From NCBI GenBank assembly GCA_965261395.1, contig OZ253462.1, positions 992,001 through 1,056,000 of the forward strand: a stretch of DNA of 64,000 bases, read 5' to 3'. Source of the stretch: Candidatus Latescibacterota bacterium (GTDB lineage Bacteria; Latescibacterota; UBA2968; UBA8231). Below the pieces are notes generated by a model. It was not told the DNA's origin. It was given only the letters and a program-made list of their open reading frames with translations, and did not search any database. A program made the position numbers and the translations under genes. Shown in pieces: positions 1-64,000 of this stretch (positions are counted from its first letter, which is position 1; each line of letters starts with the position of its first letter).

Positions 1-820
1 CGGTGGGCTGGCCGGTGGGGCTGTAGCGGAGGTCGAAGCTGATCCGCACCTGCTCGCTGACGTTGGGCAGCGACGAATGGCAAGTCCGCCGGTGCATGAA
101 GAGCACATCGCCGCGCTTCGTTTCGGCGGTGACGACGCGGTCGAGGGCTAGATCTTGGTCGCGGATAAAGTGGCCGACGCCCTTGAATAAGCAGTGGTGC
201 AACAGTCCGTCGCGATGGCTGCCGGCGACGACTTCGATGCAGCCGTGTTCGCGGAAAGCGTTGGTCAGCGGCACCCACACGGTGAGCATGTCGGTCTCGT
301 CGGCTTCGGGCAGGACCACGCCGTTATCTTGGTGCCAAGGCGTGGCTCCGACGGCGAAGCCAGCGATGCGGTCGTGGTGGTCTTTGGGTATGCCGGGCAG
401 GTACTGCTCGGGTGGTTTGATGCGGATGTGCTGGACGGGGTTGGAGTAGATTTCCGGGCCAATGAGGTTCTCGATGATGTCGAGAAGCTTTTCGTTGCGC
501 AGCATCGAGAAGGTGGCGGGGCTAACCGCGATGGGCGAGTCTGGGCAGATGCCGCCTTGGGGCAGCGAGATGTCGAAGTGCTGGGCGTGAACTTGGCCGG
601 TTTCGTTGTAGATCTGGCAGAGGCGCTCATCAAAGCCGAGGTCGGCGTAGGTGGAGGCGATCTGACCCGCGGCAAAAAGCTCGTTGGCGAGCTCGTCGAG
701 GATTTCGTCGTACTCGGCCAAAACGGGATCGATGTCGGTGGCGGGGTCGAGGAGGTCTTCGACGAGGACGAAGCCGTACTCGTGGTATTGGTCGAGTTGG
801 GATGGGGTTAGCTGGGGCAT
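1..820 (-). CDS. Phytanoyl-CoA dioxygenase (PhyH) family protein, 3' end outside window
   Basis: Not in ORF track; manual translation from ATG at 820: MPQLTPSQLDQYHEYGFVLVEDLL...TPWHQDNG...LTVWVPLT...GCIEVVAGSH (HxD and GSH motifs). Confidence 0.85.
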   Translation of the reverse strand, partial: MPQLTPSQLDQYHEYGFVLVEDLLDPATDIDPVLAEYDEILDELANELFAAGQIASTYADLGFDERLCQIYNETGQVHAQHFDISLPQGGICPDSPIAVSPATFSMLRNEKLLDIIENLIGPEIYSNPVQHIRIKPPEQYLPGIPKDHHDRIAGFAVGATPWHQDNGVVLPEADETDMLTVWVPLTNAFREHGCIEVVAGSHRDGLLHHCLFKGVGHFIRDQDLALDRVVTAETKRGDVLFMHRRTCHSSLPNVSEQVRISFDLRYSPTGQPT

Positions 821-838
821 AGATTGGATTCCTGTTTG

Positions 839-919
839 ATGCGTCATCGCGCCCTCGGCGTATTGGACGAAGGCGACATCGCGTGGTTGTGGATTGGTTC
901 ACACTACGAGTACGATTAA
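839..919 (+). pseudogene. C-terminal remnant of a RelE/ParE-like toxin
   Basis: Manual translation MRHRALGVLDEGDIAWLWIGSHYEYD* resembles the RAxG...WxWIGSHxxYD tail of small RelE/ParE-like toxins; N-terminus absent. Confidence 0.5.
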
Positions 920-1077
920 CTTCTCAAACGAATATGATGCAGGTGCCGTAACGGGTCAATCAATACAAATGTGTGGTTCGATAGAAAAAAAAGAAACATC
1001 TTCTAACACTGTACTCCTTGGGAGCCGTATGTCCCTTCCAAGCAAACCATTCCTTTACCTCCTGATAGGAGTCCGCC

Positions 1078-2301
1078 ATGAAACTCAACCGCGACGAATT
1101 TCTGGAAACCGGCTACCTCATCATCAAGGAAGCCGTGCCGCGCGACAAACTTGAAAGCGTCCGGCAGGCGTACGAGACGCTCGTCAACCGCCAGCGCGAG
1201 AACTGGAAGGCCGAGCGTGCGGCAAGTGATCCACCCGGGGGCGTCTGGGAGGCCTCGCCGCAGCCTCGCCTACAACTCTCAAGGCCGCCGCTCGTCGATC
1301 AGATCGACCGAGAGACCGCGCCGGCGGTCGAGATGTGGCTTGAAGAAAACATTCATGGGGTCAGCACAGAGCTTCTCAATATAGCGGACGGGGCCGTCAC
1401 AGAAATGATGATGATGTGCAATCCCGCCAGAGATCACGGCCCGGCAAGATGGCATCGCGATCTCCATCCGATCGACACCGCGCCACTTCAGGGCTATATC
1501 GACGACATCCTCGAAGGAGGCCCGCGCTACGTCCAATGGAACATCTCGCTTTACGACGACAGCGTCCTTTGGGTGGTGCCGGGTAGCCATCTGCGGCTGA
1601 ACACACCCGAAGAGAACGAGGTCATGTTGGCAGATCCCCGCTGCCCGCTGCCCAATGGCGTGCAGACCCATCTCGAAGCTGGTGACGGCGTCGTCTATAT
1701 CCTCCCGATCCTCCACTGGGGCAGCAATTACAGCCCCAAAATGCGGCGAACCGTGCACGGTGGTTTCTCGACCTATACTTCAATTGATGAACTCTCGTTT
1801 ACCGACCATCTCTCCCCAGACGCACAGGCGGCGTTCGCGCGCTGGAACGACCGCAGCGAGAAGATGAAGCAGCATGCGGAATCGGCGCTGCGGGCCGTGA
1901 TCGCGGGAGATGGTGCCGCGTATCTGAGTGCCTTGGACAGCCTCCATCCGGAGCGGGCCGAGAAGGGTAGGATTCTATCGACAGTCTTTCTCTGCAAGGC
2001 AGCACTGGCGATTCGGCTGCACAAGGATCCCCCGCTTAGTGGAATCGCCGAAGACCTCCGAGGTCGCGTTCTGGGGAAGCACCCCATCACGCTCAACTGG
2101 GGGCCGAAGTTCGCCGATCAATTCACCCCGGATGAGGCGCACTTGCTTTGGGATCGCTTCAGCCCGCTCGAAGCCTTGCTCCAAGCGGACGAGGAACACT
2201 TTGTGCCGGGGTTCCAGGCCATCCCAATGAAGCACTACTTCAACGAGATGCCCGCGGACTACAGCACGGCGGACTTCATCACCAGTTGGACGGCCACATG
2301 A
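1078..2301 (+). CDS. PhyH family dioxygenase with C-terminal extension
   Basis: FLETGYLII start, WHRD, VVPGSH, LHWG motifs; RBS AGGAG upstream. Confidence 0.85.
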   Translation: MKLNRDEFLETGYLIIKEAVPRDKLESVRQAYETLVNRQRENWKAERAASDPPGGVWEASPQPRLQLSRPPLVDQIDRETAPAVEMWLEENIHGVSTELLNIADGAVTEMMMMCNPARDHGPARWHRDLHPIDTAPLQGYIDDILEGGPRYVQWNISLYDDSVLWVVPGSHLRLNTPEENEVMLADPRCPLPNGVQTHLEAGDGVVYILPILHWGSNYSPKMRRTVHGGFSTYTSIDELSFTDHLSPDAQAAFARWNDRSEKMKQHAESALRAVIAGDGAAYLSALDSLHPERAEKGRILSTVFLCKAALAIRLHKDPPLSGIAEDLRGRVLGKHPITLNWGPKFADQFTPDEAHLLWDRFSPLEALLQADEEHFVPGFQAIPMKHYFNEMPADYSTADFITSWTAT

Positions 2302-2357
2302 TCCGACCGTAGTTCCGCCGATAGAGACCAGCAACTTCAACCGGGAGATAAACAAAA

Positions 2358-3377
2358 ATGAGCCAACTCAGCATCGGCGTCGCCGGACTTGGTCACGGCA
2401 GAACGCTGCTTGGTGCCAACCAGCCGGAAAACAGCGCTTTGCCGGTCCGCGTCACCGCTCTGTGCGACAAGCAGCAGGACAAGCTCGAAGCGCTTGGCCG
2501 CGAATTTGGAATCGACGCCCTTACCTCTGATTTCGACGAACTAGTCGCGCGAAGCGACCTCGACATCATCGGCATTTACACGCCCGGACCGCTCCACGCG
2601 CAGCAGATCCTGACCGCGCTCGACGCGGGCAAGCACGTGATGGTCACCAAGTCGATGGTGTACACGATGGAAGAAGTGGAGCAGGTTGTGGAAGCTGTTG
2701 ACCGATCCGGCAAGGTGCTACTCGTCACGCAGAGTCTGCGCGGGAGGTATGACTTCATCGAAGCGAAGCGCGCCTGCGATGCCGGAGAAATCGGCGAACT
2801 CTTCATGGCCGAAGCCCACTACGTTCACGATCTCCGCCCGGTCTATACCTACTCCCCTTGGCGGGTTGAGATGCCGCAAGATCTGATCTTGGGCGGTGCC
2901 TGCCACCCGATTGATCTTTTGCGCTGGTTCATGGGCGACATCGACGAAGTCCACTGTTACGGGCTGCGCAGCGGCGTCGCACCGGACTATCCCCAGGAGG
3001 ACAACTTCGTCATCAACGCGAAGTTCACATCCGGCAAGATCGGACGTATTGCGAACTTCCTTGGAATCGTACACCCGCACGATGTCCCGACGAACAGTCT
3101 GACCGTTTACGGTACCCGTGGCACAATTCTCAATGGCATAAAAAGCCTCGATCCAACCGGCGACCTGCCCTCGCGCAAGGTCACCGCCGAGTTTTCATCC
3201 ATGCGGGGCCACGCCAGCGAGATGATCGTCATGCTGCGGCACATGGCAGATTGTGTCCTCAACGGCACGAAGCCCTGGGTCGGCGTTCGAGAAGGGGCCA
3301 AGGTCGTCGCCACAGGACTTGCGTGTTGGGCCTCCGTTAGATCGGGGATGCCGGAGAAAGTGCGGAATGCTTTCTGA
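2358..3377 (+). CDS. Gfo/Idh/MocA oxidoreductase
   Basis: GVAGLGHG Rossmann motif, AGKHV, ACHPID. Confidence 0.9.
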   Translation: MSQLSIGVAGLGHGRTLLGANQPENSALPVRVTALCDKQQDKLEALGREFGIDALTSDFDELVARSDLDIIGIYTPGPLHAQQILTALDAGKHVMVTKSMVYTMEEVEQVVEAVDRSGKVLLVTQSLRGRYDFIEAKRACDAGEIGELFMAEAHYVHDLRPVYTYSPWRVEMPQDLILGGACHPIDLLRWFMGDIDEVHCYGLRSGVAPDYPQEDNFVINAKFTSGKIGRIANFLGIVHPHDVPTNSLTVYGTRGTILNGIKSLDPTGDLPSRKVTAEFSSMRGHASEMIVMLRHMADCVLNGTKPWVGVREGAKVVATGLACWASVRSGMPEKVRNAF

Positions 3378-3421
3378 AAGGTTGAGGTTTTCACGCTCAC
3401 GACTGTAGATGGGAGGCTTGC

Positions 3422-3561
3422 ATGCCCGTTTGTATTCCCCAAGACGCCAAGCGCATCATGCCGGATCTGTTGCGCGATGTATCCCACTGACCGAAGAACA
3501 TCTCGACCTGTTGCAGCGCATTGCCACAGAGATCAATGTCTCCGTTCCTTGGGAGTCATAA
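3422..3561 (+). pseudogene. Internally deleted gene remnant, possibly Ldh_2 (YjmC-like) oxidoreductase
   Basis: GGAGG RBS + ATG giving MPVCIPQDAKRIMPDLLRD, then a frameshifted IPLTEEHLDLLQRIATEINVSVPWES* resembling an Ldh_2 C-terminus. Confidence 0.4.
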
Positions 3562-3595
3562 ACGGACAATAACACGGCGATACGGGGGAAAGTGG

Positions 3596-4031
3596 TTAAA
3601 GGCCGTACCACTCTCTCGGGGCCGTAGGATGGAAGTCATAGCGATCGACGCCGAGCGCCTGAAGAACGCCGCGCTCGACGAGAGAAAAGTCGGCAGGATC
3701 CTCGCGGTTGAAGTTTAGGGGTTCTTTGAGGGCGACGGGGGGATTGGTCATGAAGCGGGGGCGACCCGATGGATTGGGGGAGGAGGCGTGGAGGGTAAGC
3801 GGAAGTTGATGATGAAAGCGTCGGACCAGTGGAAGGATTCGACCGAAGAGGAGTGTGGTCTAAGTAGCGGATCGGCTCGGTCCAGGTGGTGGGATCGTCG
3901 GGGTCGTAGCCGAGGCGCTCATAGGCGTGGTCCATGAGCGGCTGGGCCAAGTCATGGGTGAAGCAGCCGGGGATGGTGACGTAGCCCTTGGCGAGGAAAT
4001 GGTCGGCTTCGGCGGGAGTGAGGGTTTGCAT
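3596..4031 (-). pseudogene. PhyH-like pseudogene with two internal deletions/frameshifts
   Basis: Three protein-like fragments in different frames: MQTLTPAEADHFLAKGYV...IRYLDH / VESFHWSDAFIINFRL / TLHASSPNPSGRPRFMTNPPVALKEPLNFNR...WYGL*. Confidence 0.7.
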
Positions 4032-4064
4032 GGCCAACGGCGGGAATCTCCAGCGCGGACCGAT

Positions 4065-4730
4065 CTACCCTTCAAAAGCGAGTACGCGCAGTGGGATAGC
4101 GTCGGTTTCGGCGGCCGGCAGCGGCTGGGCGAAAAGGTAAACGCGAGGTTGTCTCAGGTCGCCTAAGCGGTCCAGGCTCTCGATTAGGGGAATGCCGTGC
4201 GCGAAGAGTAGGTGGTGGTTGGGCAGGCTGCGGTCGCCCGGAATATCTAAGCCGGGCGTGTCGATGCCGACCAGTTTGACGCCTGCTTCGACGAGCCAGC
4301 GCAAGGCTGCGGTCGTGGGGTAAGGCGGATAGGAACCAGTGGTAGCCCGTTGATCCCAATCAAAGCGAAAGAGTGCAATGTCCCCCGGGCGGATACCTCC
4401 ACCTGGGTCGGCGACCCGTTGGAATTGCTCCGGCGAAAGCGGCTCGCCCAGCGGAGCATCGCTAAAGTCGAAGACGATCGCCTCGCCAAAAAAGCGCTCC
4501 ACATCGAGGTCGGCGATGGCCGGGCCGTCTTGGACGGCGTGCAAAGGCCCTTCGACATGGGTGCCGGTGTGGCCGCCCATTTCGATGCTGGTGGTGATAT
4601 ACCAGCGATCGGTCGGTGGATCATCGACGGGTACGCGTGCCGTGCGGTAGTGGATGAGGCGACCCTCCGACGGACTGATGGTCCGCGAGAGGTCCACCAT
4701 GCGGCTGTAGGCGAAGGAGGGAACCTTCAC
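4065..4730 (-). CDS. Cyclase / kynurenine formamidase family metal hydrolase
   Basis: HTGTHVEGPLH, GIDT, HHLLF...IESL motifs. Confidence 0.9.
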   Translation of the reverse strand: MKVPSFAYSRMVDLSRTISPSEGRLIHYRTARVPVDDPPTDRWYITTSIEMGGHTGTHVEGPLHAVQDGPAIADLDVERFFGEAIVFDFSDAPLGEPLSPEQFQRVADPGGGIRPGDIALFRFDWDQRATTGSYPPYPTTAALRWLVEAGVKLVGIDTPGLDIPGDRSLPNHHLLFAHGIPLIESLDRLGDLRQPRVYLFAQPLPAAETDAIPLRVLAFEG

Positions 4731-5509
4731 GCGATAGCTTTCTTGAGGGCGATCGCGGTCTCGCCGTCGTCGGCATAGGCCGGCAGGGCGCCGCTCAGCG
4801 TTACGCGCCCATCGTAGCCGGATGTGCGCAATGCGTGTAGAAAGAGCGCGTGGTCGGCTGGCGTGGTTTGCGGTCGCCCGCGCCCCGGCTCGGCAATGTG
4901 GGCGTGGATCAGGTGCGGCCCGGCTTCTTCGAGCGCGTCGAAGGACTCGCCGTTGAGCTTCATGTGAAAGAAGTCGGCCATCAGCTTGGCATGCGAGCGG
5001 TCAACTTCCTTTATGAACTCGGTCGCTTCGGAGACGGTATTGAGCAGGTTGGCGTCGTCGCGGTTATAGGGCTCAAGCGCGACCTTGACGCCCCTCGGTT
5101 CGCCGAGGTCGGCGCACAGGTGCAAGAAGTCGGCGACCTGTTGGCGAGCTTTGTTGCGGTCGAAACCCTCGGGCACCCAACGCGAGCCACCGCTCCCGTA
5201 GCCGATGACCTCGACTCCAGCCCGTTGCATAAGGTCGAAGACCCGCGTGACAAAAGTACGCAGCCGATCCAAGCTCACGTCGGGGCCGACGACCATCAGC
5301 CCGCGCCCCTGCGGGTCGCCAATAAAGCCGCACATCGTCTTCATCTGTAGTGGGTGTTTTTCTAAAAGCGCTGAGTACTCGCGCTCGGCCGCTTGTGGAT
5401 CGTCGGCATCGATACCGAGCAGACCGGGGGAGCCTTCGAGATAGTCGAAATCCCAGTCGGCGGACTCTTCAAGCTCTTGACGATTGGTAACTAAGAGGCC
5501 GATCTGCAT
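4727..5509 (-). CDS. Sugar phosphate isomerase/epimerase (xylose isomerase-like TIM barrel)
   Basis: ALEPYN, DFFHM, HAHIAE motifs; start placed at ATG 5509 (MQIGLL). Confidence 0.85.
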   Translation of the reverse strand: MQIGLLVTNRQELEESADWDFDYLEGSPGLLGIDADDPQAAEREYSALLEKHPLQMKTMCGFIGDPQGRGLMVVGPDVSLDRLRTFVTRVFDLMQRAGVEVIGYGSGGSRWVPEGFDRNKARQQVADFLHLCADLGEPRGVKVALEPYNRDDANLLNTVSEATEFIKEVDRSHAKLMADFFHMKLNGESFDALEEAGPHLIHAHIAEPGRGRPQTTPADHALFLHALRTSGYDGRVTLSGALPAYADDGETAIALKKAIA

Positions 5510-5511
5510 GG

Positions 5512-6597
5512 CTATTTGTCCCTGACCCAGCTCATGCCCTCGCCGCGCACCAGAAAGGAGCGCTCGTCCCAATGGCCGGGTCGGGTGACGGGGATACGGC
5601 CCTCCTCGACGGCGACGTCGAGCGGGTTCGCGCGGGTTTGCAGCGGCAGGGCCACGCGCTCGTGCAGCCTAGCCGACTCATAGACGCCCATCATGATCTC
5701 GGTGGCGGCTTTGCCGTGCTCGGCCTTGCCATAGTAGTCCTCAAAATCGCCCTCGATCCAGCGGCAGATCCCGTAGGCCTGATCGACGAAGGCGTTGCCG
5801 TAGCCGCTGGCTTTGTCGGTAGGCGCGAAGTCCTGCCAGCCGCCGGAGCTGGTCGTCATGTAGCGCAGGCTGTTGTCGCTGACGACCATCATGCCGTCTT
5901 CGCCGTAGATGGTAGCACCCACCTGATAAATATCGTTCATCTCGTTTTCGATCACGCCTTCGACCCCGTTGGGATAGCCGATGATCCCGACGCAGCGATC
6001 TTCGACCCGGTGGCCGAAGACAAAGTGATCGGTGTGGCGCTCGACCGAGCCCATGACCCACTCGGCCTGCGGGTCGCCGAGGGCGTAGAGCTGGAAGTCG
6101 ATGCAGTGGGTGCCGGTGTTCATCATCCCGGCCTTAACCGCCGACCACAGCCGCTGCGGCTTGCCGATGGCTCCATCGGCAAGCCGCAGCGCCTCGCGCC
6201 AACAAAAGTAAAAGCGGCGCTGGTGGCCGATAGCCAGTTTGACGTTGTTGCGCTGAGCAGCAATGACCATGGCCTCGGCCTCGCCCAAGGAGACGGCCAT
6301 GGGCTTTTCGCAGAGCACGGCTTTGGGTCGGCGGGCGCAGGCGGCAATGGACATTTCCGCGTGTTGGGGGTCCCAAGAGCAGACGCTGACGATGTCGAGG
6401 TTTTCCACGTCGAGCATCTCTCGGTAGTCGAGATACTGCTTTTCGACGTTGAAGTCCGCGGCGTAGCTAGCCAAGGCTTCGGGATGCGCGTCGGCGATGG
6501 CGGCTATTTCAGTGTGTTCGCACTCGGCCCAGCCGCGGCCGTGCTCGCGGGCAATGCGGCCGGAGGCAATGACGCCAACGCGATATTTGGCAGGCAT
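5512..6597 (-). CDS. Gfo/Idh/MocA oxidoreductase
   Basis: CEKPMA, GHQRRF, GTHCID motifs. Confidence 0.9.
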   Translation of the reverse strand: MPAKYRVGVIASGRIAREHGRGWAECEHTEIAAIADAHPEALASYAADFNVEKQYLDYREMLDVENLDIVSVCSWDPQHAEMSIAACARRPKAVLCEKPMAVSLGEAEAMVIAAQRNNVKLAIGHQRRFYFCWREALRLADGAIGKPQRLWSAVKAGMMNTGTHCIDFQLYALGDPQAEWVMGSVERHTDHFVFGHRVEDRCVGIIGYPNGVEGVIENEMNDIYQVGATIYGEDGMMVVSDNSLRYMTTSSGGWQDFAPTDKASGYGNAFVDQAYGICRWIEGDFEDYYGKAEHGKAATEIMMGVYESARLHERVALPLQTRANPLDVAVEEGRIPVTRPGHWDERSFLVRGEGMSWVRDK

Positions 6598-6658
6598 AGA
6601 GTCCTTTCGGCTTGAATGCGAAGTCGCCTTCCGTCCGGTTCGTTTCTATGGCCAACTT

Positions 6659-6684
6659 CGGGCAACCACAGGGGTTGCCCCTAC
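6659..6684. repeat. GTAG-type REP-like palindrome
   Basis: gggcaacc-acagg-ggttgccc-ctac; its GTAG (minus strand) contains the TAG stop of the SPFH gene. Confidence 0.7.
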
Positions 6685-7595
6685 TTGACGTCGCCTAGGT
6701 GCATCAGCGGCAGCGGTGACGGGCTATCGCCGTTGAGGAAGTAAATCTTGGCGGCCGGGTCTTTGGAGATGGCTTGCAGGGCTTCGAGTGCCTGGAGCTT
6801 GACGTAGTTGGGATTTTTGCCGATGGCCTCGTTGATCGTGGTGATCTCGTAGGCCCGGGCGTCAGCGAGCAGGCGACGCTTCTCGGCTTCGGCTGAGGCG
6901 GCGTCCTTTTCGGCTATGGCTAGGGCGATTTTTTGCTGCTGCTCGGTGTCGTAGCGCTCGAGCTCGGCCTTTTGTTTTTCGACCTCCTGCTCGCGCTCCT
7001 TCTTGGACTCAATGGCCTTAGTGATAAAGGGCGGCAATGTGATATCGCGGATCAGCACGGCCTCTACCGCGACCCCCTTGGTACCCAGATAGTCCTTCAA
7101 CCCTTCGAGTAGCGCTATCTGCAGGGTGTTCTGGGTCTCTTCGAGGAAGAAGTCCTCGGCGCGCTTGATGGTCTTGCCCTGTTCGCGGATCTGCGAGCGC
7201 AGCTTAGGCACGATGTGTACGGCGAGCACATCGTTGATAGAGCCGGTCTCTTTTAAGATACTTGGCGTTTGGTGGCCGACGATGCGATACTGGACGCTGA
7301 CGTCGATTCTGGTCTGTAGCTGGTCCTGGCTGGGGACGTTGGAGGTTTCGGAGTGGGTCTTCTGGCGCACGTCGTATAAGTACCATTGGTAGAGCGGGTT
7401 GACCGGGATTCTCAAGCCCTCGCTAAAGTGTTTGGGCTGGACTTCGCCGAAGAGGGTGGCGACGCCCACGTGGCCGGCCGGGATGCTTTGGTAGAAGCGC
7501 GGGGTGATGAGGAAGACGAGGAAGACGCCGACGATGATGGCGATGATGGACTTAGGGAGCTGGATCATGGGGGGCCTCCTTACGGGCTGGGACAT
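6681..7595 (-). CDS. SPFH/prohibitin (band 7) family protein
   Basis: N-terminal TM, IPAGHVGVATLFG, DVSVQYRI, LIRDITLP, coiled-coil tail. Confidence 0.9.
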   Translation of the reverse strand: MSQPVRRPPMIQLPKSIIAIIVGVFLVFLITPRFYQSIPAGHVGVATLFGEVQPKHFSEGLRIPVNPLYQWYLYDVRQKTHSETSNVPSQDQLQTRIDVSVQYRIVGHQTPSILKETGSINDVLAVHIVPKLRSQIREQGKTIKRAEDFFLEETQNTLQIALLEGLKDYLGTKGVAVEAVLIRDITLPPFITKAIESKKEREQEVEKQKAELERYDTEQQQKIALAIAEKDAASAEAEKRRLLADARAYEITTINEAIGKNPNYVKLQALEALQAISKDPAAKIYFLNGDSPSPLPLMHLGDVK

Positions 7596-7714
7596 TTCTT
7601 CCTACCTTTAATCGGGTGGGGGGGAGATCAGTAGCCTAGAAGGTAAATCCTTCACCTATAAATGTCCATTAAAACACCCAAGACTATATACTCGGCTGCA
7701 AACGGGCGGACCTC

Positions 7715-9094
7715 GTGCTCCTGACCATAAGTACGGTCCATCAGCCCGCCACGGACTTAGGCTATCTCCTGCACAAGCACCCGGGCCGCGCCCAAGCCCT
7801 TGAATTGCCCTTTGGGACGGCACACGTCTTCTATCCAGAAGCCTCGTCTGAGCGATGCACGGCCGCGTTGCTCCTCGACGTAGATCCAACCGCGCTCAAG
7901 CGGAGTTCGGCATCTCCCGACTTCGCGCTGGCGTCTTATGTCAACGACCGACCCTACGCGGCCTCGTCTTTTACCAGCGTAGCCATTGCCCGAGTGTTTA
8001 CCTCGGCCTTGAACGGACAGTGCCGCGAACGGGCCGAGCTAGTAGAAAAAGCCCTGCCGCTGCGAGTGGGAGTTAGCGCGCTGCCCTGCCGGGGGGGCGA
8101 GGACTTGTTGCGCAGCCTCTTTGAGCCGTTGGGATATGCGGTGGAGGCTAGCGGCTCCTTACTCGACGAGCATTTTCCAGCGTGGGGAAATGGCCCCTAT
8201 TACGAGGTCGAGCTACAGTGCGTGCGGCCATTAAAAGAAGTGCTGGCGCATTTGTATGTGCTGATACCGGTGCTCGACGACGAGAAGCACTACTACGTGG
8301 GGGAGGAAGAGATCGACAAGCTGATGAGGCGAGGCGGGGAATGGCTGGCAGGCCACCCGCTGCGCGACCTAGTTGTTGAGCGCTACTTAAAGCACCAGCG
8401 AGGTCTGAAGCAGGCCGCGCTGTCGCGGCTTTTGGTAGAGGAAGCAGGGGAGGCCGAAAACCACGCGGGCGAAGAGGCACTCGAAGCGGAGCTGAGCTTG
8501 AACCAACAGCGCTTGGCCGCGGTGTTCGAGGAGCTCAAGGCGAGCGGCGCCCGGCGGGTGCTGGACCTCGGCTGTGGGGAGGGGCGACTGCTCGCGCTGT
8601 TGGCGGCGGAAGTGCAGTTCACCGAAGTGGCGGGGATGGATGTGTCGCCGCAAGCCCTGTCGCGTGCTCACAGGCGGCTAGAGAGGCTGCCACGCGGCGA
8701 ACAGGTCTCGGTTTTTCAGGGGTCGCTGGCCTATCGCGATGCCCGGTTGAGCGGGTACGACGCCGCGGCGCTGGTGGAAGTCATCGAGCATTTGGATCCG
8801 CCGCAGCTACGGGCCTGCGAGCGGGCTGTGTTTGAGTTCGCCCGTCCCGCTACGGTAGTGATAACCACTCCCAACGCCGACTACAATGCCCATTGGGACG
8901 CGCTGCCAGCCGGTGCATTCCGCCATCCCGACCACCGCTTTGAATGGCGGCGAGCGGAATTCGGGGCGTGGGCAGAGCAGGTGGGGAACCGCTATGGATA
9001 TGCCGTGCGCATGGTGCCCGTCGGCCCGGAGGACCCCGAGCTAGGCGCGCCGACGCAGATGGCGATTTTCTCTGCGGAGGGCACTGGTGGCTGA
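7715..9094 (+). CDS. hen1: 3'-terminal RNA ribose 2'-O-methyltransferase Hen1
   Basis: MLLTIST..PATDLGYLLHKHP N-terminus, YVNDRPY, DLGCGEG SAM motif, EVIEHL, FRHPDHRFEW. Confidence 0.95.
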   Translation: MLLTISTVHQPATDLGYLLHKHPGRAQALELPFGTAHVFYPEASSERCTAALLLDVDPTALKRSSASPDFALASYVNDRPYAASSFTSVAIARVFTSALNGQCRERAELVEKALPLRVGVSALPCRGGEDLLRSLFEPLGYAVEASGSLLDEHFPAWGNGPYYEVELQCVRPLKEVLAHLYVLIPVLDDEKHYYVGEEEIDKLMRRGGEWLAGHPLRDLVVERYLKHQRGLKQAALSRLLVEEAGEAENHAGEEALEAELSLNQQRLAAVFEELKASGARRVLDLGCGEGRLLALLAAEVQFTEVAGMDVSPQALSRAHRRLERLPRGEQVSVFQGSLAYRDARLSGYDAAALVEVIEHLDPPQLRACERAVFEFARPATVVITTPNADYNAHWDALPAGAFRHPDHRFEWRRAEFGAWAEQVGNRYGYAVRMVPVGPEDPELGAPTQMAIFSAEGTGG

Positions 9095-11612
9095 CGAGAA
9101 AAGTCGCCTCTCGATACCCGACCTCTCGCTGGTGGTGCTAATCGGCGTCTCTAGCTCAGGCAAATCGATCTTTGCCCGCGAGCACTTCCTCCCGACCGAA
9201 GTGCTTTCCGCGGACTTTTTTCGCGGAGTGGTCGCAGACGACGAAAACAGCCTAGAGGCTACGGACGATGCGTTTGCCGCCCTGCACTTTGTCGCCGCCC
9301 GCCGCTTGGCACGGGGCCTTTTGACCGTGGTAGACGCGACTAACGTGCAGCCCGAGGCGCGGAAGCCGCTGGTGGCGCTGGCCAAGCGCTATCACGCCCA
9401 GCCGGTGGCCATCGTCTTCGACCTGCCTCGGGCGCTCTGCGAGGAGCGCGCGGCCGGGCGTACAGACCGCGACTTGCCTCCCCACGTGATCCCCCGGCAA
9501 CACAGTCAGCTACGCCGCGGCCTCAAGGGCCTCAAGCGCGAGGGCTTTCGCCGCTCCTTTGCGCTGCGCTCGCCCGCAGACGTGGCGCGGGTCGAAGTGG
9601 TGCGAGAGAAACTGTGGCCCGACCGCCGCGAGGAGCGCGGTCCGTTTGACATCATCGGCGATGTCCACGGGTGTTGCGCCGAACTTGAAGCCCTGCTCGA
9701 CCGGCTGGGGTATTGCATCGCAGAGGGAAAGGTGGAGCCGCCGCCAGGGCGCAAGGCCGTCTTTGTCGGCGATCTGGTGGACCGTGGACCCAATGCCCCC
9801 AGCGTTCTCGCGCTGGTCATGCGCATGGTGGAGTCGGGCGCGGCCCTGTGCGTGCCGGGCAACCACGACGCGCGCTTGGTTCGGGCCTTGCAGGGCAGAA
9901 AGGTCCAACGCACCCACGGCTTAGAGGAGACGCTCGCCCAACTCGCCGACGAGACGGCGGAGTTCAAGAAAAAAGTCGAGACCTTTCTCGGCGGCCTAGT
10001 CAGTCACTACGTCCTCGACGGAGGTGCGCTGGTGGTAGCGCACGCTGGCATGAAGGAGGAAATGGCCGGCCGCGCCTCTGGGGCCGTACGGGCGTTTGCC
10101 CTGTACGGGGACCCGACGGGCGAGGATGACGAATTTGGCTTGCCGGTGCGCCGCGATTGGGCGGCCGAGTATCGGGGCCGCGCCCGCGTCGTCTATGGCC
10201 ACACGCCTGTGGCGCAGTCTGAATGGGTCAACAACGCGATCAACATCGACACCGGCTGCGTCTTTGGCGGCGCGCTGACGGCGCTGCGCTATCCCGAGCT
10301 GGAGCTCGTATCCGTCCCGGCCAAGGCGCAGTACGCCGAGCCGGTTCGCCCCTTGGCGGTGCAACAGACGCGCGACGATGTGCTCGACTTGGCGGATGTG
10401 GCCGGAGGCCGGCGGGTGGAGACGCGGTTGATGGGCCGAGTTACCGTCCATGCAGAGCGGGCGGTCGCGGCGCTGGAGGTGATGAGCCGCTTTGCCGTTG
10501 ATCACCGGTGGCTGATCTATCTGCCGCCGACGATGGCTCCGCCCCAAACCAGCACCCGCCCCGACTTGCTCGAACACCCGGACGAGGTCTTGGCGTACTA
10601 TCGCCGCTGCGGCGTGCGCGAGCTCATCTGCGAAGAGAAGCAAATGGGCTCGCGGGCCGTGTTGGTCGTTTGCCGCGACCCGGCGACAGCGCAGCGGCGC
10701 TTTGGGGTCGAGGACGGCAGCGCGGGCATCTGCTACACGCGCACGGGCCGCCGTTTTTTCACGGATACAGGCTTGGAGGCGGGGCTCTTGGACCACGTGC
10801 GCCGGGCCTTTGAGCGCAGCGAGCTGTGGAGTGCGCTGGCGACGGACTGGGCGGTACTCGACGCCGAGATCATGCCTTGGTCGGCCAAGGCGCAGCAGCT
10901 ACTCGAAGACCAGTACGCAGCAGTGGGCGCGGCGGCGCGAATGTCGCTGGCAGCGGCCGTGGGCGCGCTGGAGCAGGCGGCAGCGCGGGGCATAGCCGTC
11001 GGCGAGCTGTTGAGCCGTTGTCGCGGCCGGGCCGAGTCCGTGGCGCGCTACGCAGCGGCCTATCGCCCCTATTGCTGGCCGGTGCACTCGCTCGAGGACC
11101 TCAAATTGGCTCCTTTTCACCTCTTGGCCACGGAGGGACAGGTCCACGTCAACCAGACCCACGCGTGGCATCTGGAGACCTTGGACAAACTCTGCGCGGC
11201 CGAGCCGGATTTGCTGTGCGCGATAGATCGCCGGCGGGTGGTTTTAGACGATATGCACAGCAGCAGCGCAGCGGTCCAGTGGTGGGAGGAACTGACCGCA
11301 AGCGGCAGCGAGGGCTTGGTCGCCAAGCCCTTGGACTTCGTCTGCACAGGCGTGCGCGGTCTCGTCCAGCCGGCGCTTAAGTGCCGGGGCCGCACGTATC
11401 TGCGGCTGATCTACGGGCCTGAGTACACGGAGCGCCTAGAGCTGTTGCGCCGCCGCAATCTCAAGGGCAAGCAGGCGTTGGCCCTGCGGGAATTCGCGCT
11501 GGGAGTGGAGGGCTTGGAGCGGTTTGTCGCCGGGCAGCCCTTGCGCCGGGTACACGAATGCGTCTTTGGGGTCTTGGCGTTGGAAAGCGAGCCGGTTGAC
11601 CCTCGGTTTTAG
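9087..11612 (+). CDS. pnkp: Polynucleotide kinase-phosphatase/ligase Pnkp
   Basis: P-loop GVSSSGKS, DATN; phosphatase GDVHG, GDLVDRG, GNHD, YGHTP; ligase EEKQMGSR, EGLVAKP, KCRG; overlaps hen1. Confidence 0.95.
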   Translation: MADEKSRLSIPDLSLVVLIGVSSSGKSIFAREHFLPTEVLSADFFRGVVADDENSLEATDDAFAALHFVAARRLARGLLTVVDATNVQPEARKPLVALAKRYHAQPVAIVFDLPRALCEERAAGRTDRDLPPHVIPRQHSQLRRGLKGLKREGFRRSFALRSPADVARVEVVREKLWPDRREERGPFDIIGDVHGCCAELEALLDRLGYCIAEGKVEPPPGRKAVFVGDLVDRGPNAPSVLALVMRMVESGAALCVPGNHDARLVRALQGRKVQRTHGLEETLAQLADETAEFKKKVETFLGGLVSHYVLDGGALVVAHAGMKEEMAGRASGAVRAFALYGDPTGEDDEFGLPVRRDWAAEYRGRARVVYGHTPVAQSEWVNNAINIDTGCVFGGALTALRYPELELVSVPAKAQYAEPVRPLAVQQTRDDVLDLADVAGGRRVETRLMGRVTVHAERAVAALEVMSRFAVDHRWLIYLPPTMAPPQTSTRPDLLEHPDEVLAYYRRCGVRELICEEKQMGSRAVLVVCRDPATAQRRFGVEDGSAGICYTRTGRRFFTDTGLEAGLLDHVRRAFERSELWSALATDWAVLDAEIMPWSAKAQQLLEDQYAAVGAAARMSLAAAVGALEQAAARGIAVGELLSRCRGRAESVARYAAAYRPYCWPVHSLEDLKLAPFHLLATEGQVHVNQTHAWHLETLDKLCAAEPDLLCAIDRRRVVLDDMHSSSAAVQWWEELTASGSEGLVAKPLDFVCTGVRGLVQPALKCRGRTYLRLIYGPEYTERLELLRRRNLKGKQALALREFALGVEGLERFVAGQPLRRVHECVFGVLALESEPVDPRF

Positions 11613-11684
11613 CAATGGGCCGCTTGCGCCGCAGCCCACTGTCTCGGTATTATCAAACAGTACGCCTCTTATGGAGAATAGACC

Positions 11685-12254
11685 ATGATTACCATTACCG
11701 CAGCAGCAGAACAGAAAATTGCCAACCTAGTCGCCGCGAGCGAAAAGCCGGTCAAGGGCCTGCGCATCGGCGCTCGCCTCGATCCCGCCAAGCAGGTTGA
11801 CTACAAGCTGGCCTTCGTATCCGACCAGCAGGTAGGCAGCGACGATCAGGTCGCCCACTTTGGGGGCTTTGACGTGTACATAGATCCCGAAAGTGCCGAT
11901 CTGTTGGCGGAAGCCAAGGTGGATTACGTAGATGGGCTTATGGGTTCGGGCTTTAAGATCGAAGGCCCGCGCAAGATGCCCGCGCATCTGAGCGGCCCGG
12001 TGGCCGAGGCCGTCCACCGCGTCATCGAAACCCAAATTAACCCAGGCGTGGCCTCGCACGGCGGCGTGGTGACCTTAGTGGACATCAAGGGCAACACGGT
12101 CTTCGTGCAGATGGGCGGAGGCTGTCAGGGCTGTGGCCAAGCCGATGTGACGCTTAAACAGGGCATCATTCGCATGATTAAGGAAGCGGTGCCCGAGGTG
12201 GAGGCCGTAGAGGACGCGACGGATCACGCCTCGGGAGAAAACCCGTACTATTAG
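11685..12254 (+). CDS. nfuA: Fe-S cluster carrier NfuA (degenerate A-type domain + NifU-C)
   Basis: INPGVASHGG, GGGCQGC motif, HASGENPYY C-terminus. Confidence 0.9.
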   Translation: MITITAAAEQKIANLVAASEKPVKGLRIGARLDPAKQVDYKLAFVSDQQVGSDDQVAHFGGFDVYIDPESADLLAEAKVDYVDGLMGSGFKIEGPRKMPAHLSGPVAEAVHRVIETQINPGVASHGGVVTLVDIKGNTVFVQMGGGCQGCGQADVTLKQGIIRMIKEAVPEVEAVEDATDHASGENPYY

Positions 12255-12271
12255 TTCCGAGGAGAGGAGCT

Positions 12272-13075
12272 ATGACAACGGCGTTGCCGCTGGTGGCGCG
12301 GCCCGATCTCGAGGGCTATGTGCAGGCGATGAAGGACGACGGGTATGCCTATTTTCCCCAGGTGCTCAACGAGCTAGAGATCGCCGAGTTGCGCCACGCC
12401 ATGGATGAGCTGACCGCGCTGGAGGAAAGCTACGACCGCCACACCGACCCGGCCGTACACGGCTTTCTCAACAAGAGCATCAACAATGCGTTCAACCGCG
12501 CGCCGGTCTTCACCCAGTACCTGGACCGGCCCGAAATCATCGACCTAGTCGAGGCGATACACGGCGACGACTGCCACTGCATCGGCATGACGGCTTGGAT
12601 AACTGGCCCAGGTCGCCCTGACCAAACCCTGCACGCCGACTGGCAACCGCTGACCCTGCCCGAAGAAGTCATGGGTCACCCAGAGGTAGAGATTCCGATC
12701 TTTATCACCACGGCCCATTACTATCTCGACGGTCTGACAGAGGAGCTGGGGCCGACTTGCTTCGTGCCGGGCAGCCACCGCGCGGGTCGGCGGCCCCGAG
12801 CGGGCGAAACCAGCTTTAAGGGCGTCGAGGAGCAGAGCATCTTGTGCAAGGCCGGCGACTGCGTGTTGTTTCGCTGCGAGGTTTGGCACCGAGGCACGGC
12901 CAATACGAGCACGCAGACGCGCTACCTGCTGCAAGTACACTACGCCCAGCGCATTATCACCCAAAAGTACCCACCCTATCTGAACAAATTCCAATTCGAC
13001 GCGGCCCTGTTGGCGCAGGCCACGCCACGGCAGCAGCGGCTTTTGGGCGACCACGTGCCGAGCAATTACGACTAG
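12272..13075 (+). CDS. PhyH family dioxygenase
   Basis: LHAD, GPTCFVPGSH, WHRG motifs. Confidence 0.9.
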   Translation: MTTALPLVARPDLEGYVQAMKDDGYAYFPQVLNELEIAELRHAMDELTALEESYDRHTDPAVHGFLNKSINNAFNRAPVFTQYLDRPEIIDLVEAIHGDDCHCIGMTAWITGPGRPDQTLHADWQPLTLPEEVMGHPEVEIPIFITTAHYYLDGLTEELGPTCFVPGSHRAGRRPRAGETSFKGVEEQSILCKAGDCVLFRCEVWHRGTANTSTQTRYLLQVHYAQRIITQKYPPYLNKFQFDAALLAQATPRQQRLLGDHVPSNYD

Positions 13076-13078
13076 AAA

Positions 13079-13101
13079 GGCGACCGGCCGGTCGCCCCTA
13101 C
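13079..13101. repeat. GTAG-type REP-like palindrome
   Basis: ggcgaccggccggtcgcccctac directly after a stop codon. Confidence 0.7.
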
Positions 13102-13143
13102 CACCCGGATTACGGCTCCCGCCGAATGGATGAATAACACACT

Positions 13144-13515
13144 ATGGCTAATTCTCCCATATCCGTTCTGCTCTTCGAAGACAATCCCATTCACGCTCGC
13201 CTGTTGCAGAACTTGCTGAAACCGGAATTTGCCGTGGAAGCGGTCGATCATTTAGCGGCTGGCTTGGCGCGGTTAGAAGCCGGCGGCATCGACGCAATCC
13301 TCCTCGACTTGGTACTGCCCGACAGTCAAGAGCTGGCCACCTTCGAGCGCGTCAAAGCAACCGTCCCGAACATCCCCGTACTGGTCCTGACTGGCCTTGA
13401 TGACGAAGTGCTCGCCGAAGAGGCCGTAGCGGCCGGCGCCCGCGATTACCTAATCAAAACGCAGATTGACGGCGAGAGTTTGGCCCGGTCTATCCGGGCG
13501 GCCGTAGCAGGTTAG
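13144..13515 (+). CDS. Single-domain response regulator
   Basis: [19 protein letters not shown] receiver motifs. Confidence 0.9.
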
Positions 13516-13517
13516 CG

Positions 13518-16415
13518 ATGGGGAGCGATCCCCGCTTCCTGCGCAGGACCGGCTGGCTGGCGCGATTGGCAGCCTCCACGAGCGTACTCTCGGGTGCGCT
13601 GGTGCTGTGGGGCTGGAACGCTGGCGACGAATATCTCAAAAGCTTCATGCACATCAGTTGGGTGGCGACGCATCCGCTCGTGGCGATGCAGTTTATCTTG
13701 GCTGGCGCGGCGCTTTTGTTGTTGCGAGCCGAGCCGCTGAGCCGCTGGCGGCGGTATGCGGGCGTGGTGCTGGGGGCGACCGTGGTGCTGATCGCCGTGT
13801 TCAAGTTGATCGGCTACCAGTACAACTGGGAGCGGGGAGTCGATACATACCTTTTTTACTTCAAGCTGGGCGGCTACCGGATGTCGCCCAATGCGGCTTT
13901 TTCCTTTTTGCTGATAGGCTTGGCGCTGGTGTTGATGGACGTGCGGGTGAGGGGCCACGCCTATCTGCCGCAGACCTGCGTGCTCGCGGCAACGGCCATT
14001 GGGCTTTTGTCGATGAGCAGCTACTTCCACAACGTGCTCCTGCTCTACGGGATAGCTGGGTATGTGCCGGTCGTCCCAGACACGGCGACTGAATTTCTCA
14101 TCCTCTGCGCTGGCCTGCTCTGTGCCCGGCCGCACCGCGAGCCGATCACCACCATCATCAGCACTACGGAGGGCGGCTCCGTAGCGCGCCGCCTCTTGCC
14201 GGCCGCCTTTGCCATTCCCCTCGTACTCGACTGGATCCGCACGCAGGGCGAGAGTCTCTATGGCTACGAATTTGGCCTCTCGCTCTTTACGCTGCTCAAC
14301 ATCTTGGCCTTTGCCCTGCTCATTTGGTGGAACGCCGCATCGCTGTCGCGGGTCGATGCGGAAAGGCGGCGCTCGGAAGAGCAGCTACAAGAGCAATACC
14401 GCCTGACCGCGGCGACGGCGCAATCCGAGCACGAGGCCCTGTTGGCACTCGAAGAGTCGCAGGAGGCTCTGCGCGACGCCAAGGAGCAGGCCGAAGCGGC
14501 CAACCACGCCAAGAGCGCGTTCTTGGCCAATATGAGCCACGAGATCCGCACCCCAATGAACGGCATCATCGGCATGACCGAGCTGTTGGGGCGCACCCGG
14601 CTCGAATCTCAGCAGCGCAACTACTTGACCTTGGTGCAGCAGTCGGCTGAAGCCCTGCTATCCCTGCTCAACGACATCCTCGACTTCTCCAAAGTCGAAG
14701 CAGGCCGCTTGGCGCTGGAGGAAATCGAGTTTGGCCTGCGCGACGAGGTGGGTAATGCCGTGCAGGCCCTGGCTATGCACGCGGCGAGCAAAAACATAGA
14801 GCTCGTGTGCCACATCCCCGCAGACGTTCCCGACCGCTTGGTCGGCGACCCGCGCCGCTTGCGCCAAGTGGTGATCAACTTGGTGGGCAATGCGATTAAG
14901 TTTACCGAAGAGGGCGAGGTGGAAGTTGGCATCGCCGTGGAAGAGGCCTTGCCGGATGCCGTGGGTCTGCGCCTGTGGGTGCGCGACACCGGGATCGGCA
15001 TCGCGCCGGAGAAACAGGCGCGGATCTTCGACTCTTTCAGCCAAGTCGATAGCTCGACCTCGCGGCGCTTTGGCGGCAGCGGCTTGGGCTTGGCCATTTC
15101 GCAGCAGCTAGTCGAACTGATGGGAGGCCGCATCTGGGTCGAGAGCGAGGAGGGCAAAGGCAGCACCTTTTACTGCACGGTCCGCTTAGGGCTGGGGACG
15201 CCGGAGACCAAGCGCACCGATCTGATCTCGCTGCGGGGGCTAAAGGTCTTGGTTGTTGACGACCATGCAACTAACCGGCGGATCCTCGAAGAGATCCTCA
15301 AAAGCTGGGCGATGGAGGCCGAGCTGGTGGAGAGCGGCTCTGCTGCGATAGCAGCCATAGAGGCTGCGCCGCAGCCTTTCGACTTAGTGCTGATGGATCT
15401 GATGATGCCGGGGATGGACGGCCTAGAAACGGTAGCGAGGATCCGCGAGAACGTAGCGTTTGCCCAAGTGCCGGTGCTGCTGCTTTCCTCGGCCGACCGA
15501 GCCGAATACAGCACGCGGTCGCGCTCCTTGGGCATTGCCCGCAGCCTGATTAAGCCGGTCAAGCAGTCCGACCTGCTAGAGGCCATTGGCGAGGCCCTTG
15601 AAGCCGCCCCGCCGGTGTATACGCATGGTCCCTCAAGGAGCGGTGAAGTGCTTGGGGACGAGCCGGTGGCTGTCGAGAGGTGCCGCATCCTCTTGGCCGA
15701 GGATGGGGTGATCAACCAGCAAGTAGCCGTGCGGCTATTGGAAGAGCGCGGCCACTCCGTAGTGATAGTGAACAATGGCCGCGCAGCCGTGGAGCAGGTG
15801 GCGGCACAGTCCTTTGACGTGGTGCTGATGGATGTGCAAATGCCGAATATGGACGGTCTAGAGGCCACGGCTGCCATTCGCCAAGCAGAGACATCGACTG
15901 GTGGGCACATCCCAATCGTCGCCATGACCGCCCACGCCATGAAAGGTGACCGCGACCGCTTCTTAGCGGCGGGCATGGACGGTTATGTCGCCAAGCCCGT
16001 GCGCCCGCACGAGCTGTACGCGGCCGTGGAGGGACTTCACCGCGCCTTGAGGCGTGAATTCGCGCCTGCGGATGTGTTCTTTGAGTGGGATGCCGCGCTC
16101 GAGCGCGTCGGCGGCGACGAGGCCATGCTGCGCGACCTAGCGGAGATGTTCTTTGCCGAGTGCCCCAAGCTGATGCAGCAGATCCGCAAGCATATCGCCG
16201 GCGCGGACGGCCCCGAGTTGCGGCGGGCCGCGCATACGCTCAAGGGATCGGCGCAGGTTTTCGGAGCGGAGGAGACGGCCGAGGCCGCGCATCGGTTGGA
16301 GGAAATCGGACGCGAGGAAGCGTTTGCCGACGCTAGAGAGGCACTAGCGTTGTTGGACGATGAAGTGGCGCGGTTGCTGCCGGCCTTGCGGGAGCGGGTT
16401 GCGGCCAGCGCGTAA
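13518..16415 (+). CDS. Multi-TM hybrid sensor histidine kinase (HisKA, HATPase, 2x REC, Hpt)
   Basis: [33 protein letters not shown], two receiver domains, AHTLKG Hpt. Confidence 0.95.
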
Positions 16416-16435
16416 CGCCGAAGGAGAAACAGACG

Positions 16436-16765
16436 ATGGAACGCGTGTACACCACTCAGGACTTGGCCATGCTCAGCCACCTCAAAAATGCGCTAGCCGC
16501 GCAGGGCATTGAATGCGTTTTGCGCGGTCAGCACCTGCTCGGCGGAGTGGGCGAATTGCCCCCGATCGAGTGCTGGCCGGAGTTGTGGGTCTTGGACGAC
16601 AAGCAGGTCGCGGCGGCGAGATCGCATATCGACACCCTGTTTGCAACGGCTGCTAAAGACGAGGCACCTTGGACTTGCGCCGCGTGCGGCGAGGAGTGCC
16701 CGGGAGCGTTTACGGACTGTTGGAGCTGCGGCGCAGCTAGGGCCGAAAAGAGCGAAACTCCCTGA
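16436..16765 (+). CDS. DUF2007-like protein with C-terminal RanBP2-type Zn finger
   Basis: GELPP..WPELWV and WTCAACGE...FTDCWSCG. Confidence 0.75.
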   Translation: MERVYTTQDLAMLSHLKNALAAQGIECVLRGQHLLGGVGELPPIECWPELWVLDDKQVAAARSHIDTLFATAAKDEAPWTCAACGEECPGAFTDCWSCGAARAEKSETP

Positions 16766-16828
16766 CACACCCCACTGGCGCGCCTTTGGCTTGCCGACTC
16801 CCCGAATTAGAAAAAACCGCTAAGACGC

Positions 16829-18229
16829 ATGAACAAGACAGAAAATAGCACGCCCAATATCGTCCTGATCGTCACCGACCAGCAGCGCTGGGACACGCTC
16901 GGCTGCTTGGGCTACGACCACGTAATCACTCCGCACATTGACCGCTTGGCCGCCCGGGGCGTAGCGTTCAGTCGCGCCTTTGTGCAAGGGGCCGTTTGCG
17001 GCCCGTCGCGCAATAGCATCGTCTCGGGCCAGTACGTCCACACCCACGGCATTGACCGCAACGAGGCGTGGCTGACGCCCGAACAGCCCAACTGGATCGA
17101 GCAGCTCAAGGACGGCGGCTACCACACAGTCAACATCGGCAAAATGCACACCGCGCCCATCCGCCTGCCGTGCGGCTTCCGCCACCGCACGGTCGTCGAA
17201 AACAAGAACTATCGGCAGGGACACCACGGCCCAGACCCGGACGACTACGACTTGTACCTGATGCAATTCGGGCTTAGACGACCGGCGCTGACCTACTACC
17301 GCGACGTGCCCAATTGGCCGGATTATTTGGGCGCGGCCGTGTGGCCGCACGACGAAGCCTTGTTTATCGACAACTGCATTGGGCGCTGGAGCGTGGAGGC
17401 TATTCGCACGCACGACTTTGCCAAGCCGCTTTTCCTGTGGAGTGGTTTTGCCGGGCCGCACGATCCCTTTGACGCGCCCGAATCTTCGCTGGCGCGCTAC
17501 GAAGGCGTGGACATTCCCGACCCCGTGGGGATCCCCAACGAACTGGACACCAAGCCGCCGCCACAGCGCCAAGCCATGAAGGGCATGGACGGCAAACACG
17601 CACCCGCGGCGATCTGGTGGAGCCGAGCGACCCCGGAGCGCATTCGCCGCATGCGCCGGCACTACTACGCCAACATCACCGCCATTGACGATTGGGTCGG
17701 CTCGATGGTTGCGGCCATTGACGAGCGGGGCGAGCTGGACAACACGATTTTTGTATTTACCTCGGACCACGGCGACTGCCTCGGCGACCATCACCAAGTC
17801 TATAAGTTCTCGTCCCACTACGACTCAGTGGCGCGAGTGCCGCTGGTTTTTGCCGGTCCCAGAGTCGAGCGGCTGGGGGTGCGCGATCCGCTAGTAGAGT
17901 TGATTGATCTAGGCCCGACCCTGTTGGAAATGGCGGGGTTGGGGCCGTTGGCCGAGGCGGCGGGGCTTTCTTTGGGGCCGCTGTTGCACGGGGAAGAGGT
18001 CGTATTGCACGAGACCGTGTTTTCCGAGTACGGCCCGCGCATCATGGCGCGAACCGAGGCGTGGAAATTGGTTTTTTACCCGGGGGAACCCTACGGGGAG
18101 TTGTATCATTTAGAAGAGGACCTGGACGAACTGTACAACCTGTACGACGATCCGGCTCATGCGGGAGCGCGGGGAGCGATGGTGGAGCGGATGATGGATT
18201 GGTACGGCAAGACGCGGATGCAGCGCTAG
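16829..18229 (+). CDS. Sulfatase
   Basis: PNIVLIVTDQQR, CGPSR (CxPxR), GKMH, SDHGD. Confidence 0.95.
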   Translation: MNKTENSTPNIVLIVTDQQRWDTLGCLGYDHVITPHIDRLAARGVAFSRAFVQGAVCGPSRNSIVSGQYVHTHGIDRNEAWLTPEQPNWIEQLKDGGYHTVNIGKMHTAPIRLPCGFRHRTVVENKNYRQGHHGPDPDDYDLYLMQFGLRRPALTYYRDVPNWPDYLGAAVWPHDEALFIDNCIGRWSVEAIRTHDFAKPLFLWSGFAGPHDPFDAPESSLARYEGVDIPDPVGIPNELDTKPPPQRQAMKGMDGKHAPAAIWWSRATPERIRRMRRHYYANITAIDDWVGSMVAAIDERGELDNTIFVFTSDHGDCLGDHHQVYKFSSHYDSVARVPLVFAGPRVERLGVRDPLVELIDLGPTLLEMAGLGPLAEAAGLSLGPLLHGEEVVLHETVFSEYGPRIMARTEAWKLVFYPGEPYGELYHLEEDLDELYNLYDDPAHAGARGAMVERMMDWYGKTRMQR

Positions 18230-18267
18230 CCGAGAAGATAGACGCTGATTAGAGAAAGGACGCGAGG

Positions 18268-19722
18268 TTGGTGATTCCCATCGACATGCCAGACGCGGTC
18301 AAGCGCGCAGACGGCAGTGCGCGCTTTGCGTACGTCACTTTTGTGATGATGAACGACAGCTACGTGCCCGGTGCGCTCCTGCTGGCCTACGGACTGCGCC
18401 GGCAGTGGACCGAGGCGGATATAGTCTGCTTGGTCACACCCGAAGTCACGGCCGACGCCCGCGACGCGCTCGCAGTGCTCTACGATCACGTGGTTGAGGT
18501 CGAGACCGTGTGCGTGCCACACAAGCGCAGCCACCAGCGGCGGGACCGCCCCTTTTGGTTTACCCGGCAGAATGCCTTCCGCCTCGGAGCCGACGGGGAC
18601 TTGGGCCTATCCTACGAGAAGATCGTGGTCCTCGACGCCGATGTGCTGCCGATGAAGTGGTTCGATCACCTCTTTACGCTCGACGCGCCTTCCGGGGTCT
18701 TAAACGAGAGCAAGGAGCACTGCATTGAGGAGGACGAGCAGGGCCAGTACATCGTCCCGCAAAACTTGCACGTCGGCACCGAGTGGAGGTGGCACCGCCT
18801 GTACGCGGCTTGTCCCCACGGCCAAGCCATTCCCCGAGAAATTACCGATCGGGTCGCAGCCGACCCCGGCAACAACACCGGCATCAGCGGTTCGCTCTAC
18901 GTGTGGGAACCTTCTATGCGGGAGTTTCTCGACATTTGCGAGACGATTGCCAAGCCTCCGGTGGTCGAATACGTCACGGACCTATTCGACTACCCGGACA
19001 TGCAGTACATGACGATGCGCTATTCCGGCAGTTGGAAGAGCATCGACTTGCGCTTTATAGGCTTCAAGGGCTACCCAGGGCTAAAGGCGCTCTTCGGCAC
19101 CCACTACGCGGGCTTCAAGCCTTGGTATTTCAAGCAGCCGCAACTGCTCAAGCGCTATAGTCAGTACGAGGATTTCGCATACTGGTATCGGGAGTACTTG
19201 GCCATGGTGTGGGTGGATTATCCCGATTTGCGGAAAATCAAACGGCTTGCGAGACTCGACGAGGATATCCGGGCACTGACCGGCATCCAAATCGGCGAGA
19301 TGCAAGACAGACCCTCGGAGAAAAACAATCCGCGCCAGCGAAAGGAGCACACTGTGAACATACACGTGGGTAATTTGGCAAAGACGACCAAAAAGGAGGC
19401 GCTGATCGAGCTCTTCCAACCGTATGGGAAGGTCGTGGCCGCCACCATCGCCCGAGACAAGAAGAACGGTGCCTCGCGCGGCTTCGGTTACGTGGAGATG
19501 GCTACCCGGCACGAAGGCGAAGAGGCCATCGCCCATCTCAACGACAAGGAGTTCGAGGGGCAGAAGTTGCACCTCAGCGAAGCGCACGAGAGCAAGGGCA
19601 AGGGCGGGCGCGGGTCGGGCAAGGGCGACCGCGCTGACCAGCAGCACAGTAGTTTTTTCTCTGCCCGTGGCGACCAGCACAACGCGGGAAATATGCGGCG
19701 GAGCGGACGGCGGGGTTCCTAG
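18268..19722 (+). CDS. Glycogenin-like GT8 glycosyltransferase read in frame into an RRM domain
   Basis: FAYVTF..NDSYVPGALLLAYGL, KIVVLDADVL (DxD), DMQ, HYAGFKPW; C-terminal RRM. Exact start uncertain. Confidence 0.8.
   Translation: MVIPIDMPDAVKRADGSARFAYVTFVMMNDSYVPGALLLAYGLRRQWTEADIVCLVTPEVTADARDALAVLYDHVVEVETVCVPHKRSHQRRDRPFWFTRQNAFRLGADGDLGLSYEKIVVLDADVLPMKWFDHLFTLDAPSGVLNESKEHCIEEDEQGQYIVPQNLHVGTEWRWHRLYAACPHGQAIPREITDRVAADPGNNTGISGSLYVWEPSMREFLDICETIAKPPVVEYVTDLFDYPDMQYMTMRYSGSWKSIDLRFIGFKGYPGLKALFGTHYAGFKPWYFKQPQLLKRYSQYEDFAYWYREYLAMVWVDYPDLRKIKRLARLDEDIRALTGIQIGEMQDRPSEKNNPRQRKEHTVNIHVGNLAKTTKKEALIELFQPYGKVVAATIARDKKNGASRGFGYVEMATRHEGEEAIAHLNDKEFEGQKLHLSEAHESKGKGGRGSGKGDRADQQHSSFFSARGDQHNAGNMRRSGRRGS
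19354..19722 (+). CDS. RRM RNA-binding protein, probably with its own internal start
   Basis: AAAGGAG RBS then GTG; (M)NIHVGNL RNP2, RGFGYVEM RNP1, Gly/Arg-rich tail. Confidence 0.8.
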   Translation: MNIHVGNLAKTTKKEALIELFQPYGKVVAATIARDKKNGASRGFGYVEMATRHEGEEAIAHLNDKEFEGQKLHLSEAHESKGKGGRGSGKGDRADQQHSSFFSARGDQHNAGNMRRSGRRGS

Positions 19723-22064
19723 TCTGGGCGATCATAAAGCAGCAACCGCGCGAGGATGGGGTCGTGGTCGCTGGCTTGGTTGGGGAACTCGGTGTTGACG
19801 TGGACATGGTCGAACTCGGGCTGGAGCGCGATCAGAGCCGAGCTGACCAGCAGGTGATCGAGCTGCTGGGAAATTCCCTGAAAGTTATAGGAATAGGCCA
19901 AATCTCCATCCATCGCGTCGCCGAGATTGAAGAGGAGCGGCGGAGTGCCGGCGAGCGTTTGCAGGACATCGCCCGGCGGCGGTTGTACTGGGTCGAGCGG
20001 AAACGGGCACTCGTTGAAATCCCCGAGCACGACGATGTTGGCGTTGGGATCGGCGGCCAGCAGCTCGGCGACGAGGTCGTGGATGAACGCGGCCTGCGCG
20101 AGGCGCTTGGCAAGCCCGCCATTCGTCGGCGGCTGGATTCGACCGAAGAGGGGTGGACTGCCAGACTTGGACGAGAAGTGGCAGTTGATCACCGTCAGCT
20201 TGGTTCCCTTGAAATCGAACGCGGCCTTGAGCGGTTTGCGGCTGTTGCGGAAGGCATCGTCGCCATCGGTGTCTTCAATGCGTTCCACCGAACCAATCAG
20301 GGCCACCCGACCGGGCTGGTAGAGGTACGCAACGCGGATATTGCCGCCCGGCTGGCCGCCGTCGGCCCCATCTGGGGGCGCGACATCCGCGTACTCATAC
20401 CTCGGACCACTGGCCGCAGCAATGGCGGCAATGAGCGTTTGCGCCGTCTGGTCCGCTGAAGTGGTGCCGTCGTTGACCGCGCCGCTGTTGTCCTGCACTT
20501 CCTGCAGGGCCAGCACGTCTGGTGCGCCCAAGCGATGGACAATTTGGTCGGCAATGGCCGCGAATTGACCGTCCGCTAGGTCCGCACTTTTGTCGTCGTC
20601 ATTGGGATCGAGATTGAACACGTTGAAACTGCCCACCGTCAGATGCTGGGCCGTGCCGACGAGGGTGGTCATTTCCGGCACCAAGCCAGCGCTCTCCACC
20701 ACCGGCTCGGTCAGGACGAGCACCTCAAAGTTGCCAAAGCGGTAGCTAACCGGGCCGCGCACATAGCCGAGTGCATCGCCGACCTGCGCGGCCGGCATGG
20801 CACCGGGTAGCAGACTGTCGTCGAGCTGGATGCGCTGCGGATGCAGGGTCTCCGACGTCAGATTCAACCCGCCCCGTGAGTTGAGCTGCTGCCTCGCACC
20901 AGCATCGGCGAGGACGACAATCTCGCCAAAGCGGTTGGTCGGACTAATGGCGACCGCGTCCTGCACCTCCACGAGCATGCCTTCTAGCGACTCGTAGAAG
21001 TCAATGCCGTCTTCCGCTGGGTCGAAAATTGCGAAGTTGTCGTTGTCGATCACCCTCGTCGGCGGTCGGCGGCCGGCCGCGCCAATGGCCACTGGAGCCG
21101 GTATGGGGTTGCCGGTTGACACGATCTGAATGCGGTCGGGCTGCGAGAATTCGGTTATCGACAGATTGTTGGTAGCCGCGCCGCCGGGAATGTATTCGAT
21201 CACAGTGCCGGTCACTTGTACCTCGTCGCCGATGGAGACCTTCGGGGCATTTTTGGTAAAGACGAACATCCCGTCGGATGTGCGCTCATCGCCGTCTCCG
21301 GTTGCGTCTTGGAAGTAGAAGCCATTGCGAGAGACAGCCGTTACAATGCCCCGCGTCGAGACTTGCTCGCCCTCGTGCGGCGAGGTGTGGCCAGCCCCTT
21401 GGATTTCGCAGATTCTGAGTACCGGGGGAGACGCCAGAGGGGCCGCGCTTGGGGTGTTGGCGACGATTGCCGAGTCCGTGCCGAAGACTTGGTCGGCATT
21501 TACAGCACCAAAGCTGGCCCGGGTCGGTACGCTCCAGAAAAAATCACCCGGCGCGGTGCCAGTGCCCTTGAGTTGCAGAGAAAATTCCACCGGCGTGGAA
21601 TTGGATTCGGCAACCCTGATGTCGGTGCTGGTCATGCCGTCAGCGGGTCCACCTGCTGCCGTGAAGGTCCCTTCGTAACTGAGGAACTGGACGACCTTGC
21701 CGTTGGCGACTAGGGCGATCCCGTCGGGGGCACCGTTCTGGATGCTTTTTGCAAAGCCGAAGGCGATCGTTCCGAACCCGTTGGCCTGATCCGGTATGAT
21801 CCCGCTTAAGTGCTTAGTACGGTATAAGGTGCCATTCCTCCCATTGTAGAGTGCCAGTGCCCAGCCGGAAAGATTGGTCCCGGCTGGCCCAGCGACCTCA
21901 ATGGCTTCGCCGGTATCCTTGCCGATGTTGTCGTAGTGAATTTCGTTGATGAATGCAGTTTGCCCCAGCAACGGCCCAGCCCCAATCGAGAGTAGCGAGG
22001 CGCAAAAAGCGGATCGGCGAAGCCAGCCGTGTTGGGGCTTGGAGCGTGTGTCGAACATGGTCAA
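19719..22064 (-). CDS. Secreted ExeM/NucH-like nuclease (lamin-tail-like + OB + EEP domains)
   Basis: Signal peptide, FINEIHYDN, IQGAGHTSP, ESLEGMLV, ALQEVQD, GDFN, LDH, SDHDP. Confidence 0.9.
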   Translation of the reverse strand: MTMFDTRSKPQHGWLRRSAFCASLLSIGAGPLLGQTAFINEIHYDNIGKDTGEAIEVAGPAGTNLSGWALALYNGRNGTLYRTKHLSGIIPDQANGFGTIAFGFAKSIQNGAPDGIALVANGKVVQFLSYEGTFTAAGGPADGMTSTDIRVAESNSTPVEFSLQLKGTGTAPGDFFWSVPTRASFGAVNADQVFGTDSAIVANTPSAAPLASPPVLRICEIQGAGHTSPHEGEQVSTRGIVTAVSRNGFYFQDATGDGDERTSDGMFVFTKNAPKVSIGDEVQVTGTVIEYIPGGAATNNLSITEFSQPDRIQIVSTGNPIPAPVAIGAAGRRPPTRVIDNDNFAIFDPAEDGIDFYESLEGMLVEVQDAVAISPTNRFGEIVVLADAGARQQLNSRGGLNLTSETLHPQRIQLDDSLLPGAMPAAQVGDALGYVRGPVSYRFGNFEVLVLTEPVVESAGLVPEMTTLVGTAQHLTVGSFNVFNLDPNDDDKSADLADGQFAAIADQIVHRLGAPDVLALQEVQDNSGAVNDGTTSADQTAQTLIAAIAAASGPRYEYADVAPPDGADGGQPGGNIRVAYLYQPGRVALIGSVERIEDTDGDDAFRNSRKPLKAAFDFKGTKLTVINCHFSSKSGSPPLFGRIQPPTNGGLAKRLAQAAFIHDLVAELLAADPNANIVVLGDFNECPFPLDPVQPPPGDVLQTLAGTPPLLFNLGDAMDGDLAYSYNFQGISQQLDHLLVSSALIALQPEFDHVHVNTEFPNQASDHDPILARLLLYDRPD

Positions 22065-22171
22065 CGTTCTTGGTTGGCGGCAAGCAGGAGCTGCGACGGG
22101 AGTGTTCTCAGCCGCGTTCCCGACGCAACAGCATCAATAATTCGGCGTGGCTTTGAACGCGGAGCTAAGCG

Positions 22172-22365
22172 CAATACGGTTTAGTTACGGGAACAAAGTG
22201 CGCCGACCCGAACCTGTTGCTCGTCCCCTTTTGTATCGTCATTCCGGCGAAAGCCGGAATCCAGCGGGGCGGGGGACTGGACTCCCTTCGCAGGAGTGAC
22301 ACCCCATGCAACTCCAAAAAATGAAACGGGTTAGACAATCATATCATGCTAACTAAACCGTATTG
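22172..22365. mobile_element. MITE, 194 bp, IS4-like ends
   Basis: Perfect 16-bp terminal IR caatacggtttagtta / taactaaaccgtattg; 10-bp direct repeat gagctaagcg at 22162-22171 and 22366-22375; no transposase. Confidence 0.85.
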
Positions 22366-22540
22366 GAGCTAAGCGGCTTGGCGTCTGCCTGATTCCAAGT
22401 GCCTGCGACGAGACTCTACCCGGTTCTATCCGCAGACGGTCCTTTACGACGGGTTGACCCATCTGTTTGCCATCGGCCCGTACGGGGTGAGATAAATTCT
22501 GCTGATCACCAACCGAACCTACCTCAAGTAGGGGCAGGCT

Positions 22541-24256
22541 CTATATGGCAAAGTCTGATTCACCCGTTTCGCTTGTACCTACTGATGGACCTGCTGGCTT
22601 GAACCCTTCTGTGGGCGTGTGGGAGCTGCTAGTGGGCGAGCGTTCTTCTCTGCATTTTTCACAACAAAAGCCACAGTCTGGGCAGATTAACTTGCTGCAA
22701 CGTTCACATAGCTCTGATTCACCTTCACCTAAAACTAAGGGATTCTTACCGCAGCGGGCTTTGTTTAACCATCCACCACAATAGGCAATTAATGTTGTCC
22801 ATGAATTCTCATTTGGGTCAGATTTTCCCCGTAAAATGTTAAAGCTCATTAATTGGAATACACGGAATCTGCGAATCAACTCATTTTCAGCAGTCCATAA
22901 AGTCCCTAACGCCTCGATAAGTGCATCTATGGTTTCCAGAGGATCATAAAGACCTAAAGGGTTATTACTTCCTTTGTAGAAAAGGAATTTTCTATAGTTC
23001 TCTGGCTTGAAATCAGAAACTGTTTTGGAGCAAGCAGCCATATCGAGAAAATGCTCCAATATCGTAAGAAATAGAAAAGGTAGTGAGAGTCCGTATTCTT
23101 TTATTCGGTTACACAACTGATTAAGGAAACACCATTTCCAGCGGTCAGCCTCTTTGTCTAAAATTTTCTTTAAGCCTATACCAGCCGCAATGGCTACTGG
23201 AATCAGGTCGGGCTTGTCTTTTAGCAAAGCAAGATCGGAAAAGTCTTTTAGTTCCTTTAGTGCGTTATCTCGTTCTGTGTAAACATATTCGGGATAGTCA
23301 AACACCCATGGTGGCAAAAGATAATCAATTGTCGGATTAGGATTTTTAAAATGAACCAAGCTACCAAATTCCTTCTTCAATATCTGTTGCTTTTCTAGAG
23401 TAGTTTCTCCAAGAAATAGGATTTTGGCATATTTGTGGTGTTCTGTAGGTTCCAGTAATTCAGGTGCCCGTATATAAGGAGAAAAAACACCAGAAATTAT
23501 CACGTTTTGGCCTTCTCTACTGCTCTTGAATTGTGGAATACAGTGTTCGGTATATCTATCTTTACTTTTCTGAGATCGACGCGAGTTTTTGACATCAATA
23601 GGATATCCATCAACTTTTAGGTCATAATCCCTCCAGTCGGAGTTGTTGTTTTCGTCGATCTGCGTAATCGAAATGTCTTCTACCGTTTTGGTTTTGTCTT
23701 GATTTTGATAAAAGTACATAGCTGTTTTTTCTGCAAATCTTGCGGAGAGTAAGCGGCCTAAGTGTCCTGCAGTCTTGCTGTCAGTTTTCATTAATTCTAC
23801 TAACGACATCCTATTGAGATTATTCATAGGAGTATTACACCACTTACCGACAAGCTGTATATCGTCCTCATTCAGTTCCGGAAGTGAAAAGTGTGCTCTT
23901 ACATCAGGATTCATAGCCTTTTCAGACAGATCAGAGAACCGCTTTCTGGCCATCGATTTTTGCTGGTATTCATTTGTTTTTTGAATAGTCTGCTCTGGAA
24001 TTATTCGCTTCTGATTCACCCTTGAGTCCGCACTCTCTCCCGTCACGAGGGCGATACGCCCCTCGGCAAAGTCCAGCATGGCACTGGCCGACGAGTTGGG
24101 CAGTTCTTCTTCGGGGATTTCGTCTTCGGCTTCTCTCAATTTACGCTCTGTGTTAATGTCTCGTGCGCGCTGCGACAGACTGCGACAGACTTGGAAGGCG
24201 TCGATTTCGCCTTCCAGCTTGAGGGCGACTTCCCGAGAAAACATCGACTTAGCCAT
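22541..24256 (-). CDS. Fusion ORF: RNAP omega (RpoZ)-like N-terminus + AT-rich putative PD-(D/E)XK nuclease with Cys-rich Zn finger
   Basis: DAFQVCRSLSQRARDIN...SAMLDFAEGRI is omega-like; DYDLKVDGYPIDVKNSR; CERCSKLICPDCGFCCEKC; GC falls after ~24020. Confidence 0.6.
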   Translation of the reverse strand: MAKSMFSREVALKLEGEIDAFQVCRSLSQRARDINTERKLREAEDEIPEEELPNSSASAMLDFAEGRIALVTGESADSRVNQKRIIPEQTIQKTNEYQQKSMARKRFSDLSEKAMNPDVRAHFSLPELNEDDIQLVGKWCNTPMNNLNRMSLVELMKTDSKTAGHLGRLLSARFAEKTAMYFYQNQDKTKTVEDISITQIDENNNSDWRDYDLKVDGYPIDVKNSRRSQKSKDRYTEHCIPQFKSSREGQNVIISGVFSPYIRAPELLEPTEHHKYAKILFLGETTLEKQQILKKEFGSLVHFKNPNPTIDYLLPPWVFDYPEYVYTERDNALKELKDFSDLALLKDKPDLIPVAIAAGIGLKKILDKEADRWKWCFLNQLCNRIKEYGLSLPFLFLTILEHFLDMAACSKTVSDFKPENYRKFLFYKGSNNPLGLYDPLETIDALIEALGTLWTAENELIRRFRVFQLMSFNILRGKSDPNENSWTTLIAYCGGWLNKARCGKNPLVLGEGESELCERCSKLICPDCGFCCEKCREERSPTSSSHTPTEGFKPAGPSVGTSETGESDFAI

Positions 24257-24345
24257 TATAGCTCCCAGATATCAAAGGTGGATGCATAGTTCTATATCCT
24301 CCGTGGACTGTTCATCTTGAACCACACCAAATCGTCGCGTCTTAT

Positions 24346-24939
24346 TTAACTCATCCCAGACAATAGCGCGAGCAGTTCGGCGTGGCTTTGGACGCGGAAG
24401 TCGGCCTCGGCAGTCCACAGGTCCTGACCTGCAGAGTCGTAGTAGATGGTGGTGACCTCGGCGCGGCGGCCGGCCTCTAGGTCGTAGCGGAAGTCGCCGA
24501 CCATTACGGCTGTTTCCGGCGCGGCATCCCAAGCGACAAGTAGCTTGCGAATGCCATCGGGATCGGGCTTGGGGGCGGCTTCGTCGCGGCCTAAGACGTG
24601 GACGGGATCGAAGAATTTGGCGAGCTCGCAGACGGCGAGCGTCTGCAACGCATTGGCGCGGTTGTTGCGGGTGAGGATGCCGAGTCGGGCACCGCGTTGG
24701 ACCAGTGAGGTCAGCAGCGCGTGGACGCCGGGTAGGGGCTGGGCGCGGAGGGCGTACTCGCGTTCGAGCGCGGCAAGGCGGCTTCTGAGCACGGCTGCTT
24801 CGGCGGCGGGGCGAGCGTCAATCTCTTCGAGCATCCCCTTGCCCAAAGGCAGGCCCAACTTCTGGCGCATATCGCCGAAGTCAATGGCGCTATCGGCCAG
24901 GGTGTTATCGAGATCGAAAATCCAGTGGGTGAAGTTCAT
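24346..24939 (-). CDS. HAD-superfamily hydrolase
   Basis: FDLDNTL, LTRN, KPDP, VGDFRYD. Confidence 0.9.
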   Translation of the reverse strand: MNFTHWIFDLDNTLADSAIDFGDMRQKLGLPLGKGMLEEIDARPAAEAAVLRSRLAALEREYALRAQPLPGVHALLTSLVQRGARLGILTRNNRANALQTLAVCELAKFFDPVHVLGRDEAAPKPDPDGIRKLLVAWDAAPETAVMVGDFRYDLEAGRRAEVTTIYYDSAGQDLWTAEADFRVQSHAELLALLSGMS

Positions 24940-25940
24940 ACCCCCAGAACTTCTCGTGCGGCCTGTGTAGTCTCGCGGACTTGGCCTAGGGTGCCCATCC
25001 CAAACATCGAGGCCGAGACGCCTATCTCCTTAAAGACATATTCGAATGCCTTGTGGCCAAGGTAGCGACCGCCGGCCAGCGGCTTGATGGCGATGACGGG
25101 TTTGCTGGCGTTTTTGATCGCGTCGATGGCCATATCGCGGGTGGGGAACATGAAGGTGCCCGGGGCGTTGACGGTGGTCAGGTAGCCATCGACGGGGATG
25201 TTTTCGGCCTCGAGGAGCGGTAGGGTGACACCGGCGTGGTGGACGCTGGTGATAACCGTGTCAAAGCGCTGGCGCAGAAAGCCCAAGTACTCGCGGATCA
25301 GGTCGAAGCGGCCAGTCATCGCCAGCAGGTCGATCTCAGCACCGGGGTCGGCAATGAGGATATCGCAGCCGGCGAAGAATCCCAAATATTGTTCGAGGAT
25401 GCCGTAGTCGATCTCGAAGCGGGCGGCGTCTTCTTCTGTGTAAGGTGGCACGGTCTCTGGGGTGACGATGCCGTTGAAGGTGTCGCCTAGGTTGTAGCGG
25501 ATGATGTCGTCGCGGTGGAAGTGCTCGCGGAAGGCCGCACCGCCGAGGGCTTCGTTGCAGCCATAGAAGGTCGAGTGGGCGCGCTCGGAGTAAGAGACGA
25601 TTTCGCCGTCCAAAGTCACCGGGATCAGGATATAGGCCACCATGCCGAGTTGGGTGTTGGTCTGTTGCTCGGTTTCCCAGATCGCTTGCAGGTGCAGGCG
25701 GTCGAGTTCGGGCAGCATGTGGTCCACTTGGACGGCGGTGATGCCGCCCTCTTCGACCGCGCAACGCAGAACGTCGGCTACGGATTGGACGCGGTTAAAG
25801 GCGCGAAAATTTTCGGCGTCGCGTTCCTTGTTCTGGTAGGAACAGCCATCGTAGGGATGGATGCCCATAATCAGGCGGGGAATTTCGGCTTGGCCGATCT
25901 GGGTGGTAGGGACGCTGCAACCTTCGAGATAGGTTTTCAT
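24936..25940 (-). CDS. Hypothetical protein, aldo/keto reductase-like fold
   Basis: IPRLIMG N-terminus and VIAIKPLAGG C-terminal motif. Confidence 0.55.
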   Translation of the reverse strand: MKTYLEGCSVPTTQIGQAEIPRLIMGIHPYDGCSYQNKERDAENFRAFNRVQSVADVLRCAVEEGGITAVQVDHMLPELDRLHLQAIWETEQQTNTQLGMVAYILIPVTLDGEIVSYSERAHSTFYGCNEALGGAAFREHFHRDDIIRYNLGDTFNGIVTPETVPPYTEEDAARFEIDYGILEQYLGFFAGCDILIADPGAEIDLLAMTGRFDLIREYLGFLRQRFDTVITSVHHAGVTLPLLEAENIPVDGYLTTVNAPGTFMFPTRDMAIDAIKNASKPVIAIKPLAGGRYLGHKAFEYVFKEIGVSASMFGMGTLGQVRETTQAAREVLGV

Positions 25941-25957
25941 CGCGTTGTTCCTGTTGA

Positions 25958-26959
25958 TTAGGCTTGGCGCTCGGCAAAAGGGGTCCAGCTACGGCCGGGT
26001 TTGTGGACGGGGGTCCGTTCGTAGCGGGTGCGGATTTCCTTGAATTCGGCGATGTCGGTGACTTCGCGCTGTGGATTTTCCGCGTTTTTGATGACAAAGT
26101 CGCCCTCCGTGGGCAAGCAGGCCATAGTGACCGGGTCGCGTTCTGGGTTGAAGTCTGCGGGGTCTTCGTCAATGTTATTCGGGATCTCGGCGTCTTGGTA
26201 GCGGAGATCGACGCTCCAGCGGACGATGTTGGTGTTGTTCTCAAAGGAGGCGTGCGGGGTGAGGTTGGTCATAAAGAGTACCGAGCCGGCGCGCATTGGG
26301 CAGGCCACAGGCTCGGGGGCGGGCAGGTCTTCGCGGGCGATTTCGAGATACCCGCCTTGCCCGCCGGTGTAGTGGCGGTAAACGCCGCGGCGATGCGATT
26401 TGGGGAGGACGTATAGGCAGCCGTTTTCAATGGTGGCATCGACGAGGGGAATCCAGCAGGTCACGATCAAGCTCCCGTCGCAGTGAGGCATGAAGTAACC
26501 CGAGTCTTGATGCCAAGGCACGGCACCGCGCGAGTAGCGAGGAGCCTTGGGGCGGATGCGGTACACGGACGAGCCAATGATGTCCGGGCCGACGAGGCTT
26601 TCGATGCAGGAGACGAGCGGCGGATGGCGCAAAAAGTCGAGAATGGCCTGTTCCTTGAAGCCGCCGCCGCCGTGCCCCATGATCGCTCGGGTCACGCGCT
26701 CGCCGACTGCGACATTGGCTTTGAAAAGGGAGCCGAGCCGGGTTTCAAAGGGTTCGGCGGCAAAGGTCTCTGCGCCGAGTAGCCCTTCTTTTTGCAAGGT
26801 GGTACACGTCTGGTCAATGACGGCGGTGAGGCCGTCATTGAGGGGTTGCAGATCGGCTTGGGAGTAGATTTCTTCTTTGACTACGTAGCCGAGATCGTGG
26901 AATTGCTGGCGTTCGGCAGTGGTTAGGCCCATAACATGCTCCGGGTGAAAGGTCGTCAA
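25958..26959 (-). CDS. PhyH family dioxygenase
   Basis: PWHQDSGY, WIPLVDATIENGCL, TPHAS, RWSVDLRY; start may be the downstream ATG (MGLT). Confidence 0.9.
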   Translation of the reverse strand: MTTFHPEHVMGLTTAERQQFHDLGYVVKEEIYSQADLQPLNDGLTAVIDQTCTTLQKEGLLGAETFAAEPFETRLGSLFKANVAVGERVTRAIMGHGGGGFKEQAILDFLRHPPLVSCIESLVGPDIIGSSVYRIRPKAPRYSRGAVPWHQDSGYFMPHCDGSLIVTCWIPLVDATIENGCLYVLPKSHRRGVYRHYTGGQGGYLEIAREDLPAPEPVACPMRAGSVLFMTNLTPHASFENNTNIVRWSVDLRYQDAEIPNNIDEDPADFNPERDPVTMACLPTEGDFVIKNAENPQREVTDIAEFKEIRTRYERTPVHKPGRSWTPFAERQA

Positions 26960-26980
26960 AGGGTATCCCCTCTGTCCGCG

Positions 26981-28198
26981 CTAGTCAATGGCACCCCGGA
27001 ACAGCAATTTCCTCGCGGCCTCATTCTCAGACGCGAACAGAAGTGCCGCTGCGCTGTCGAGGTGTACGCCCGCCCGCCCGTCCGCTGCTGCTTGCTGGCG
27101 AAGCTGGTATAGGGCGATGGGCAGCCGCAGATCTTCTGGGCTGTACGGAAAGGTTTTGCCGGCCTGCTTTTTGCGGTAGTCCTGTAGCACTTCGAGATAG
27201 CGATAGCCGAATTCTGTCGTCGGCTCGATTATGGTGCCCTCGCCGAAATCGTTCCAAGTAACGATCTGGATCAGCGACGCGCGCTCCCCGGCGCGTTCTA
27301 GCGTCTCGTCAAAAACCGCACCCTCTTGGTCGTCTAGGTACCCGTAGCTTTCGCGCACACCGGCTTGCTCGTAGATGTCGTGGAACTTGGGGAACGCCGT
27401 GCCGACGCCGCCCTTCTCGTAGAGCTGGCTTAGATATGTACGCCAAGCGGCCGGAGGCACGACGCGGCCGTCGTGTACTGGAGGCCAGCCGAACACCCCA
27501 TCAGCTCCTTCTTGCAGTGAGTTCAGGGTGTAGAAGTACGGAGGTTGCGGCAAGCCCGAAAATAGCTCCTTCCACTCCGCCCCTTTGAAATACTGCGGGC
27601 CGAATACGAGAAGCAGGGGCCGACCCGCGATTTTGGCGTATTCGTCGGCGACAAACCAGTGGTCCTGCATCCAGCGCAAGACCTCCTGGCCGTGGCTAAG
27701 GGCTTGGTTTTCGCGGATAATCCCGCCGTTGACGAGGTGCTTTACCGTTTGGTCTTCGTAACAAATGGCAAAGCTCAATCCGGCCTTTTTGATGTAGGTG
27801 ATTAGGTGGTTTGTATTGCGGTGGATCGCGGCGTAATCGTAGTGATCTTTGGTGCCGTACCAGTCGATGATCGCGCCGCCAATGCCCGCGAATTTCATAA
27901 GCAATACATGACATTCCAATGCGTGTGGATCGTTTGAATCGTACGGCCCGATCAATGGGTAGTAATGAGAGGCTATTTCGCGGCGGCCATCGTCGGCGAT
28001 GGTGTCGGGATCAAAGTGATTCATCGTCCAGTGCCAGCCCCACTCGCCGCTGACCGGTTTCGACGCATACCAGGGCATGTAGTGGACCATTATTTGGGGG
28101 CTTGCCGCAGACAGCGGCTGAATGTCCGGATCAACGAGGCTTTTGACGCAGGAGTACAGCGACACACAGCAGAAGGCGATGAGCGGGAGGCGTTTCAT
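26981..28198 (-). CDS. GH99/GH71-like glycoside hydrolase, probable lipoprotein
   Basis: HYMPWY, SHYYPLIGPYDS, TWNDFGEGTIIEP; lipobox-like LYSC. Confidence 0.8.
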   Translation of the reverse strand: MKRLPLIAFCCVSLYSCVKSLVDPDIQPLSAASPQIMVHYMPWYASKPVSGEWGWHWTMNHFDPDTIADDGRREIASHYYPLIGPYDSNDPHALECHVLLMKFAGIGGAIIDWYGTKDHYDYAAIHRNTNHLITYIKKAGLSFAICYEDQTVKHLVNGGIIRENQALSHGQEVLRWMQDHWFVADEYAKIAGRPLLLVFGPQYFKGAEWKELFSGLPQPPYFYTLNSLQEGADGVFGWPPVHDGRVVPPAAWRTYLSQLYEKGGVGTAFPKFHDIYEQAGVRESYGYLDDQEGAVFDETLERAGERASLIQIVTWNDFGEGTIIEPTTEFGYRYLEVLQDYRKKQAGKTFPYSPEDLRLPIALYQLRQQAAADGRAGVHLDSAAALLFASENEAARKLLFRGAID

Positions 28199-28203
28199 TC
28201 AAT

Positions 28204-28229
28204 AATTATCCGCAGATGGACGCAGATGG
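28204..28229. repeat. 26-bp dispersed repeat, copy 1
   Basis: aattatccgcagatggacgcagatgg identical to 63762-63787. Confidence 0.8.
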
Positions 28230-28268
28230 ACGCACAAGACGATCTGCATCTCGAATCGTTCAAGTTAT

Positions 28269-31200
28269 TCAGTCTTCTCTGGGCAGCACGACGACAGAAT
28301 GTACCAGCTTGGTCTTCTCGTCGCCTTGGGCGAGGTGCACCACCAGTTTTTTGCGGCCGTTGTCCTCGCTGGCCGAGAGGTCGGCTTCCAAGCGATAGGT
28401 CTGGTCGTCTATTTGTTGCAACGGCAATGCCTCCGGGCCGCCCAGCGCAGCCAGATTAGCCGTTAGCTGAGCTGGCTCTGCGCCTGCTACCTGCCGCCGG
28501 AGGCGAATCGTCGAGCGCAGGGATAGCGTTGCGCCGGCGAACAAGGTGTCGGGCGGGGGATTTCCCCACGTGCCCTGGAGGGGGCTGGCCTCAATGCGGA
28601 AGATGGCTTGGGTGTTTTCGTCGCTGGTCATGTAGAGGCGGCCAGCCTCGTCAGTAGTCAGCCCAACGGGCTTACCCCACATGTTACTGGAATTAAAAGA
28701 GAAAAAACCGGAGAACAGACCCCTGCCGGGATCCTCGTCGGAGTCGGGCCGGAAGCCGGTGAGAAAATCGGCGACGCGGGCGTTGGAGCCGTCGGGTTCG
28801 GCAAAGAGTGCCATGACCTTGTAGCCGGGGTCGCTGCCCAAGGCACCCGCGCGGCAGGCGACAAACGCGGCGTGTTTGTACTGAGGGGGAAACTGGTCGT
28901 GCGTGTAGAAATGCAGCGCCATCAGCGCCAAGTGGGCGGGAACGAGGACGGCTGGAGGTTCCATGTTGGCGACCAACAGCGAATCGGCGCGAGTCAGTGG
29001 AAAGATCGACCTGCGGTAGGAGCGAATGGAGAAATCGGTCCAGACCCGGTCGGCATAAGCCAACGGCCAGCCATAGAAGCCGCCATCGCGGAGGGGGGTG
29101 ATCCACTCTGGCGGCAAGTCCCGTCCCTCGCGGTCGTGCCCAGTGTTGGCACCCCACAGCTCGCCGGTAATCGGGTGCAAGGTGAGGCCGATGGCATTGC
29201 GCAGGCCAGAGGCAAAGATCCGCCGACCCGTGCCGTCGGTGTTCATCTGGATGATCGCGGACCGTTCCGGGTCGTCTTCGCGGCAGATGTCGCAACCCGC
29301 GCCAACGTGGAAGTAGAGCTTGTCGTTGGATTCGTCGAAAACCAGCGTGTGCGTCACGTGTTCATAGGCTAGGCCCATAATGCCGGGTACTTCAGCGAAG
29401 ACGGTGCGCTCCTCGTAGAAGCCGTCCGCATTCCGGTCTTCGAGGCGGTAGATCGCATCGTCGTCAGCGACGAAGAGTGCGCCTTGGTAGAAGGCGATGC
29501 TGTGGGGCCAACGCAGGTCATCGGCGGCCTTGTACACGGTGTCGGCGCGGCCATCGCCGTCTTTGTCGGGCAAGGCCAACACCGTGCTTTGGCGGCCAGA
29601 GGCCGGGCTCCATGTATTGCCCCTCTGCGGCTTCATGTTGGCCACGTGTAGGACGCCTTGGTCGTCCCAGGCCATAAAGCGGGCTTTATCTACTTGGTCG
29701 GAAAAGAGTTTGACCTTAAAGCCGGGCGGGAGATTGAGCGTGCGATCGGGGAGCCCCTCAACAGGGGTTGGTTCGAGGTGGAGGTCAACCTTGGGCGTTA
29801 AGCGGATCTGATCGGGAGACTCCTCGCCGCGGAGCGTGGCGAGATACTCGTCGAACCCTTCGCGCGAGCCGTGCCGGCGCTCGTACAGCGCGACTAGGGC
29901 CGCCTGGCAGGGGTTGGTCCCCCAGGTTCGGACCTCGAGGCCGGCGATGTAGGCGTCCGCCGCCTTGTCGAGCCAAGTGCGGGCTGCCTCGACGGCGTCC
30001 CGAGCCTCGGCCTCGGTCGCCATGTGCTCGAACACCTGGCCTAAGTGATAGTGAGCACGGGTGTTTCTCTGCGAAAACTCCAGTGCCCGCTCGATCTCGT
30101 TGCGGCCTTCCTCGATACGGCCCGCTTTGTAGCTAGCCCACCCGAGGGCGTCGTGGACGAGACCCAAGTAGTAGTCTAGCCGACCCTCCCCCCATGCTTC
30201 CTCTTCGGCCCTATCGAGCATGGCTTGTATGACGCCCTGGGCGATTTCTGCCGCCTCCTCGGCGTACGGCGTGTCAGCCATCAAGATAAGGGCGCTGCAC
30301 GTTAGGCGCGGGTTGAGCCACTCCTCGTACCGGACCAAGTCGCGAACCGCCTCGGCGAGTTCCTCGGCCGGAACCGGATTCATGGCGCTTAGGGCACTGA
30401 AGAGCGCTCGGTACGCCCGCTCGCGGAAGCTATCGTCGTAGAGGGGTTTTTCGAGGAACTGATAGGCCGCGTCGCAGATGAGGCGAAGCTGATTTTGGTA
30501 CTCCGGCGCGTCCTTGCGACCGATGCGGTCCAACTCGGACTGTAATCGTCGGTATTCCTGTTGGAACTTCTCTTGGTGGATCCGCGACGCATGTCGGCCC
30601 GCGGGAGCCCGCGCCAGCAGCTTCGCCTCGAACGCCGCCGCCTGCTGTTCGTCCTCGAGTATGTTCCTATAAGCCGTGGTGAGCAGGGCGAGGCCACGTA
30701 CGGTCTCCGGCACGGCCTGCCGGTACTCGGCGATGCCGGCCTCGATAGCGGGGCGTCGCTCCTCGGCGGGGAGCTGATCCGTCTCGTTGAGAATCTGCCA
30801 GTGCAAATAGCGCACATCGGCGGAGCCCGGCGCGAGACGCACCGCCTCTTCGATCAGCGCGCGCGCCTCCTGCGGCTTCTCTTGGTATAGATATTCCGCG
30901 GCGCGAAAGTAGCCGCTGACGTGGTCGGGCCAACGCGCTCGAAGTGTGGCCAAGGTAGCGAGGCTCGTGTCCACATAGGCGGGATCCTCCAGCATGTACT
31001 GTGCCCTGTACTCGAGTTCCGCGCGGGCATGGAGGACCTCGGGATGCTGAAGTGTTGCCGCATCCACTGAGTCCAGAAATGCCATCCCCGCTTCCGCGTT
31101 TCTGAACCGAAGCGCCTGAAGATGTGCTGCGGCAAACTCCGGTCGGGGCTGCTGCATCCAGGCGCGCAGGCTGGACTCGGCCGCCTCCTCGGAATACTGC

Positions 31201-31538
31201 CAGTCCCCCAGAAACGCGAGTGCTTGCGCGTAGAGTCCCCACGGGTTGTCCGGCTCCCGTTCCAAGATCGCGTCAGCTTGCTCTTGGATCTCTCGGTGCC
31301 CGTACAACTGCCCGTGTAGCTGACGCGCGTAGAGTGCTCGCAGCTCAGCGTCCTCTGGCGCGCGGCTCGTCCATTCTCGGCCGAGTACGGCTCCCGCCTC
31401 GAACGTCCACAACCGATTGTGCGCGCGCAGTTCCGCTTTCGCCGCTTCCAGCTCTTGGGGCGAGTAGTGTTGCTCGGTTCCGCTCGCGGTGCAGACGCTC
31501 AACAGCAATCCGATGAGACTGCCGATCAAAGACTTCAT
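28269..31538 (-). CDS. Secreted TPR-repeat protein fused to a glucose/sorbosone dehydrogenase-like beta-propeller
   Basis: Signal peptide MKSLIGSLIGLLLSVCTASG; TPR-like helices (DALGWASYKAG); LPPGFKVKLF, ASGLRNAIGL, YGWP, GKPVGL. Confidence 0.8.
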   Translation of the reverse strand: MKSLIGSLIGLLLSVCTASGTEQHYSPQELEAAKAELRAHNRLWTFEAGAVLGREWTSRAPEDAELRALYARQLHGQLYGHREIQEQADAILEREPDNPWGLYAQALAFLGDWQYSEEAAESSLRAWMQQPRPEFAAAHLQALRFRNAEAGMAFLDSVDAATLQHPEVLHARAELEYRAQYMLEDPAYVDTSLATLATLRARWPDHVSGYFRAAEYLYQEKPQEARALIEEAVRLAPGSADVRYLHWQILNETDQLPAEERRPAIEAGIAEYRQAVPETVRGLALLTTAYRNILEDEQQAAAFEAKLLARAPAGRHASRIHQEKFQQEYRRLQSELDRIGRKDAPEYQNQLRLICDAAYQFLEKPLYDDSFRERAYRALFSALSAMNPVPAEELAEAVRDLVRYEEWLNPRLTCSALILMADTPYAEEAAEIAQGVIQAMLDRAEEEAWGEGRLDYYLGLVHDALGWASYKAGRIEEGRNEIERALEFSQRNTRAHYHLGQVFEHMATEAEARDAVEAARTWLDKAADAYIAGLEVRTWGTNPCQAALVALYERRHGSREGFDEYLATLRGEESPDQIRLTPKVDLHLEPTPVEGLPDRTLNLPPGFKVKLFSDQVDKARFMAWDDQGVLHVANMKPQRGNTWSPASGRQSTVLALPDKDGDGRADTVYKAADDLRWPHSIAFYQGALFVADDDAIYRLEDRNADGFYEERTVFAEVPGIMGLAYEHVTHTLVFDESNDKLYFHVGAGCDICREDDPERSAIIQMNTDGTGRRIFASGLRNAIGLTLHPITGELWGANTGHDREGRDLPPEWITPLRDGGFYGWPLAYADRVWTDFSIRSYRRSIFPLTRADSLLVANMEPPAVLVPAHLALMALHFYTHDQFPPQYKHAAFVACRAGALGSDPGYKVMALFAEPDGSNARVADFLTGFRPDSDEDPGRGLFSGFFSFNSSNMWGKPVGLTTDEAGRLYMTSDENTQAIFRIEASPLQGTWGNPPPDTLFAGATLSLRSTIRLRRQVAGAEPAQLTANLAALGGPEALPLQQIDDQTYRLEADLSASEDNGRKKLVVHLAQGDEKTKLVHSVVVLPRED

Positions 31539-31681
31539 GAGGCAAATACCTTTAGAAAGGGTTTTGAGACGGCTCTTCCCAGAGACGATGCGTGAGTAGG
31601 CTGGACAGACACGGAAACTCCGCTGGTTTGAGGTCGTGCTGTTCAAACATAAGGGAAACGGGATTTTGACGTTCAAACGCA

Positions 31682-31737
31682 TAAAAGCAAAAGCGGCGGA
31701 CGGCATTGGGTCAATTCGTCCGCCGCTTTTGCTTTTA
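31682..31737. terminator. Bidirectional-type intrinsic terminator
   Basis: Perfect 21-bp stem taaaagcaaaagcggcggacg / cgtccgccgcttttgctttta. Confidence 0.85.
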
Positions 31738-31832
31738 CAGCCCTAGTTAATCAGGGGTCAGTCGGCGTGGGAGTGATTGGAACCGGTGCTGTAGGACAAC
31801 CCCGGTGATCGTCCACGCCACGGGGCTGGCAT

Positions 31833-32009
31833 TTACGAGGTGGCGTTTGGTCGTTTTAACCCATATTTGCGCATGCGATACCGCAGCTTCTCCGGGCCTA
31901 TGCCCAACAACCGAGCCGCTCCTCGTGATCCATAGATCCGCCAGTTGGTGGCTTGGAGGGCCGCCAAAATTTGCCGCTTTTCGGCCTCTGGTAGTGTCAT
32001 CAGGGGCAT
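31833..32009 (-). CDS. 58-aa stand-alone Fis-type HTH protein
   Basis: Below ORF-track cut-off; AAGGA RBS, MPLMTLPEAEKRQILAALQATNWRIYGSRGAARLLGIGPEKLRYRMRKYGLKRPNATS*; closely matches the C-terminus of 37614..40760. Confidence 0.7.
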   Translation of the reverse strand: MPLMTLPEAEKRQILAALQATNWRIYGSRGAARLLGIGPEKLRYRMRKYGLKRPNATS

Positions 32010-32062
32010 AACAAAATCCTTTCGGCGAAGTGTCGTTAAGAAATGGACCTGTTATACCTGAC

Positions 32063-33175
32063 TTAGCTACCGGCCTTCAGCAGCGCCTTGATTTGCTCTT
32101 CAGTAGGCAGTTCGTTCACAAGGGCGATGCGGTTATCCCGGCCAATCAGGATGTAGTGGGGTATAGGTCCTCCTGGATCGAGACCGTAGCGTCGGTAGGT
32201 CTCGCCCGTGTCGAGGGCGATGGGGAAGGCATAATCATGCTGGCCGACAAAGTCATCTAGCTTGTCGGCCATATACGCCGCATGCAGGGAAATGACGATA
32301 AAGCCCTGATCCTGATAGCGCTCGTATAGATCGGCGATATAGGGCAGTTTTTCTATGCAGGGATGGCACCACGTAGCCCAAAAGTCGAGTAACACTACTT
32401 TGCCCTGCAACTGCGCCAGACTGTTCAAGTCCTCATAACCGACGACGGGCTGTAGCCAGCGCTCAATGTCCATCTCAAAGGGCACGGCCCCTTGCTCCAC
32501 AGCGTGCCGCTGGTGCATGACTTCCTTTTCCCTAGAGCTAATATAGCGGACGGAAAAGGTCTGGCCGTCGTCGGTGAATTCGGCGCGATCCCACTGCAAG
32601 ATCGCTTGATCAGCCGTGGGTTTTTCCAAGGTTTTGCGCTGGGGAACCGTCAGGATCGGGGCGAGGCGGACGACGGTGTGTAGCAGGGCGTCTGAGGGCC
32701 CAGATCCGGCCCAGACCCAGTGGTCGCGTTGCCAGCGGGTCAAGTGCGTGGACGGCTCCTCGGCGGACCGAAACGTGGATTGGAGTTGGATTGCCGAGTC
32801 GTCAGTTTCGGTTTCTAGACCGGGGAAAGGCTCGCTCACCAGTACTTGGCGGTGTCCCGACAGGCGATTCTGATTAGTCTCGTTCCGAATATGCGACTGA
32901 CCGTCTGGGTGGTGGACGACCACGGTAAAAGGATTGGTCTTTTCAATCTGCCCCGGTTGATCCGCTCGCCCAAGGATGGTATGCCACAGTTTTTGGCCAT
33001 CGGCATCGAGACGCCAAGCGTGCAGCCAGCCTTGGCGCAGTTGCGCCTGCACGGAACCGCCGATTGAGGCTGGTAGGTCAACCGAGTCGCGCCAAGCAGG
33101 GGTCGCGGTGGCCTCGGCGGCGACGACGATCAGTCCGGCTACGAGGCCGGTGCAGAGAATCTTAGCACAAGTCAT
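32063..33175 (-). CDS. Secreted TlpA-like thioredoxin-fold protein (WCHPC) with unknown N-terminal domain, copy A
   Basis: Signal peptide; GKVVLLDFWATWCHPC; IPHYILIGRD. Confidence 0.85.
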   Translation of the reverse strand: MTCAKILCTGLVAGLIVVAAEATATPAWRDSVDLPASIGGSVQAQLRQGWLHAWRLDADGQKLWHTILGRADQPGQIEKTNPFTVVVHHPDGQSHIRNETNQNRLSGHRQVLVSEPFPGLETETDDSAIQLQSTFRSAEEPSTHLTRWQRDHWVWAGSGPSDALLHTVVRLAPILTVPQRKTLEKPTADQAILQWDRAEFTDDGQTFSVRYISSREKEVMHQRHAVEQGAVPFEMDIERWLQPVVGYEDLNSLAQLQGKVVLLDFWATWCHPCIEKLPYIADLYERYQDQGFIVISLHAAYMADKLDDFVGQHDYAFPIALDTGETYRRYGLDPGGPIPHYILIGRDNRIALVNELPTEEQIKALLKAGS

Positions 33176-33197
33176 GGTAAAAACCTCTCACTATGAG

Positions 33198-34559
33198 TTA
33201 ATGGGTCGGAAACTTGTCGGTGTCGTCGAGCAAGTACTCCAGTTGGGCTGGACTCGGCGTTTCGCCGTCCTCGCTGAGCCAAGCTATCCGACACTCGCGG
33301 TCAAGGAGGACGGACTGGGGAAAGTTCCAGATGCCGTAGCGCTGTGCGCTCGCGCCTTCGTCCACTGCAATGGGCACCGTATAGCCGCGTTCGGCGATGA
33401 AGGCGTCCACATCGTCGGCCTCCTCGGCGCTGTGGATGGCGATGACGACGAGACCTTGGTCTTTGTGCTTTTTGTATAACTCGTCATAGTAGGCGAGTTG
33501 CTCGATGGATTCGGGAGACCAAGTGGCCCAAAAATGTAGCACTACCACTTTGCCTAGGAACCAGCCTATGCGGTCGCCGTGCTCGATAGGGTTGATCCAG
33601 CGCTGGGCCTCGATATTGAAGGGTATGGCACCCCGGACCAATTTGTGCCCTTGCTGCTTATGGTCCACCATGAAAGGGGAGGCATAGCTGGCTATCAGCA
33701 TTCCGCTGCTGTCCCAGACGTGGGCGTCGTCCCAGTTCAAAAAAGCTCCGTCGGCGAAAGCGCCAAGCCGCGGCCTTTCCGGCACGAACACCGTCGGAGT
33801 CAGGCGGATGAGCGTATCCCAATGGTCCCTATTCGGTCCCAAGGCTACCCAGAGCTGTCCATCTTTCTCCCATTTGAAGATGCCGCGCAGGAAAGTGGGC
33901 AAACGGCGGATGGTGGTGTCGGGATTGGCGAACGCCTCCGGCACCCGTTTTTGGATCAGAGCCAAAATGGCGGTGTCAAGGCTGGCGAACGCCTCCGGCC
34001 CCAGTTGTTGGACCAGACCCGCCAGAGCGGTGGAATCAACGCCGGCGAACATCTCCAGTGACATTTCTTGGAGGTCAGCAGGAGGCGGCGGACCGCTGCG
34101 GTAGCTGTATCCAGTCCGGTCAATGCCGTTCTGGCGGACGGTGGTGTCGAGGCTGGCGAACGCCTCCGGTGCCAGTTGTTGCCGGTGGGCCGCTAGGGTC
34201 GAGGGGAAACTCTGAAAGGTGTCACGGACGAAGTACATGCCGTTGGCGTGGCGCACCTCGATGGCAGTGCCGAGGTTTTCAAGGGTTGGGGGTTGGTTTG
34301 AGTCGGCTTCGGCGAGGATGAGGTGCCAACGGGGAGCGTCGTTTTGGTCGAGGCGGCGGGCGTGTAGCAAGCCATCGACAATATATGCCTCTATGCGCTC
34401 GCCCGGACCGGCCCAAGGAGAGTCGCCGTCGCCAAGGGGAATAGACTCGCTCCACTGGGCTTGGTCGGCCGGATCTGCGGCTGCGGTAATGTAGGGGCCG
34501 ATGAGGAACAGGGCTGCCACCGCGAAGAGTTGGTACTTTATCGAACTAGAAGAACGCAT
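33198..34559 (-). CDS. Secreted TlpA-fold protein lacking catalytic cysteines (WSPES), copy A
   Basis: Signal peptide; GKVVVLHFWATWSPES; FPQSVLLDR; internal PEAFASLD repeats. Confidence 0.8.
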   Translation of the reverse strand: MRSSSSIKYQLFAVAALFLIGPYITAAADPADQAQWSESIPLGDGDSPWAGPGERIEAYIVDGLLHARRLDQNDAPRWHLILAEADSNQPPTLENLGTAIEVRHANGMYFVRDTFQSFPSTLAAHRQQLAPEAFASLDTTVRQNGIDRTGYSYRSGPPPPADLQEMSLEMFAGVDSTALAGLVQQLGPEAFASLDTAILALIQKRVPEAFANPDTTIRRLPTFLRGIFKWEKDGQLWVALGPNRDHWDTLIRLTPTVFVPERPRLGAFADGAFLNWDDAHVWDSSGMLIASYASPFMVDHKQQGHKLVRGAIPFNIEAQRWINPIEHGDRIGWFLGKVVVLHFWATWSPESIEQLAYYDELYKKHKDQGLVVIAIHSAEEADDVDAFIAERGYTVPIAVDEGASAQRYGIWNFPQSVLLDRECRIAWLSEDGETPSPAQLEYLLDDTDKFPTH

Positions 34560-34619
34560 CGGAAGTCTCCTTTGCTAGGTTGTCCCCGACAGGTCAGGGG
34601 CGGTTGGTGGGTGAAGCTA

Positions 34620-34647
34620 GTAGGGGCGATTCGCGAATCGCCCCTAC
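34620..34647. repeat. Perfect GTAG REP-like palindrome at duplication junction
   Basis: gtaggggcgattcgcgaatcgcccctac. Confidence 0.85.
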
Positions 34648-34660
34648 GTTATGGCAAAAT

Positions 34661-35776
34661 TCAGCTACCAGTCTGAAGCAGCACCTTGATTTGTTCGGCA
34701 GTAGGCGGCTGATTGCCGGGCACCTCTATAGGGACGATGCGGTTATCCCGGCCGATCAGGATATAGTGGGGTATGCCCTCGACGCCGTAGCGCCAGGAGG
34801 TCTCACCCGTGTCGAGGGCAATGGGGAAGGCATAATCATGGCGACCGACAAAGTCATCTAGGTTGCCGGCCATATCCGCCGAATGCAGGGCAATGACGAT
34901 AAAGCCTTGGTCCCGATAGCGTTCGTATAGCTCGGAGACATAGGGCATCTTTTCTATACAGGGCGAACACCACGTAGCCCAAAAATCGAGCAGCACCACC
35001 TTGCCCTGTAACTGCGCTATACTATTCAAGGGGGACTCCTCATAACCGGCGACGGGCTGTAGCCAGCGCTCAATATCTATTTCAAAGGGCATAGCCCCCT
35101 GATCCAGAGCGTACCGCTGGTGCATAATTTCCATTTCCCTAGGGCTGATATAGCGGACGGAAAAGGTCTGGCCGTCGTCGGTGAATTCGGCGCGGTCCCA
35201 ATGTAGGATCGCCTGATCAGCCGTGGGTTTTTCTAAGGTTTTGCGCTGGGGAACGGTCAGGATGGGGGCCAAGCGGACGACCGTGTATAGCAGGACGTCC
35301 GAGGGTCCAGAGCCGGCCCAGACCCACTGATCGCGCTGCCAACGGGTCAGGTGCGTGCGGGGTGGATTCTCGGCAGACCGGTACGTGGATTGGGCTGCCG
35401 GGTCGCCGACCTCGATTTCTAGGCCGGGGAAAGGTTCGCCCGCCAGTGCTTGGCGGTGCCCGGACAGACGATTCCGGTTCATTTCGTCCCGAATATGAGA
35501 CTGGCCGTCTGGGTGATGGACGACCACGGTAAAGGGATTGGCCTTTTCAATCCGACCCGGTTGATCGGCCCGGCCGAGAATGGTATGCCACAGTTCCTGT
35601 CCATCGGCATCCACGCGCCAAGCGTGTAGCCAGCCTTGGCGTAGTTGCGCCTGCACGGAGCCGCCGATTGAGGCTGGTAGGTCAACCGAATCGCGCCAAG
35701 CAGGGGTCGCGGCGGCCTCGGCGGCGACGATTAGTCCGGCCACGAGGCCGGTGCAGAGAATCTTAGCACAAGTCAT
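34661..35776 (-). CDS. Secreted TlpA-like protein (WCSPC), copy B
   Basis: Paralog of 32063..33175; DFWATWCSPC. Confidence 0.85.
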   Translation of the reverse strand: MTCAKILCTGLVAGLIVAAEAAATPAWRDSVDLPASIGGSVQAQLRQGWLHAWRVDADGQELWHTILGRADQPGRIEKANPFTVVVHHPDGQSHIRDEMNRNRLSGHRQALAGEPFPGLEIEVGDPAAQSTYRSAENPPRTHLTRWQRDQWVWAGSGPSDVLLYTVVRLAPILTVPQRKTLEKPTADQAILHWDRAEFTDDGQTFSVRYISPREMEIMHQRYALDQGAMPFEIDIERWLQPVAGYEESPLNSIAQLQGKVVLLDFWATWCSPCIEKMPYVSELYERYRDQGFIVIALHSADMAGNLDDFVGRHDYAFPIALDTGETSWRYGVEGIPHYILIGRDNRIVPIEVPGNQPPTAEQIKVLLQTGS

Positions 35777-35798
35777 GGTAAAAACCTTTCGCCAAGGG

Positions 35799-37160
35799 TT
35801 AGTGGGCCGGAAATGTGTCGATGTCGTCGAGCAAGTGCTTCAGTTGGGCTGGGCTCGGCGTTTCGCCGTCCTGACTGATCCAAGCCAGCCGGCAGTCGCG
35901 GTCAAGAAGGACGGATTGGGGGAAATTCCAGATGCCGTAGCGCTGCGCGCTTGCGCCGTCGTCCACTGCAATGGGCAACGTATAGCCGCGCTCGGCGACG
36001 AAGGCGTCCAGATCGTCGGCTCCTTCGGCGCTGTGGATGGCGATGACGACTAAGCCCTCGTCTTTGTGTTTTTTGTATAACTCGTCGTAGTGGGCGAGTT
36101 GCTCAATGGATTCGGGGGACCAAGTAGCCCAAAAATGCAGCAGCACCGCTTTGCCTAGGAACCAGCCTAGGCGGTCGCCGCCCCCGATGGGGTTGATCCA
36201 GCGCTGGGCCTCGATGTTGAAGGGTACGGCACCTCGGACCAATTTGTGATTTTGCTGCTTACGGTCTGCTTCGGCAGGGGAGACATAGCGGGCGATCAGC
36301 ACTCCGCCGCTCTCATAGAGTTGGGCATCGTCCCAGCGCAAAAAAGTAGGACCAATGGCCGGCTTTTCCGGTACGAATACCGTCGGAGTCAGGCGGATGA
36401 GGGCATCCCAATGGTCCATATTCGGTCCTAGGGCCACCCAGAGCTGCTGGTTCTTCTCCCATTTATAGATGCCGCGACCCCCCTCATTTGTCTCCGGCGG
36501 TGGTTTTTGGAGCTGAGCTAGGGTGGTGGAGTCGAGGCTGGCGAACGCCTCCGGCCTCAGTTTTTGGAGCATAGCCAGAGTCATAGGGTCGAGGCTGGCG
36601 AACGCCTCCGGCGGTATTTTTTGGAGCCGATCCAGAGAGGTGGAGTCGAGCTCGGCGATTATCAGCGGTGCCTGTTTTTGGAGTTGAGCCGGAGTGAAAG
36701 GACCGTTTTGGCTCCCGCTCAGGTCAATGCCGTTCTGGCGGACAGTGGAGTCGAGGCTGGGGAACTCCTCCGGTGCCAGTTGTTGTCGGTGGGCCGCTAG
36801 GGTGCTGCCCGGAAAGGTGTCGCGGACGAAGTACGCGCCGTTGGCGTGGCGCACTTCGACGGCAGGGGCAGGGCCGACGTATTCGAGGGTAGGGGGTTGG
36901 TTGGGATCGGCTTCGGCGAGGATGAGGTGCCAAAGGGGGATATCATTCTGGTCGAGGCGGCGGGCGTACAGCAATCCATCGACAATATATGCCTCTATGC
37001 GCTCGTCCGGACCGATCAGAGGCGACATGTCGCCAAGGGGGATGGACTCGTGCCACTGGGCTTGATCGGCCGGGTCTGCGGCTGCGGTGATGTAGGGGCC
37101 GCTGAGGAGCAGGGCTACCGCCGCGAAGATTTGGTACTTCATCGAACGAAAGGAACGCAT
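35799..37160 (-). CDS. Secreted TlpA-fold protein lacking catalytic cysteines (WSPES), copy B
   Basis: Paralog of 33198..34559; HFWATWSPES. Confidence 0.8.
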   Translation of the reverse strand: MRSFRSMKYQIFAAVALLLSGPYITAAADPADQAQWHESIPLGDMSPLIGPDERIEAYIVDGLLYARRLDQNDIPLWHLILAEADPNQPPTLEYVGPAPAVEVRHANGAYFVRDTFPGSTLAAHRQQLAPEEFPSLDSTVRQNGIDLSGSQNGPFTPAQLQKQAPLIIAELDSTSLDRLQKIPPEAFASLDPMTLAMLQKLRPEAFASLDSTTLAQLQKPPPETNEGGRGIYKWEKNQQLWVALGPNMDHWDALIRLTPTVFVPEKPAIGPTFLRWDDAQLYESGGVLIARYVSPAEADRKQQNHKLVRGAVPFNIEAQRWINPIGGGDRLGWFLGKAVLLHFWATWSPESIEQLAHYDELYKKHKDEGLVVIAIHSAEGADDLDAFVAERGYTLPIAVDDGASAQRYGIWNFPQSVLLDRDCRLAWISQDGETPSPAQLKHLLDDIDTFPAH

Positions 37161-37283
37161 CTGAAGCCTCCTTTGAGGTGTCCCTGACAGGGTCAGGGGC
37201 GGTTGGTGGACGGTCTGTTGCTCTATAAGAGTCTCTCGTCCAAAATGCGTGAACTGTTTTTACGGCTCTTGGAATCGACGTAA

Positions 37284-37299
37284 TGCACATTTTGTGCCA
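37284..37299 (-). promoter_or_regulatory. Sigma54 -24/-12 promoter
   Basis: Minus strand TGGCAC-AAAAT-GTGCA (GG-N10-GC), facing the TlpA operon and adjacent to a sigma54 activator gene. Confidence 0.7.
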
Positions 37300-37321
37300 T
37301 TATCACAGTCGAGAACAAAAA

Positions 37322-37349
37322 AATCCTTTAGGAGTTACCCTAAAGGATT
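37322..37349. promoter_or_regulatory. Perfect 11-bp inverted repeat, possible protein binding site
   Basis: aatcctttagg-agttac-cctaaaggatt just upstream of the -24 box. Confidence 0.5.
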
Positions 37350-37441
37350 GGAAAACATAGGATTTAAGTAGCGGAAAAATGTCTCTCTACGAGGCAGGCA
37401 TTAAGTGTCGTTGCAAGCGGATCTACGATTTTCCGTTCAAA

Positions 37442-37484
37442 TGAACGACTTTTGAACGACTTTTGAACGACCCTGAACGACTTT
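37442..37484. repeat. Four tandem ~11-bp direct repeats (TGAACGACTTT), candidate upstream activator sites
   Basis: tgaacgacttt tgaacgacttt tgaacgaccc tgaacgacttt. Confidence 0.7.
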
Positions 37485-37519
37485 TACAGATTAGCTGTGG
37501 CTTCTTTAATCCATAAATA

Positions 37520-37573
37520 GATGTTACGCTTGGACCCTTTGGGTATGGGATGCTTCGCTGCGCTCAGCATGAC
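37520..37573. repeat. Dispersed intergenic repeat (gatgcttcg...cgctcagcatgac family)
   Basis: Similar to 61359-61412 and partly to 63795-63815. Confidence 0.6.
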
Positions 37574-37613
37574 AAGGGGAGGAACGCGTTAGTCCGCAAT
37601 CTTCGATAGGCTC

Positions 37614-40600
37614 TTACTGCGACGGATTCTCTGGTCGTTGCAACCCGTGCTTGCGCATTCGATAGCGCAGCTTCTCCGGGCCTATGTCCAACAGACGAGC
37701 CGCCCCTCGGGGGCCATAGATCCGCCAGTTGGTGGCTTGGAGGGCCGCTAAAATGCGCTGTTTTTCGTCCTCATCTTCAGCATCCCCGTCGAAGCCTTGT
37801 TCAACAGGCAGGGCAAGCTCCACCTCGGTAGCCTGAAGCGGCACATCTGCCACCTGAATGACGTCCCTGTTGCCCAACACGACCGCCTGCTGAACTATAT
37901 GCTCCAATTCGCGCACGTTCCCCGGCCACGCATATTGCTGCAAATGCGCCACCACTTCCTCGCCCAAAACCGGCGTCGGCCTCCCGAGCTGTTCGGCGCA
38001 CCGGCTCGCAAAATGAGCTGCCAAGAGCGGAATATCCTCCTGACGCTCCCGCAGGGGCGGCAGAACTACCGAGAGTACGCTCAGCCGATAGAATAGATCC
38101 TCGCGGAACGTCCCCGCCTGAATGGCCTCTTCCAGATCCTTGTTAGTCGCAGCGACGACCCGCACATCTACGGGGATAGACTGCTCGCCGCCGACGCGCG
38201 TCAGGTGGCCTTCCTCCAAGATGTGGAGCAAGGCCCGTTGGGAGTCTAGGGGCAAATCGCCCACCTCGTCGAGGAACAAGGTGCCGCCATTGGCCCGTTC
38301 AAAGTAGCCGATCTTTTGGGCATTCGCGCTGGTAAAGGCCCCCTTCTCGTGGCCGAACAGTTCGCTTTCGATCAGCCCGGCGGATAGGCCCCCGCAATTG
38401 ACAGGTATAAAAGGGTTCGCTTGGCGCGGGCTAAGATTGTGGAGCAGCCGCGCCAACACTCCCTTGCCGACCCCGGTCTCGCCCAGCACCAGCACCGTCA
38501 TATCCGTCTCGGCCATTGATTCGACTTGATCGAGGAGCCGTGCCATGGCTTGGCTCTGGCTGAGAAAACCCTGATTCGAGACCCGCAGCATTTGCTCTAG
38601 ACGCCGGAGGTGGGTGGGGACCACTCGCACCGCTAGGCGAGCTATGTCCGACATCAAGCCATCCCTATCTATGGTCCGCACTTCAAAGTGGAACAGGCCG
38701 GCCGGCACGTCTTGGTACGTCACTCGATTGGCGGGTGTGAACGCGCTCCACTCTTCTGCCGGGCCGTGGCCGACGAGCCGGTGGCTGTAGCGCATCTGCT
38801 CTGCTCCGCTTCTGAAACTGGTGCCTTGGAAGTGGAACTGAATCTCGGGGGTGCTCTCCGGGCAGGACACGGCTTGGGGTTCGTTCCAAGTCCGCCCGGC
38901 CACGACTTGGCGGATGCGGATGCGAGGCGGCGTCTCCCCGGGCTGATACGCGATGAGACCAGCCCGCGTCCCGAACCACAGCCGGCCTTGGCTATCGTGC
39001 AGAATGGCCTCGACGATATTCTCAAGGGCGGCTTTTCCCAGTCGGATGCTTTGGAAGGTCCGACCATCGTACTTAAGCACGCCCCCGCCGCTGGTCCCAA
39101 TCCACAGACATTCTTGCTGCGGATCGGCCACCAAGGCCAGAATGCCATTGGCGGACAGATCGCCTTGGTCTGCCGTAAATTGGCGCACCTCTTTAGATTG
39201 GCAGTCAATGGCGAAAAGGCCGTGAGCGGTTCCCACCCAAATCGCGTCCTGGTACTCACACAAAGCATTCACATAAGCGACGGCTTCTATGCCGGCCATG
39301 TCACACGCGCGGAGATGACCATCCCTGTAATTGTATAGAGCCGGTTTTGTTCCATGGAGGCCGAGCCAGAAGGAGCCTTCTCGATCCTGTAGCACGACTC
39401 TGCAAAAGGGCCACTGATCCTCAATCGCGGTGAAGCGGTCCCCTTCGATCCATCCGAATTGCTCCTCGGAAATGTAGGCGTTTAAGCGCCCTTCCCGGCC
39501 TTGGAATAACATCTTGATTTCTACGGAACCGTCCTCTGCGGAGACTGTGATCGCTTGGGTTTCTTTATCTATCGACTTGAATACTTGTCCATCGGGGCCA
39601 CTACTCCAAACCTGCCCTTGTCGATCTACTACCATAGAGAAGACGGTGTAACCGACCTGCACCGGACGGATCCGGTCGTCCTCTAAGCAGGCCAAGCCTC
39701 CGGTAGTACCGATCCAGACTCGGCCCTCCCGATCTTCACTCAGACACCGGACCTCGCTGTCGGGCAGGCCGTCTTCTTTGTCGTATAGCTGAATACTGAT
39801 CGGATCGCAAAAGATCAGCCCGCCTCCCCATAGCCCCACCCAAATATTTCCCTCGCTGTCCTCGTAGGTCAGGCGCGTATCCGAAAAGTGAACATCCGGC
39901 AAACCGGCTGAGAAAGGATGCCATTCCTTCCCGTCGTACACTAACACGCCTCGGCGACTCAGCCAGAGCCGACCGCGGTCGTCCACGCGCACATGGCGCG
40001 TTCCATGCTGGACGACTTCCGTCCCCTCAACCCCAGCATCCACGCGGATGATCTCGAATTGTTGACTCGCGGGCTCGTAGCGGCCTACAACCACTTCTGT
40101 ACCTACGTAGCGGAAAGCGATCCACAGGTTGCCAGCGGCGTCATGGGCGAAATTCCAAGGCCACTGCAATTGCGTCGCGTCGTGCCCATCGACTGAATCT
40201 GTGTTCATGCGCTGGCCGTCCAAGCTGATGACTCCCCGCTCCCACGTCGCCAGCCAGGTTGTACCTGCTGCGTCGGTAGCCATGTCGTACACCAGTCCTA
40301 GGGGCTGACCCGCCAGTTCCGTCATATGCTCTACGCACCGTCCTTCGACGAACCGACCCACTCCGGCTGTGGTCAGCACCCACACCGAGCTGTCGGCTTG
40401 GGTTTGTAGGCCCAATATTTCGTTGGAAGGTAGCCCATGTTCGGTGGTGTACACCTGAAAGCCACGCCCGTCGTATGCAGCTAGCCCGCCGCCGAACGTG
40501 CCGAATAACAGCCGTCCGTCCGCGTCTTCGTTGATAGCTGTTACGGTGAGATGGGGCAGTCCGTCCGACAGGCCAAAGGTATCGAAGTGCGCTCCGTCGA

Positions 40601-40760
40601 ATCGGCTTACGCCGCCATCGGTTGTGCCGACCCAGAGGAGGCCGTGGCGGTCTTGGTAGATGTCCTCCACGTACATCCCGGCCAACCCGTCGAAAACCGT
40701 GTATTGCTGTCCGAGGATGTGACCAAATGCCTTGTTCTGGTTTGGGGCCGCATGGTTCAT
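37614..40760 (-). CDS. Sigma54-dependent enhancer-binding protein with N-terminal Reg_prop beta-propeller + Y_Y_Y-like region
   Basis: Repeated D..G.LWVGT..GG / GLP propeller motifs; GETGVGKG, ELFGHEKGAFTSA, LFLDEVG, FREDLFYRL, WPGNVREL; Fis HTH. Confidence 0.92.
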   Translation of the reverse strand: MNHAAPNQNKAFGHILGQQYTVFDGLAGMYVEDIYQDRHGLLWVGTTDGGVSRFDGAHFDTFGLSDGLPHLTVTAINEDADGRLLFGTFGGGLAAYDGRGFQVYTTEHGLPSNEILGLQTQADSSVWVLTTAGVGRFVEGRCVEHMTELAGQPLGLVYDMATDAAGTTWLATWERGVISLDGQRMNTDSVDGHDATQLQWPWNFAHDAAGNLWIAFRYVGTEVVVGRYEPASQQFEIIRVDAGVEGTEVVQHGTRHVRVDDRGRLWLSRRGVLVYDGKEWHPFSAGLPDVHFSDTRLTYEDSEGNIWVGLWGGGLIFCDPISIQLYDKEDGLPDSEVRCLSEDREGRVWIGTTGGLACLEDDRIRPVQVGYTVFSMVVDRQGQVWSSGPDGQVFKSIDKETQAITVSAEDGSVEIKMLFQGREGRLNAYISEEQFGWIEGDRFTAIEDQWPFCRVVLQDREGSFWLGLHGTKPALYNYRDGHLRACDMAGIEAVAYVNALCEYQDAIWVGTAHGLFAIDCQSKEVRQFTADQGDLSANGILALVADPQQECLWIGTSGGGVLKYDGRTFQSIRLGKAALENIVEAILHDSQGRLWFGTRAGLIAYQPGETPPRIRIRQVVAGRTWNEPQAVSCPESTPEIQFHFQGTSFRSGAEQMRYSHRLVGHGPAEEWSAFTPANRVTYQDVPAGLFHFEVRTIDRDGLMSDIARLAVRVVPTHLRRLEQMLRVSNQGFLSQSQAMARLLDQVESMAETDMTVLVLGETGVGKGVLARLLHNLSPRQANPFIPVNCGGLSAGLIESELFGHEKGAFTSANAQKIGYFERANGGTLFLDEVGDLPLDSQRALLHILEEGHLTRVGGEQSIPVDVRVVAATNKDLEEAIQAGTFREDLFYRLSVLSVVLPPLRERQEDIPLLAAHFASRCAEQLGRPTPVLGEEVVAHLQQYAWPGNVRELEHIVQQAVVLGNRDVIQVADVPLQATEVELALPVEQGFDGDAEDEDEKQRILAALQATNWRIYGPRGAARLLDIGPEKLRYRMRKHGLQRPENPSQ

Positions 40761-40777
40761 TTTTAATCTCGTTCATC

Positions 40778-40848
40778 GGGGCGACCGGCCGGTTGCCCCT
40801 ACGGAGATGGTGAGGGATCGGCGAAAGGACTCCCTTCCCGACCCCTAC
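40778..40848. repeat. Two adjacent GTAG-type REP-like palindromes
   Basis: ggggcgaccggccggttgcccctac and gggatcgg...cccgacccctac; the second contains the TAG stop of the AKR gene. Confidence 0.65.
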
Positions 40849-41867
40849 GATGGCGTCGGCGCGTCTTCCCGCAACAGTCCTTCCGTCTTTAGCTCGGCCC
40901 ACAGGTCCGTTGGTATTTCGTGCTGAAACCACTGTGCGTTGGTCTCGATGTGCGCCGGTGTCTGCGCCCCCGGGATAATCGCCGCGACGAGGGGGTTCCC
41001 AAGTGGGAACTGCATGGCGGCGGCGGGCAAGGGCACGTCGTGCCGCTGGCAGACGGCTTGGATGCGGCGGGTCTTTGCGAGGATCTCGGGCGAGGCGGTG
41101 TCATAGGCGTAGCGAGCACCTTCGACCGGGCCTGTGGCGAGGATGCCGGAAGCGAAGACCGCGCCGATGACGATGCGCACGTCGCGCTCTTCGCAGAGCG
41201 GGAACTCCTCGTCAAGGGACTCTTGGTCCAAGAGCGTATAGGGCATGGCGACGATACAGAAGTCCAGGTCCACTCCGTCGAGCAGGCGCGGCATGGCCCC
41301 CATGCGGTTGAGGCCCGCGCCGACGGCCTTGATCAGTCCCTGCGAGCGCAGCTTGTCGAGGGCGCGCCAGCCGCTGGTGATTAGGTGGTTGACGTGGGCG
41401 GAGAAGCGCTGTTCGCTGTCGTGGAAGAAGCTGTCGAGGTCGTGGATCAACAGCAGGTCGATGGAGTTGAGGCTCAGCCGCTGCAAGCTGTCTTCCCACG
41501 AGCGCATGATGCCGTCGTATCCGTAGTCGAAGCGGAAGTCGAAGGGCAGGCCGCCGACCCAGAAGCCCTTTTCGAAAGAATCGAGGTCGCGGGTGGCCGT
41601 GAGCACCCGGCCGACCTTGGTCGAAAGCACGAAGTCCTTGCGCTCCTGCTGGCGGAGAAAGTGGCCGAGGCGGTGCTCGCTCTTGCCATAGCCGTAGAAC
41701 GGGGCGGTGTCGTAGTAGCGGATGCCGGCGTTCCAGGCCGCTTGCAGGGTGTCTTGGGCTTGGGGTTCGCTGACAGGGTCGAAAAGCTCGCCCAAAGGAG
41801 CACCGCCAAAGCCGAGCGTGCTTAGCTCGACGCCGGTGCGCAGAGCGCGCGTGGGGATGGTGGACAT
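40845..41867 (-). CDS. Aldo/keto reductase (D-threo-aldose 1-dehydrogenase-like)
   Basis: LGFGGAPLG, YDTAPFYG, STKVGR, SLQRL, IHD. Confidence 0.9.
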   Translation of the reverse strand: MSTIPTRALRTGVELSTLGFGGAPLGELFDPVSEPQAQDTLQAAWNAGIRYYDTAPFYGYGKSEHRLGHFLRQQERKDFVLSTKVGRVLTATRDLDSFEKGFWVGGLPFDFRFDYGYDGIMRSWEDSLQRLSLNSIDLLLIHDLDSFFHDSEQRFSAHVNHLITSGWRALDKLRSQGLIKAVGAGLNRMGAMPRLLDGVDLDFCIVAMPYTLLDQESLDEEFPLCEERDVRIVIGAVFASGILATGPVEGARYAYDTASPEILAKTRRIQAVCQRHDVPLPAAAMQFPLGNPLVAAIIPGAQTPAHIETNAQWFQHEIPTDLWAELKTEGLLREDAPTPS

Positions 41868-41924
41868 GGGATGCTTCCTTTCGTTTGTAGGTTGCTCTAG
41901 AATTTGGTGCTAAAGTGAAGCAGC

Positions 41925-43106
41925 TCAGAAGTGGCCGTGATGCGATTCGGCTGGTGCTTGGTACTCCACCTTGAGGTGGGGCGTTTCGAGTCGCTTGTGG
42001 CCCTCCACTTTGGAAGTCAGGCAGCTTTCGAGCGCGCCGCTGACGATTAGGGTGCGCTCGGCGGGAAAGGGCGCTTGGCCGCTCTCGAACATTTCCCAGA
42101 TCTTGGCCACCAAACAGGCCGAATACGTGACGTTGGGCGTCGGCGGCAAGAAAAATTGGGTCGAGATGGGATCGTCTTCGCCCGCGAGCTTACAGGCGAA
42201 GCAGTAGTCGCGGATAGCGCCGTTGAGCATCAGGAGGGTCGTCTTGAGGCCGTCGTTGTGCTCGATGAAGTACGCGGCCGGCTCTTTGACGAGTCGGGGC
42301 AACTCGCCGTTGCCCAGCAGGTCTTGGGTGCGGCCGTCCTCGTCGGTTTTGCCGCAAGGGGAGTCGCTGCGCGAGAGGGCAGAGTCGAGCAGTTCCAGCG
42401 AATAGCGTCCCTCCTCGCCCGCTTTCCACACGTCGTCTCCTTCGATCAATTGGACGGATTTGACGCCGGTCTCGCCGCCTGAGCGGCGCTCGATCATGCA
42501 CTGCATGGCCTCTAGCGCGTGGTAATCCATCGGGTCGGAGCCGCCGACGCCGACCATCAGCGCCTCTTCGATCTGGCAGCCCAAGGGCAGCTCGACATCG
42601 GGCAGACGCCAAGTGACCGGCAGCGAGGAACCGGCCAGGATCGGGAAGCCGAGCCGGTGGCCGTCGGCGACCATTTCTTGCGCCTTGTCGAAGCTGTAGG
42701 AGAGGTGCTTGTCGTTGTAGATGGGCGCGGCGCGGCCGTCTGCTTCAAAGACCTTGACGCATTCTTTGAAGAACTCGTAGCGCGGGTAGAGCTTTTGCCC
42801 CTTTTCGTTGTTGGGGTACTCGCCGTGCTCACCGATGATCAGGACGGCGTCGCAAGCTAGCTCGTCGCCGCCGCAGCGCAGGGCCTCGGCGATGGTGGGG
42901 TACACGGCAAAGCCGAATTCGCGCGCCCGGTCTTGGCTCTGGTCTCCTTCGGGCTGCTGATCAACGTAGAGCGAGACGATTTTGCAGTCGGGACGGTGCC
43001 AGCGCCCGCCGTAGGGATAGCCGACTAAGAAGCGGTCGGCAAAGTGCTGGGCGTGCGAGAGGTAGCGATAGATGGTAGCGATGACGGCGATGCGTTTGGT
43101 AGCCAT
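41925..43106 (-). CDS. Conserved hypothetical oxidoreductase-like protein, paralog 1
   Basis: SHAQH, EHGEY, YNDKHL, AGSSLPVTWR, YHALE shared with the next gene. Confidence 0.7.
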   Translation of the reverse strand: MATKRIAVIATIYRYLSHAQHFADRFLVGYPYGGRWHRPDCKIVSLYVDQQPEGDQSQDRAREFGFAVYPTIAEALRCGGDELACDAVLIIGEHGEYPNNEKGQKLYPRYEFFKECVKVFEADGRAAPIYNDKHLSYSFDKAQEMVADGHRLGFPILAGSSLPVTWRLPDVELPLGCQIEEALMVGVGGSDPMDYHALEAMQCMIERRSGGETGVKSVQLIEGDDVWKAGEEGRYSLELLDSALSRSDSPCGKTDEDGRTQDLLGNGELPRLVKEPAAYFIEHNDGLKTTLLMLNGAIRDYCFACKLAGEDDPISTQFFLPPTPNVTYSACLVAKIWEMFESGQAPFPAERTLIVSGALESCLTSKVEGHKRLETPHLKVEYQAPAESHHGHF

Positions 43107-43183
43107 GGGCGACGAATGCTCCGGGGAAAGAGGCGAGGGGGTTCGGTGGTTGCTGCCCTTACGAGAAATGCGGATGGGGCATC

Positions 43184-44377
43184 CTAAGTTCTCCAGAAAG
43201 TGGATTCTTCGGTGGCCTGGTAGGCGATGTTTAGATGGGGCGTCTCGACTTGGGTCTGGTCTTGTTGGAGGCTATCGACGCCGGCGATGACCAAGCCCGA
43301 AGTGAGCAGGGTGCGTTCAACCGGATAGGTGGCTTTGCCGGTCAGGAACATCTGCTCGATGTTGTTGGCCTGCGGGCTGAAGAAATTGGCCAGCGTGGTG
43401 CGGGCCGGGGGCATGGGCAAGTACATCTGAGTCGAGAGCGGCTCGTCCCGTCCCTTGAGCCGAGCGGCGAAGTTGAAGTCTTGGACTAGCCCGTTCGTCA
43501 GAATCATGGTCGAGAGGAGGCCGTCGGCGTGCTCGTACTGGTAGGCGATGGGGCTTTCGACTAGGTGCTTGAGTTCGTCGATGGTGGGGAAAGGATTGTT
43601 GAACCCAGGTCTTGCCGGAGTGAGCGTGTGGCTGCGGCAGAGGCAGGCTTCAAAGAGCGCAGGCGACCACACACCCTCGGCGTGCGCTTGCCAGAAGGCA
43701 TCGTCGCGGTAGGCCCGGAGCCATTTGACGCCCGTTTCGCCGCCCTTTCTGCGCTCGACCATGCATTGCAAAGTCTCCAGCCCGTGGAAGTCGTAGCTAT
43801 CGACGCCGCCATAGCAGACGCAGACAGCTTCTTCGACCTCAGCACCGAGGGGCATGTCGAGCGAAGGGGTGCGCCAAGTGACGGGCAACGAAGAGCCGGC
43901 CATAAAGGCGAAGTCGAGTTCGCGCGAAATATCGTACATCTCTTGGCACCAGTCCCAGTTCCAAGAAAGATGCTTGTCGTTGAATACGGGCGCACTCTTG
44001 CCGGCAGTGCGATAGACCGAGGCGATCTGTTTGAAAAGCTCGTAGCGCGGGTAGAGGTGCTGGCCCTTTTCGTTGTGGCCGTAGCTACCGTGCTCGGCGA
44101 TGAGTAGGACGCCATCGACGGCCAAATCGGCCCCGCCCAGCGTCAGGGCGTCGGCAACGGTGGGGTAGATCGCCATGTGGGGAAAGCGGGTCGCTCGATC
44201 TTGGCTCAGATCGCCTTCGGGACGCTGATCCACGTACAGCGAGACCAGATCCATGGGCGGGTGGTGGTGCCGGCTGTTCCAGCCGTAGCCTTCGAGGAAG
44301 CGGTCGCAGATGTGCTGGGCGTGGGAGTACTTGCGGTACTCGGTGACGATGCCGGCGATTTTGGGGCGGTCGGCCAT
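43184..44377 (-). CDS. Conserved hypothetical oxidoreductase-like protein, paralog 2
   Basis: SHAQH, FNDKHL, AGSSLPVTWR, FHGLE. Confidence 0.7.
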   Translation of the reverse strand: MADRPKIAGIVTEYRKYSHAQHICDRFLEGYGWNSRHHHPPMDLVSLYVDQRPEGDLSQDRATRFPHMAIYPTVADALTLGGADLAVDGVLLIAEHGSYGHNEKGQHLYPRYELFKQIASVYRTAGKSAPVFNDKHLSWNWDWCQEMYDISRELDFAFMAGSSLPVTWRTPSLDMPLGAEVEEAVCVCYGGVDSYDFHGLETLQCMVERRKGGETGVKWLRAYRDDAFWQAHAEGVWSPALFEACLCRSHTLTPARPGFNNPFPTIDELKHLVESPIAYQYEHADGLLSTMILTNGLVQDFNFAARLKGRDEPLSTQMYLPMPPARTTLANFFSPQANNIEQMFLTGKATYPVERTLLTSGLVIAGVDSLQQDQTQVETPHLNIAYQATEESTFWRT

Positions 44378-44522
44378 GATGTTAGTCCCTCGATAGGGGG
44401 CGGTATTAGCGGTTTTGGAGAGGGAAGGTAGGAGAAGGGAGTTGGGGGGGCAAGCTCAACTCAATGCCCACCCTGACCGTATCGTATATTGTCATGCACT
44501 TACCCAAAACCAAGAGGCAACC

Positions 44523-45770
44523 ATGCAGACGATCACTGTATCGCGCAATGACGAGATCTACGAGGCCTTCGCCGATGTGGCCCAAGCGGCCGACGGTACC
44601 CTAGTATGCACCTACCGCGAGAGCATGGGACACAGTTCGCGCCCTTTTTCTCGCATAATCGTACGCCGCAGCTTCGACCGGGGGCTGACTTGGGGCCCGC
44701 GCCAAGTGGTGGTGGAGCGCACCGAGGAGGAAACCGCCCAAGGGCTGGGACGGCTCAACTGCTCGCGCATCGCCGCCTGCCGCGACGGGACTTTGTTGCT
44801 CGTCGTTGACTTACTGCTCAAGGATACCTTTGCAGAATACCTAGACCCAGGCATCTGCATGAACCTCTTGTTGCGCAGCCACGACAACGGGGCCACTTGG
44901 GAGGGGCCGGAAGAGACCGGCATGACCGAGGGCATCGTCCCCTCCATCAAGGAACTGTCCAACGGCGACCTGATCGTCGGCCTCACCGAACAGTGGCCCG
45001 GCCAGCGGGGGACCGAGGATTTTATCGAGGTGCAGACGTGCTACCTGTCCACCGACCAAGGCCGGACTTGGGAAGGCCCTTTCAAGGTGCCCAACCCCGA
45101 AGGTTCGTCCTGCACCGGGCTGCCTTGGCGTCTAAACGAGGGGGATTTCGCCGAAATGGACGATGGCTCCTTGGTGCTCTACATGCGCGAGGACGGCGAG
45201 GGCCTGAGCGGCTGGAAGAGCTTTTCCAGCGACGGCGGCCGGACGTGGTCAACGCCGGTCCGCACCCACATGATGCGCTGTCTGGGTCGCCCCTCGGTGG
45301 GTCGCCTGCGCTCGGGGGAGGTGGCCATTACCTACCGAGTCGCCTGCGGTCTTTCTACTTCCCTGGGGCTCTACGTGGAGACCGCGGCGGAGGCCCTGCG
45401 CGGCTTACCCGCCCGAGCGGGTGCTTCAGCCGACCCGGAGCAATATCAGGGAGGAACCGAGGCCCGTTTCGCCTTTCTGGACAACGACCGCGCCCTGTCG
45501 GCCGACAGCGGCTATTCGGGCTGGGTGCAACTACCCGACGGGACGCTCTACGTAGTCAATTACATCACCGACGACGCGCCCCGTGCCCACATTCGCGGCT
45601 ATGTAGTGGGCCGCGAGGCTTGGTATCTCTTTCCCGAGGGAGCGATCCACTCCAATACTCCCTTGTCGAACAATCCCCACTACTACGACAAGGCCCAGCA
45701 AATGGCTCTTGAACAGCGACGCTGGGTTGACGAGCAAGATTGGTCGCGCCGCGTGCCGACGCAGAAATAG
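44523..45770 (+). CDS. BNR/Asp-box sialidase-like protein
   Basis: Asp-boxes SFDRGLTW, SHDNGATW, STDQGRTW, SSDGGRTW; DSGY; start ATG 44523 after GAGG. Confidence 0.85.
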   Translation: MQTITVSRNDEIYEAFADVAQAADGTLVCTYRESMGHSSRPFSRIIVRRSFDRGLTWGPRQVVVERTEEETAQGLGRLNCSRIAACRDGTLLLVVDLLLKDTFAEYLDPGICMNLLLRSHDNGATWEGPEETGMTEGIVPSIKELSNGDLIVGLTEQWPGQRGTEDFIEVQTCYLSTDQGRTWEGPFKVPNPEGSSCTGLPWRLNEGDFAEMDDGSLVLYMREDGEGLSGWKSFSSDGGRTWSTPVRTHMMRCLGRPSVGRLRSGEVAITYRVACGLSTSLGLYVETAAEALRGLPARAGASADPEQYQGGTEARFAFLDNDRALSADSGYSGWVQLPDGTLYVVNYITDDAPRAHIRGYVVGREAWYLFPEGAIHSNTPLSNNPHYYDKAQQMALEQRRWVDEQDWSRRVPTQK

Positions 45771-45776
45771 ACTCTA

Positions 45777-46745
45777 TCAGACCCGTTCGAGTGCGGTCAG
45801 ATCAAACGGGTTGGACCACGCCTTGTGGCCGCGGTCGTCAACGATCTCGAAGCGCACCCAGCGGGCGTTGGCCCGGAGCGCGAAGGTCGCGGTCTCAAAG
45901 AGGGCACCGTGCTGATGGTACTCAGTGCCGAAAGAATCGGACACCGCGGCGATGCGCTGCGCCGGCGAGCAAGACACCGTGGCTTCGACCTGGGTGCGCT
46001 CGTCGCCTTCGCGGTCGGTGCGGCGGAGCTGGATGTCGTGGATTGCGGGCCCGGTGCTGCCGTACGATGCGCCCGCGACTAGGGCGGCAACGATCGCGTC
46101 GGCGGTGCGCTCTTTGACGCGGACCCAGGTCCAGCCTTGGTAGGTGTCGCGCTGGTCGGCTTCGAGGGCGTGCGAATCGTCGTTGGCCAGCGCGGGGTAG
46201 AGGCGATTCTCTAGATCCATCCAGTCGTCCCAATGCACGCTCGACTCGCCGCGTCCGGCGCAGCGGCAGGTGGTGTTGAAGACTTCGATGCCGGCGAACC
46301 CGGTGAGTGGCACCGCGTCGCGCAGGATATTGACCGAACTCCAGTGGGGATGGGCCAGCCAGACAGCGCCGCCTTGGCGTCGGACCTCGTCGATGACGTG
46401 CTGGGGGGGCATCTTATCCGCATTCATGTTTTCGTGGATATTGATACAGACGAAGTGGTGCCGCTCGCCGCCGAAGGGGTTGTCCGGGTGCAGTTCGGCC
46501 CCCTGGATGAGCACGAAGTCGCTCGGGGCCTGCACAGAATCGATAAAGGTGATTTTGTGGTGGTCGGACAGGCAGAGGAAGTCGTAGCCTTGGCCGACAT
46601 AGCCGTCGAGTCGCTCTTGCGGCGCGGCTCTGCCGTCGGAATTGGTCGTGTGCGAGTGGAGATTGCCCTTGAGCCAGGTGTAGCCGTCGTCCGTGCTGAG
46701 GGCAAATGGGTTGGTCAGTGCGCCTTTAGGTGCGATATCCGACAT
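45777..46745 (-). CDS. PHP-domain (CehA/McbA-like) metallohydrolase
   Basis: KGNLHSHTTNSDG, SDH, AHP, NDDSH. Confidence 0.9.
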   Translation of the reverse strand: MSDIAPKGALTNPFALSTDDGYTWLKGNLHSHTTNSDGRAAPQERLDGYVGQGYDFLCLSDHHKITFIDSVQAPSDFVLIQGAELHPDNPFGGERHHFVCINIHENMNADKMPPQHVIDEVRRQGGAVWLAHPHWSSVNILRDAVPLTGFAGIEVFNTTCRCAGRGESSVHWDDWMDLENRLYPALANDDSHALEADQRDTYQGWTWVRVKERTADAIVAALVAGASYGSTGPAIHDIQLRRTDREGDERTQVEATVSCSPAQRIAAVSDSFGTEYHQHGALFETATFALRANARWVRFEIVDDRGHKAWSNPFDLTALERV

Positions 46746-46917
46746 TTTGGTCCTTTCTCTGGGAGGGGAGTTTGCGTGGGTTGTCAGCGTTGGACGGCAT
46801 AGTATAGAGCGGCCATCTTAGGGAAGCAACAGGGCTTATGCGTCCTGCGTCTTATCTATGGTGGTTTTGTAACCAGAACGTCATAGATCGTACTCTCTCC
46901 TGTAATATTGCAGGTCT

Positions 46918-47814
46918 CTACGTTTTAGATCGTCGCCCCAATCCCACCTGCGAGATCAGCATCCCCGCAAACATCAGCCCACACCCGACCAGCCCGCGCA
47001 AAGGCATCCCTTCGTTTAGCAAAAGCCACCCCCCCAACGCGGCGAAGACCGTCTCCAGACTGAGGATGATGGCCGCGTGGCCGGGGGCCGCCCGCCGCTG
47101 AGCCACCACCTGCAAGGTATAGGCCACGCCCACCGACAGCATACCCCCGTACAACACGGGTAAGGCCGCATCGACAAGCGGTTGCAGAGCGATGTGCTCG
47201 GTGCCGAGGGCGACGGCCGTGCTGAGAAGCGAGCAGACGAGGAATTGCAAAAAAGCCAGCATCGCCCAATCGAGCTGACGCGAGAGGCTCCCGATGACCA
47301 GCACGTGCCCGGCCCAAAAGAACGCACTCACGAGCACGAGCCCGTCGCCGCGAGCAATGGCCAGTGGCGGCTCTACGCTCAGCAGATACAGGCCGGCGGT
47401 CGCCACCAGCGCGCCGGCCCAAGTGCTGCGGCGACTGCGATGCCGTAGCAACAAGGCGAGAATCGGCACCAGAATTACATATAGTCCGGTGATGAACCCG
47501 GCCTTGCCGGCCGTAGTGTGGACGATGCCGACCTGTTGCAGGGATGCGGCGGTAAAGAGGAAAAGCCCGGCGAGCAGGCCGCCTGGGAGAGCGTGGTGGA
47601 GGCGGCCTGCGAGTGGTGTGGCGGTGGTTCGCAGGACAAACGGCAAAAGCGGCAAGCAGCCGAGGGCGAAGCGCACGCCATTGAAGAAGAAGGGCCCGAC
47701 GTGCTCCATGCCGACGCGCTGGGCGACGAAGGCGAAGCCCCAGATCAGGGCCGTGAGCAGGAGCAGGAGATCGCTGCGAATTGGGGCGGGACGCGCCGCC
47801 GTGCCAGTGCTCAT
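46918..47814 (-). CDS. DMT/EamA family transporter
   Basis: IWGFAFVAQR, AGFITGLYV, AAIILSLE; about 10 TM; start MSTGTAARP at 47814. Confidence 0.9.
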   Translation of the reverse strand: MSTGTAARPAPIRSDLLLLLTALIWGFAFVAQRVGMEHVGPFFFNGVRFALGCLPLLPFVLRTTATPLAGRLHHALPGGLLAGLFLFTAASLQQVGIVHTTAGKAGFITGLYVILVPILALLLRHRSRRSTWAGALVATAGLYLLSVEPPLAIARGDGLVLVSAFFWAGHVLVIGSLSRQLDWAMLAFLQFLVCSLLSTAVALGTEHIALQPLVDAALPVLYGGMLSVGVAYTLQVVAQRRAAPGHAAIILSLETVFAALGGWLLLNEGMPLRGLVGCGLMFAGMLISQVGLGRRSKT

Positions 47815-47815
47815 A

Positions 47816-48826
47816 TCAGCGCCTGACGGGCAGTGGTCGGCCCGAGTGTTTTTGAACCAGTGCAAAGACCACGAGGTTGGTGCCGAACTGTAAGCTGCGG
47901 TTGCGGCCTTCGGCGTTGAGGTTGCCCCAGAACCAGCTAATGTTGAGATCGCTGAAGATAACTGCGGTCCGGCCTCTGATCTCGATAGCCTCTAAGGCTG
48001 AGACGTTGCCTTGGCGGATGCCGCTTAGGGGCGGGCCATCGGAGAAGTCGAAATAGGCCGAGTACAGGGGGTCGTTCTTGGGCAGTTTGCGCCAACGCCC
48101 CCCGTCGCTGCCGAGGACTTGCGGGTCTTTGAGCAGGGCCTTGAACTGCTGGTCGAAGGCGGTACCGGCTATGCCGGCACCACCCCGACTGCGGCGGAGA
48201 TTCGCTCCGAGAGGCAGGATGTCCTCGGCGAAGAGCAGGCCGCCGTTTTGCAGGTATTGAGCGAGGTTTTTCTTTTCTGGCTGAGTTATGCGCATCTCCC
48301 CGTCGCAGCCGGTCATATAGAGCATCAGCGCGTCCATGATGCTCCGGTCGTGTAGGGTGAGGTTGCGCCAGTTTAGCGACACTTCGAGATCGGTCTCCGC
48401 GCGGGTGAAACGCACCAGTTCCTCAAGAGCCGACGAAAGGTAATCTCGATCCTTGACGGCATCGTTGTACTCTACTTGGACGATAGTCGAGGTACTACCG
48501 GGAGTCGGCGTCGAGCGTTGGCGCTCGGGCTCGGGGACTGTCAAGGGAGGGCGCTCGTCTTGGGCTAGAGCTGGGGTAGCGAGCAGTAGTATAAGAAGGT
48601 GACTTGTGCTCGGTCGGCGGGCGCGGCGGTGGGATGCGAGCGGCGCGGCGGCGGTTCGCAGGACAAAAGGCAAAAGCGGCAAGCAGCCGAGGGCGAAGCG
48701 CACGCCATTGAAGAAAAAGGGGCCGACGCGCTGGGCGACGAAGACGAAACCCCAGATCAGGGCCGTGAGCAGGAGTAGGAGGTCGCTGCGAACTTGGGCG
48801 GGACGCGCCGTCGTGCCAGCGCTCAT
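47816..48826 (-). CDS. Chimeric ORF: ~60-aa DMT N-terminal fragment fused to a DUF4159-like protein
   Basis: N-terminus nearly identical to the DMT gene; remainder paralogous to 48828..49646. Confidence 0.75.
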   Translation of the reverse strand: MSAGTTARPAQVRSDLLLLLTALIWGFVFVAQRVGPFFFNGVRFALGCLPLLPFVLRTAAAPLASHRRARRPSTSHLLILLLATPALAQDERPPLTVPEPERQRSTPTPGSTSTIVQVEYNDAVKDRDYLSSALEELVRFTRAETDLEVSLNWRNLTLHDRSIMDALMLYMTGCDGEMRITQPEKKNLAQYLQNGGLLFAEDILPLGANLRRSRGGAGIAGTAFDQQFKALLKDPQVLGSDGGRWRKLPKNDPLYSAYFDFSDGPPLSGIRQGNVSALEAIEIRGRTAVIFSDLNISWFWGNLNAEGRNRSLQFGTNLVVFALVQKHSGRPLPVRR

Positions 48827-48827
48827 C

Positions 48828-49646
48828 TCAGCGCCTGAAGGGCAGTGGCCGGCCCGCGTATTTTTGTGCCAGCGCGCAGATCAAGAGGTTGGTGCCGAAC
48901 TGTAAGCTGCGGTCGCGGCCATCGGCGTTGAGATTGCCCCAGAACCAGCTAATGTTGAGGTCGCTGAAGATAACGGCGATCCGGCCCTTGAGTTCTATGG
49001 CTTCCAAGGCGAAGACGTTGCCCCGGTTCGTGCCGCTTAAGGGCGGCCCATCGAAGAAGTCGAAATAGGCCGAGTACAGGGGATCGCTCTTGGGCAGTTT
49101 GCGCCAGTGCCCTCCCTTACTGCCGAGGACCTGTGGGTCTTTGAGCAGGGCCTTGAACTGCCGGTCGAAGGGGGTGCCAGCTACGCCGGCGGACCCGCGT
49201 AAGTTCGCCTCTAGGGGCAAGATATCCTCGGCAAAGAGCAGGCCGCCGCTGCGCAGGTAGTGGGCGAGGCCTTGCTTTTCGCGCTCGTCTATGTGCATGG
49301 AGCAGTCGAAGCCGGTCATGTAGAGCATCAGCGCGTCTGCGATGCGCGGGTCGTCGAGGGTGAGGACGCGCGAGTGCAGCGGCACTTCGAGTTGGGTCGA
49401 TGTGCGGGTGAAGCTCACCAGTTCCTGCGCGGCCAGCGAGAGGTAGTCGCGCTCCTTGATCGCGTATTTGTAGCTCACTTGGACGACGGTCAAGGGGTTG
49501 CCCGATGCCGGCGTCGCAAGCCGGCGTTCGGGTTGGGGGATTGATATGGGGGGCCGCTCGTCTTGGGCTAGAGCCGGGGTGAGGAGCAGTACTATAAGAA
49601 GGAGACTTGCTCTCGGCCGGCGGATTCGGTGTTGGACGGTGGCCAT
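48828..49646 (-). CDS. DUF4159-like secreted protein
   Basis: Signal peptide LLLIVLLLTPALA; MLYMTG, YLRSGGLLFAED, GRIAVIFS, FGTN; start MATVQH at 49646. Confidence 0.65.
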   Translation of the reverse strand: MATVQHRIRRPRASLLLIVLLLTPALAQDERPPISIPQPERRLATPASGNPLTVVQVSYKYAIKERDYLSLAAQELVSFTRTSTQLEVPLHSRVLTLDDPRIADALMLYMTGFDCSMHIDEREKQGLAHYLRSGGLLFAEDILPLEANLRGSAGVAGTPFDRQFKALLKDPQVLGSKGGHWRKLPKSDPLYSAYFDFFDGPPLSGTNRGNVFALEAIELKGRIAVIFSDLNISWFWGNLNADGRDRSLQFGTNLLICALAQKYAGRPLPFRR

Positions 49647-49678
49647 GTTATATCCCAAGGTCGCGCCGTGGCGACAGA

Positions 49679-50659
49679 TCACGCGCTGAGCTTGTTGACC
49701 ACTTGGATGAGGGCCTGCATAAAGCCCACGCAATGGGCGCGCCCCCTGTGCCCCCAAGGCGAGTCATCGACAACATGGGGCACGTGATCGGTGATCATGA
49801 AGCCGTCGAAACCGACCGCCTTGAGCGTCTTGACGACTTCGAAGGTATCGACTTGACCGCAGTCGATGAAGGTCTCGTGGAAGTCCTCCACCGGCCCAAT
49901 GACATCGCGGAAGTGGATGTAGATAATTTTCTTTTGGCCACCGAAGTGGCGGACGGCGCGGATGACGTTGTCGTGGCCGCCCATCTCCGACCAGCACCCC
50001 ATGCAGAAGTTGAGGCCGTGGTGCGGACTGTCGAAGGTGTCCATGTTGCGTTTGAAGTCGTCGAAAGAACTGCATATCCGCGCTATGCCGCCCAAGGTGG
50101 TGCCGGTGGGCGGGTCGTCCGGGTGTAGGGCCAAACGGACATTGGCTTCTTCGGCTACGGGCAGGATCCGCTCCAAATACCAGCAGTAGTTTTCCCACAT
50201 CTCCTCGTGGGTGAAGACGCGGCCGTGGGTCAATTCTTCGGGGTCGTGTTCGGCGAGGGCAAAGCGAGTGGCGCGAGCGCCGCCGCGCAAGGTCGCTGGC
50301 TCGGGCGTGCGCCAGACGCTGTTGGGGATCCAGTGGTAGCCTAGGATCGGGATGCCGGCCTTGCCCATATTGCGCACGGTGTTGATCATGTGCTGGAGCT
50401 GGTCTTCGCGGCCGTTTTGGCCGAGCATGATCTTGTCGTAAAACGATGTAGGCACGTTTTCCAGCGCCATCAGACGCAGTTCGGCGTCGTCGGCCCGCTT
50501 TTTGAGGGCGGCCAAGTCGTCGTATTCCCATTGCTTGTCGCCAGGAAGCCTAGGGGTGTTCATCAGGAAATCGTCGCAACCCATCTGCTTGATAAAAGCG
50601 AGCTTCTCGTCGGTAAGTTCGTTGAACTGGCCTAGACCCACGCGCATTTGCAGGGACAT
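49679..50659 (-). CDS. uxuA: Mannonate dehydratase family
   Basis: LALHPDDPP, IHFRDV, TDHVP; start MSLQMR at 50659 after GGAGG. Confidence 0.85.
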   Translation of the reverse strand: MSLQMRVGLGQFNELTDEKLAFIKQMGCDDFLMNTPRLPGDKQWEYDDLAALKKRADDAELRLMALENVPTSFYDKIMLGQNGREDQLQHMINTVRNMGKAGIPILGYHWIPNSVWRTPEPATLRGGARATRFALAEHDPEELTHGRVFTHEEMWENYCWYLERILPVAEEANVRLALHPDDPPTGTTLGGIARICSSFDDFKRNMDTFDSPHHGLNFCMGCWSEMGGHDNVIRAVRHFGGQKKIIYIHFRDVIGPVEDFHETFIDCGQVDTFEVVKTLKAVGFDGFMITDHVPHVVDDSPWGHRGRAHCVGFMQALIQVVNKLSA

Positions 50660-50720
50660 AAGTAGCCTCCAAAAGTGAGGGATTGAAGAGCAGGGAATTT
50701 GCCGAAGCCGCCGGAGCGGG

Positions 50721-51635
50721 TCAAGCGCGGCCGCCGACGCCGGCCCCGGTGCGGACATGTACCTCTAGACCGGCTGCGGAGTCGGTGACTAGATCGCTGT
50801 CAAAGGCAATCGCCCCCGGCTCGAAAAGCAGCACGACGGTCGAGCCGCCGAACTGGAAAAAGCCCTTTTCTTGGCCGCGTTCACAAGGCCCTGGCGAGTA
50901 CGTCTGGACGATGCTGGCGACGTTGATGGCACCAACCTCGATGTAGGCAATCCTGCCGAAGGCGGGCGTCGCTAGCTCGCAGACGGAGCGCCGGTTGCGG
51001 TGGAATACGTCGGGCACGCGGGCGAGGGCGATGGGGTTGACCGAGTGATAGGTGCCGTTGATCCACTGCGTCTGACCGGCTTGGCTGTCGGCTGGGAAGT
51101 GGAAGCGGTGATAGTCGTAGGGGGCGAGGCGCACGACGAGAGCGGCACCGCCGTGGTACGGGGTGGGGTCGATTGTCTCGGCTAGGAGCTCGTGGGCCGC
51201 GAGTTGGCCGCTTTTGACCGGCAGCACGTCCTCGGCTGTGAGCTGCGGATAGACGAGGACTTTGCCATCGGCTGGGCAACAGAGGCGCTCGGGGCCGGGG
51301 TCGCAGGGTCTAGCTCCGGGTTTGAGGCGGCGAATAAAAAAGTCGTTGAAGCTGGAATAGTGGCTGAGGGAAAATTCGACTTCGTCGAGGTCAATGCGGT
51401 AGCGCTCGACAAAAGGCCGGATCTGACGCCGAGTCCAAGGACGTTGCTTCCACCAGCCGTAGAGATGGGAGCCAAGGGGTCGGTTGAGGACCGCGCGAAA
51501 GACGAGATGCCCTGCGTTTGTGCCGTAGAACCAGCGGAGGAGGGACTGCCCCGGGACGTGTTCGACGACGACAGTTCCGGTTTGGCGGTCGCGGTAGCGG
51601 GTTGGTGTGGGGGTGGTGGTTCGAAGAGAAAGCAT
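50721..51635 (-). CDS. psd: Phosphatidylserine decarboxylase proenzyme
   Basis: FNDFFIRRLK, PADG, RLAPYDYHRFH, FGGST cleavage motif. Confidence 0.92.
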   Translation of the reverse strand: MLSLRTTTPTPTRYRDRQTGTVVVEHVPGQSLLRWFYGTNAGHLVFRAVLNRPLGSHLYGWWKQRPWTRRQIRPFVERYRIDLDEVEFSLSHYSSFNDFFIRRLKPGARPCDPGPERLCCPADGKVLVYPQLTAEDVLPVKSGQLAAHELLAETIDPTPYHGGAALVVRLAPYDYHRFHFPADSQAGQTQWINGTYHSVNPIALARVPDVFHRNRRSVCELATPAFGRIAYIEVGAINVASIVQTYSPGPCERGQEKGFFQFGGSTVVLLFEPGAIAFDSDLVTDSAAGLEVHVRTGAGVGGRA

Positions 51636-51649
51636 GTGAAAAGAAATAA

Positions 51650-53984
<2,335 letters not shown>

Positions 53985-53988
<4 letters not shown>

Positions 53989-54467
53989 GCGAGGGCCTCT
54001 TCGATGGCGGCGACTACTGTCGGATCGTTAGGGGTGGTCCGGGGCGCAAAACGGGCCAGCGGTTGGCCGTCCTTGTCGATGAGGAATTTCTCGAAGTTCC
54101 AGGAGATGTCGCCGGGAAAGGCCGCACCTTCGCCAGCGAGATAGGTATAGAGCAGATGACGGTTGGGGCCGTTGACCTCTATCTTGCCAAAGAGCGGGAA
54201 ACTCACGTCGTAGCGGGTCTGACAGAAGTCGAGGATCTGCTCCTCGCTGTTAGGCTCTTGCCCTCCGAATTGGTTACAGGGGAAGCCGAGGACCGCTAGG
54301 CCCTTGGCGGCGTATTGGCGATGCAGTGCCTCTAGGTCGGAGTATTGCGGGGTCAGGCCACACTCGCTGGCCACATTGACGACGAGGAGCGCCTTTCCGG
54401 CGTAGTCGGCTAGGTCGGCGTCTTGGCCGCGAATGGTTTGGGCTGTGAAGTCGTGGACGCTGCTCAT
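53985..54467 (-). CDS. Glutathione peroxidase (Cys type)
   Basis: VNVASECGLT, FPCNQFG, WNFEKFL; start MSSVHDF at 54467. Confidence 0.93.
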
Positions 54468-54615
54468 GTTTTTCTCCTTGTAATTCGACGGTTCGGTTGA
54501 AGTTGGGTTAGACTCTAATATTGCCACTCGCCTAGCTGCGTTCAATGCCCGATGCATATCCGGCCCACCTTGCCTATCTTTTTATGCCCCTCTAACACAA
54601 GCAGAGAAAGAGACC

Positions 54616-55428
54616 ATGAGCGACCGACCGGCTATCGAAATTTACTCAATCGGCACCGAGCTTCTAAACGGACAGATCCAGGACACCAATTCTTTCTGGA
54701 TGGCGCAGCAGATCGCGGCGCTCGGCGGCTATGTGCGTCGGATCGCGATCTTGGACGACGATATGGACGAGTTGACTGGTGTGCTTAAAGACGCCTGCCG
54801 GCGCGGAACCCAAGTGGTGATTACCACCGGAGGACTTGGGCCGACGCCCGACGACATGACAGTCGAGGCCATCGCCAAGATCATGGGAGTGGGCACGGAA
54901 GTCGATGAAACCTTGGTCAAGCGCTATATGGAGAGCCGTGGTATTGAAAAGCGCGCCGACGTCAGCGAAGGGCTGATCAAGATGGCGACCAAACCGGAAA
55001 GCTCCACGGCCCACCCCAACCCGGCGGGCGTGGCTCCTTGCGTGGAGTCGCAGGTCGGCGAGACCTCGATTTACAGCCTACCCGGTCCGCCGCGCGAGGT
55101 CGAGGCACTGTTTCGCCAGTCGGTAGAGGATGCCCTGGCCGGGATATACGACGATGTGCGGCTTGCGTTGCGGGTCGTCGTCAACCTACCCGAATCGCAG
55201 TGCGGCCCGATCCTGCACAGCGTAATGAGCCAATGTCCCAATACCTATCTCAAGGCCTTCGTCGCGTTGAGCGAGCGCACGGCCGACGGTCAGCGGCTGC
55301 CGGTGGATATCGTCGTTTGGGGCAAGAAAGTCGAGGAGGCGCAGGCCCTGCTCGATAAGGCGTTGGCGGAGTTTAAGGCTCAGGCGTACGAGAAGGGCAG
55401 CGAGGTCGAAATCCGCGACGAGCAATAA
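54616..55428 (+). CDS. CinA N-terminal / molybdopterin-binding domain protein
   Basis: SIGTELLNG..DTN, TTGGLGPTPDDMT, LPGPPRE. Confidence 0.85.
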   Translation: MSDRPAIEIYSIGTELLNGQIQDTNSFWMAQQIAALGGYVRRIAILDDDMDELTGVLKDACRRGTQVVITTGGLGPTPDDMTVEAIAKIMGVGTEVDETLVKRYMESRGIEKRADVSEGLIKMATKPESSTAHPNPAGVAPCVESQVGETSIYSLPGPPREVEALFRQSVEDALAGIYDDVRLALRVVVNLPESQCGPILHSVMSQCPNTYLKAFVALSERTADGQRLPVDIVVWGKKVEEAQALLDKALAEFKAQAYEKGSEVEIRDEQ

Positions 55429-56208
55429 GTACGCGAAGTACCAACGGTAATGACTCCCTATTCCAGATTTTTCGCAGTGCAGGCTTGGACGGTTTTATGT
55501 TCGGTCGGTTTCACTTCTTGTCTTCATTTTGGCCTTTTGAGAGAATCTCAACGCTCTCCGCCAGACGTTCTGCGTATGCAACTGCTGGAATTCGGACCCA
55601 ATTGGCAGTAAACTGGAATATCCATAATAAAGAAAGGACGAGACTAAACGCTCCCGCCAAAATCAGAGCTTCGTCATATTGAGAAGTAGAGCGGTAAACA
55701 AAATAAAGCCCAATAGCACACGTCCCTAAACTTAGAAAGGAGCCGAGAATCCCCCTTGGACGCATACCGTAAACATTACGTCGATATCCATAGTTTATGA
55801 GTTCCTGACGCACGAGAGGGAACTTTTCTCCTCTCGTATTTGTCCGGAGGTAATTAGACCATGCTGTGTAAATTTCGTCTGCAGATGCGGGGTCAGCTTC
55901 TTCTTGTTCGATCGTTGGAGCTGTGGACCCTTCGACCAAATGTGTAAGCTGTTTGTGATACTTGGCTTTAGTAATTTTATCCAAGCGATTATCGGTGTGC
56001 CGGAAAATTGCCATGGACGGCATTCCTCCCCACTTCTTGAATAGTCCAGGCTGCTTTTCGTAACCCTTGTCTCGGCCTGACTGAGCCAAGTAGCACGCTC
56101 CACCACAAGATACGAGTATCGTCGCACCAATAGCCTGGACAGTAGATATCTGGATTGACAGCAAAGCGAGAAACGCTCCTACAATCGGAGCTATCAACAG
56201 AATTGCTG

Positions 56209-57393
56209 GGCTTTGTTGCATGAAAACCGGTCGGGGCCGTGTTGGCTTCTTTCGCGTGTGATTTACGCTTTTTTGGTTAGCGGATAGGACTCAGGTTTCG
56301 CCAACGCCCGCATCCGGTTGAGCAAGGCACAGCCCAACCGCGCTTCGGTCTGTTGGTTGGTTAGGGTTCGGGTGCGCAAGGTGTCACCAAGTATCTGTTT
56401 GTAGCGGCCTATCTGCGTTTCGGCTACCGAGCGTCGATGATAGCCGCTCTCGTGTTTCCAACCTCGACGGCCCCGTTTGCGGATGGCTCGAATCGTCTCA
56501 TCGCGGGGCAACGGCTCGGCGTTGGTGTTGCCATGTTGCTCGATTTTGGCGTCCTTGCGCGGCGGAATGATCGGATGAATAGGTGCCCCCTGCTCGGGCG
56601 CGGCCAACGCCTTGAACACCTTGCGTTTGTCATAGGCCCCATCGCCGCCCAACGCCTCCACGGGGGCCTCGATCTGTGCCAGCAACGGCTCCACCTGCCC
56701 CGCATCATCGTGGCTATTCGTCGTCAAGGTCTGCGCGACGATCTCGCCGGTGGCTTCATTAACCCCGAGGTGCAATTTGCGCCACGTGCGCCGCTTGCTC
56801 CAGCCGTGCTGACGCACCTTCCATTCGCCTTCGCCATACACTTTCAGCCCGGTCGAATCCACCACCAAGTGCATCGGTTGGTCTCCCCGCTGGGGCGGCC
56901 ACGCCACGGCTAAACCCGCCTGACGGCGCGACAGGGTCGTGTGATCGGGCACCCGCAGATCCAAGCCCATCAGGGCCAACACCGAAGCGACAAACCCCTC
57001 GGTTTGGCGTAGGGGCAAGTGATACAAAAGACGCAGCGTCAACGCCGTTTGGATGGCGACCTCCGAAAAGGTATATTGCGCCCCCCGCTGAGGCGGCCCT
57101 TGATAATACCAAGCTTCGACGGCCTGGGGCGTGAACCACACCGTCAGACTACCGCGCTGTTGCAGCCCGGCCTCATAGTCGGCCCAATTACGTACCCGGT
57201 ACACGACGTTGGAGCGACGGCGAGGCGAGCGACCAGGCTTGACGGAAGAGGGGCAAGACGATAGGTTGGCCATGACAGGTTCCTTGGACGAGAAAGCATG
57301 GGTTTTTTGGCGAAAGTCGTGCTCAATCTACTGAGGAGCCTGTTTTTATTCAACCGATCAACCGAAAAAAACACCAATTCATGCACCAAAGCC
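56209..57393 (-). mobile_element. IS5 family, IS903-group insertion sequence (1185 bp)
   Basis: IRs ggctttgttgcatgaa / ttcatgcaccaaagcc (15/16 match); 9-bp TSD gaattgctg at 56200-56208 and 57394-57402. Confidence 0.95.
56263..57273 (-). CDS. IS5/IS903-group DDE transposase
   Basis: NWADYEAGLQQRGSL, PDHTTLSRR, DSTGLKVYGEGEW, WRKLHL, DGAYD, YHRRS.AE. Confidence 0.95.
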   Translation of the reverse strand: MANLSSCPSSVKPGRSPRRRSNVVYRVRNWADYEAGLQQRGSLTVWFTPQAVEAWYYQGPPQRGAQYTFSEVAIQTALTLRLLYHLPLRQTEGFVASVLALMGLDLRVPDHTTLSRRQAGLAVAWPPQRGDQPMHLVVDSTGLKVYGEGEWKVRQHGWSKRRTWRKLHLGVNEATGEIVAQTLTTNSHDDAGQVEPLLAQIEAPVEALGGDGAYDKRKVFKALAAPEQGAPIHPIIPPRKDAKIEQHGNTNAEPLPRDETIRAIRKRGRRGWKHESGYHRRSVAETQIGRYKQILGDTLRTRTLTNQQTEARLGCALLNRMRALAKPESYPLTKKA

Positions 57394-57459
57394 GAATTGC
57401 TGGGTAAAGACGAGCCTTTCGCTCGTATTCGTCCATCAACAAGGTTTCTAAAAAATTTA

Positions 57460-58341
57460 TCATAGGTTCAACGTTCCAAGATAATAGAAGTCATCTAAGT
57501 AGCAATCATTCTCATGATCGAGAAAATCGACTTCGTAATACTCAGAGGTGAAAATACGAATTTTTCTCTCTAGACACTCAAAAACGATATCGCCCGCCGA
57601 ATTTTGTGTAATAGTGTTGTAGCCCTGATAATAATTCAGATGTGCACTTGGTGCCTCACCGATCACGATGACTTTCGGATCTAGAGCATCGAGCGTTGTT
57701 TTAGGGACTTTTCCGCTATCGCGCCCGTGGTGCGGCGCAAATAGAATATCAACTGCGGGAAGCTGAACATCGTTTTCTATTGCTTCCATAAAGTCTGTCT
57801 CCAAATCTCCCATCCAAAGCGCAGTGACTCCGTCTTGAAGGGAATACTTGATGATCGGCGAAATATTGTTCGGGCTTTTTCCTTCGGCCGCATCTTGAAG
57901 AGCGTTCTTAAAATGCTCGTTGTTTCGATCAGGCCAAAGAATATTAATACCTGAGCTACCCCTCTCTTCACTTTTCCGGTTCATCCAACGCCGTGAACAT
58001 CCCTCGTAGATATAGAAAGCTTTATCTGAGCAATGCAGTTCTCTATATCTCTTAAAGCTATCGCTTTCGTCTTCCTTTGTTGCGCTGTTCTCGACACAAT
58101 AGAAATTTAGGATCCTGATTTTGTCATCAAGATCTACCAAGCCTTGAATATGATCCTCGTCAGGATGTGTGGAGATGAACCGTGTAATGCCCTTATTGGC
58201 ACTCAAAGAATACACCTCGTCCAAGGTTGAACATTTGGTGTCGTCGTCTAAACAGCAATCAATAATCGTAAAGTTGTCACTATTGTGGTCGATATAGAAC
58301 ATATCGCCATCGCCTACAGAGTATGATTTTATTCTACTCAC
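57460..58341 (-). CDS. ComEC-like metallo-beta-lactamase-fold hydrolase, AT-rich
   Basis: SVGDGDM, THPDEDHIQG, NNIS, MGDLE, APHHG; GTG start at 58341 after AAGGAG. Confidence 0.85.
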   Translation of the reverse strand: MSRIKSYSVGDGDMFYIDHNSDNFTIIDCCLDDDTKCSTLDEVYSLSANKGITRFISTHPDEDHIQGLVDLDDKIRILNFYCVENSATKEDESDSFKRYRELHCSDKAFYIYEGCSRRWMNRKSEERGSSGINILWPDRNNEHFKNALQDAAEGKSPNNISPIIKYSLQDGVTALWMGDLETDFMEAIENDVQLPAVDILFAPHHGRDSGKVPKTTLDALDPKVIVIGEAPSAHLNYYQGYNTITQNSAGDIVFECLERKIRIFTSEYYEVDFLDHENDCYLDDFYYLGTLNL

Positions 58342-58395
58342 AAGTTTTCTCCTTTTCTTAAGGTTCAGCATAATGGACGCGAATCTTCGCCGTCA

Positions 58396-58593
58396 TCAGT
58401 TTGTGAAGAAGTGTAAAGATCGGTCTGCGGTATAGTTGACGAGATCGAGGATGGACTCGACAACCTCGCGCTTTGTAAAGATTGCGCCGCGTTCCTCGAT
58501 TCCAGCTTGCGCCAGCTTGGTCAGTGCATCCTCCACTGGGCACATGCCGGGGAAGGAAGCTTGCGTTACTTGTTGTAGTGCGCTCTGTGCCAT
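58396..58593 (-). pseudogene. Truncated N-terminus of a type II N6-adenine DNA methyltransferase (PaeR7I/Eco57I-like)
   Basis: GGAGG RBS, ATG 58593; GIEERGAIFTKREVVESILDLVNYTAD then stop before SAM-binding motif I. Confidence 0.65.
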
Positions 58594-58855
58594 GACCTGC
58601 TCGTCCTCCCTGTTCGCGTGTTTGACTATCTGTTTATGATGTTCGATAGACTCGCGCAAGTAGCGTGGAATAAGATAGGAGGCCGTCACATTGCTGTGCT
58701 GGGCCATAAGGTCAAAACGATTATTGGGTACTAAAAATATTATCGTTGGTGAGTCAACCGGTTTTAGAAGCCTTTTTAAATTCCGCTGCTCTACCTCAAG
58801 TAGCTTAGAGCATCGTAGAATCGTGCTAGCCCTTTGACACCTCAAAGAGAAAACC

Positions 58856-58892
58856 AGAAGCGCCCGATGGCTCGTCGGCATCGGGCGCTTCT
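58856..58892. terminator. Intrinsic terminator-like hairpin
   Basis: 14-bp stem agaagcgcccgatg / catcgggcgcttct downstream of the gene ending at 58927. Confidence 0.75.
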
Positions 58893-58926
58893 TTGTGCGC
58901 ATCGCAGAGGTTCTTAGGATCGGTCC

Positions 58927-59754
58927 TTAGCTCGATGCCCGCCGCGCCGCCTCCAGTGCATCGTAGCAAAACTGCGCCGTGCTCCAGGCGTCGTACCCAT
59001 TTGCGTTCCATATCTGGCCGGTGACCTCCGGGCAGAGGTATTGATCCCAGCCGGCGTCTTGGATGGCCTTGTAGTAGGCCTTCATGTCTAGCTTGCCGCT
59101 GCCGGGCAGGAGATAGCGGACCCGTCCTTCCTCGTCGAGATAGCCATCCTTGATGTGATTGTGGACTGAGTACTGGAGATTCAGGTCAATCGAGTGCTGC
59201 AAGTCGATGCCCTCAACCCAGAAGTGGCTGTAGTCAAAGTTGAGGCCGAGGTTTGGGTGGTTGGTTTGCTGCATGAGCCAAGCGGCCTTTTCCGGCGTCT
59301 CGAAGTCGTCGCCAGCATGTGGCTCAATGGCGACGATGACGTCGTATTCGGCGGCCATGTCGCCCACTTCGAGTACCAGCTCGACGATGCGCCCTTTGCC
59401 AGTCTCCCAGGCGGGTTTGCGGCCGAGGGTGGTGCTAACGACCATTGGGCGGTCGTCGAGCCGGAGTGCGCGGCTCAGTTCAAAGGTCGCCCTGAACTGC
59501 GCCAACGCGGCTGCGCGTCCCTCGCCCTCGACGCAGGGCGAGAGCAGGGCCATTAGCGCCGGGGTAGGGAAGCCGAGCTGGCGGAAGAGATCGGCGAGTC
59601 TTTTGCGGGCGGCCGCGTCCATGTTGGCCGGCTCGGTAGGCCAGCCGGGAGTGACGGCGATTTCCATGCCCTCGTAGCCCATGTCGGCGAGGCGCGGCAG
59701 GGCCTCGAAGACGTCGAGTTGCTTCATGCCATAGGTGCTGTAGTAGAGTTTCAC
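58927..59754 (-). CDS. Sugar phosphate isomerase/epimerase
   Basis: GYEGMEI, AIEPH, FDYSH, HIKD, PEV; GTG start overlapping the upstream stop. Confidence 0.85.
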   Translation of the reverse strand: MKLYYSTYGMKQLDVFEALPRLADMGYEGMEIAVTPGWPTEPANMDAAARKRLADLFRQLGFPTPALMALLSPCVEGEGRAAALAQFRATFELSRALRLDDRPMVVSTTLGRKPAWETGKGRIVELVLEVGDMAAEYDVIVAIEPHAGDDFETPEKAAWLMQQTNHPNLGLNFDYSHFWVEGIDLQHSIDLNLQYSVHNHIKDGYLDEEGRVRYLLPGSGKLDMKAYYKAIQDAGWDQYLCPEVTGQIWNANGYDAWSTAQFCYDALEAARRASS

Positions 59755-60347
59755 GCGGTGACAACCTCCTGTTGTGCGCCCATGCGCTCGCGCTCGGCGA
59801 TGAGCAAGTTGATCCAGTGTTTCATGTAGTGCCCGTGGTCGTGCCAAGTGCGGCCGCTGATGAGATTGCCATCGACGACGCAGGGCGCGTCGATAAAGGT
59901 GCCGCCGCAGACTTCGAGGTCGAATTGGCACTTGGGCACGGTGGCCATGCGCCGTCCTTTGACGCAATCGGCGCGGGCGGGGATTTCGACGCCGTGGCAG
60001 ACGCAGCCTACGGGCTTGTCGCGGTGAAAAAAGTAGCGGGTAATGCGAATTAGGTCCGGGTCGTCGCGGATGTATTCCGGGGCGCGCCCCCCCGAGAAAA
60101 AGATTCCCACGTACTCTTCGGGCACGACGTGGCGAAAGGCGATGTCCGCTTGGATGGTATAGCCCTCAAATTCGCGGGTGATGTCCCAACCCTCGGCCGG
60201 AACTTCGTGTAAAACCATGTTGTAGCGGCGGGCTTCCGGCCCGGCCACCACGGGCGCGAATCCGTCTTCTTGGACGCGCAGGTAGGGATAGAGCGTATCG
60301 ACGGTTTCGGTGGCATCGCCGACGATGATGAGGACTTTGGCGGTCAC
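59751..60347 (-). CDS. DJ-1/PfpI family protein
   Basis: GGRAPEYIR, CHG nucleophile, VVDGNLISGRTW. Confidence 0.92.
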   Translation of the reverse strand: MTAKVLIIVGDATETVDTLYPYLRVQEDGFAPVVAGPEARRYNMVLHEVPAEGWDITREFEGYTIQADIAFRHVVPEEYVGIFFSGGRAPEYIRDDPDLIRITRYFFHRDKPVGCVCHGVEIPARADCVKGRRMATVPKCQFDLEVCGGTFIDAPCVVDGNLISGRTWHDHGHYMKHWINLLIAERERMGAQQEVVTA

Positions 60348-60465
60348 TGCATTCTCCCTTGGACGATGTAGGCTGGTGGGATACCTTTTTCGCGCCGGAG
60401 AAACTAATGTGCCATATTGGGCACAGCAAGCTATAAGCGCGTCTTAACGACGCAAGGAGGTTATC

Positions 60466-61341
60466 GTGGAATACCGCCGCTTTGGACAGACAGACATGGA
60501 GCTGAGCACCATTGGCTTAGGCGGGCTGTTGGCCCGCTACGAGGGCATCAACGGCCATCCGCCGCCCGCGGAGAAGCGCCGGATTTACCTGCGGGCCGCC
60601 GAGCTGGGCGTCAATCTCTTCGACATGGGCTACGGCGACGAGGTCCACATCCCCGATGAGCTGAAAGGTCCGCGAGACGACCGCTTCTTCTCGCTCAAGG
60701 TGGGTGCGCCAGCAGCCGCTGAGGTGGAGGGGACTATCGACAAACACCTCGCCAATGTGCGCCGCGAGGCCATTGATATTTTGCGGGTACACCACTATGC
60801 CTATCTGCAAAATGAGGGCTTGGCCGAGCGCATTGCCGAGTGCAAGGCCAAAGGCAAAGTGCGCGCCTTGTGCTTGATTCGCCACATGTTGGCCGACCAA
60901 CAGGCCTACGCTGAGCGTGGCCCCGAACCCGAGGCGGACGCCGATTTGGTCATCTACAACTACGTCTGCCGCTGGCAGGCCCCGGGCATTGCGGCGTCGG
61001 CGCGGGCTGGGAAGGGCGTGCTGATTATGAAGGCTTTGGGCGGCCAGTGGATCAGCTGGGCCGACAAAGCGCAGACCGACTGGTCGGCCGTGGACGAGTC
61101 AAAGGTCGAGGAGCTATCGCCAAGAGGGGAAGGCATTCGCCGAGAACTGTCGCTGGTCTATCCGATTGTCTCAGGCCCTTGGCACGAGCTAGCCGAGCCG
61201 GGCGAGTCGGTGCCGCGCACCGAGCGAGCAATACAGTGGGTGCTGGCGACCGAGGGGGTACATTGCACTTTGGTGGCTTTTGCTAGCGTCGAGGAATTGG
61301 AGGAAGGGTTGGGGGTGATGGAGACAAGCGCCGCTATTTGA
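60466..61341 (+). CDS. Aldo/keto reductase-like protein (divergent)
   Basis: MEYRRFGQTDMELSTIGLG, GVNLFD, IMKALGG. Confidence 0.75.
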   Translation: MEYRRFGQTDMELSTIGLGGLLARYEGINGHPPPAEKRRIYLRAAELGVNLFDMGYGDEVHIPDELKGPRDDRFFSLKVGAPAAAEVEGTIDKHLANVRREAIDILRVHHYAYLQNEGLAERIAECKAKGKVRALCLIRHMLADQQAYAERGPEPEADADLVIYNYVCRWQAPGIAASARAGKGVLIMKALGGQWISWADKAQTDWSAVDESKVEELSPRGEGIRRELSLVYPIVSGPWHELAEPGESVPRTERAIQWVLATEGVHCTLVAFASVEELEEGLGVMETSAAI

Positions 61342-61358
61342 TTGGGGTATTAGATACT

Positions 61359-61412
61359 GATGTTACGTACGGGCTCCTAGGTATGAGATGCTTCGACTCC
61401 GCTCCGCATGAC
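61359..61412. repeat. Dispersed intergenic repeat, copy 2
   Basis: gatgttacg...ggtatgagatgcttcgactccgctccgcatgac, similar to 37520-37573. Confidence 0.6.
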
Positions 61413-61463
61413 CAGATTTATCGCGGTGGGCGTGAGACTGGCACCGATCAGGTGTGGAGGGTT

Positions 61464-63791
61464 TCAGTAGGCCACGGAAACGATCCGGCTGACCCGTTCG
61501 GTGCGTGCGTCTCCGCTGATCTCGACGCGCAGGACGTAGTTCCCCGGTTCCACCAGACTGCCGACATGGTCGCGCCCATCCCATTCCAAGGCCACTCGTC
61601 CCGCCACTTGCTCCTCTTCGCTCAAAAGATGTACCCGCCGCCCGGTCAGGTCGAAGATGGCCACTCGCACGGTGCGCGGGTCCAGCACTTTGAGCAGATT
61701 GAATTCGAGCGCCAGCCGGTCGCCAACGCCGTCGCCGTTGGGAGTTAGCACTTGGGTCGAGATTGTCAGGTCATCGAGCAGACCGGGGTCCGCGGGCAGG
61801 GCTACGGACACCGTCTCGCTCGCCACGGCCTTGTTGGCATCCCCCGCGTCAACCTGTTGCACCTGACCCTCCAGATTGCTGTTGAAGAGCAAAGCGTCAA
61901 AACGAGTCTGGTTGACGTAGAGCGTACTCTCAAAATCGATCTCCAAAAGCCCTGAGCGCCGCACGGCGCGATCGAGGACGAGCAGGGTCCCGTCTTCTCG
62001 CTTCTCAACTTGGACGGTGGCTTCTTCCCCGTCGATGCGCAAGGTTCTGAAGCGCACGGCGACCGACGAACTCAGCAGGATTTGGTCGAATCCTCGGTTG
62101 GCCGCAGTTGCGGTTGAGCGGAGGAAATAGGTGAAATCTTGCGGCGTGCCCGGCTCGACCTCGGCCGGGTAGATTTCTGCCTGCGTCTGTTGCACCAGCG
62201 GCGGGTGGAAGTGCAAGCTCAGCGTTTTCAGTGCTGGGGCGCTAAACGGATCTTCGCTCAAAAGCTGCACCTCGATTTGGGCGAACTGCCGCGGTCCCGG
62301 CGACAAAAAACCCTGGCCGGAAACTTCGTAAACCGGACTCCAGTTGCTCCAGTCCGAGCCTATGGTGCGCACCGTGTCGATCCGTCCGCGAAAAGAGGGA
62401 ATGAGCTTGTCGTATTTCCTTTCGGTGACTTCTTTGCCATTCTTGTCGAAGAAAAAGTATTCTTCGTCGAGCAAGTTGCCGGTGCGGCTGCGAATCTCCA
62501 GGCGAGTATCGGGCGGTACTTGAGATTGCCAGTCGAGTGCCGAGATCGTCTTTGCCCCGCCCAAGTCAAAAATCGGCGAGAGTGCCGTCAAGGCGGCGGG
62601 AAACCCTTCGCCAAAGACTTGGAACTCTGCGGTCGTGCCTGAGAGCGCGCCAGAGGTCATGCCAAAGAGGAGCTGGATATAGCGCAACTTTGTCGGGGAG
62701 AAGCGCTCCTCAAAGTGGACGATATCGCGATGATTGCGCGGCGATTCAGGCAGTTCCCCCAGCGAGATCCAGCGCAGCGAGCCGTCCGGTGCCAGCGAGC
62801 CGTCCGACCCCGACATTTTGTACCACAGGTAGTTGATGGACCCAAAGCGGGTACGGGCCCTCTCGCCGGTCGTCGGCAACCCGGTGAAATCTCCTAACAA
62901 CCGCACGCGATCAACCCAAAAGAGCACGCCCAAGTCGAGGATGAAGCGCCCTACGGGCGTCACCCCGCGCCCTTCCTTGCGACCCCAGTACGAGGTGATG
63001 TCTCCGTCAATTAGGTTGCGGCTGATCAAGGGATTCTCGTAGCGCTCGTCTCGGCCTGAGCCGACTAGGCTATGCACATCGATCTGGCCACCGCGCTCTT
63101 GCGCGCCTAGGGACAGATTGTCGCCCACGCTCTCTACCGACAGCTCGCTGAGCTGAGCACCAAGAGTCTTCCTGTCGGCTTGAATGCGAATGTGCTTTAG
63201 GGGCTTGAGGCCAAAGTCGATCTCGATGACCCGATCTTGGTTAAAGCTGTACAAGCGGCGGTTGTTGTAGCGCAGGGTCCCTTCGATGGCCACGCCGGCG
63301 TTGGTGAAGAAAGGCTCGCCGTCGGAAGTGAAGACCTTGAAGAATTCGAGCGGCTCGCCGCCCTCGGCAAAATGCAGGCGTATGGTGCGCGCCGAGACCA
63401 CCCGGCCTAGATCGACCTCTATCCACCAATCCTCCAGCGGTGCCTCGGCGGCGGGCGTCCAGGCCGTCTCCGCATGTCCGTCGATCAGCCGTGCCGCAAG
63501 GTCCAGCGCCGTGCCCGCGCCGCGGATGCCGCCGCCAAAGAACGCGACGTTCTGCACCGCGTCGGTATTCTGGCGCACGAACGCGGGCTTGAGCACGCCA
63601 TCGGCGATATCGACCGCATCGCCGGGCAGCTTCCACTCGCTCCAGTGGCCCGGGCCGCCAAGGCGCAGTTCCTCGGCTCCGAGAGCTTGGGCGACGAGTA
63701 GGAGCGCTCCCAGTATCGACAAGTACGGGTGGATTTTTTCCGCTAAACGATCGCACACCACAATTATCCGCAGATGGACGCAGATGGGCAC
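61464..63791 (-). CDS. Large secreted protein with discoidin-like domains and C-terminal FlgD Ig-like domain
   Basis: Signal-like LGALLLVAQALG, WIEVDLG, TPNGDGVGD, IFDLTGR, WDGRD; start uncertain (may be GTG 63758). Confidence 0.75.
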   Translation of the reverse strand: MPICVHLRIIVVCDRLAEKIHPYLSILGALLLVAQALGAEELRLGGPGHWSEWKLPGDAVDIADGVLKPAFVRQNTDAVQNVAFFGGGIRGAGTALDLAARLIDGHAETAWTPAAEAPLEDWWIEVDLGRVVSARTIRLHFAEGGEPLEFFKVFTSDGEPFFTNAGVAIEGTLRYNNRRLYSFNQDRVIEIDFGLKPLKHIRIQADRKTLGAQLSELSVESVGDNLSLGAQERGGQIDVHSLVGSGRDERYENPLISRNLIDGDITSYWGRKEGRGVTPVGRFILDLGVLFWVDRVRLLGDFTGLPTTGERARTRFGSINYLWYKMSGSDGSLAPDGSLRWISLGELPESPRNHRDIVHFEERFSPTKLRYIQLLFGMTSGALSGTTAEFQVFGEGFPAALTALSPIFDLGGAKTISALDWQSQVPPDTRLEIRSRTGNLLDEEYFFFDKNGKEVTERKYDKLIPSFRGRIDTVRTIGSDWSNWSPVYEVSGQGFLSPGPRQFAQIEVQLLSEDPFSAPALKTLSLHFHPPLVQQTQAEIYPAEVEPGTPQDFTYFLRSTATAANRGFDQILLSSSVAVRFRTLRIDGEEATVQVEKREDGTLLVLDRAVRRSGLLEIDFESTLYVNQTRFDALLFNSNLEGQVQQVDAGDANKAVASETVSVALPADPGLLDDLTISTQVLTPNGDGVGDRLALEFNLLKVLDPRTVRVAIFDLTGRRVHLLSEEEQVAGRVALEWDGRDHVGSLVEPGNYVLRVEISGDARTERVSRIVSVAY
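63762..63787. repeat. 26-bp dispersed repeat, copy 2
   Basis: Identical to 28204-28229. Confidence 0.8.
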
Positions 63792-63880
63792 AGATTCGCT
63801 ACGCTCAGAATGACAGAGTAGTATATCACAAAACGTAGCTTCACCGCCTACCTGCTTATGAGTGACGAAGGATAGAGGCT

Positions 63881-64000
63881 TTAACTGGCGTACACGGCCT
63901 CGCGCAGCCCTTTGATATAGCCGATGGCAAACAAGCGCCCGATCGACGAGTAGCCCGGCTGGTCGTTTCGGTCGCCCTCCATCGTTGGCACGTGGTCGGG
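63881..64000 (-). CDS. 3' end of a second mannonate dehydratase-like gene (partial)
   Basis: Manual translation PDHVPTMEGDRNDQPGYSSIGRLFAIGYIKGLREAVYAS*. Confidence 0.75.
   Translation of the reverse strand, partial: PDHVPTMEGDRNDQPGYSSIGRLFAIGYIKGLREAVYAS

Follow-up and report, generated by a model that had tools for sequence, protein, structure and literature searches.

The window analysed here, a stretch of 64 kb of DNA from a Candidatus Latescibacterota bacterium, carries on its minus strand a gene in which a copy of the organism's own RNA polymerase omega subunit is fused to a nuclease-like protein from a large, unnamed family. The reading that we prefer, with a probability of about 0.5, is that the product is a mobile, single-gene, defence-type nuclease that is docked on RNA polymerase. 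Nuclease activity, polymerase binding and a defence role with its trigger are the properties that we infer for this protein. The features are listed below in coordinates of the window.

22141..22163, plus strand: left 23-base direct repeat, left over from the 3' end of the adjacent HAD-type gene
22164..24375, no strand: insert of about 2.2 kb, absent in the closest relatives G041 and G010, which join both flanks directly
22172-22312 and 22409-22549, no strand: two dispersed repeat elements that fill the part of the insert beyond the stop codon
22541..24256, minus strand: whole fusion ORF (P0001), 571 aa, stop codon 22541-22543, tiled by contigs of public runs
22544..22636, minus strand: disordered tail rich in Pro/Ser/Thr/Gly, residues 541-571, pLDDT below 50, conserved in the closest relatives only
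22637..22861, minus strand: C-terminal beta-rich Cys-cluster domain, residues about 466-540, with nine Cys, strands at 466-491 and pLDDT of about 90
22862..23251, minus strand: helical middle domain, residues about 336-465, with uninformative matches only (Z 5-6.5, to designed repeat proteins and sub-domains of polymerases)
23252..23905, minus strand: PD-(D/E)xK-like nuclease domain, residues about 118-335, with an invariant motif and weak fold matches
23729-23731 (E176), 23621-23623 (D212) and 23588-23596 (D221-V-K223), minus strand: catalytic-type residues according to the family alignment
23906..24022, minus strand: junction and conserved linker with a long helix, residues 79-117 (helix 88-115, pLDDT above 90)
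24023..24256, minus strand: head (codons 1-78), omega (RpoZ)-like, duplicated from the stand-alone 81-aa gene of the genome
24249..24287, minus strand: relic start ATG (24285-24287) of the Tudor-headed ancestor, shared with the L025 allele and now opening a 12-codon upstream ORF
24257..24284, minus strand: 28-base leader from the rpoZ-like locus, with a GGGAGC ribosome-binding-like site; rpoZ homology runs to 24284
24346-24939, minus strand: HAD-type neighbour gene, upstream of the fusion gene
24376..24398, plus strand: right 23-base direct repeat (22/23 identical), which lies within the HAD-type gene at its 3' end

The frame is as given in the preliminary description, a minus-strand ORF at 22541-24256 that is intact over 571 codons, with no internal stop and none at the junction. 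The first 78 or so codons had been called host-like in composition, and with GC 0.568 and GC3 0.641 they indeed resemble the resident rpoZ-like gene (0.553 and 0.610). At the junction there is an abrupt shift to GC 0.395 and GC3 0.368, the values for codons 79-540, whereas the tail (codons 541-571) has GC 0.548 and the whole genome 0.593. Homology to rpoZ stops after codon 78, and homology to the nuclease family starts at RVNQKR. Such an abrupt change could reflect mis-assembly of rpoZ to a foreign gene, or the frame could be an untranslated pseudogene, but we regard either as extremely improbable. The junction, at about 24023, is spanned by 678-nt contigs that cover 23555-24232 with zero differences in two public runs, each from a different study (one of the junction-spanning runs may be the source sample of the window assembly), and it also lies inside a 417-nt contig of a third study, at 23989-24405. 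Checked against these contigs, the continuous frame of the preliminary description has sequence support across the junction. Furthermore, the head differs by 13% in DNA from the resident rpoZ, which places it at a separate locus, all 571 codons are open with every family-invariant residue present, and at least ten further database proteins share the architecture of omega head plus core. Since contigs of separate studies bridge the junction and the fusion recurs in independent proteins of the databases, the join of head and core is real and is no assembly artefact. The predicted model of the full-length protein has a pLDDT of 85.4 and a pTM of 0.82.

Regarding expression, a scan of 22000-24700 for promoters and terminators gave a single promoter-like site, located on the plus strand, and no terminator, with nothing above the shuffled background; on the gene's own minus strand no promoter-like site was found in this region. 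Co-transcription of the fusion gene with the upstream HAD-type gene is a guess. Contigs of a metatranscriptome run at 22423-22573, 23240-23311 and 23426-23743 show 1, 7 and 12 differences, respectively, and leave most of the gene uncovered; they may originate from a related allele or from library DNA. An Rfam search over 20000-27000 returned a single row at chance level. No tRNA genes were found in the 64-kb window, and thus no attachment site of the tRNA type.

The omega-like pattern that the preliminary description saw in the N-terminus can be traced to a second, stand-alone gene in the same genome (G000), which encodes 81 amino acids (G000:C1:691714-691959) and makes the head a paralog, as had been suspected. 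Over G000:C1:691714-691947 the two are 85% identical in amino acids (E 9e-34) and 87% in nucleotides, and when the genus genomes were searched, the rpoZ-like loci of most of them were 84-88% identical to the head in nucleotides, with three at 74-77% and one partial match. The stand-alone gene has one match in 17 of the 18 other genus genomes, the window copy being the extra one, and G000 is alone among the 31 genomes searched in having two matches to the small protein. Of the columns that are invariant in the small-protein family, the head retains all 30, and its pairwise dN/dS values are 0.19-0.46; six synonymous-type and five replacement codon changes are specific to the fused lineage.

Standard models are silent on this gene. 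PF01192 has no match in G000 or in any of the 18 genus relatives, and was found in 14/14 control genomes. The fusion protein matches no Pfam family at E up to 10, its stand-alone parent has no omega match at E up to 0.01, and NCBIfam, including TIGR00690, gives no omega match to either the fusion head or the parent. A second whole-genome search of G000 with an omega model was also without a match (controls positive in 7/14 genomes), and an omega-family profile run against solved structures gave chance-level rows only. An AF2 model of the stand-alone protein family (pLDDT 79) was compared with Foldseek, and the best 50 matches listed all belong to RNA polymerase or to an RpoZ complex; the matched chains have 55-108 aa, and the E values are weak (0.4-4.4). 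With an independent structural aligner and 48,161 chains, ranks 1-12 for the stand-alone protein model were RNA polymerase chains of omega size (56-108 aa), with Z 6.4-4.5 and 51-73 residues aligned, and all eight chains with Z of at least 5 were omega-size polymerase chains. The individual scores are weak, and it is the specificity of these lists that points to an omega/Rpb6 fold for the parent protein as modelled. This fold test concerns the parent; the head itself was modelled only inside the full protein, with pLDDT 40-77. Thus, compared to the known RpoZ families (PF01192, TIGR00690), the parent is similar in being a single-copy gene of about 81 codons of which the predicted fold matches omega/Rpb6/RpoK chains foremost. 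It differs in that both head and parent are missed by these models, and the head forms the N-terminus of a 571-aa protein and is a second gene copy. The head is a paralog of the organism's own, highly divergent omega subunit.

In a sister family omega is weakly recognisable and is located in a gmk-rpoZ-coaBC cluster; this protein aligns to the small-protein profile with E 8e-4, at an hhalign probability of only 24%. Synteny of gmk, rpoZ and coaBC is common for omega, but not obligatory. The preliminary description took the missing gmk and coaBC neighbours as a sign of a paralog. These neighbours are indeed absent at both copies in G000, but this is not diagnostic since the housekeeping copy of the genus lacks them too; no small omega-like ORF was found in the coaBC surroundings of G000. 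In a quick tree of 71 columns, with 49/79 inner branches unresolved, fused heads nest among the stand-alone genes of the genus and the fused label requires at least two changes; a single origin of the omega-headed fusions is possible. The omega-headed form is kept across cores that are only 65-88% identical. An omega head was found in 13 longer proteins of the databases, of which 12 belong to the nuclease family and the thirteenth is a read-through gene call. Complex prediction with the omega head and two beta-prime fragments of the same genome scored 0.77, against 0.69 for a control with an unrelated partner, and we take it as evidence neither of binding nor of its absence.

The remainder of the protein agrees with what had been described from the sequence, an AT-rich, acquired nuclease-like part (GC 0.395) with a D...D-V-K motif and a Cys cluster. 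The motif corresponds to D212 ... D221-V222-K223, and the residues E176, D212, D221 and K223 are invariant in 125/125 aligned family members. In the predicted model, E176 is positioned in helix 160-186, D212 just before strand 213-215 and D221-V-K223 in strand 218-226, which is the PD-(D/E)xK arrangement of an E in a helix, a D at the start of a strand and (D/E)xK in the next strand. Structural matches to residues of about 127-330 include NhoI (Z 6.8), I-Ssp6803I (Z 6.7), Hjc resolvases (Z 6.5, 6.3 and 5.7), fusellovirus D212, MspI and the influenza PA endonuclease, covering Z 6.8-5.1 with rmsd 3.3-5.0 over 102-136 residues; all are below Z 8, the tool's level for a common fold. Foldseek of the core gave weak rows dominated by HincII, EcoRV and NhoI (E 0.16-1), with none at E of 0.001 or better. 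The motif together with these weak but consistent matches makes the body nuclease-like. The small nucleases NhoI, I-Ssp6803I, Hjc, D212 and MspI share the E / D / (D/E)xK arrangement with the window protein, whereas identities are 5-13% at Z 5.4-6.8, there is no relation in sequence, and the window protein has long extra domains. The influenza PA endonuclease (Z 5.1-5.3) is similar also in being a nuclease that is carried by a polymerase subunit, yet it is part of a viral RNA-dependent polymerase and cuts capped RNA, and the weak likeness is probably at the superfamily level.

The Cys cluster consists of C493, C502, C517, C520, C525, C528, C531, C532 and C535, with most columns at least 90% conserved, and the domain probably binds zinc. 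Searches of the core against PADLOC and Pfam (both at E up to 10), NCBIfam and PHROGs yielded no family, so that the defence role is without an experimental anchor. A core-family profile run against solved structures gave chance-level rows only, and the best match in the ESM Atlas (0.77) is to an unnamed cluster.

Comparison of alleles shows how the head was acquired. G000, G018 and L025 have the gene at one and the same chromosomal site, where G038 has a remnant, and the L025 allele has a Tudor-type head. The upstream DNA of the window is like that of L025 through the ATG of the latter, after which the window switches to the rpoZ leader; the relic upstream ORF that starts at this ATG ends at a TAA (24249-24251) that overlaps the new ATG. 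Since the upstream DNA of the Tudor allele is kept through its start codon and is then followed by rpoZ, a 262-base rpoZ piece, comprising the leader and codons 1-78, must have replaced a PcrA/UvrD-type Tudor head. The preliminary description proposed that a nuclease gene had captured the 3' end of an rpoZ-like gene. An rpoZ piece is indeed joined to the nuclease, but this piece is the 28-base leader plus codons 1-78 of 81, with the nuclease joined at its 3' end, and the event was not the landing of a nuclease gene in rpoZ but a change of heads in a family gene that had a Tudor-type head. The dispersed repeats downstream of the gene have extra copies in G000 and related genomes, and contig depth over 22179-22336 is very high.

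The N-terminal heads of the family are exchangeable. Codons of about 85-540 define a large unnamed family with 796 clusters at 50% identity. By iterated profile, 69/241 N-termini are Tudor-like and 12/241 are omega, in a census based on two overlapping, non-random samples; head types were assigned by profile searches, as BLAST clustering merges omega, Tudor and TPR heads via the shared linker. The Tudor fold is able to bind many things. Three heads exceed the gathering cut-off of 23.9 bits for the PcrA/UvrD Tudor model PF21196 (P0058 with 28.6, P0129 with 24.2 and P0341 with 24.1), and Pfam-negative heads of the nearest relatives match the Tudor heads with an hhalign probability of 99.9% (E 5e-34). 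Thus, the nearest relatives, among them the allele that occupies this site of the chromosome, have the PcrA/UvrD Tudor domain as their head, at modest scores of 24-29 bits, and it is absent from the window protein, which has omega instead. According to passages on PcrA/UvrD in two papers (PMC5397179, PMC8318588), this domain contacts RNA polymerase.

Gre-C-like heads in some relatives are suggestive. Scores for the GreA/GreB C-terminal model PF01272 stay below its cut-off of 26.9 bits (P0124 24.2, P0151 20.8, P0156 26.1), NCBIfam greA hits these heads with E 7e-4 to 3e-3, far below cut-off, and a profile of the Gre-like subgroup run against solved structures did not recover Gre factors, giving chance-level rows. 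Other heads are of the TPR, WD40, LRR, cold-shock-like and Lcl_C types, for which no link to RNA polymerase is known, and most heads are unannotated, with no Pfam family at E of 0.001 or better in 63/76 and 56/61 proteins in two scans. In the Poribacteria MAG L026 a complete RpoA is fused to the core (PF01000 3e-30, PF03118 9e-25, PF01193 8e-23); this head is 93% identical (299/321 aa) to the copy in the rpsK-rpsD-rpoA-rplQ cluster of the same MAG, with dN/dS 0.08 and the leader in common. A metagenome scan gave eight loci; judged by eye, the head is Tudor-like in one of them and cold-shock-like in another, and no further polymerase-subunit head was found among them. The range of heads strengthens the case that these proteins may be tethered to RNA polymerase.

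Two other explanations of the heads have to be considered. The first is that housekeeping recombination supplied only a ribosome-binding site and a start codon, in which case the chimera would be neutral and the omega residues passengers. The omega and RpoA pieces both include a leader with a ribosome-binding-like site, and the old start codon remains as a short upstream ORF, as would fit such expression capture. Nevertheless, we consider it unlikely, since the Tudor-headed ancestor had a start codon and a GGAGGA site of its own already, nearly whole ORFs were retained (78/81 and 321/321 codons) under purifying selection (dN/dS of about 0.3 and 0.08), the omega-headed form survives across the divergent cores mentioned above, and the captured genes both encode polymerase subunits. 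The second is that the omega or alpha copy is an integrated decoy, so that a phage factor which binds or modifies the subunit would trigger the nuclease and cause abortive infection. The omega and RpoA heads are close copies of host subunits under purifying selection, as a bait has to be, and TPR, WD40 and LRR heads are typical protein-sensing modules. Such a guard function deserves some weight but is still rather doubtful, as it leaves unexplained the Tudor-type heads, which are the commonest recognised type (69/241), and the Gre-C-like heads, both of which are of domain types that dock on polymerase and are not parts of it. Docking on the polymerase is the reading that we retain for the heads.

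The gene is mobile and accessory. Among 168 genomes sampled from the phylum, five have a match, all from this genus; the gene is intact in G000 and G018 and decayed in the other three. The core is AT-rich (GC 0.38-0.43) in 9/9 named loci, with flanks at 0.48-0.61. MAGs labelled Poribacteria, Latescibacteria and Aggregatilinea contain relatives, as do six plasmids of cultured bacteria; homologues in cultured hosts include those of Variovorax paradoxus VAI-C (plasmid, QRF63307.1), Sinorhizobium sp. CCBAU 05631 (WP_157213211.1) and Microvirga ossetica (WP_099516209.1). One plasmid copy directly adjoins GajA/GajB (Gabija), and others adjoin an IS630 transposase, toxin-antitoxin genes or a Dnd-associated methyltransferase; adjacency to defence islands is based on four plasmid loci, with a recognised system at only one. 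No partner gene that is conserved across loci was found. In limited searches, phage relatives were found neither in 50,697 phage records (tblastn) nor, as confirmed cases, in IMG/VR (pattern scan), and there is no PHROGs family.

This pattern bears on a housekeeping function, in which the nuclease would act at stalled polymerase in transcription-coupled repair, R-loop removal or transcription-replication conflicts, analogous to recruitment of PcrA/UvrD by its Tudor domain. The Tudor head type being the polymerase contact of PcrA/UvrD (in the passages of PMC5397179 and PMC8318588 that deal with it) and the presence of Hjc-type resolvases among the fold matches are in its favour. A housekeeping helper is nevertheless hard to reconcile with the patchy occurrence (5/168 genomes, three decayed), the lack of the insert in the nearest relatives, a composition that is foreign in every host, the swapping of heads and neighbours that include Gabija, toxin-antitoxin genes and insertion sequences, and we give it a low probability.

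We find it just as improbable that the gene is a selfish, homing-like cassette, which would spread by cutting empty sites, with no benefit to the host and with heads that are incidental or choose the target. A single gene in a 2.2-kb insert with a 23-base direct repeat at its flanks, one site that is occupied in three genomes with a remnant in a fourth, the existence of decayed copies and a PD-(D/E)xK homing endonuclease among the best fold matches would all suit such a cassette. However, the repeat is a duplicated gene end, which in G018 measures 197 bases, and this fits recombination by flanking homology better than a target-site duplication. Polymerase subunits would also be odd as targeting domains for homing, and no relatives were found in the phage collections searched. 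A defence-type nuclease docked on polymerase thus is the reading that we carry forward.

It is useful to compare this family with known systems. Shedu (SduA, DUF4263) is a single-protein PD-(D/E)xK-type nuclease with a hypervariable N-terminal part and no fixed partner. The window family is similar in being a single protein with a PD-(D/E)xK-like nuclease and a variable N-terminus, without a methyltransferase or a fixed partner. In contrast to Shedu, the window protein matches no Pfam or PADLOC model (taken to include those of Shedu) at E up to 10, it adds helical and Cys-cluster domains after the nuclease, and the heads of its family include polymerase subunits and polymerase-docking domains. 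In the sections of Kaur et al. 2021 (PMC8195603) that concern it, a TPR-GreA/B-C-PIN conflict system that is associated with RNA polymerase is predicted, with variable N-terminal effectors, mostly encoded by stand-alone genes, and predicted to act on polymerase that has been hijacked by a virus. As described in those sections, a nuclease is combined with a domain that docks on polymerase, much as proposed for the window family, but the nuclease is of the PIN type, whereas that of the window family is PD-(D/E)xK-like. Docking is constant and the effector varies in that system, while in the window family the nuclease is constant, the docking head varies, and the polymerase subunits themselves (omega, alpha) are used. 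Full-text literature searches gave no report of omega- or alpha-nuclease fusions, the nearest being the GreA/B-C-PIN prediction in those sections of PMC8195603.

If the preferred reading is correct, the omega head would dock the nuclease by occupying the omega site on beta-prime, and the other heads of the family would dock on polymerase by sites of their own. The docked enzyme would be an effector in conflicts or against phages that works on transcription complexes, and it would cut the DNA template or the nascent nucleic acid whenever the polymerase is on foreign DNA or is subverted by it. A wider idea, which we put forward tentatively and would not yet back, is that a widespread, unnamed class of single-gene immune nucleases installs itself in the host transcription machine via docking domains or copies of polymerase subunits, such as omega in this Latescibacteria-like genus and a complete alpha in Poribacteria. 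An armed sub-population of polymerase would then patrol transcribed DNA, with the polymerase as both motor and sensor, and heads would be gained by recombination with housekeeping genes.

The genus illustrates an annotation gap, as its omega subunit is missed by standard models, and the fusion gene is a clean case of natural domain shuffling between housekeeping and mobile genes, with breakpoints that are resolved to the base. As cultured Variovorax, Sinorhizobium and Microvirga carry homologues on plasmids, the idea can be tested in the laboratory. If it is true, the combination of a subunit paralog and a nuclease would be a new way of finding a target, in which the enzyme joins the transcription complex and does not have to recognize a sequence or a modification of the DNA.

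The 571-codon open reading frame that joins an omega-like head to a nuclease-type body (window 22541–24256, minus strand) runs without interruption through a marked change in base composition, the GC profile falling from about 0.60 in the flanks to 0.38–0.40 between about 22650 and 24000.

Base composition along the fusion gene
Codons 1–78, head: GC 0.568, GC3 0.641
Codons 79–540, body: GC 0.395, GC3 0.368
Codons 541–571, tail: GC 0.548, GC3 0.452
Whole genome: GC 0.593

The junction, for which the preliminary description had proposed a check of read support, lies in a region that is tiled by public-run contigs from three studies, one of which runs may be the assembly's own source. Two 678-nt contigs cover 23555–24232 with zero differences, and a contig from the third study covers 23989–24405. 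The fusion is neither unique nor an artefact. The protein had no model match in Pfam, PADLOC, NCBIfam or PHROGs. Its tail (window 22544–22636) is disordered, rich in Pro, Ser, Thr and Gly, and ends in ESDFAI or GSDGYPPY; such a tail is kept in the closest relatives regardless of head type, and members from Poribacteria lack it.

A search of the window's own genome (one contig, C1, of 6.55 Mb) revealed a second match to residues 1–78 at C1:691714–691947, with 85% identity. It belongs to a stand-alone 81-aa ORF (C1:691714–691959, or L002:1501–1746 in the extracted locus) flanked by PhyH-type and aldo/keto-reductase-type genes, so that the paralog suspected in the preliminary description does exist, and the absence of gmk and coaBC neighbours noted there extends to the stand-alone copy. 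Similar small proteins form 74 database clusters at E≤0.01, most of 74–87 aa, for which the precomputed table of the database lists no Pfam annotation and which, where named, are called hypothetical. A profile of this family matched 18 of 31 genomes (the window's own and 30 relatives), namely the window's genome and, once each, 17 of the 18 others from its genus; none of 12 genomes from two other families matched, and only the window's genome had two matches. The omega model PF01192 found nothing in this genome or 18 genus relatives, with 14 of 14 control genomes positive, and TIGR00690 found nothing in the window's genome. Within the sister family PF01192 gave just two matches, both below threshold, to ORFs of 84–88 aa located between a guanylate-kinase-like gene and coaBC, which is the classical position of rpoZ. 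The coaBC gene of the window's genome (C1:4682498–4683685) has no small omega-like ORF adjoining it; the upstream place taken by gmk and rpoZ in the sister family is filled by a P-loop kinase-like ORF of 184 aa and a YicC-like ORF (C1:4683688–4684242), and the best gmk-like tblastn match in this genome is weak (E 0.002, C1:5687739–5688197).

The omega-like character of the N-terminus, first read from a sequence pattern, was borne out by the fold. The AlphaFold model of the 81-aa family (pLDDT 79) has three helices, and all 50 rows listed by Foldseek against solved structures were RNA polymerase entries, one of them an RpoZ complex, with chains of 55–108 aa and E values of only 0.4–4.4. With an independent aligner and 48,161 representative chains, ranks 1–12 were omega-size chains (56–108 aa) of RNA polymerase entries (Z 6.4–4.5, 51–73 residues aligned), including all eight chains with Z≥5, and the first other protein came at rank 13. 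Profile-sequence comparison with the sister-family omega gave E 8e-4 over 38 columns, at a probability of only 24%. On the basis of the genome search, the profile distribution, the fold matches and the sister-family comparison, we conclude that the 81-aa gene is the divergent rpoZ of the genus, moved away from its classical neighbours, with the head in the window as its paralog. The head retains 30 of 30 invariant columns of the 81-aa protein family. Pairwise dN/dS was 0.19–0.46 against ten stand-alone genes and 0.26–0.60 among the latter, and codon changes restricted to the fused copy comprise six of synonymous type and five replacements; these numbers, though small, fit a constrained domain. 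The probable omega gene (also at loci L006–L014) is listed as hypothetical in public records, and since both PF01192 and TIGR00690 miss it, there is a genus-wide annotation gap.

The body belongs to a large family that has no name. A word-indexed search gave 222 proteins at E≤0.001 among 7,999 scored candidates (120 listed), and an exhaustive search of representative clusters gave 796 at E≤0.001, 721 at 1e-10 and 481 at 1e-30. Members share the region from residue ~85/165 to 540, preceded by a part that differs in length and kind. The AT-rich body with a D...D-V-K motif and a Cys cluster, from which a nuclease had been proposed, proved to be well conserved: twelve columns are invariant among 125 aligned members (A172, R173, E176, D212, D221, K223, N224, G283, W317, P433, D438 and C493 in the 571-aa fusion), and most C-terminal cysteines are at least 90% conserved. 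The full-length model is confident (pLDDT 85.4, pTM 0.82) and places E176 within a long helix, D212 at a strand start and D221-V-K223 in the next strand. Structure matches to residues ~127–330 have middling scores but are of one kind, with NhoI (Z 6.8), I-Ssp6803I (6.7) and Hjc resolvases (6.5, 6.3 and 5.7), followed by fusellovirus D212, the restriction endonuclease–DNA complex 3ndh (Z 5.5), MspI, an Eco15I domain and the influenza PA endonuclease; Z values at this level can reflect common arrangements, according to the aligners' own guidance. A weak Foldseek list for the core is dominated by HincII, EcoRV and NhoI. The core carries the acidic and lysine residues of the PD-(D/E)xK motif, and with motif and fold taken together a predicted PD-(D/E)xK-type nuclease is the best reading. 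Neither the helical middle domain nor the Cys-cluster domain gave an informative match in searches of solved structures.

At the insertion site of the fusion, the closest relatives G041 (flanks 93–95% identical in DNA) and G010 have the two flanking genes directly abutting.

Features of the insertion site (window coordinates)
19719–22064: extracellular-nuclease-type gene
22141–22163 and 24376–24398: 23-base direct repeat bounding the insert, 22/23 identical, a duplicated piece of the HAD gene 3' end
22164–24375: extra DNA of about 2.2 kb compared with G041 and G010
24285–24287: ATG of the former allele
24346–24939: HAD-type gene

At the same site, genome G018 carries a 592-aa family member whose core DNA is 75% identical, along with a 197-base copy of the HAD gene 3' end; a record named uncultured Latescibacteria (L025), in which the genes stand in the same order, also carries a member of 592 aa there. 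G038 has a remnant at the site, and the copies in G007 and G004 are fragments containing stop codons. The head of the G018/L025 allele is unlike that of the fusion, and upstream of the gene the window DNA aligns with this allele through its ATG, after which come the rpoZ leader (28 bases) and codons 1–78 of rpoZ. The rpoZ homology ends past codon 78, where the conserved family linker (RVNQKR...) starts. From this alignment, the earlier head was replaced by a 262-base rpoZ segment. The former ATG is now the start of a 12-codon upstream ORF whose TAA overlaps the new start. That a nuclease gene captured part of an rpoZ-like gene, as originally proposed, thus stands, but the piece consists of the leader and codons 1–78 instead of a 3' end. 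It has 84–88% identity to the rpoZ loci of most of the genus genomes searched, with lower values of 74–77% in three and a partial match in one, and is no closer to the genome's own copy (87%), which means that the capture either lies some time back or took place in another member of the genus. A poorly resolved tree nests the fused heads among the stand-alone genes of the genus, five of them on a long, well-supported branch.

The last codons of the HAD-type gene occur as two allele types among genus genomes (window 24346–24398 and 22120–22163); the window's genome has one type at the live gene and the other as a relic left of the insert, which suggests that the cassette arrived by recombination along with its donor's flank. 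Within the insert, 22179–22336 is a short dispersed repeat with an IPAFAGMT-type motif in translation; its summed metagenome contig depth exceeds that of the flanks by factors of hundreds to thousands, and numerous loose ends start at 22234–22275. A repeat of ~140 bases (22409–22549) starts directly past the fusion stop codon and has copies of 70–77% identity in this genome (at least three), in G018 (at least seven) and in other genus genomes; it has no Rfam match, and candidates for its nature are a miniature mobile element and a structured RNA.

Omega fusions were found elsewhere as well. Thirteen longer database proteins matched the omega protein; twelve are members or fragments of the nuclease-type family, and the other is a gene call that reads through from the PhyH-type gene upstream. 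The cores of the omega-fused relatives are 65–88% identical to that of the window, with heads and junction much more alike, and one fragment combines a near-identical omega head with a clearly different core, which points to recombination among alleles. Other members carry other heads. PF21196 (PcrA/UvrD Tudor) scored over the cut-off in three proteins (P0058, P0129, P0341) and was precomputed in three more, and hhalign links these PF21196-positive heads to the Pfam-negative ones of the nearest relatives at a probability of 99.9%. In an iterated-profile census of 241 N-termini of at least 30 aa, from 266 family proteins sampled non-randomly, 69 were Tudor-like and 12 omega. BLAST clustering added a group of 25, in which six members have a cold-shock hit (three over Pfam's cut-off), and a group of seven with GreA/GreB C-terminal matches, all under Pfam's cut-off; a profile search of solved structures with the latter group did not recover Gre factors. 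TPR (15 of 119 near homologues listed), WD40 (2), LRR, Lcl_C and C-terminal HRDC (2) domains also occur, and most heads are unannotated, 63 of 76 and 56 of 61 proteins having no Pfam family at E≤0.001 in two scans. The heads of P0067 (L024:5563–7311), which has no Pfam match, and P0092 start with residues that resemble a GIY-YIG nuclease motif.

The most telling relative is an 876-aa protein of a Poribacteria-labelled MAG (L026:5170–7800, equal to G168:C122:8635–11262), in which a complete RpoA makes up the first 320 residues (PF01000 3e-30, PF03118 9e-25, PF01193 8e-23). This genome also has an ordinary rpsK-rpsD-rpoA-rplQ operon (comparison copy L040:1501–2466). The fused and housekeeping proteins are identical at 299 of 321 residues (93%; DNA 91%), with dS 0.38 and dN/dS 0.08. 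Despite the 9% divergence in coding DNA, the two copies agree in every one of the last ~43 leader bases. With the omega fusion described here, two phyla have thus each joined their own leader and whole polymerase subunit gene to the same nuclease-type core.

The family is mobile in its distribution and company. Matches at E≤1e-10 were present in 5 of 168 genomes sampled from the phylum, all five in the window's genus and two with intact copies. The nine named loci (Poribacteria 6, Latescibacteria/Latescibacterota 2, Aggregatilinea 1, by MAG label) all have a matched core of GC 0.38–0.43 between flanks of 0.48–0.61. Neighbours change from locus to locus without a conserved partner gene, and are frequently transposase-like, PIN-like or recombinase-like ORFs, as assigned by eye from translations. 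One syntenic Poribacteria site has three heads in three genomes (a Cys-rich N-terminus, Tudor-like and RpoA). In another Poribacteria-labelled genome (L023:5530–9003), a Tudor-headed member is split by an opposite-strand 477-aa transposase-like ORF, with the C-terminal Cys-cluster part left over as an ORF of its own (102 aa). On six plasmids from cultured bacteria there are relatives annotated as hypothetical, among them genes directly before GajA/GajB in Sinorhizobium (E 1e-227 and 2e-176), next to a Dnd-associated methyltransferase in Microvirga and next to IS630 in Variovorax, and a fragmented gene amid toxin-antitoxin genes in Synechocystis; the phage collections searched contained no relatives. 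The patchy distribution with decayed copies, the foreign composition, the head shuffling, the lack of a partner gene and the gene's company point to a probable role in conflict or defence over housekeeping, with few loci providing the defence context.

What omega, alpha, the PcrA/UvrD Tudor domain and, if real, the Gre C-terminal domain have in common is that they join RNA polymerase, each at a different site. The C-termini of omega and alpha are free within RNA polymerase, and it is there that the nuclease is attached. We therefore favour a docked nuclease, predicted to bind polymerase and to cleave: a minority of polymerase molecules would carry the enzyme via its head, and it would act on nucleic acid at the transcription complex. 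Cleavage might occur once a phage has modified or stalled the polymerase, or polymerase might serve as a motor for scanning transcribed DNA. The main rival, that the heads are integrated decoys, would account for omega and alpha but does not suit the docking-domain heads. An origin purely by capture of expression signals is unlikely, as purifying selection has kept whole domains and a start site was present in the ancestor already.

Shedu combines a variable head with a PD-(D/E)xK nuclease, and the present family does so too, but no Shedu model in Pfam or PADLOC matches the window protein. A similar idea underlies the TPR-GreA/B-C-PIN system that Kaur et al. (PMC8195603) predicted, which has a constant docking module with a variable effector; the nuclease of the present family is different from PIN. 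The full-text articles searched, mostly from non-subscription journals, yielded no omega- or alpha-nuclease fusion and no mention of the nuclease-type family. The family described here is unnamed, and polymerase subunits are among its heads.
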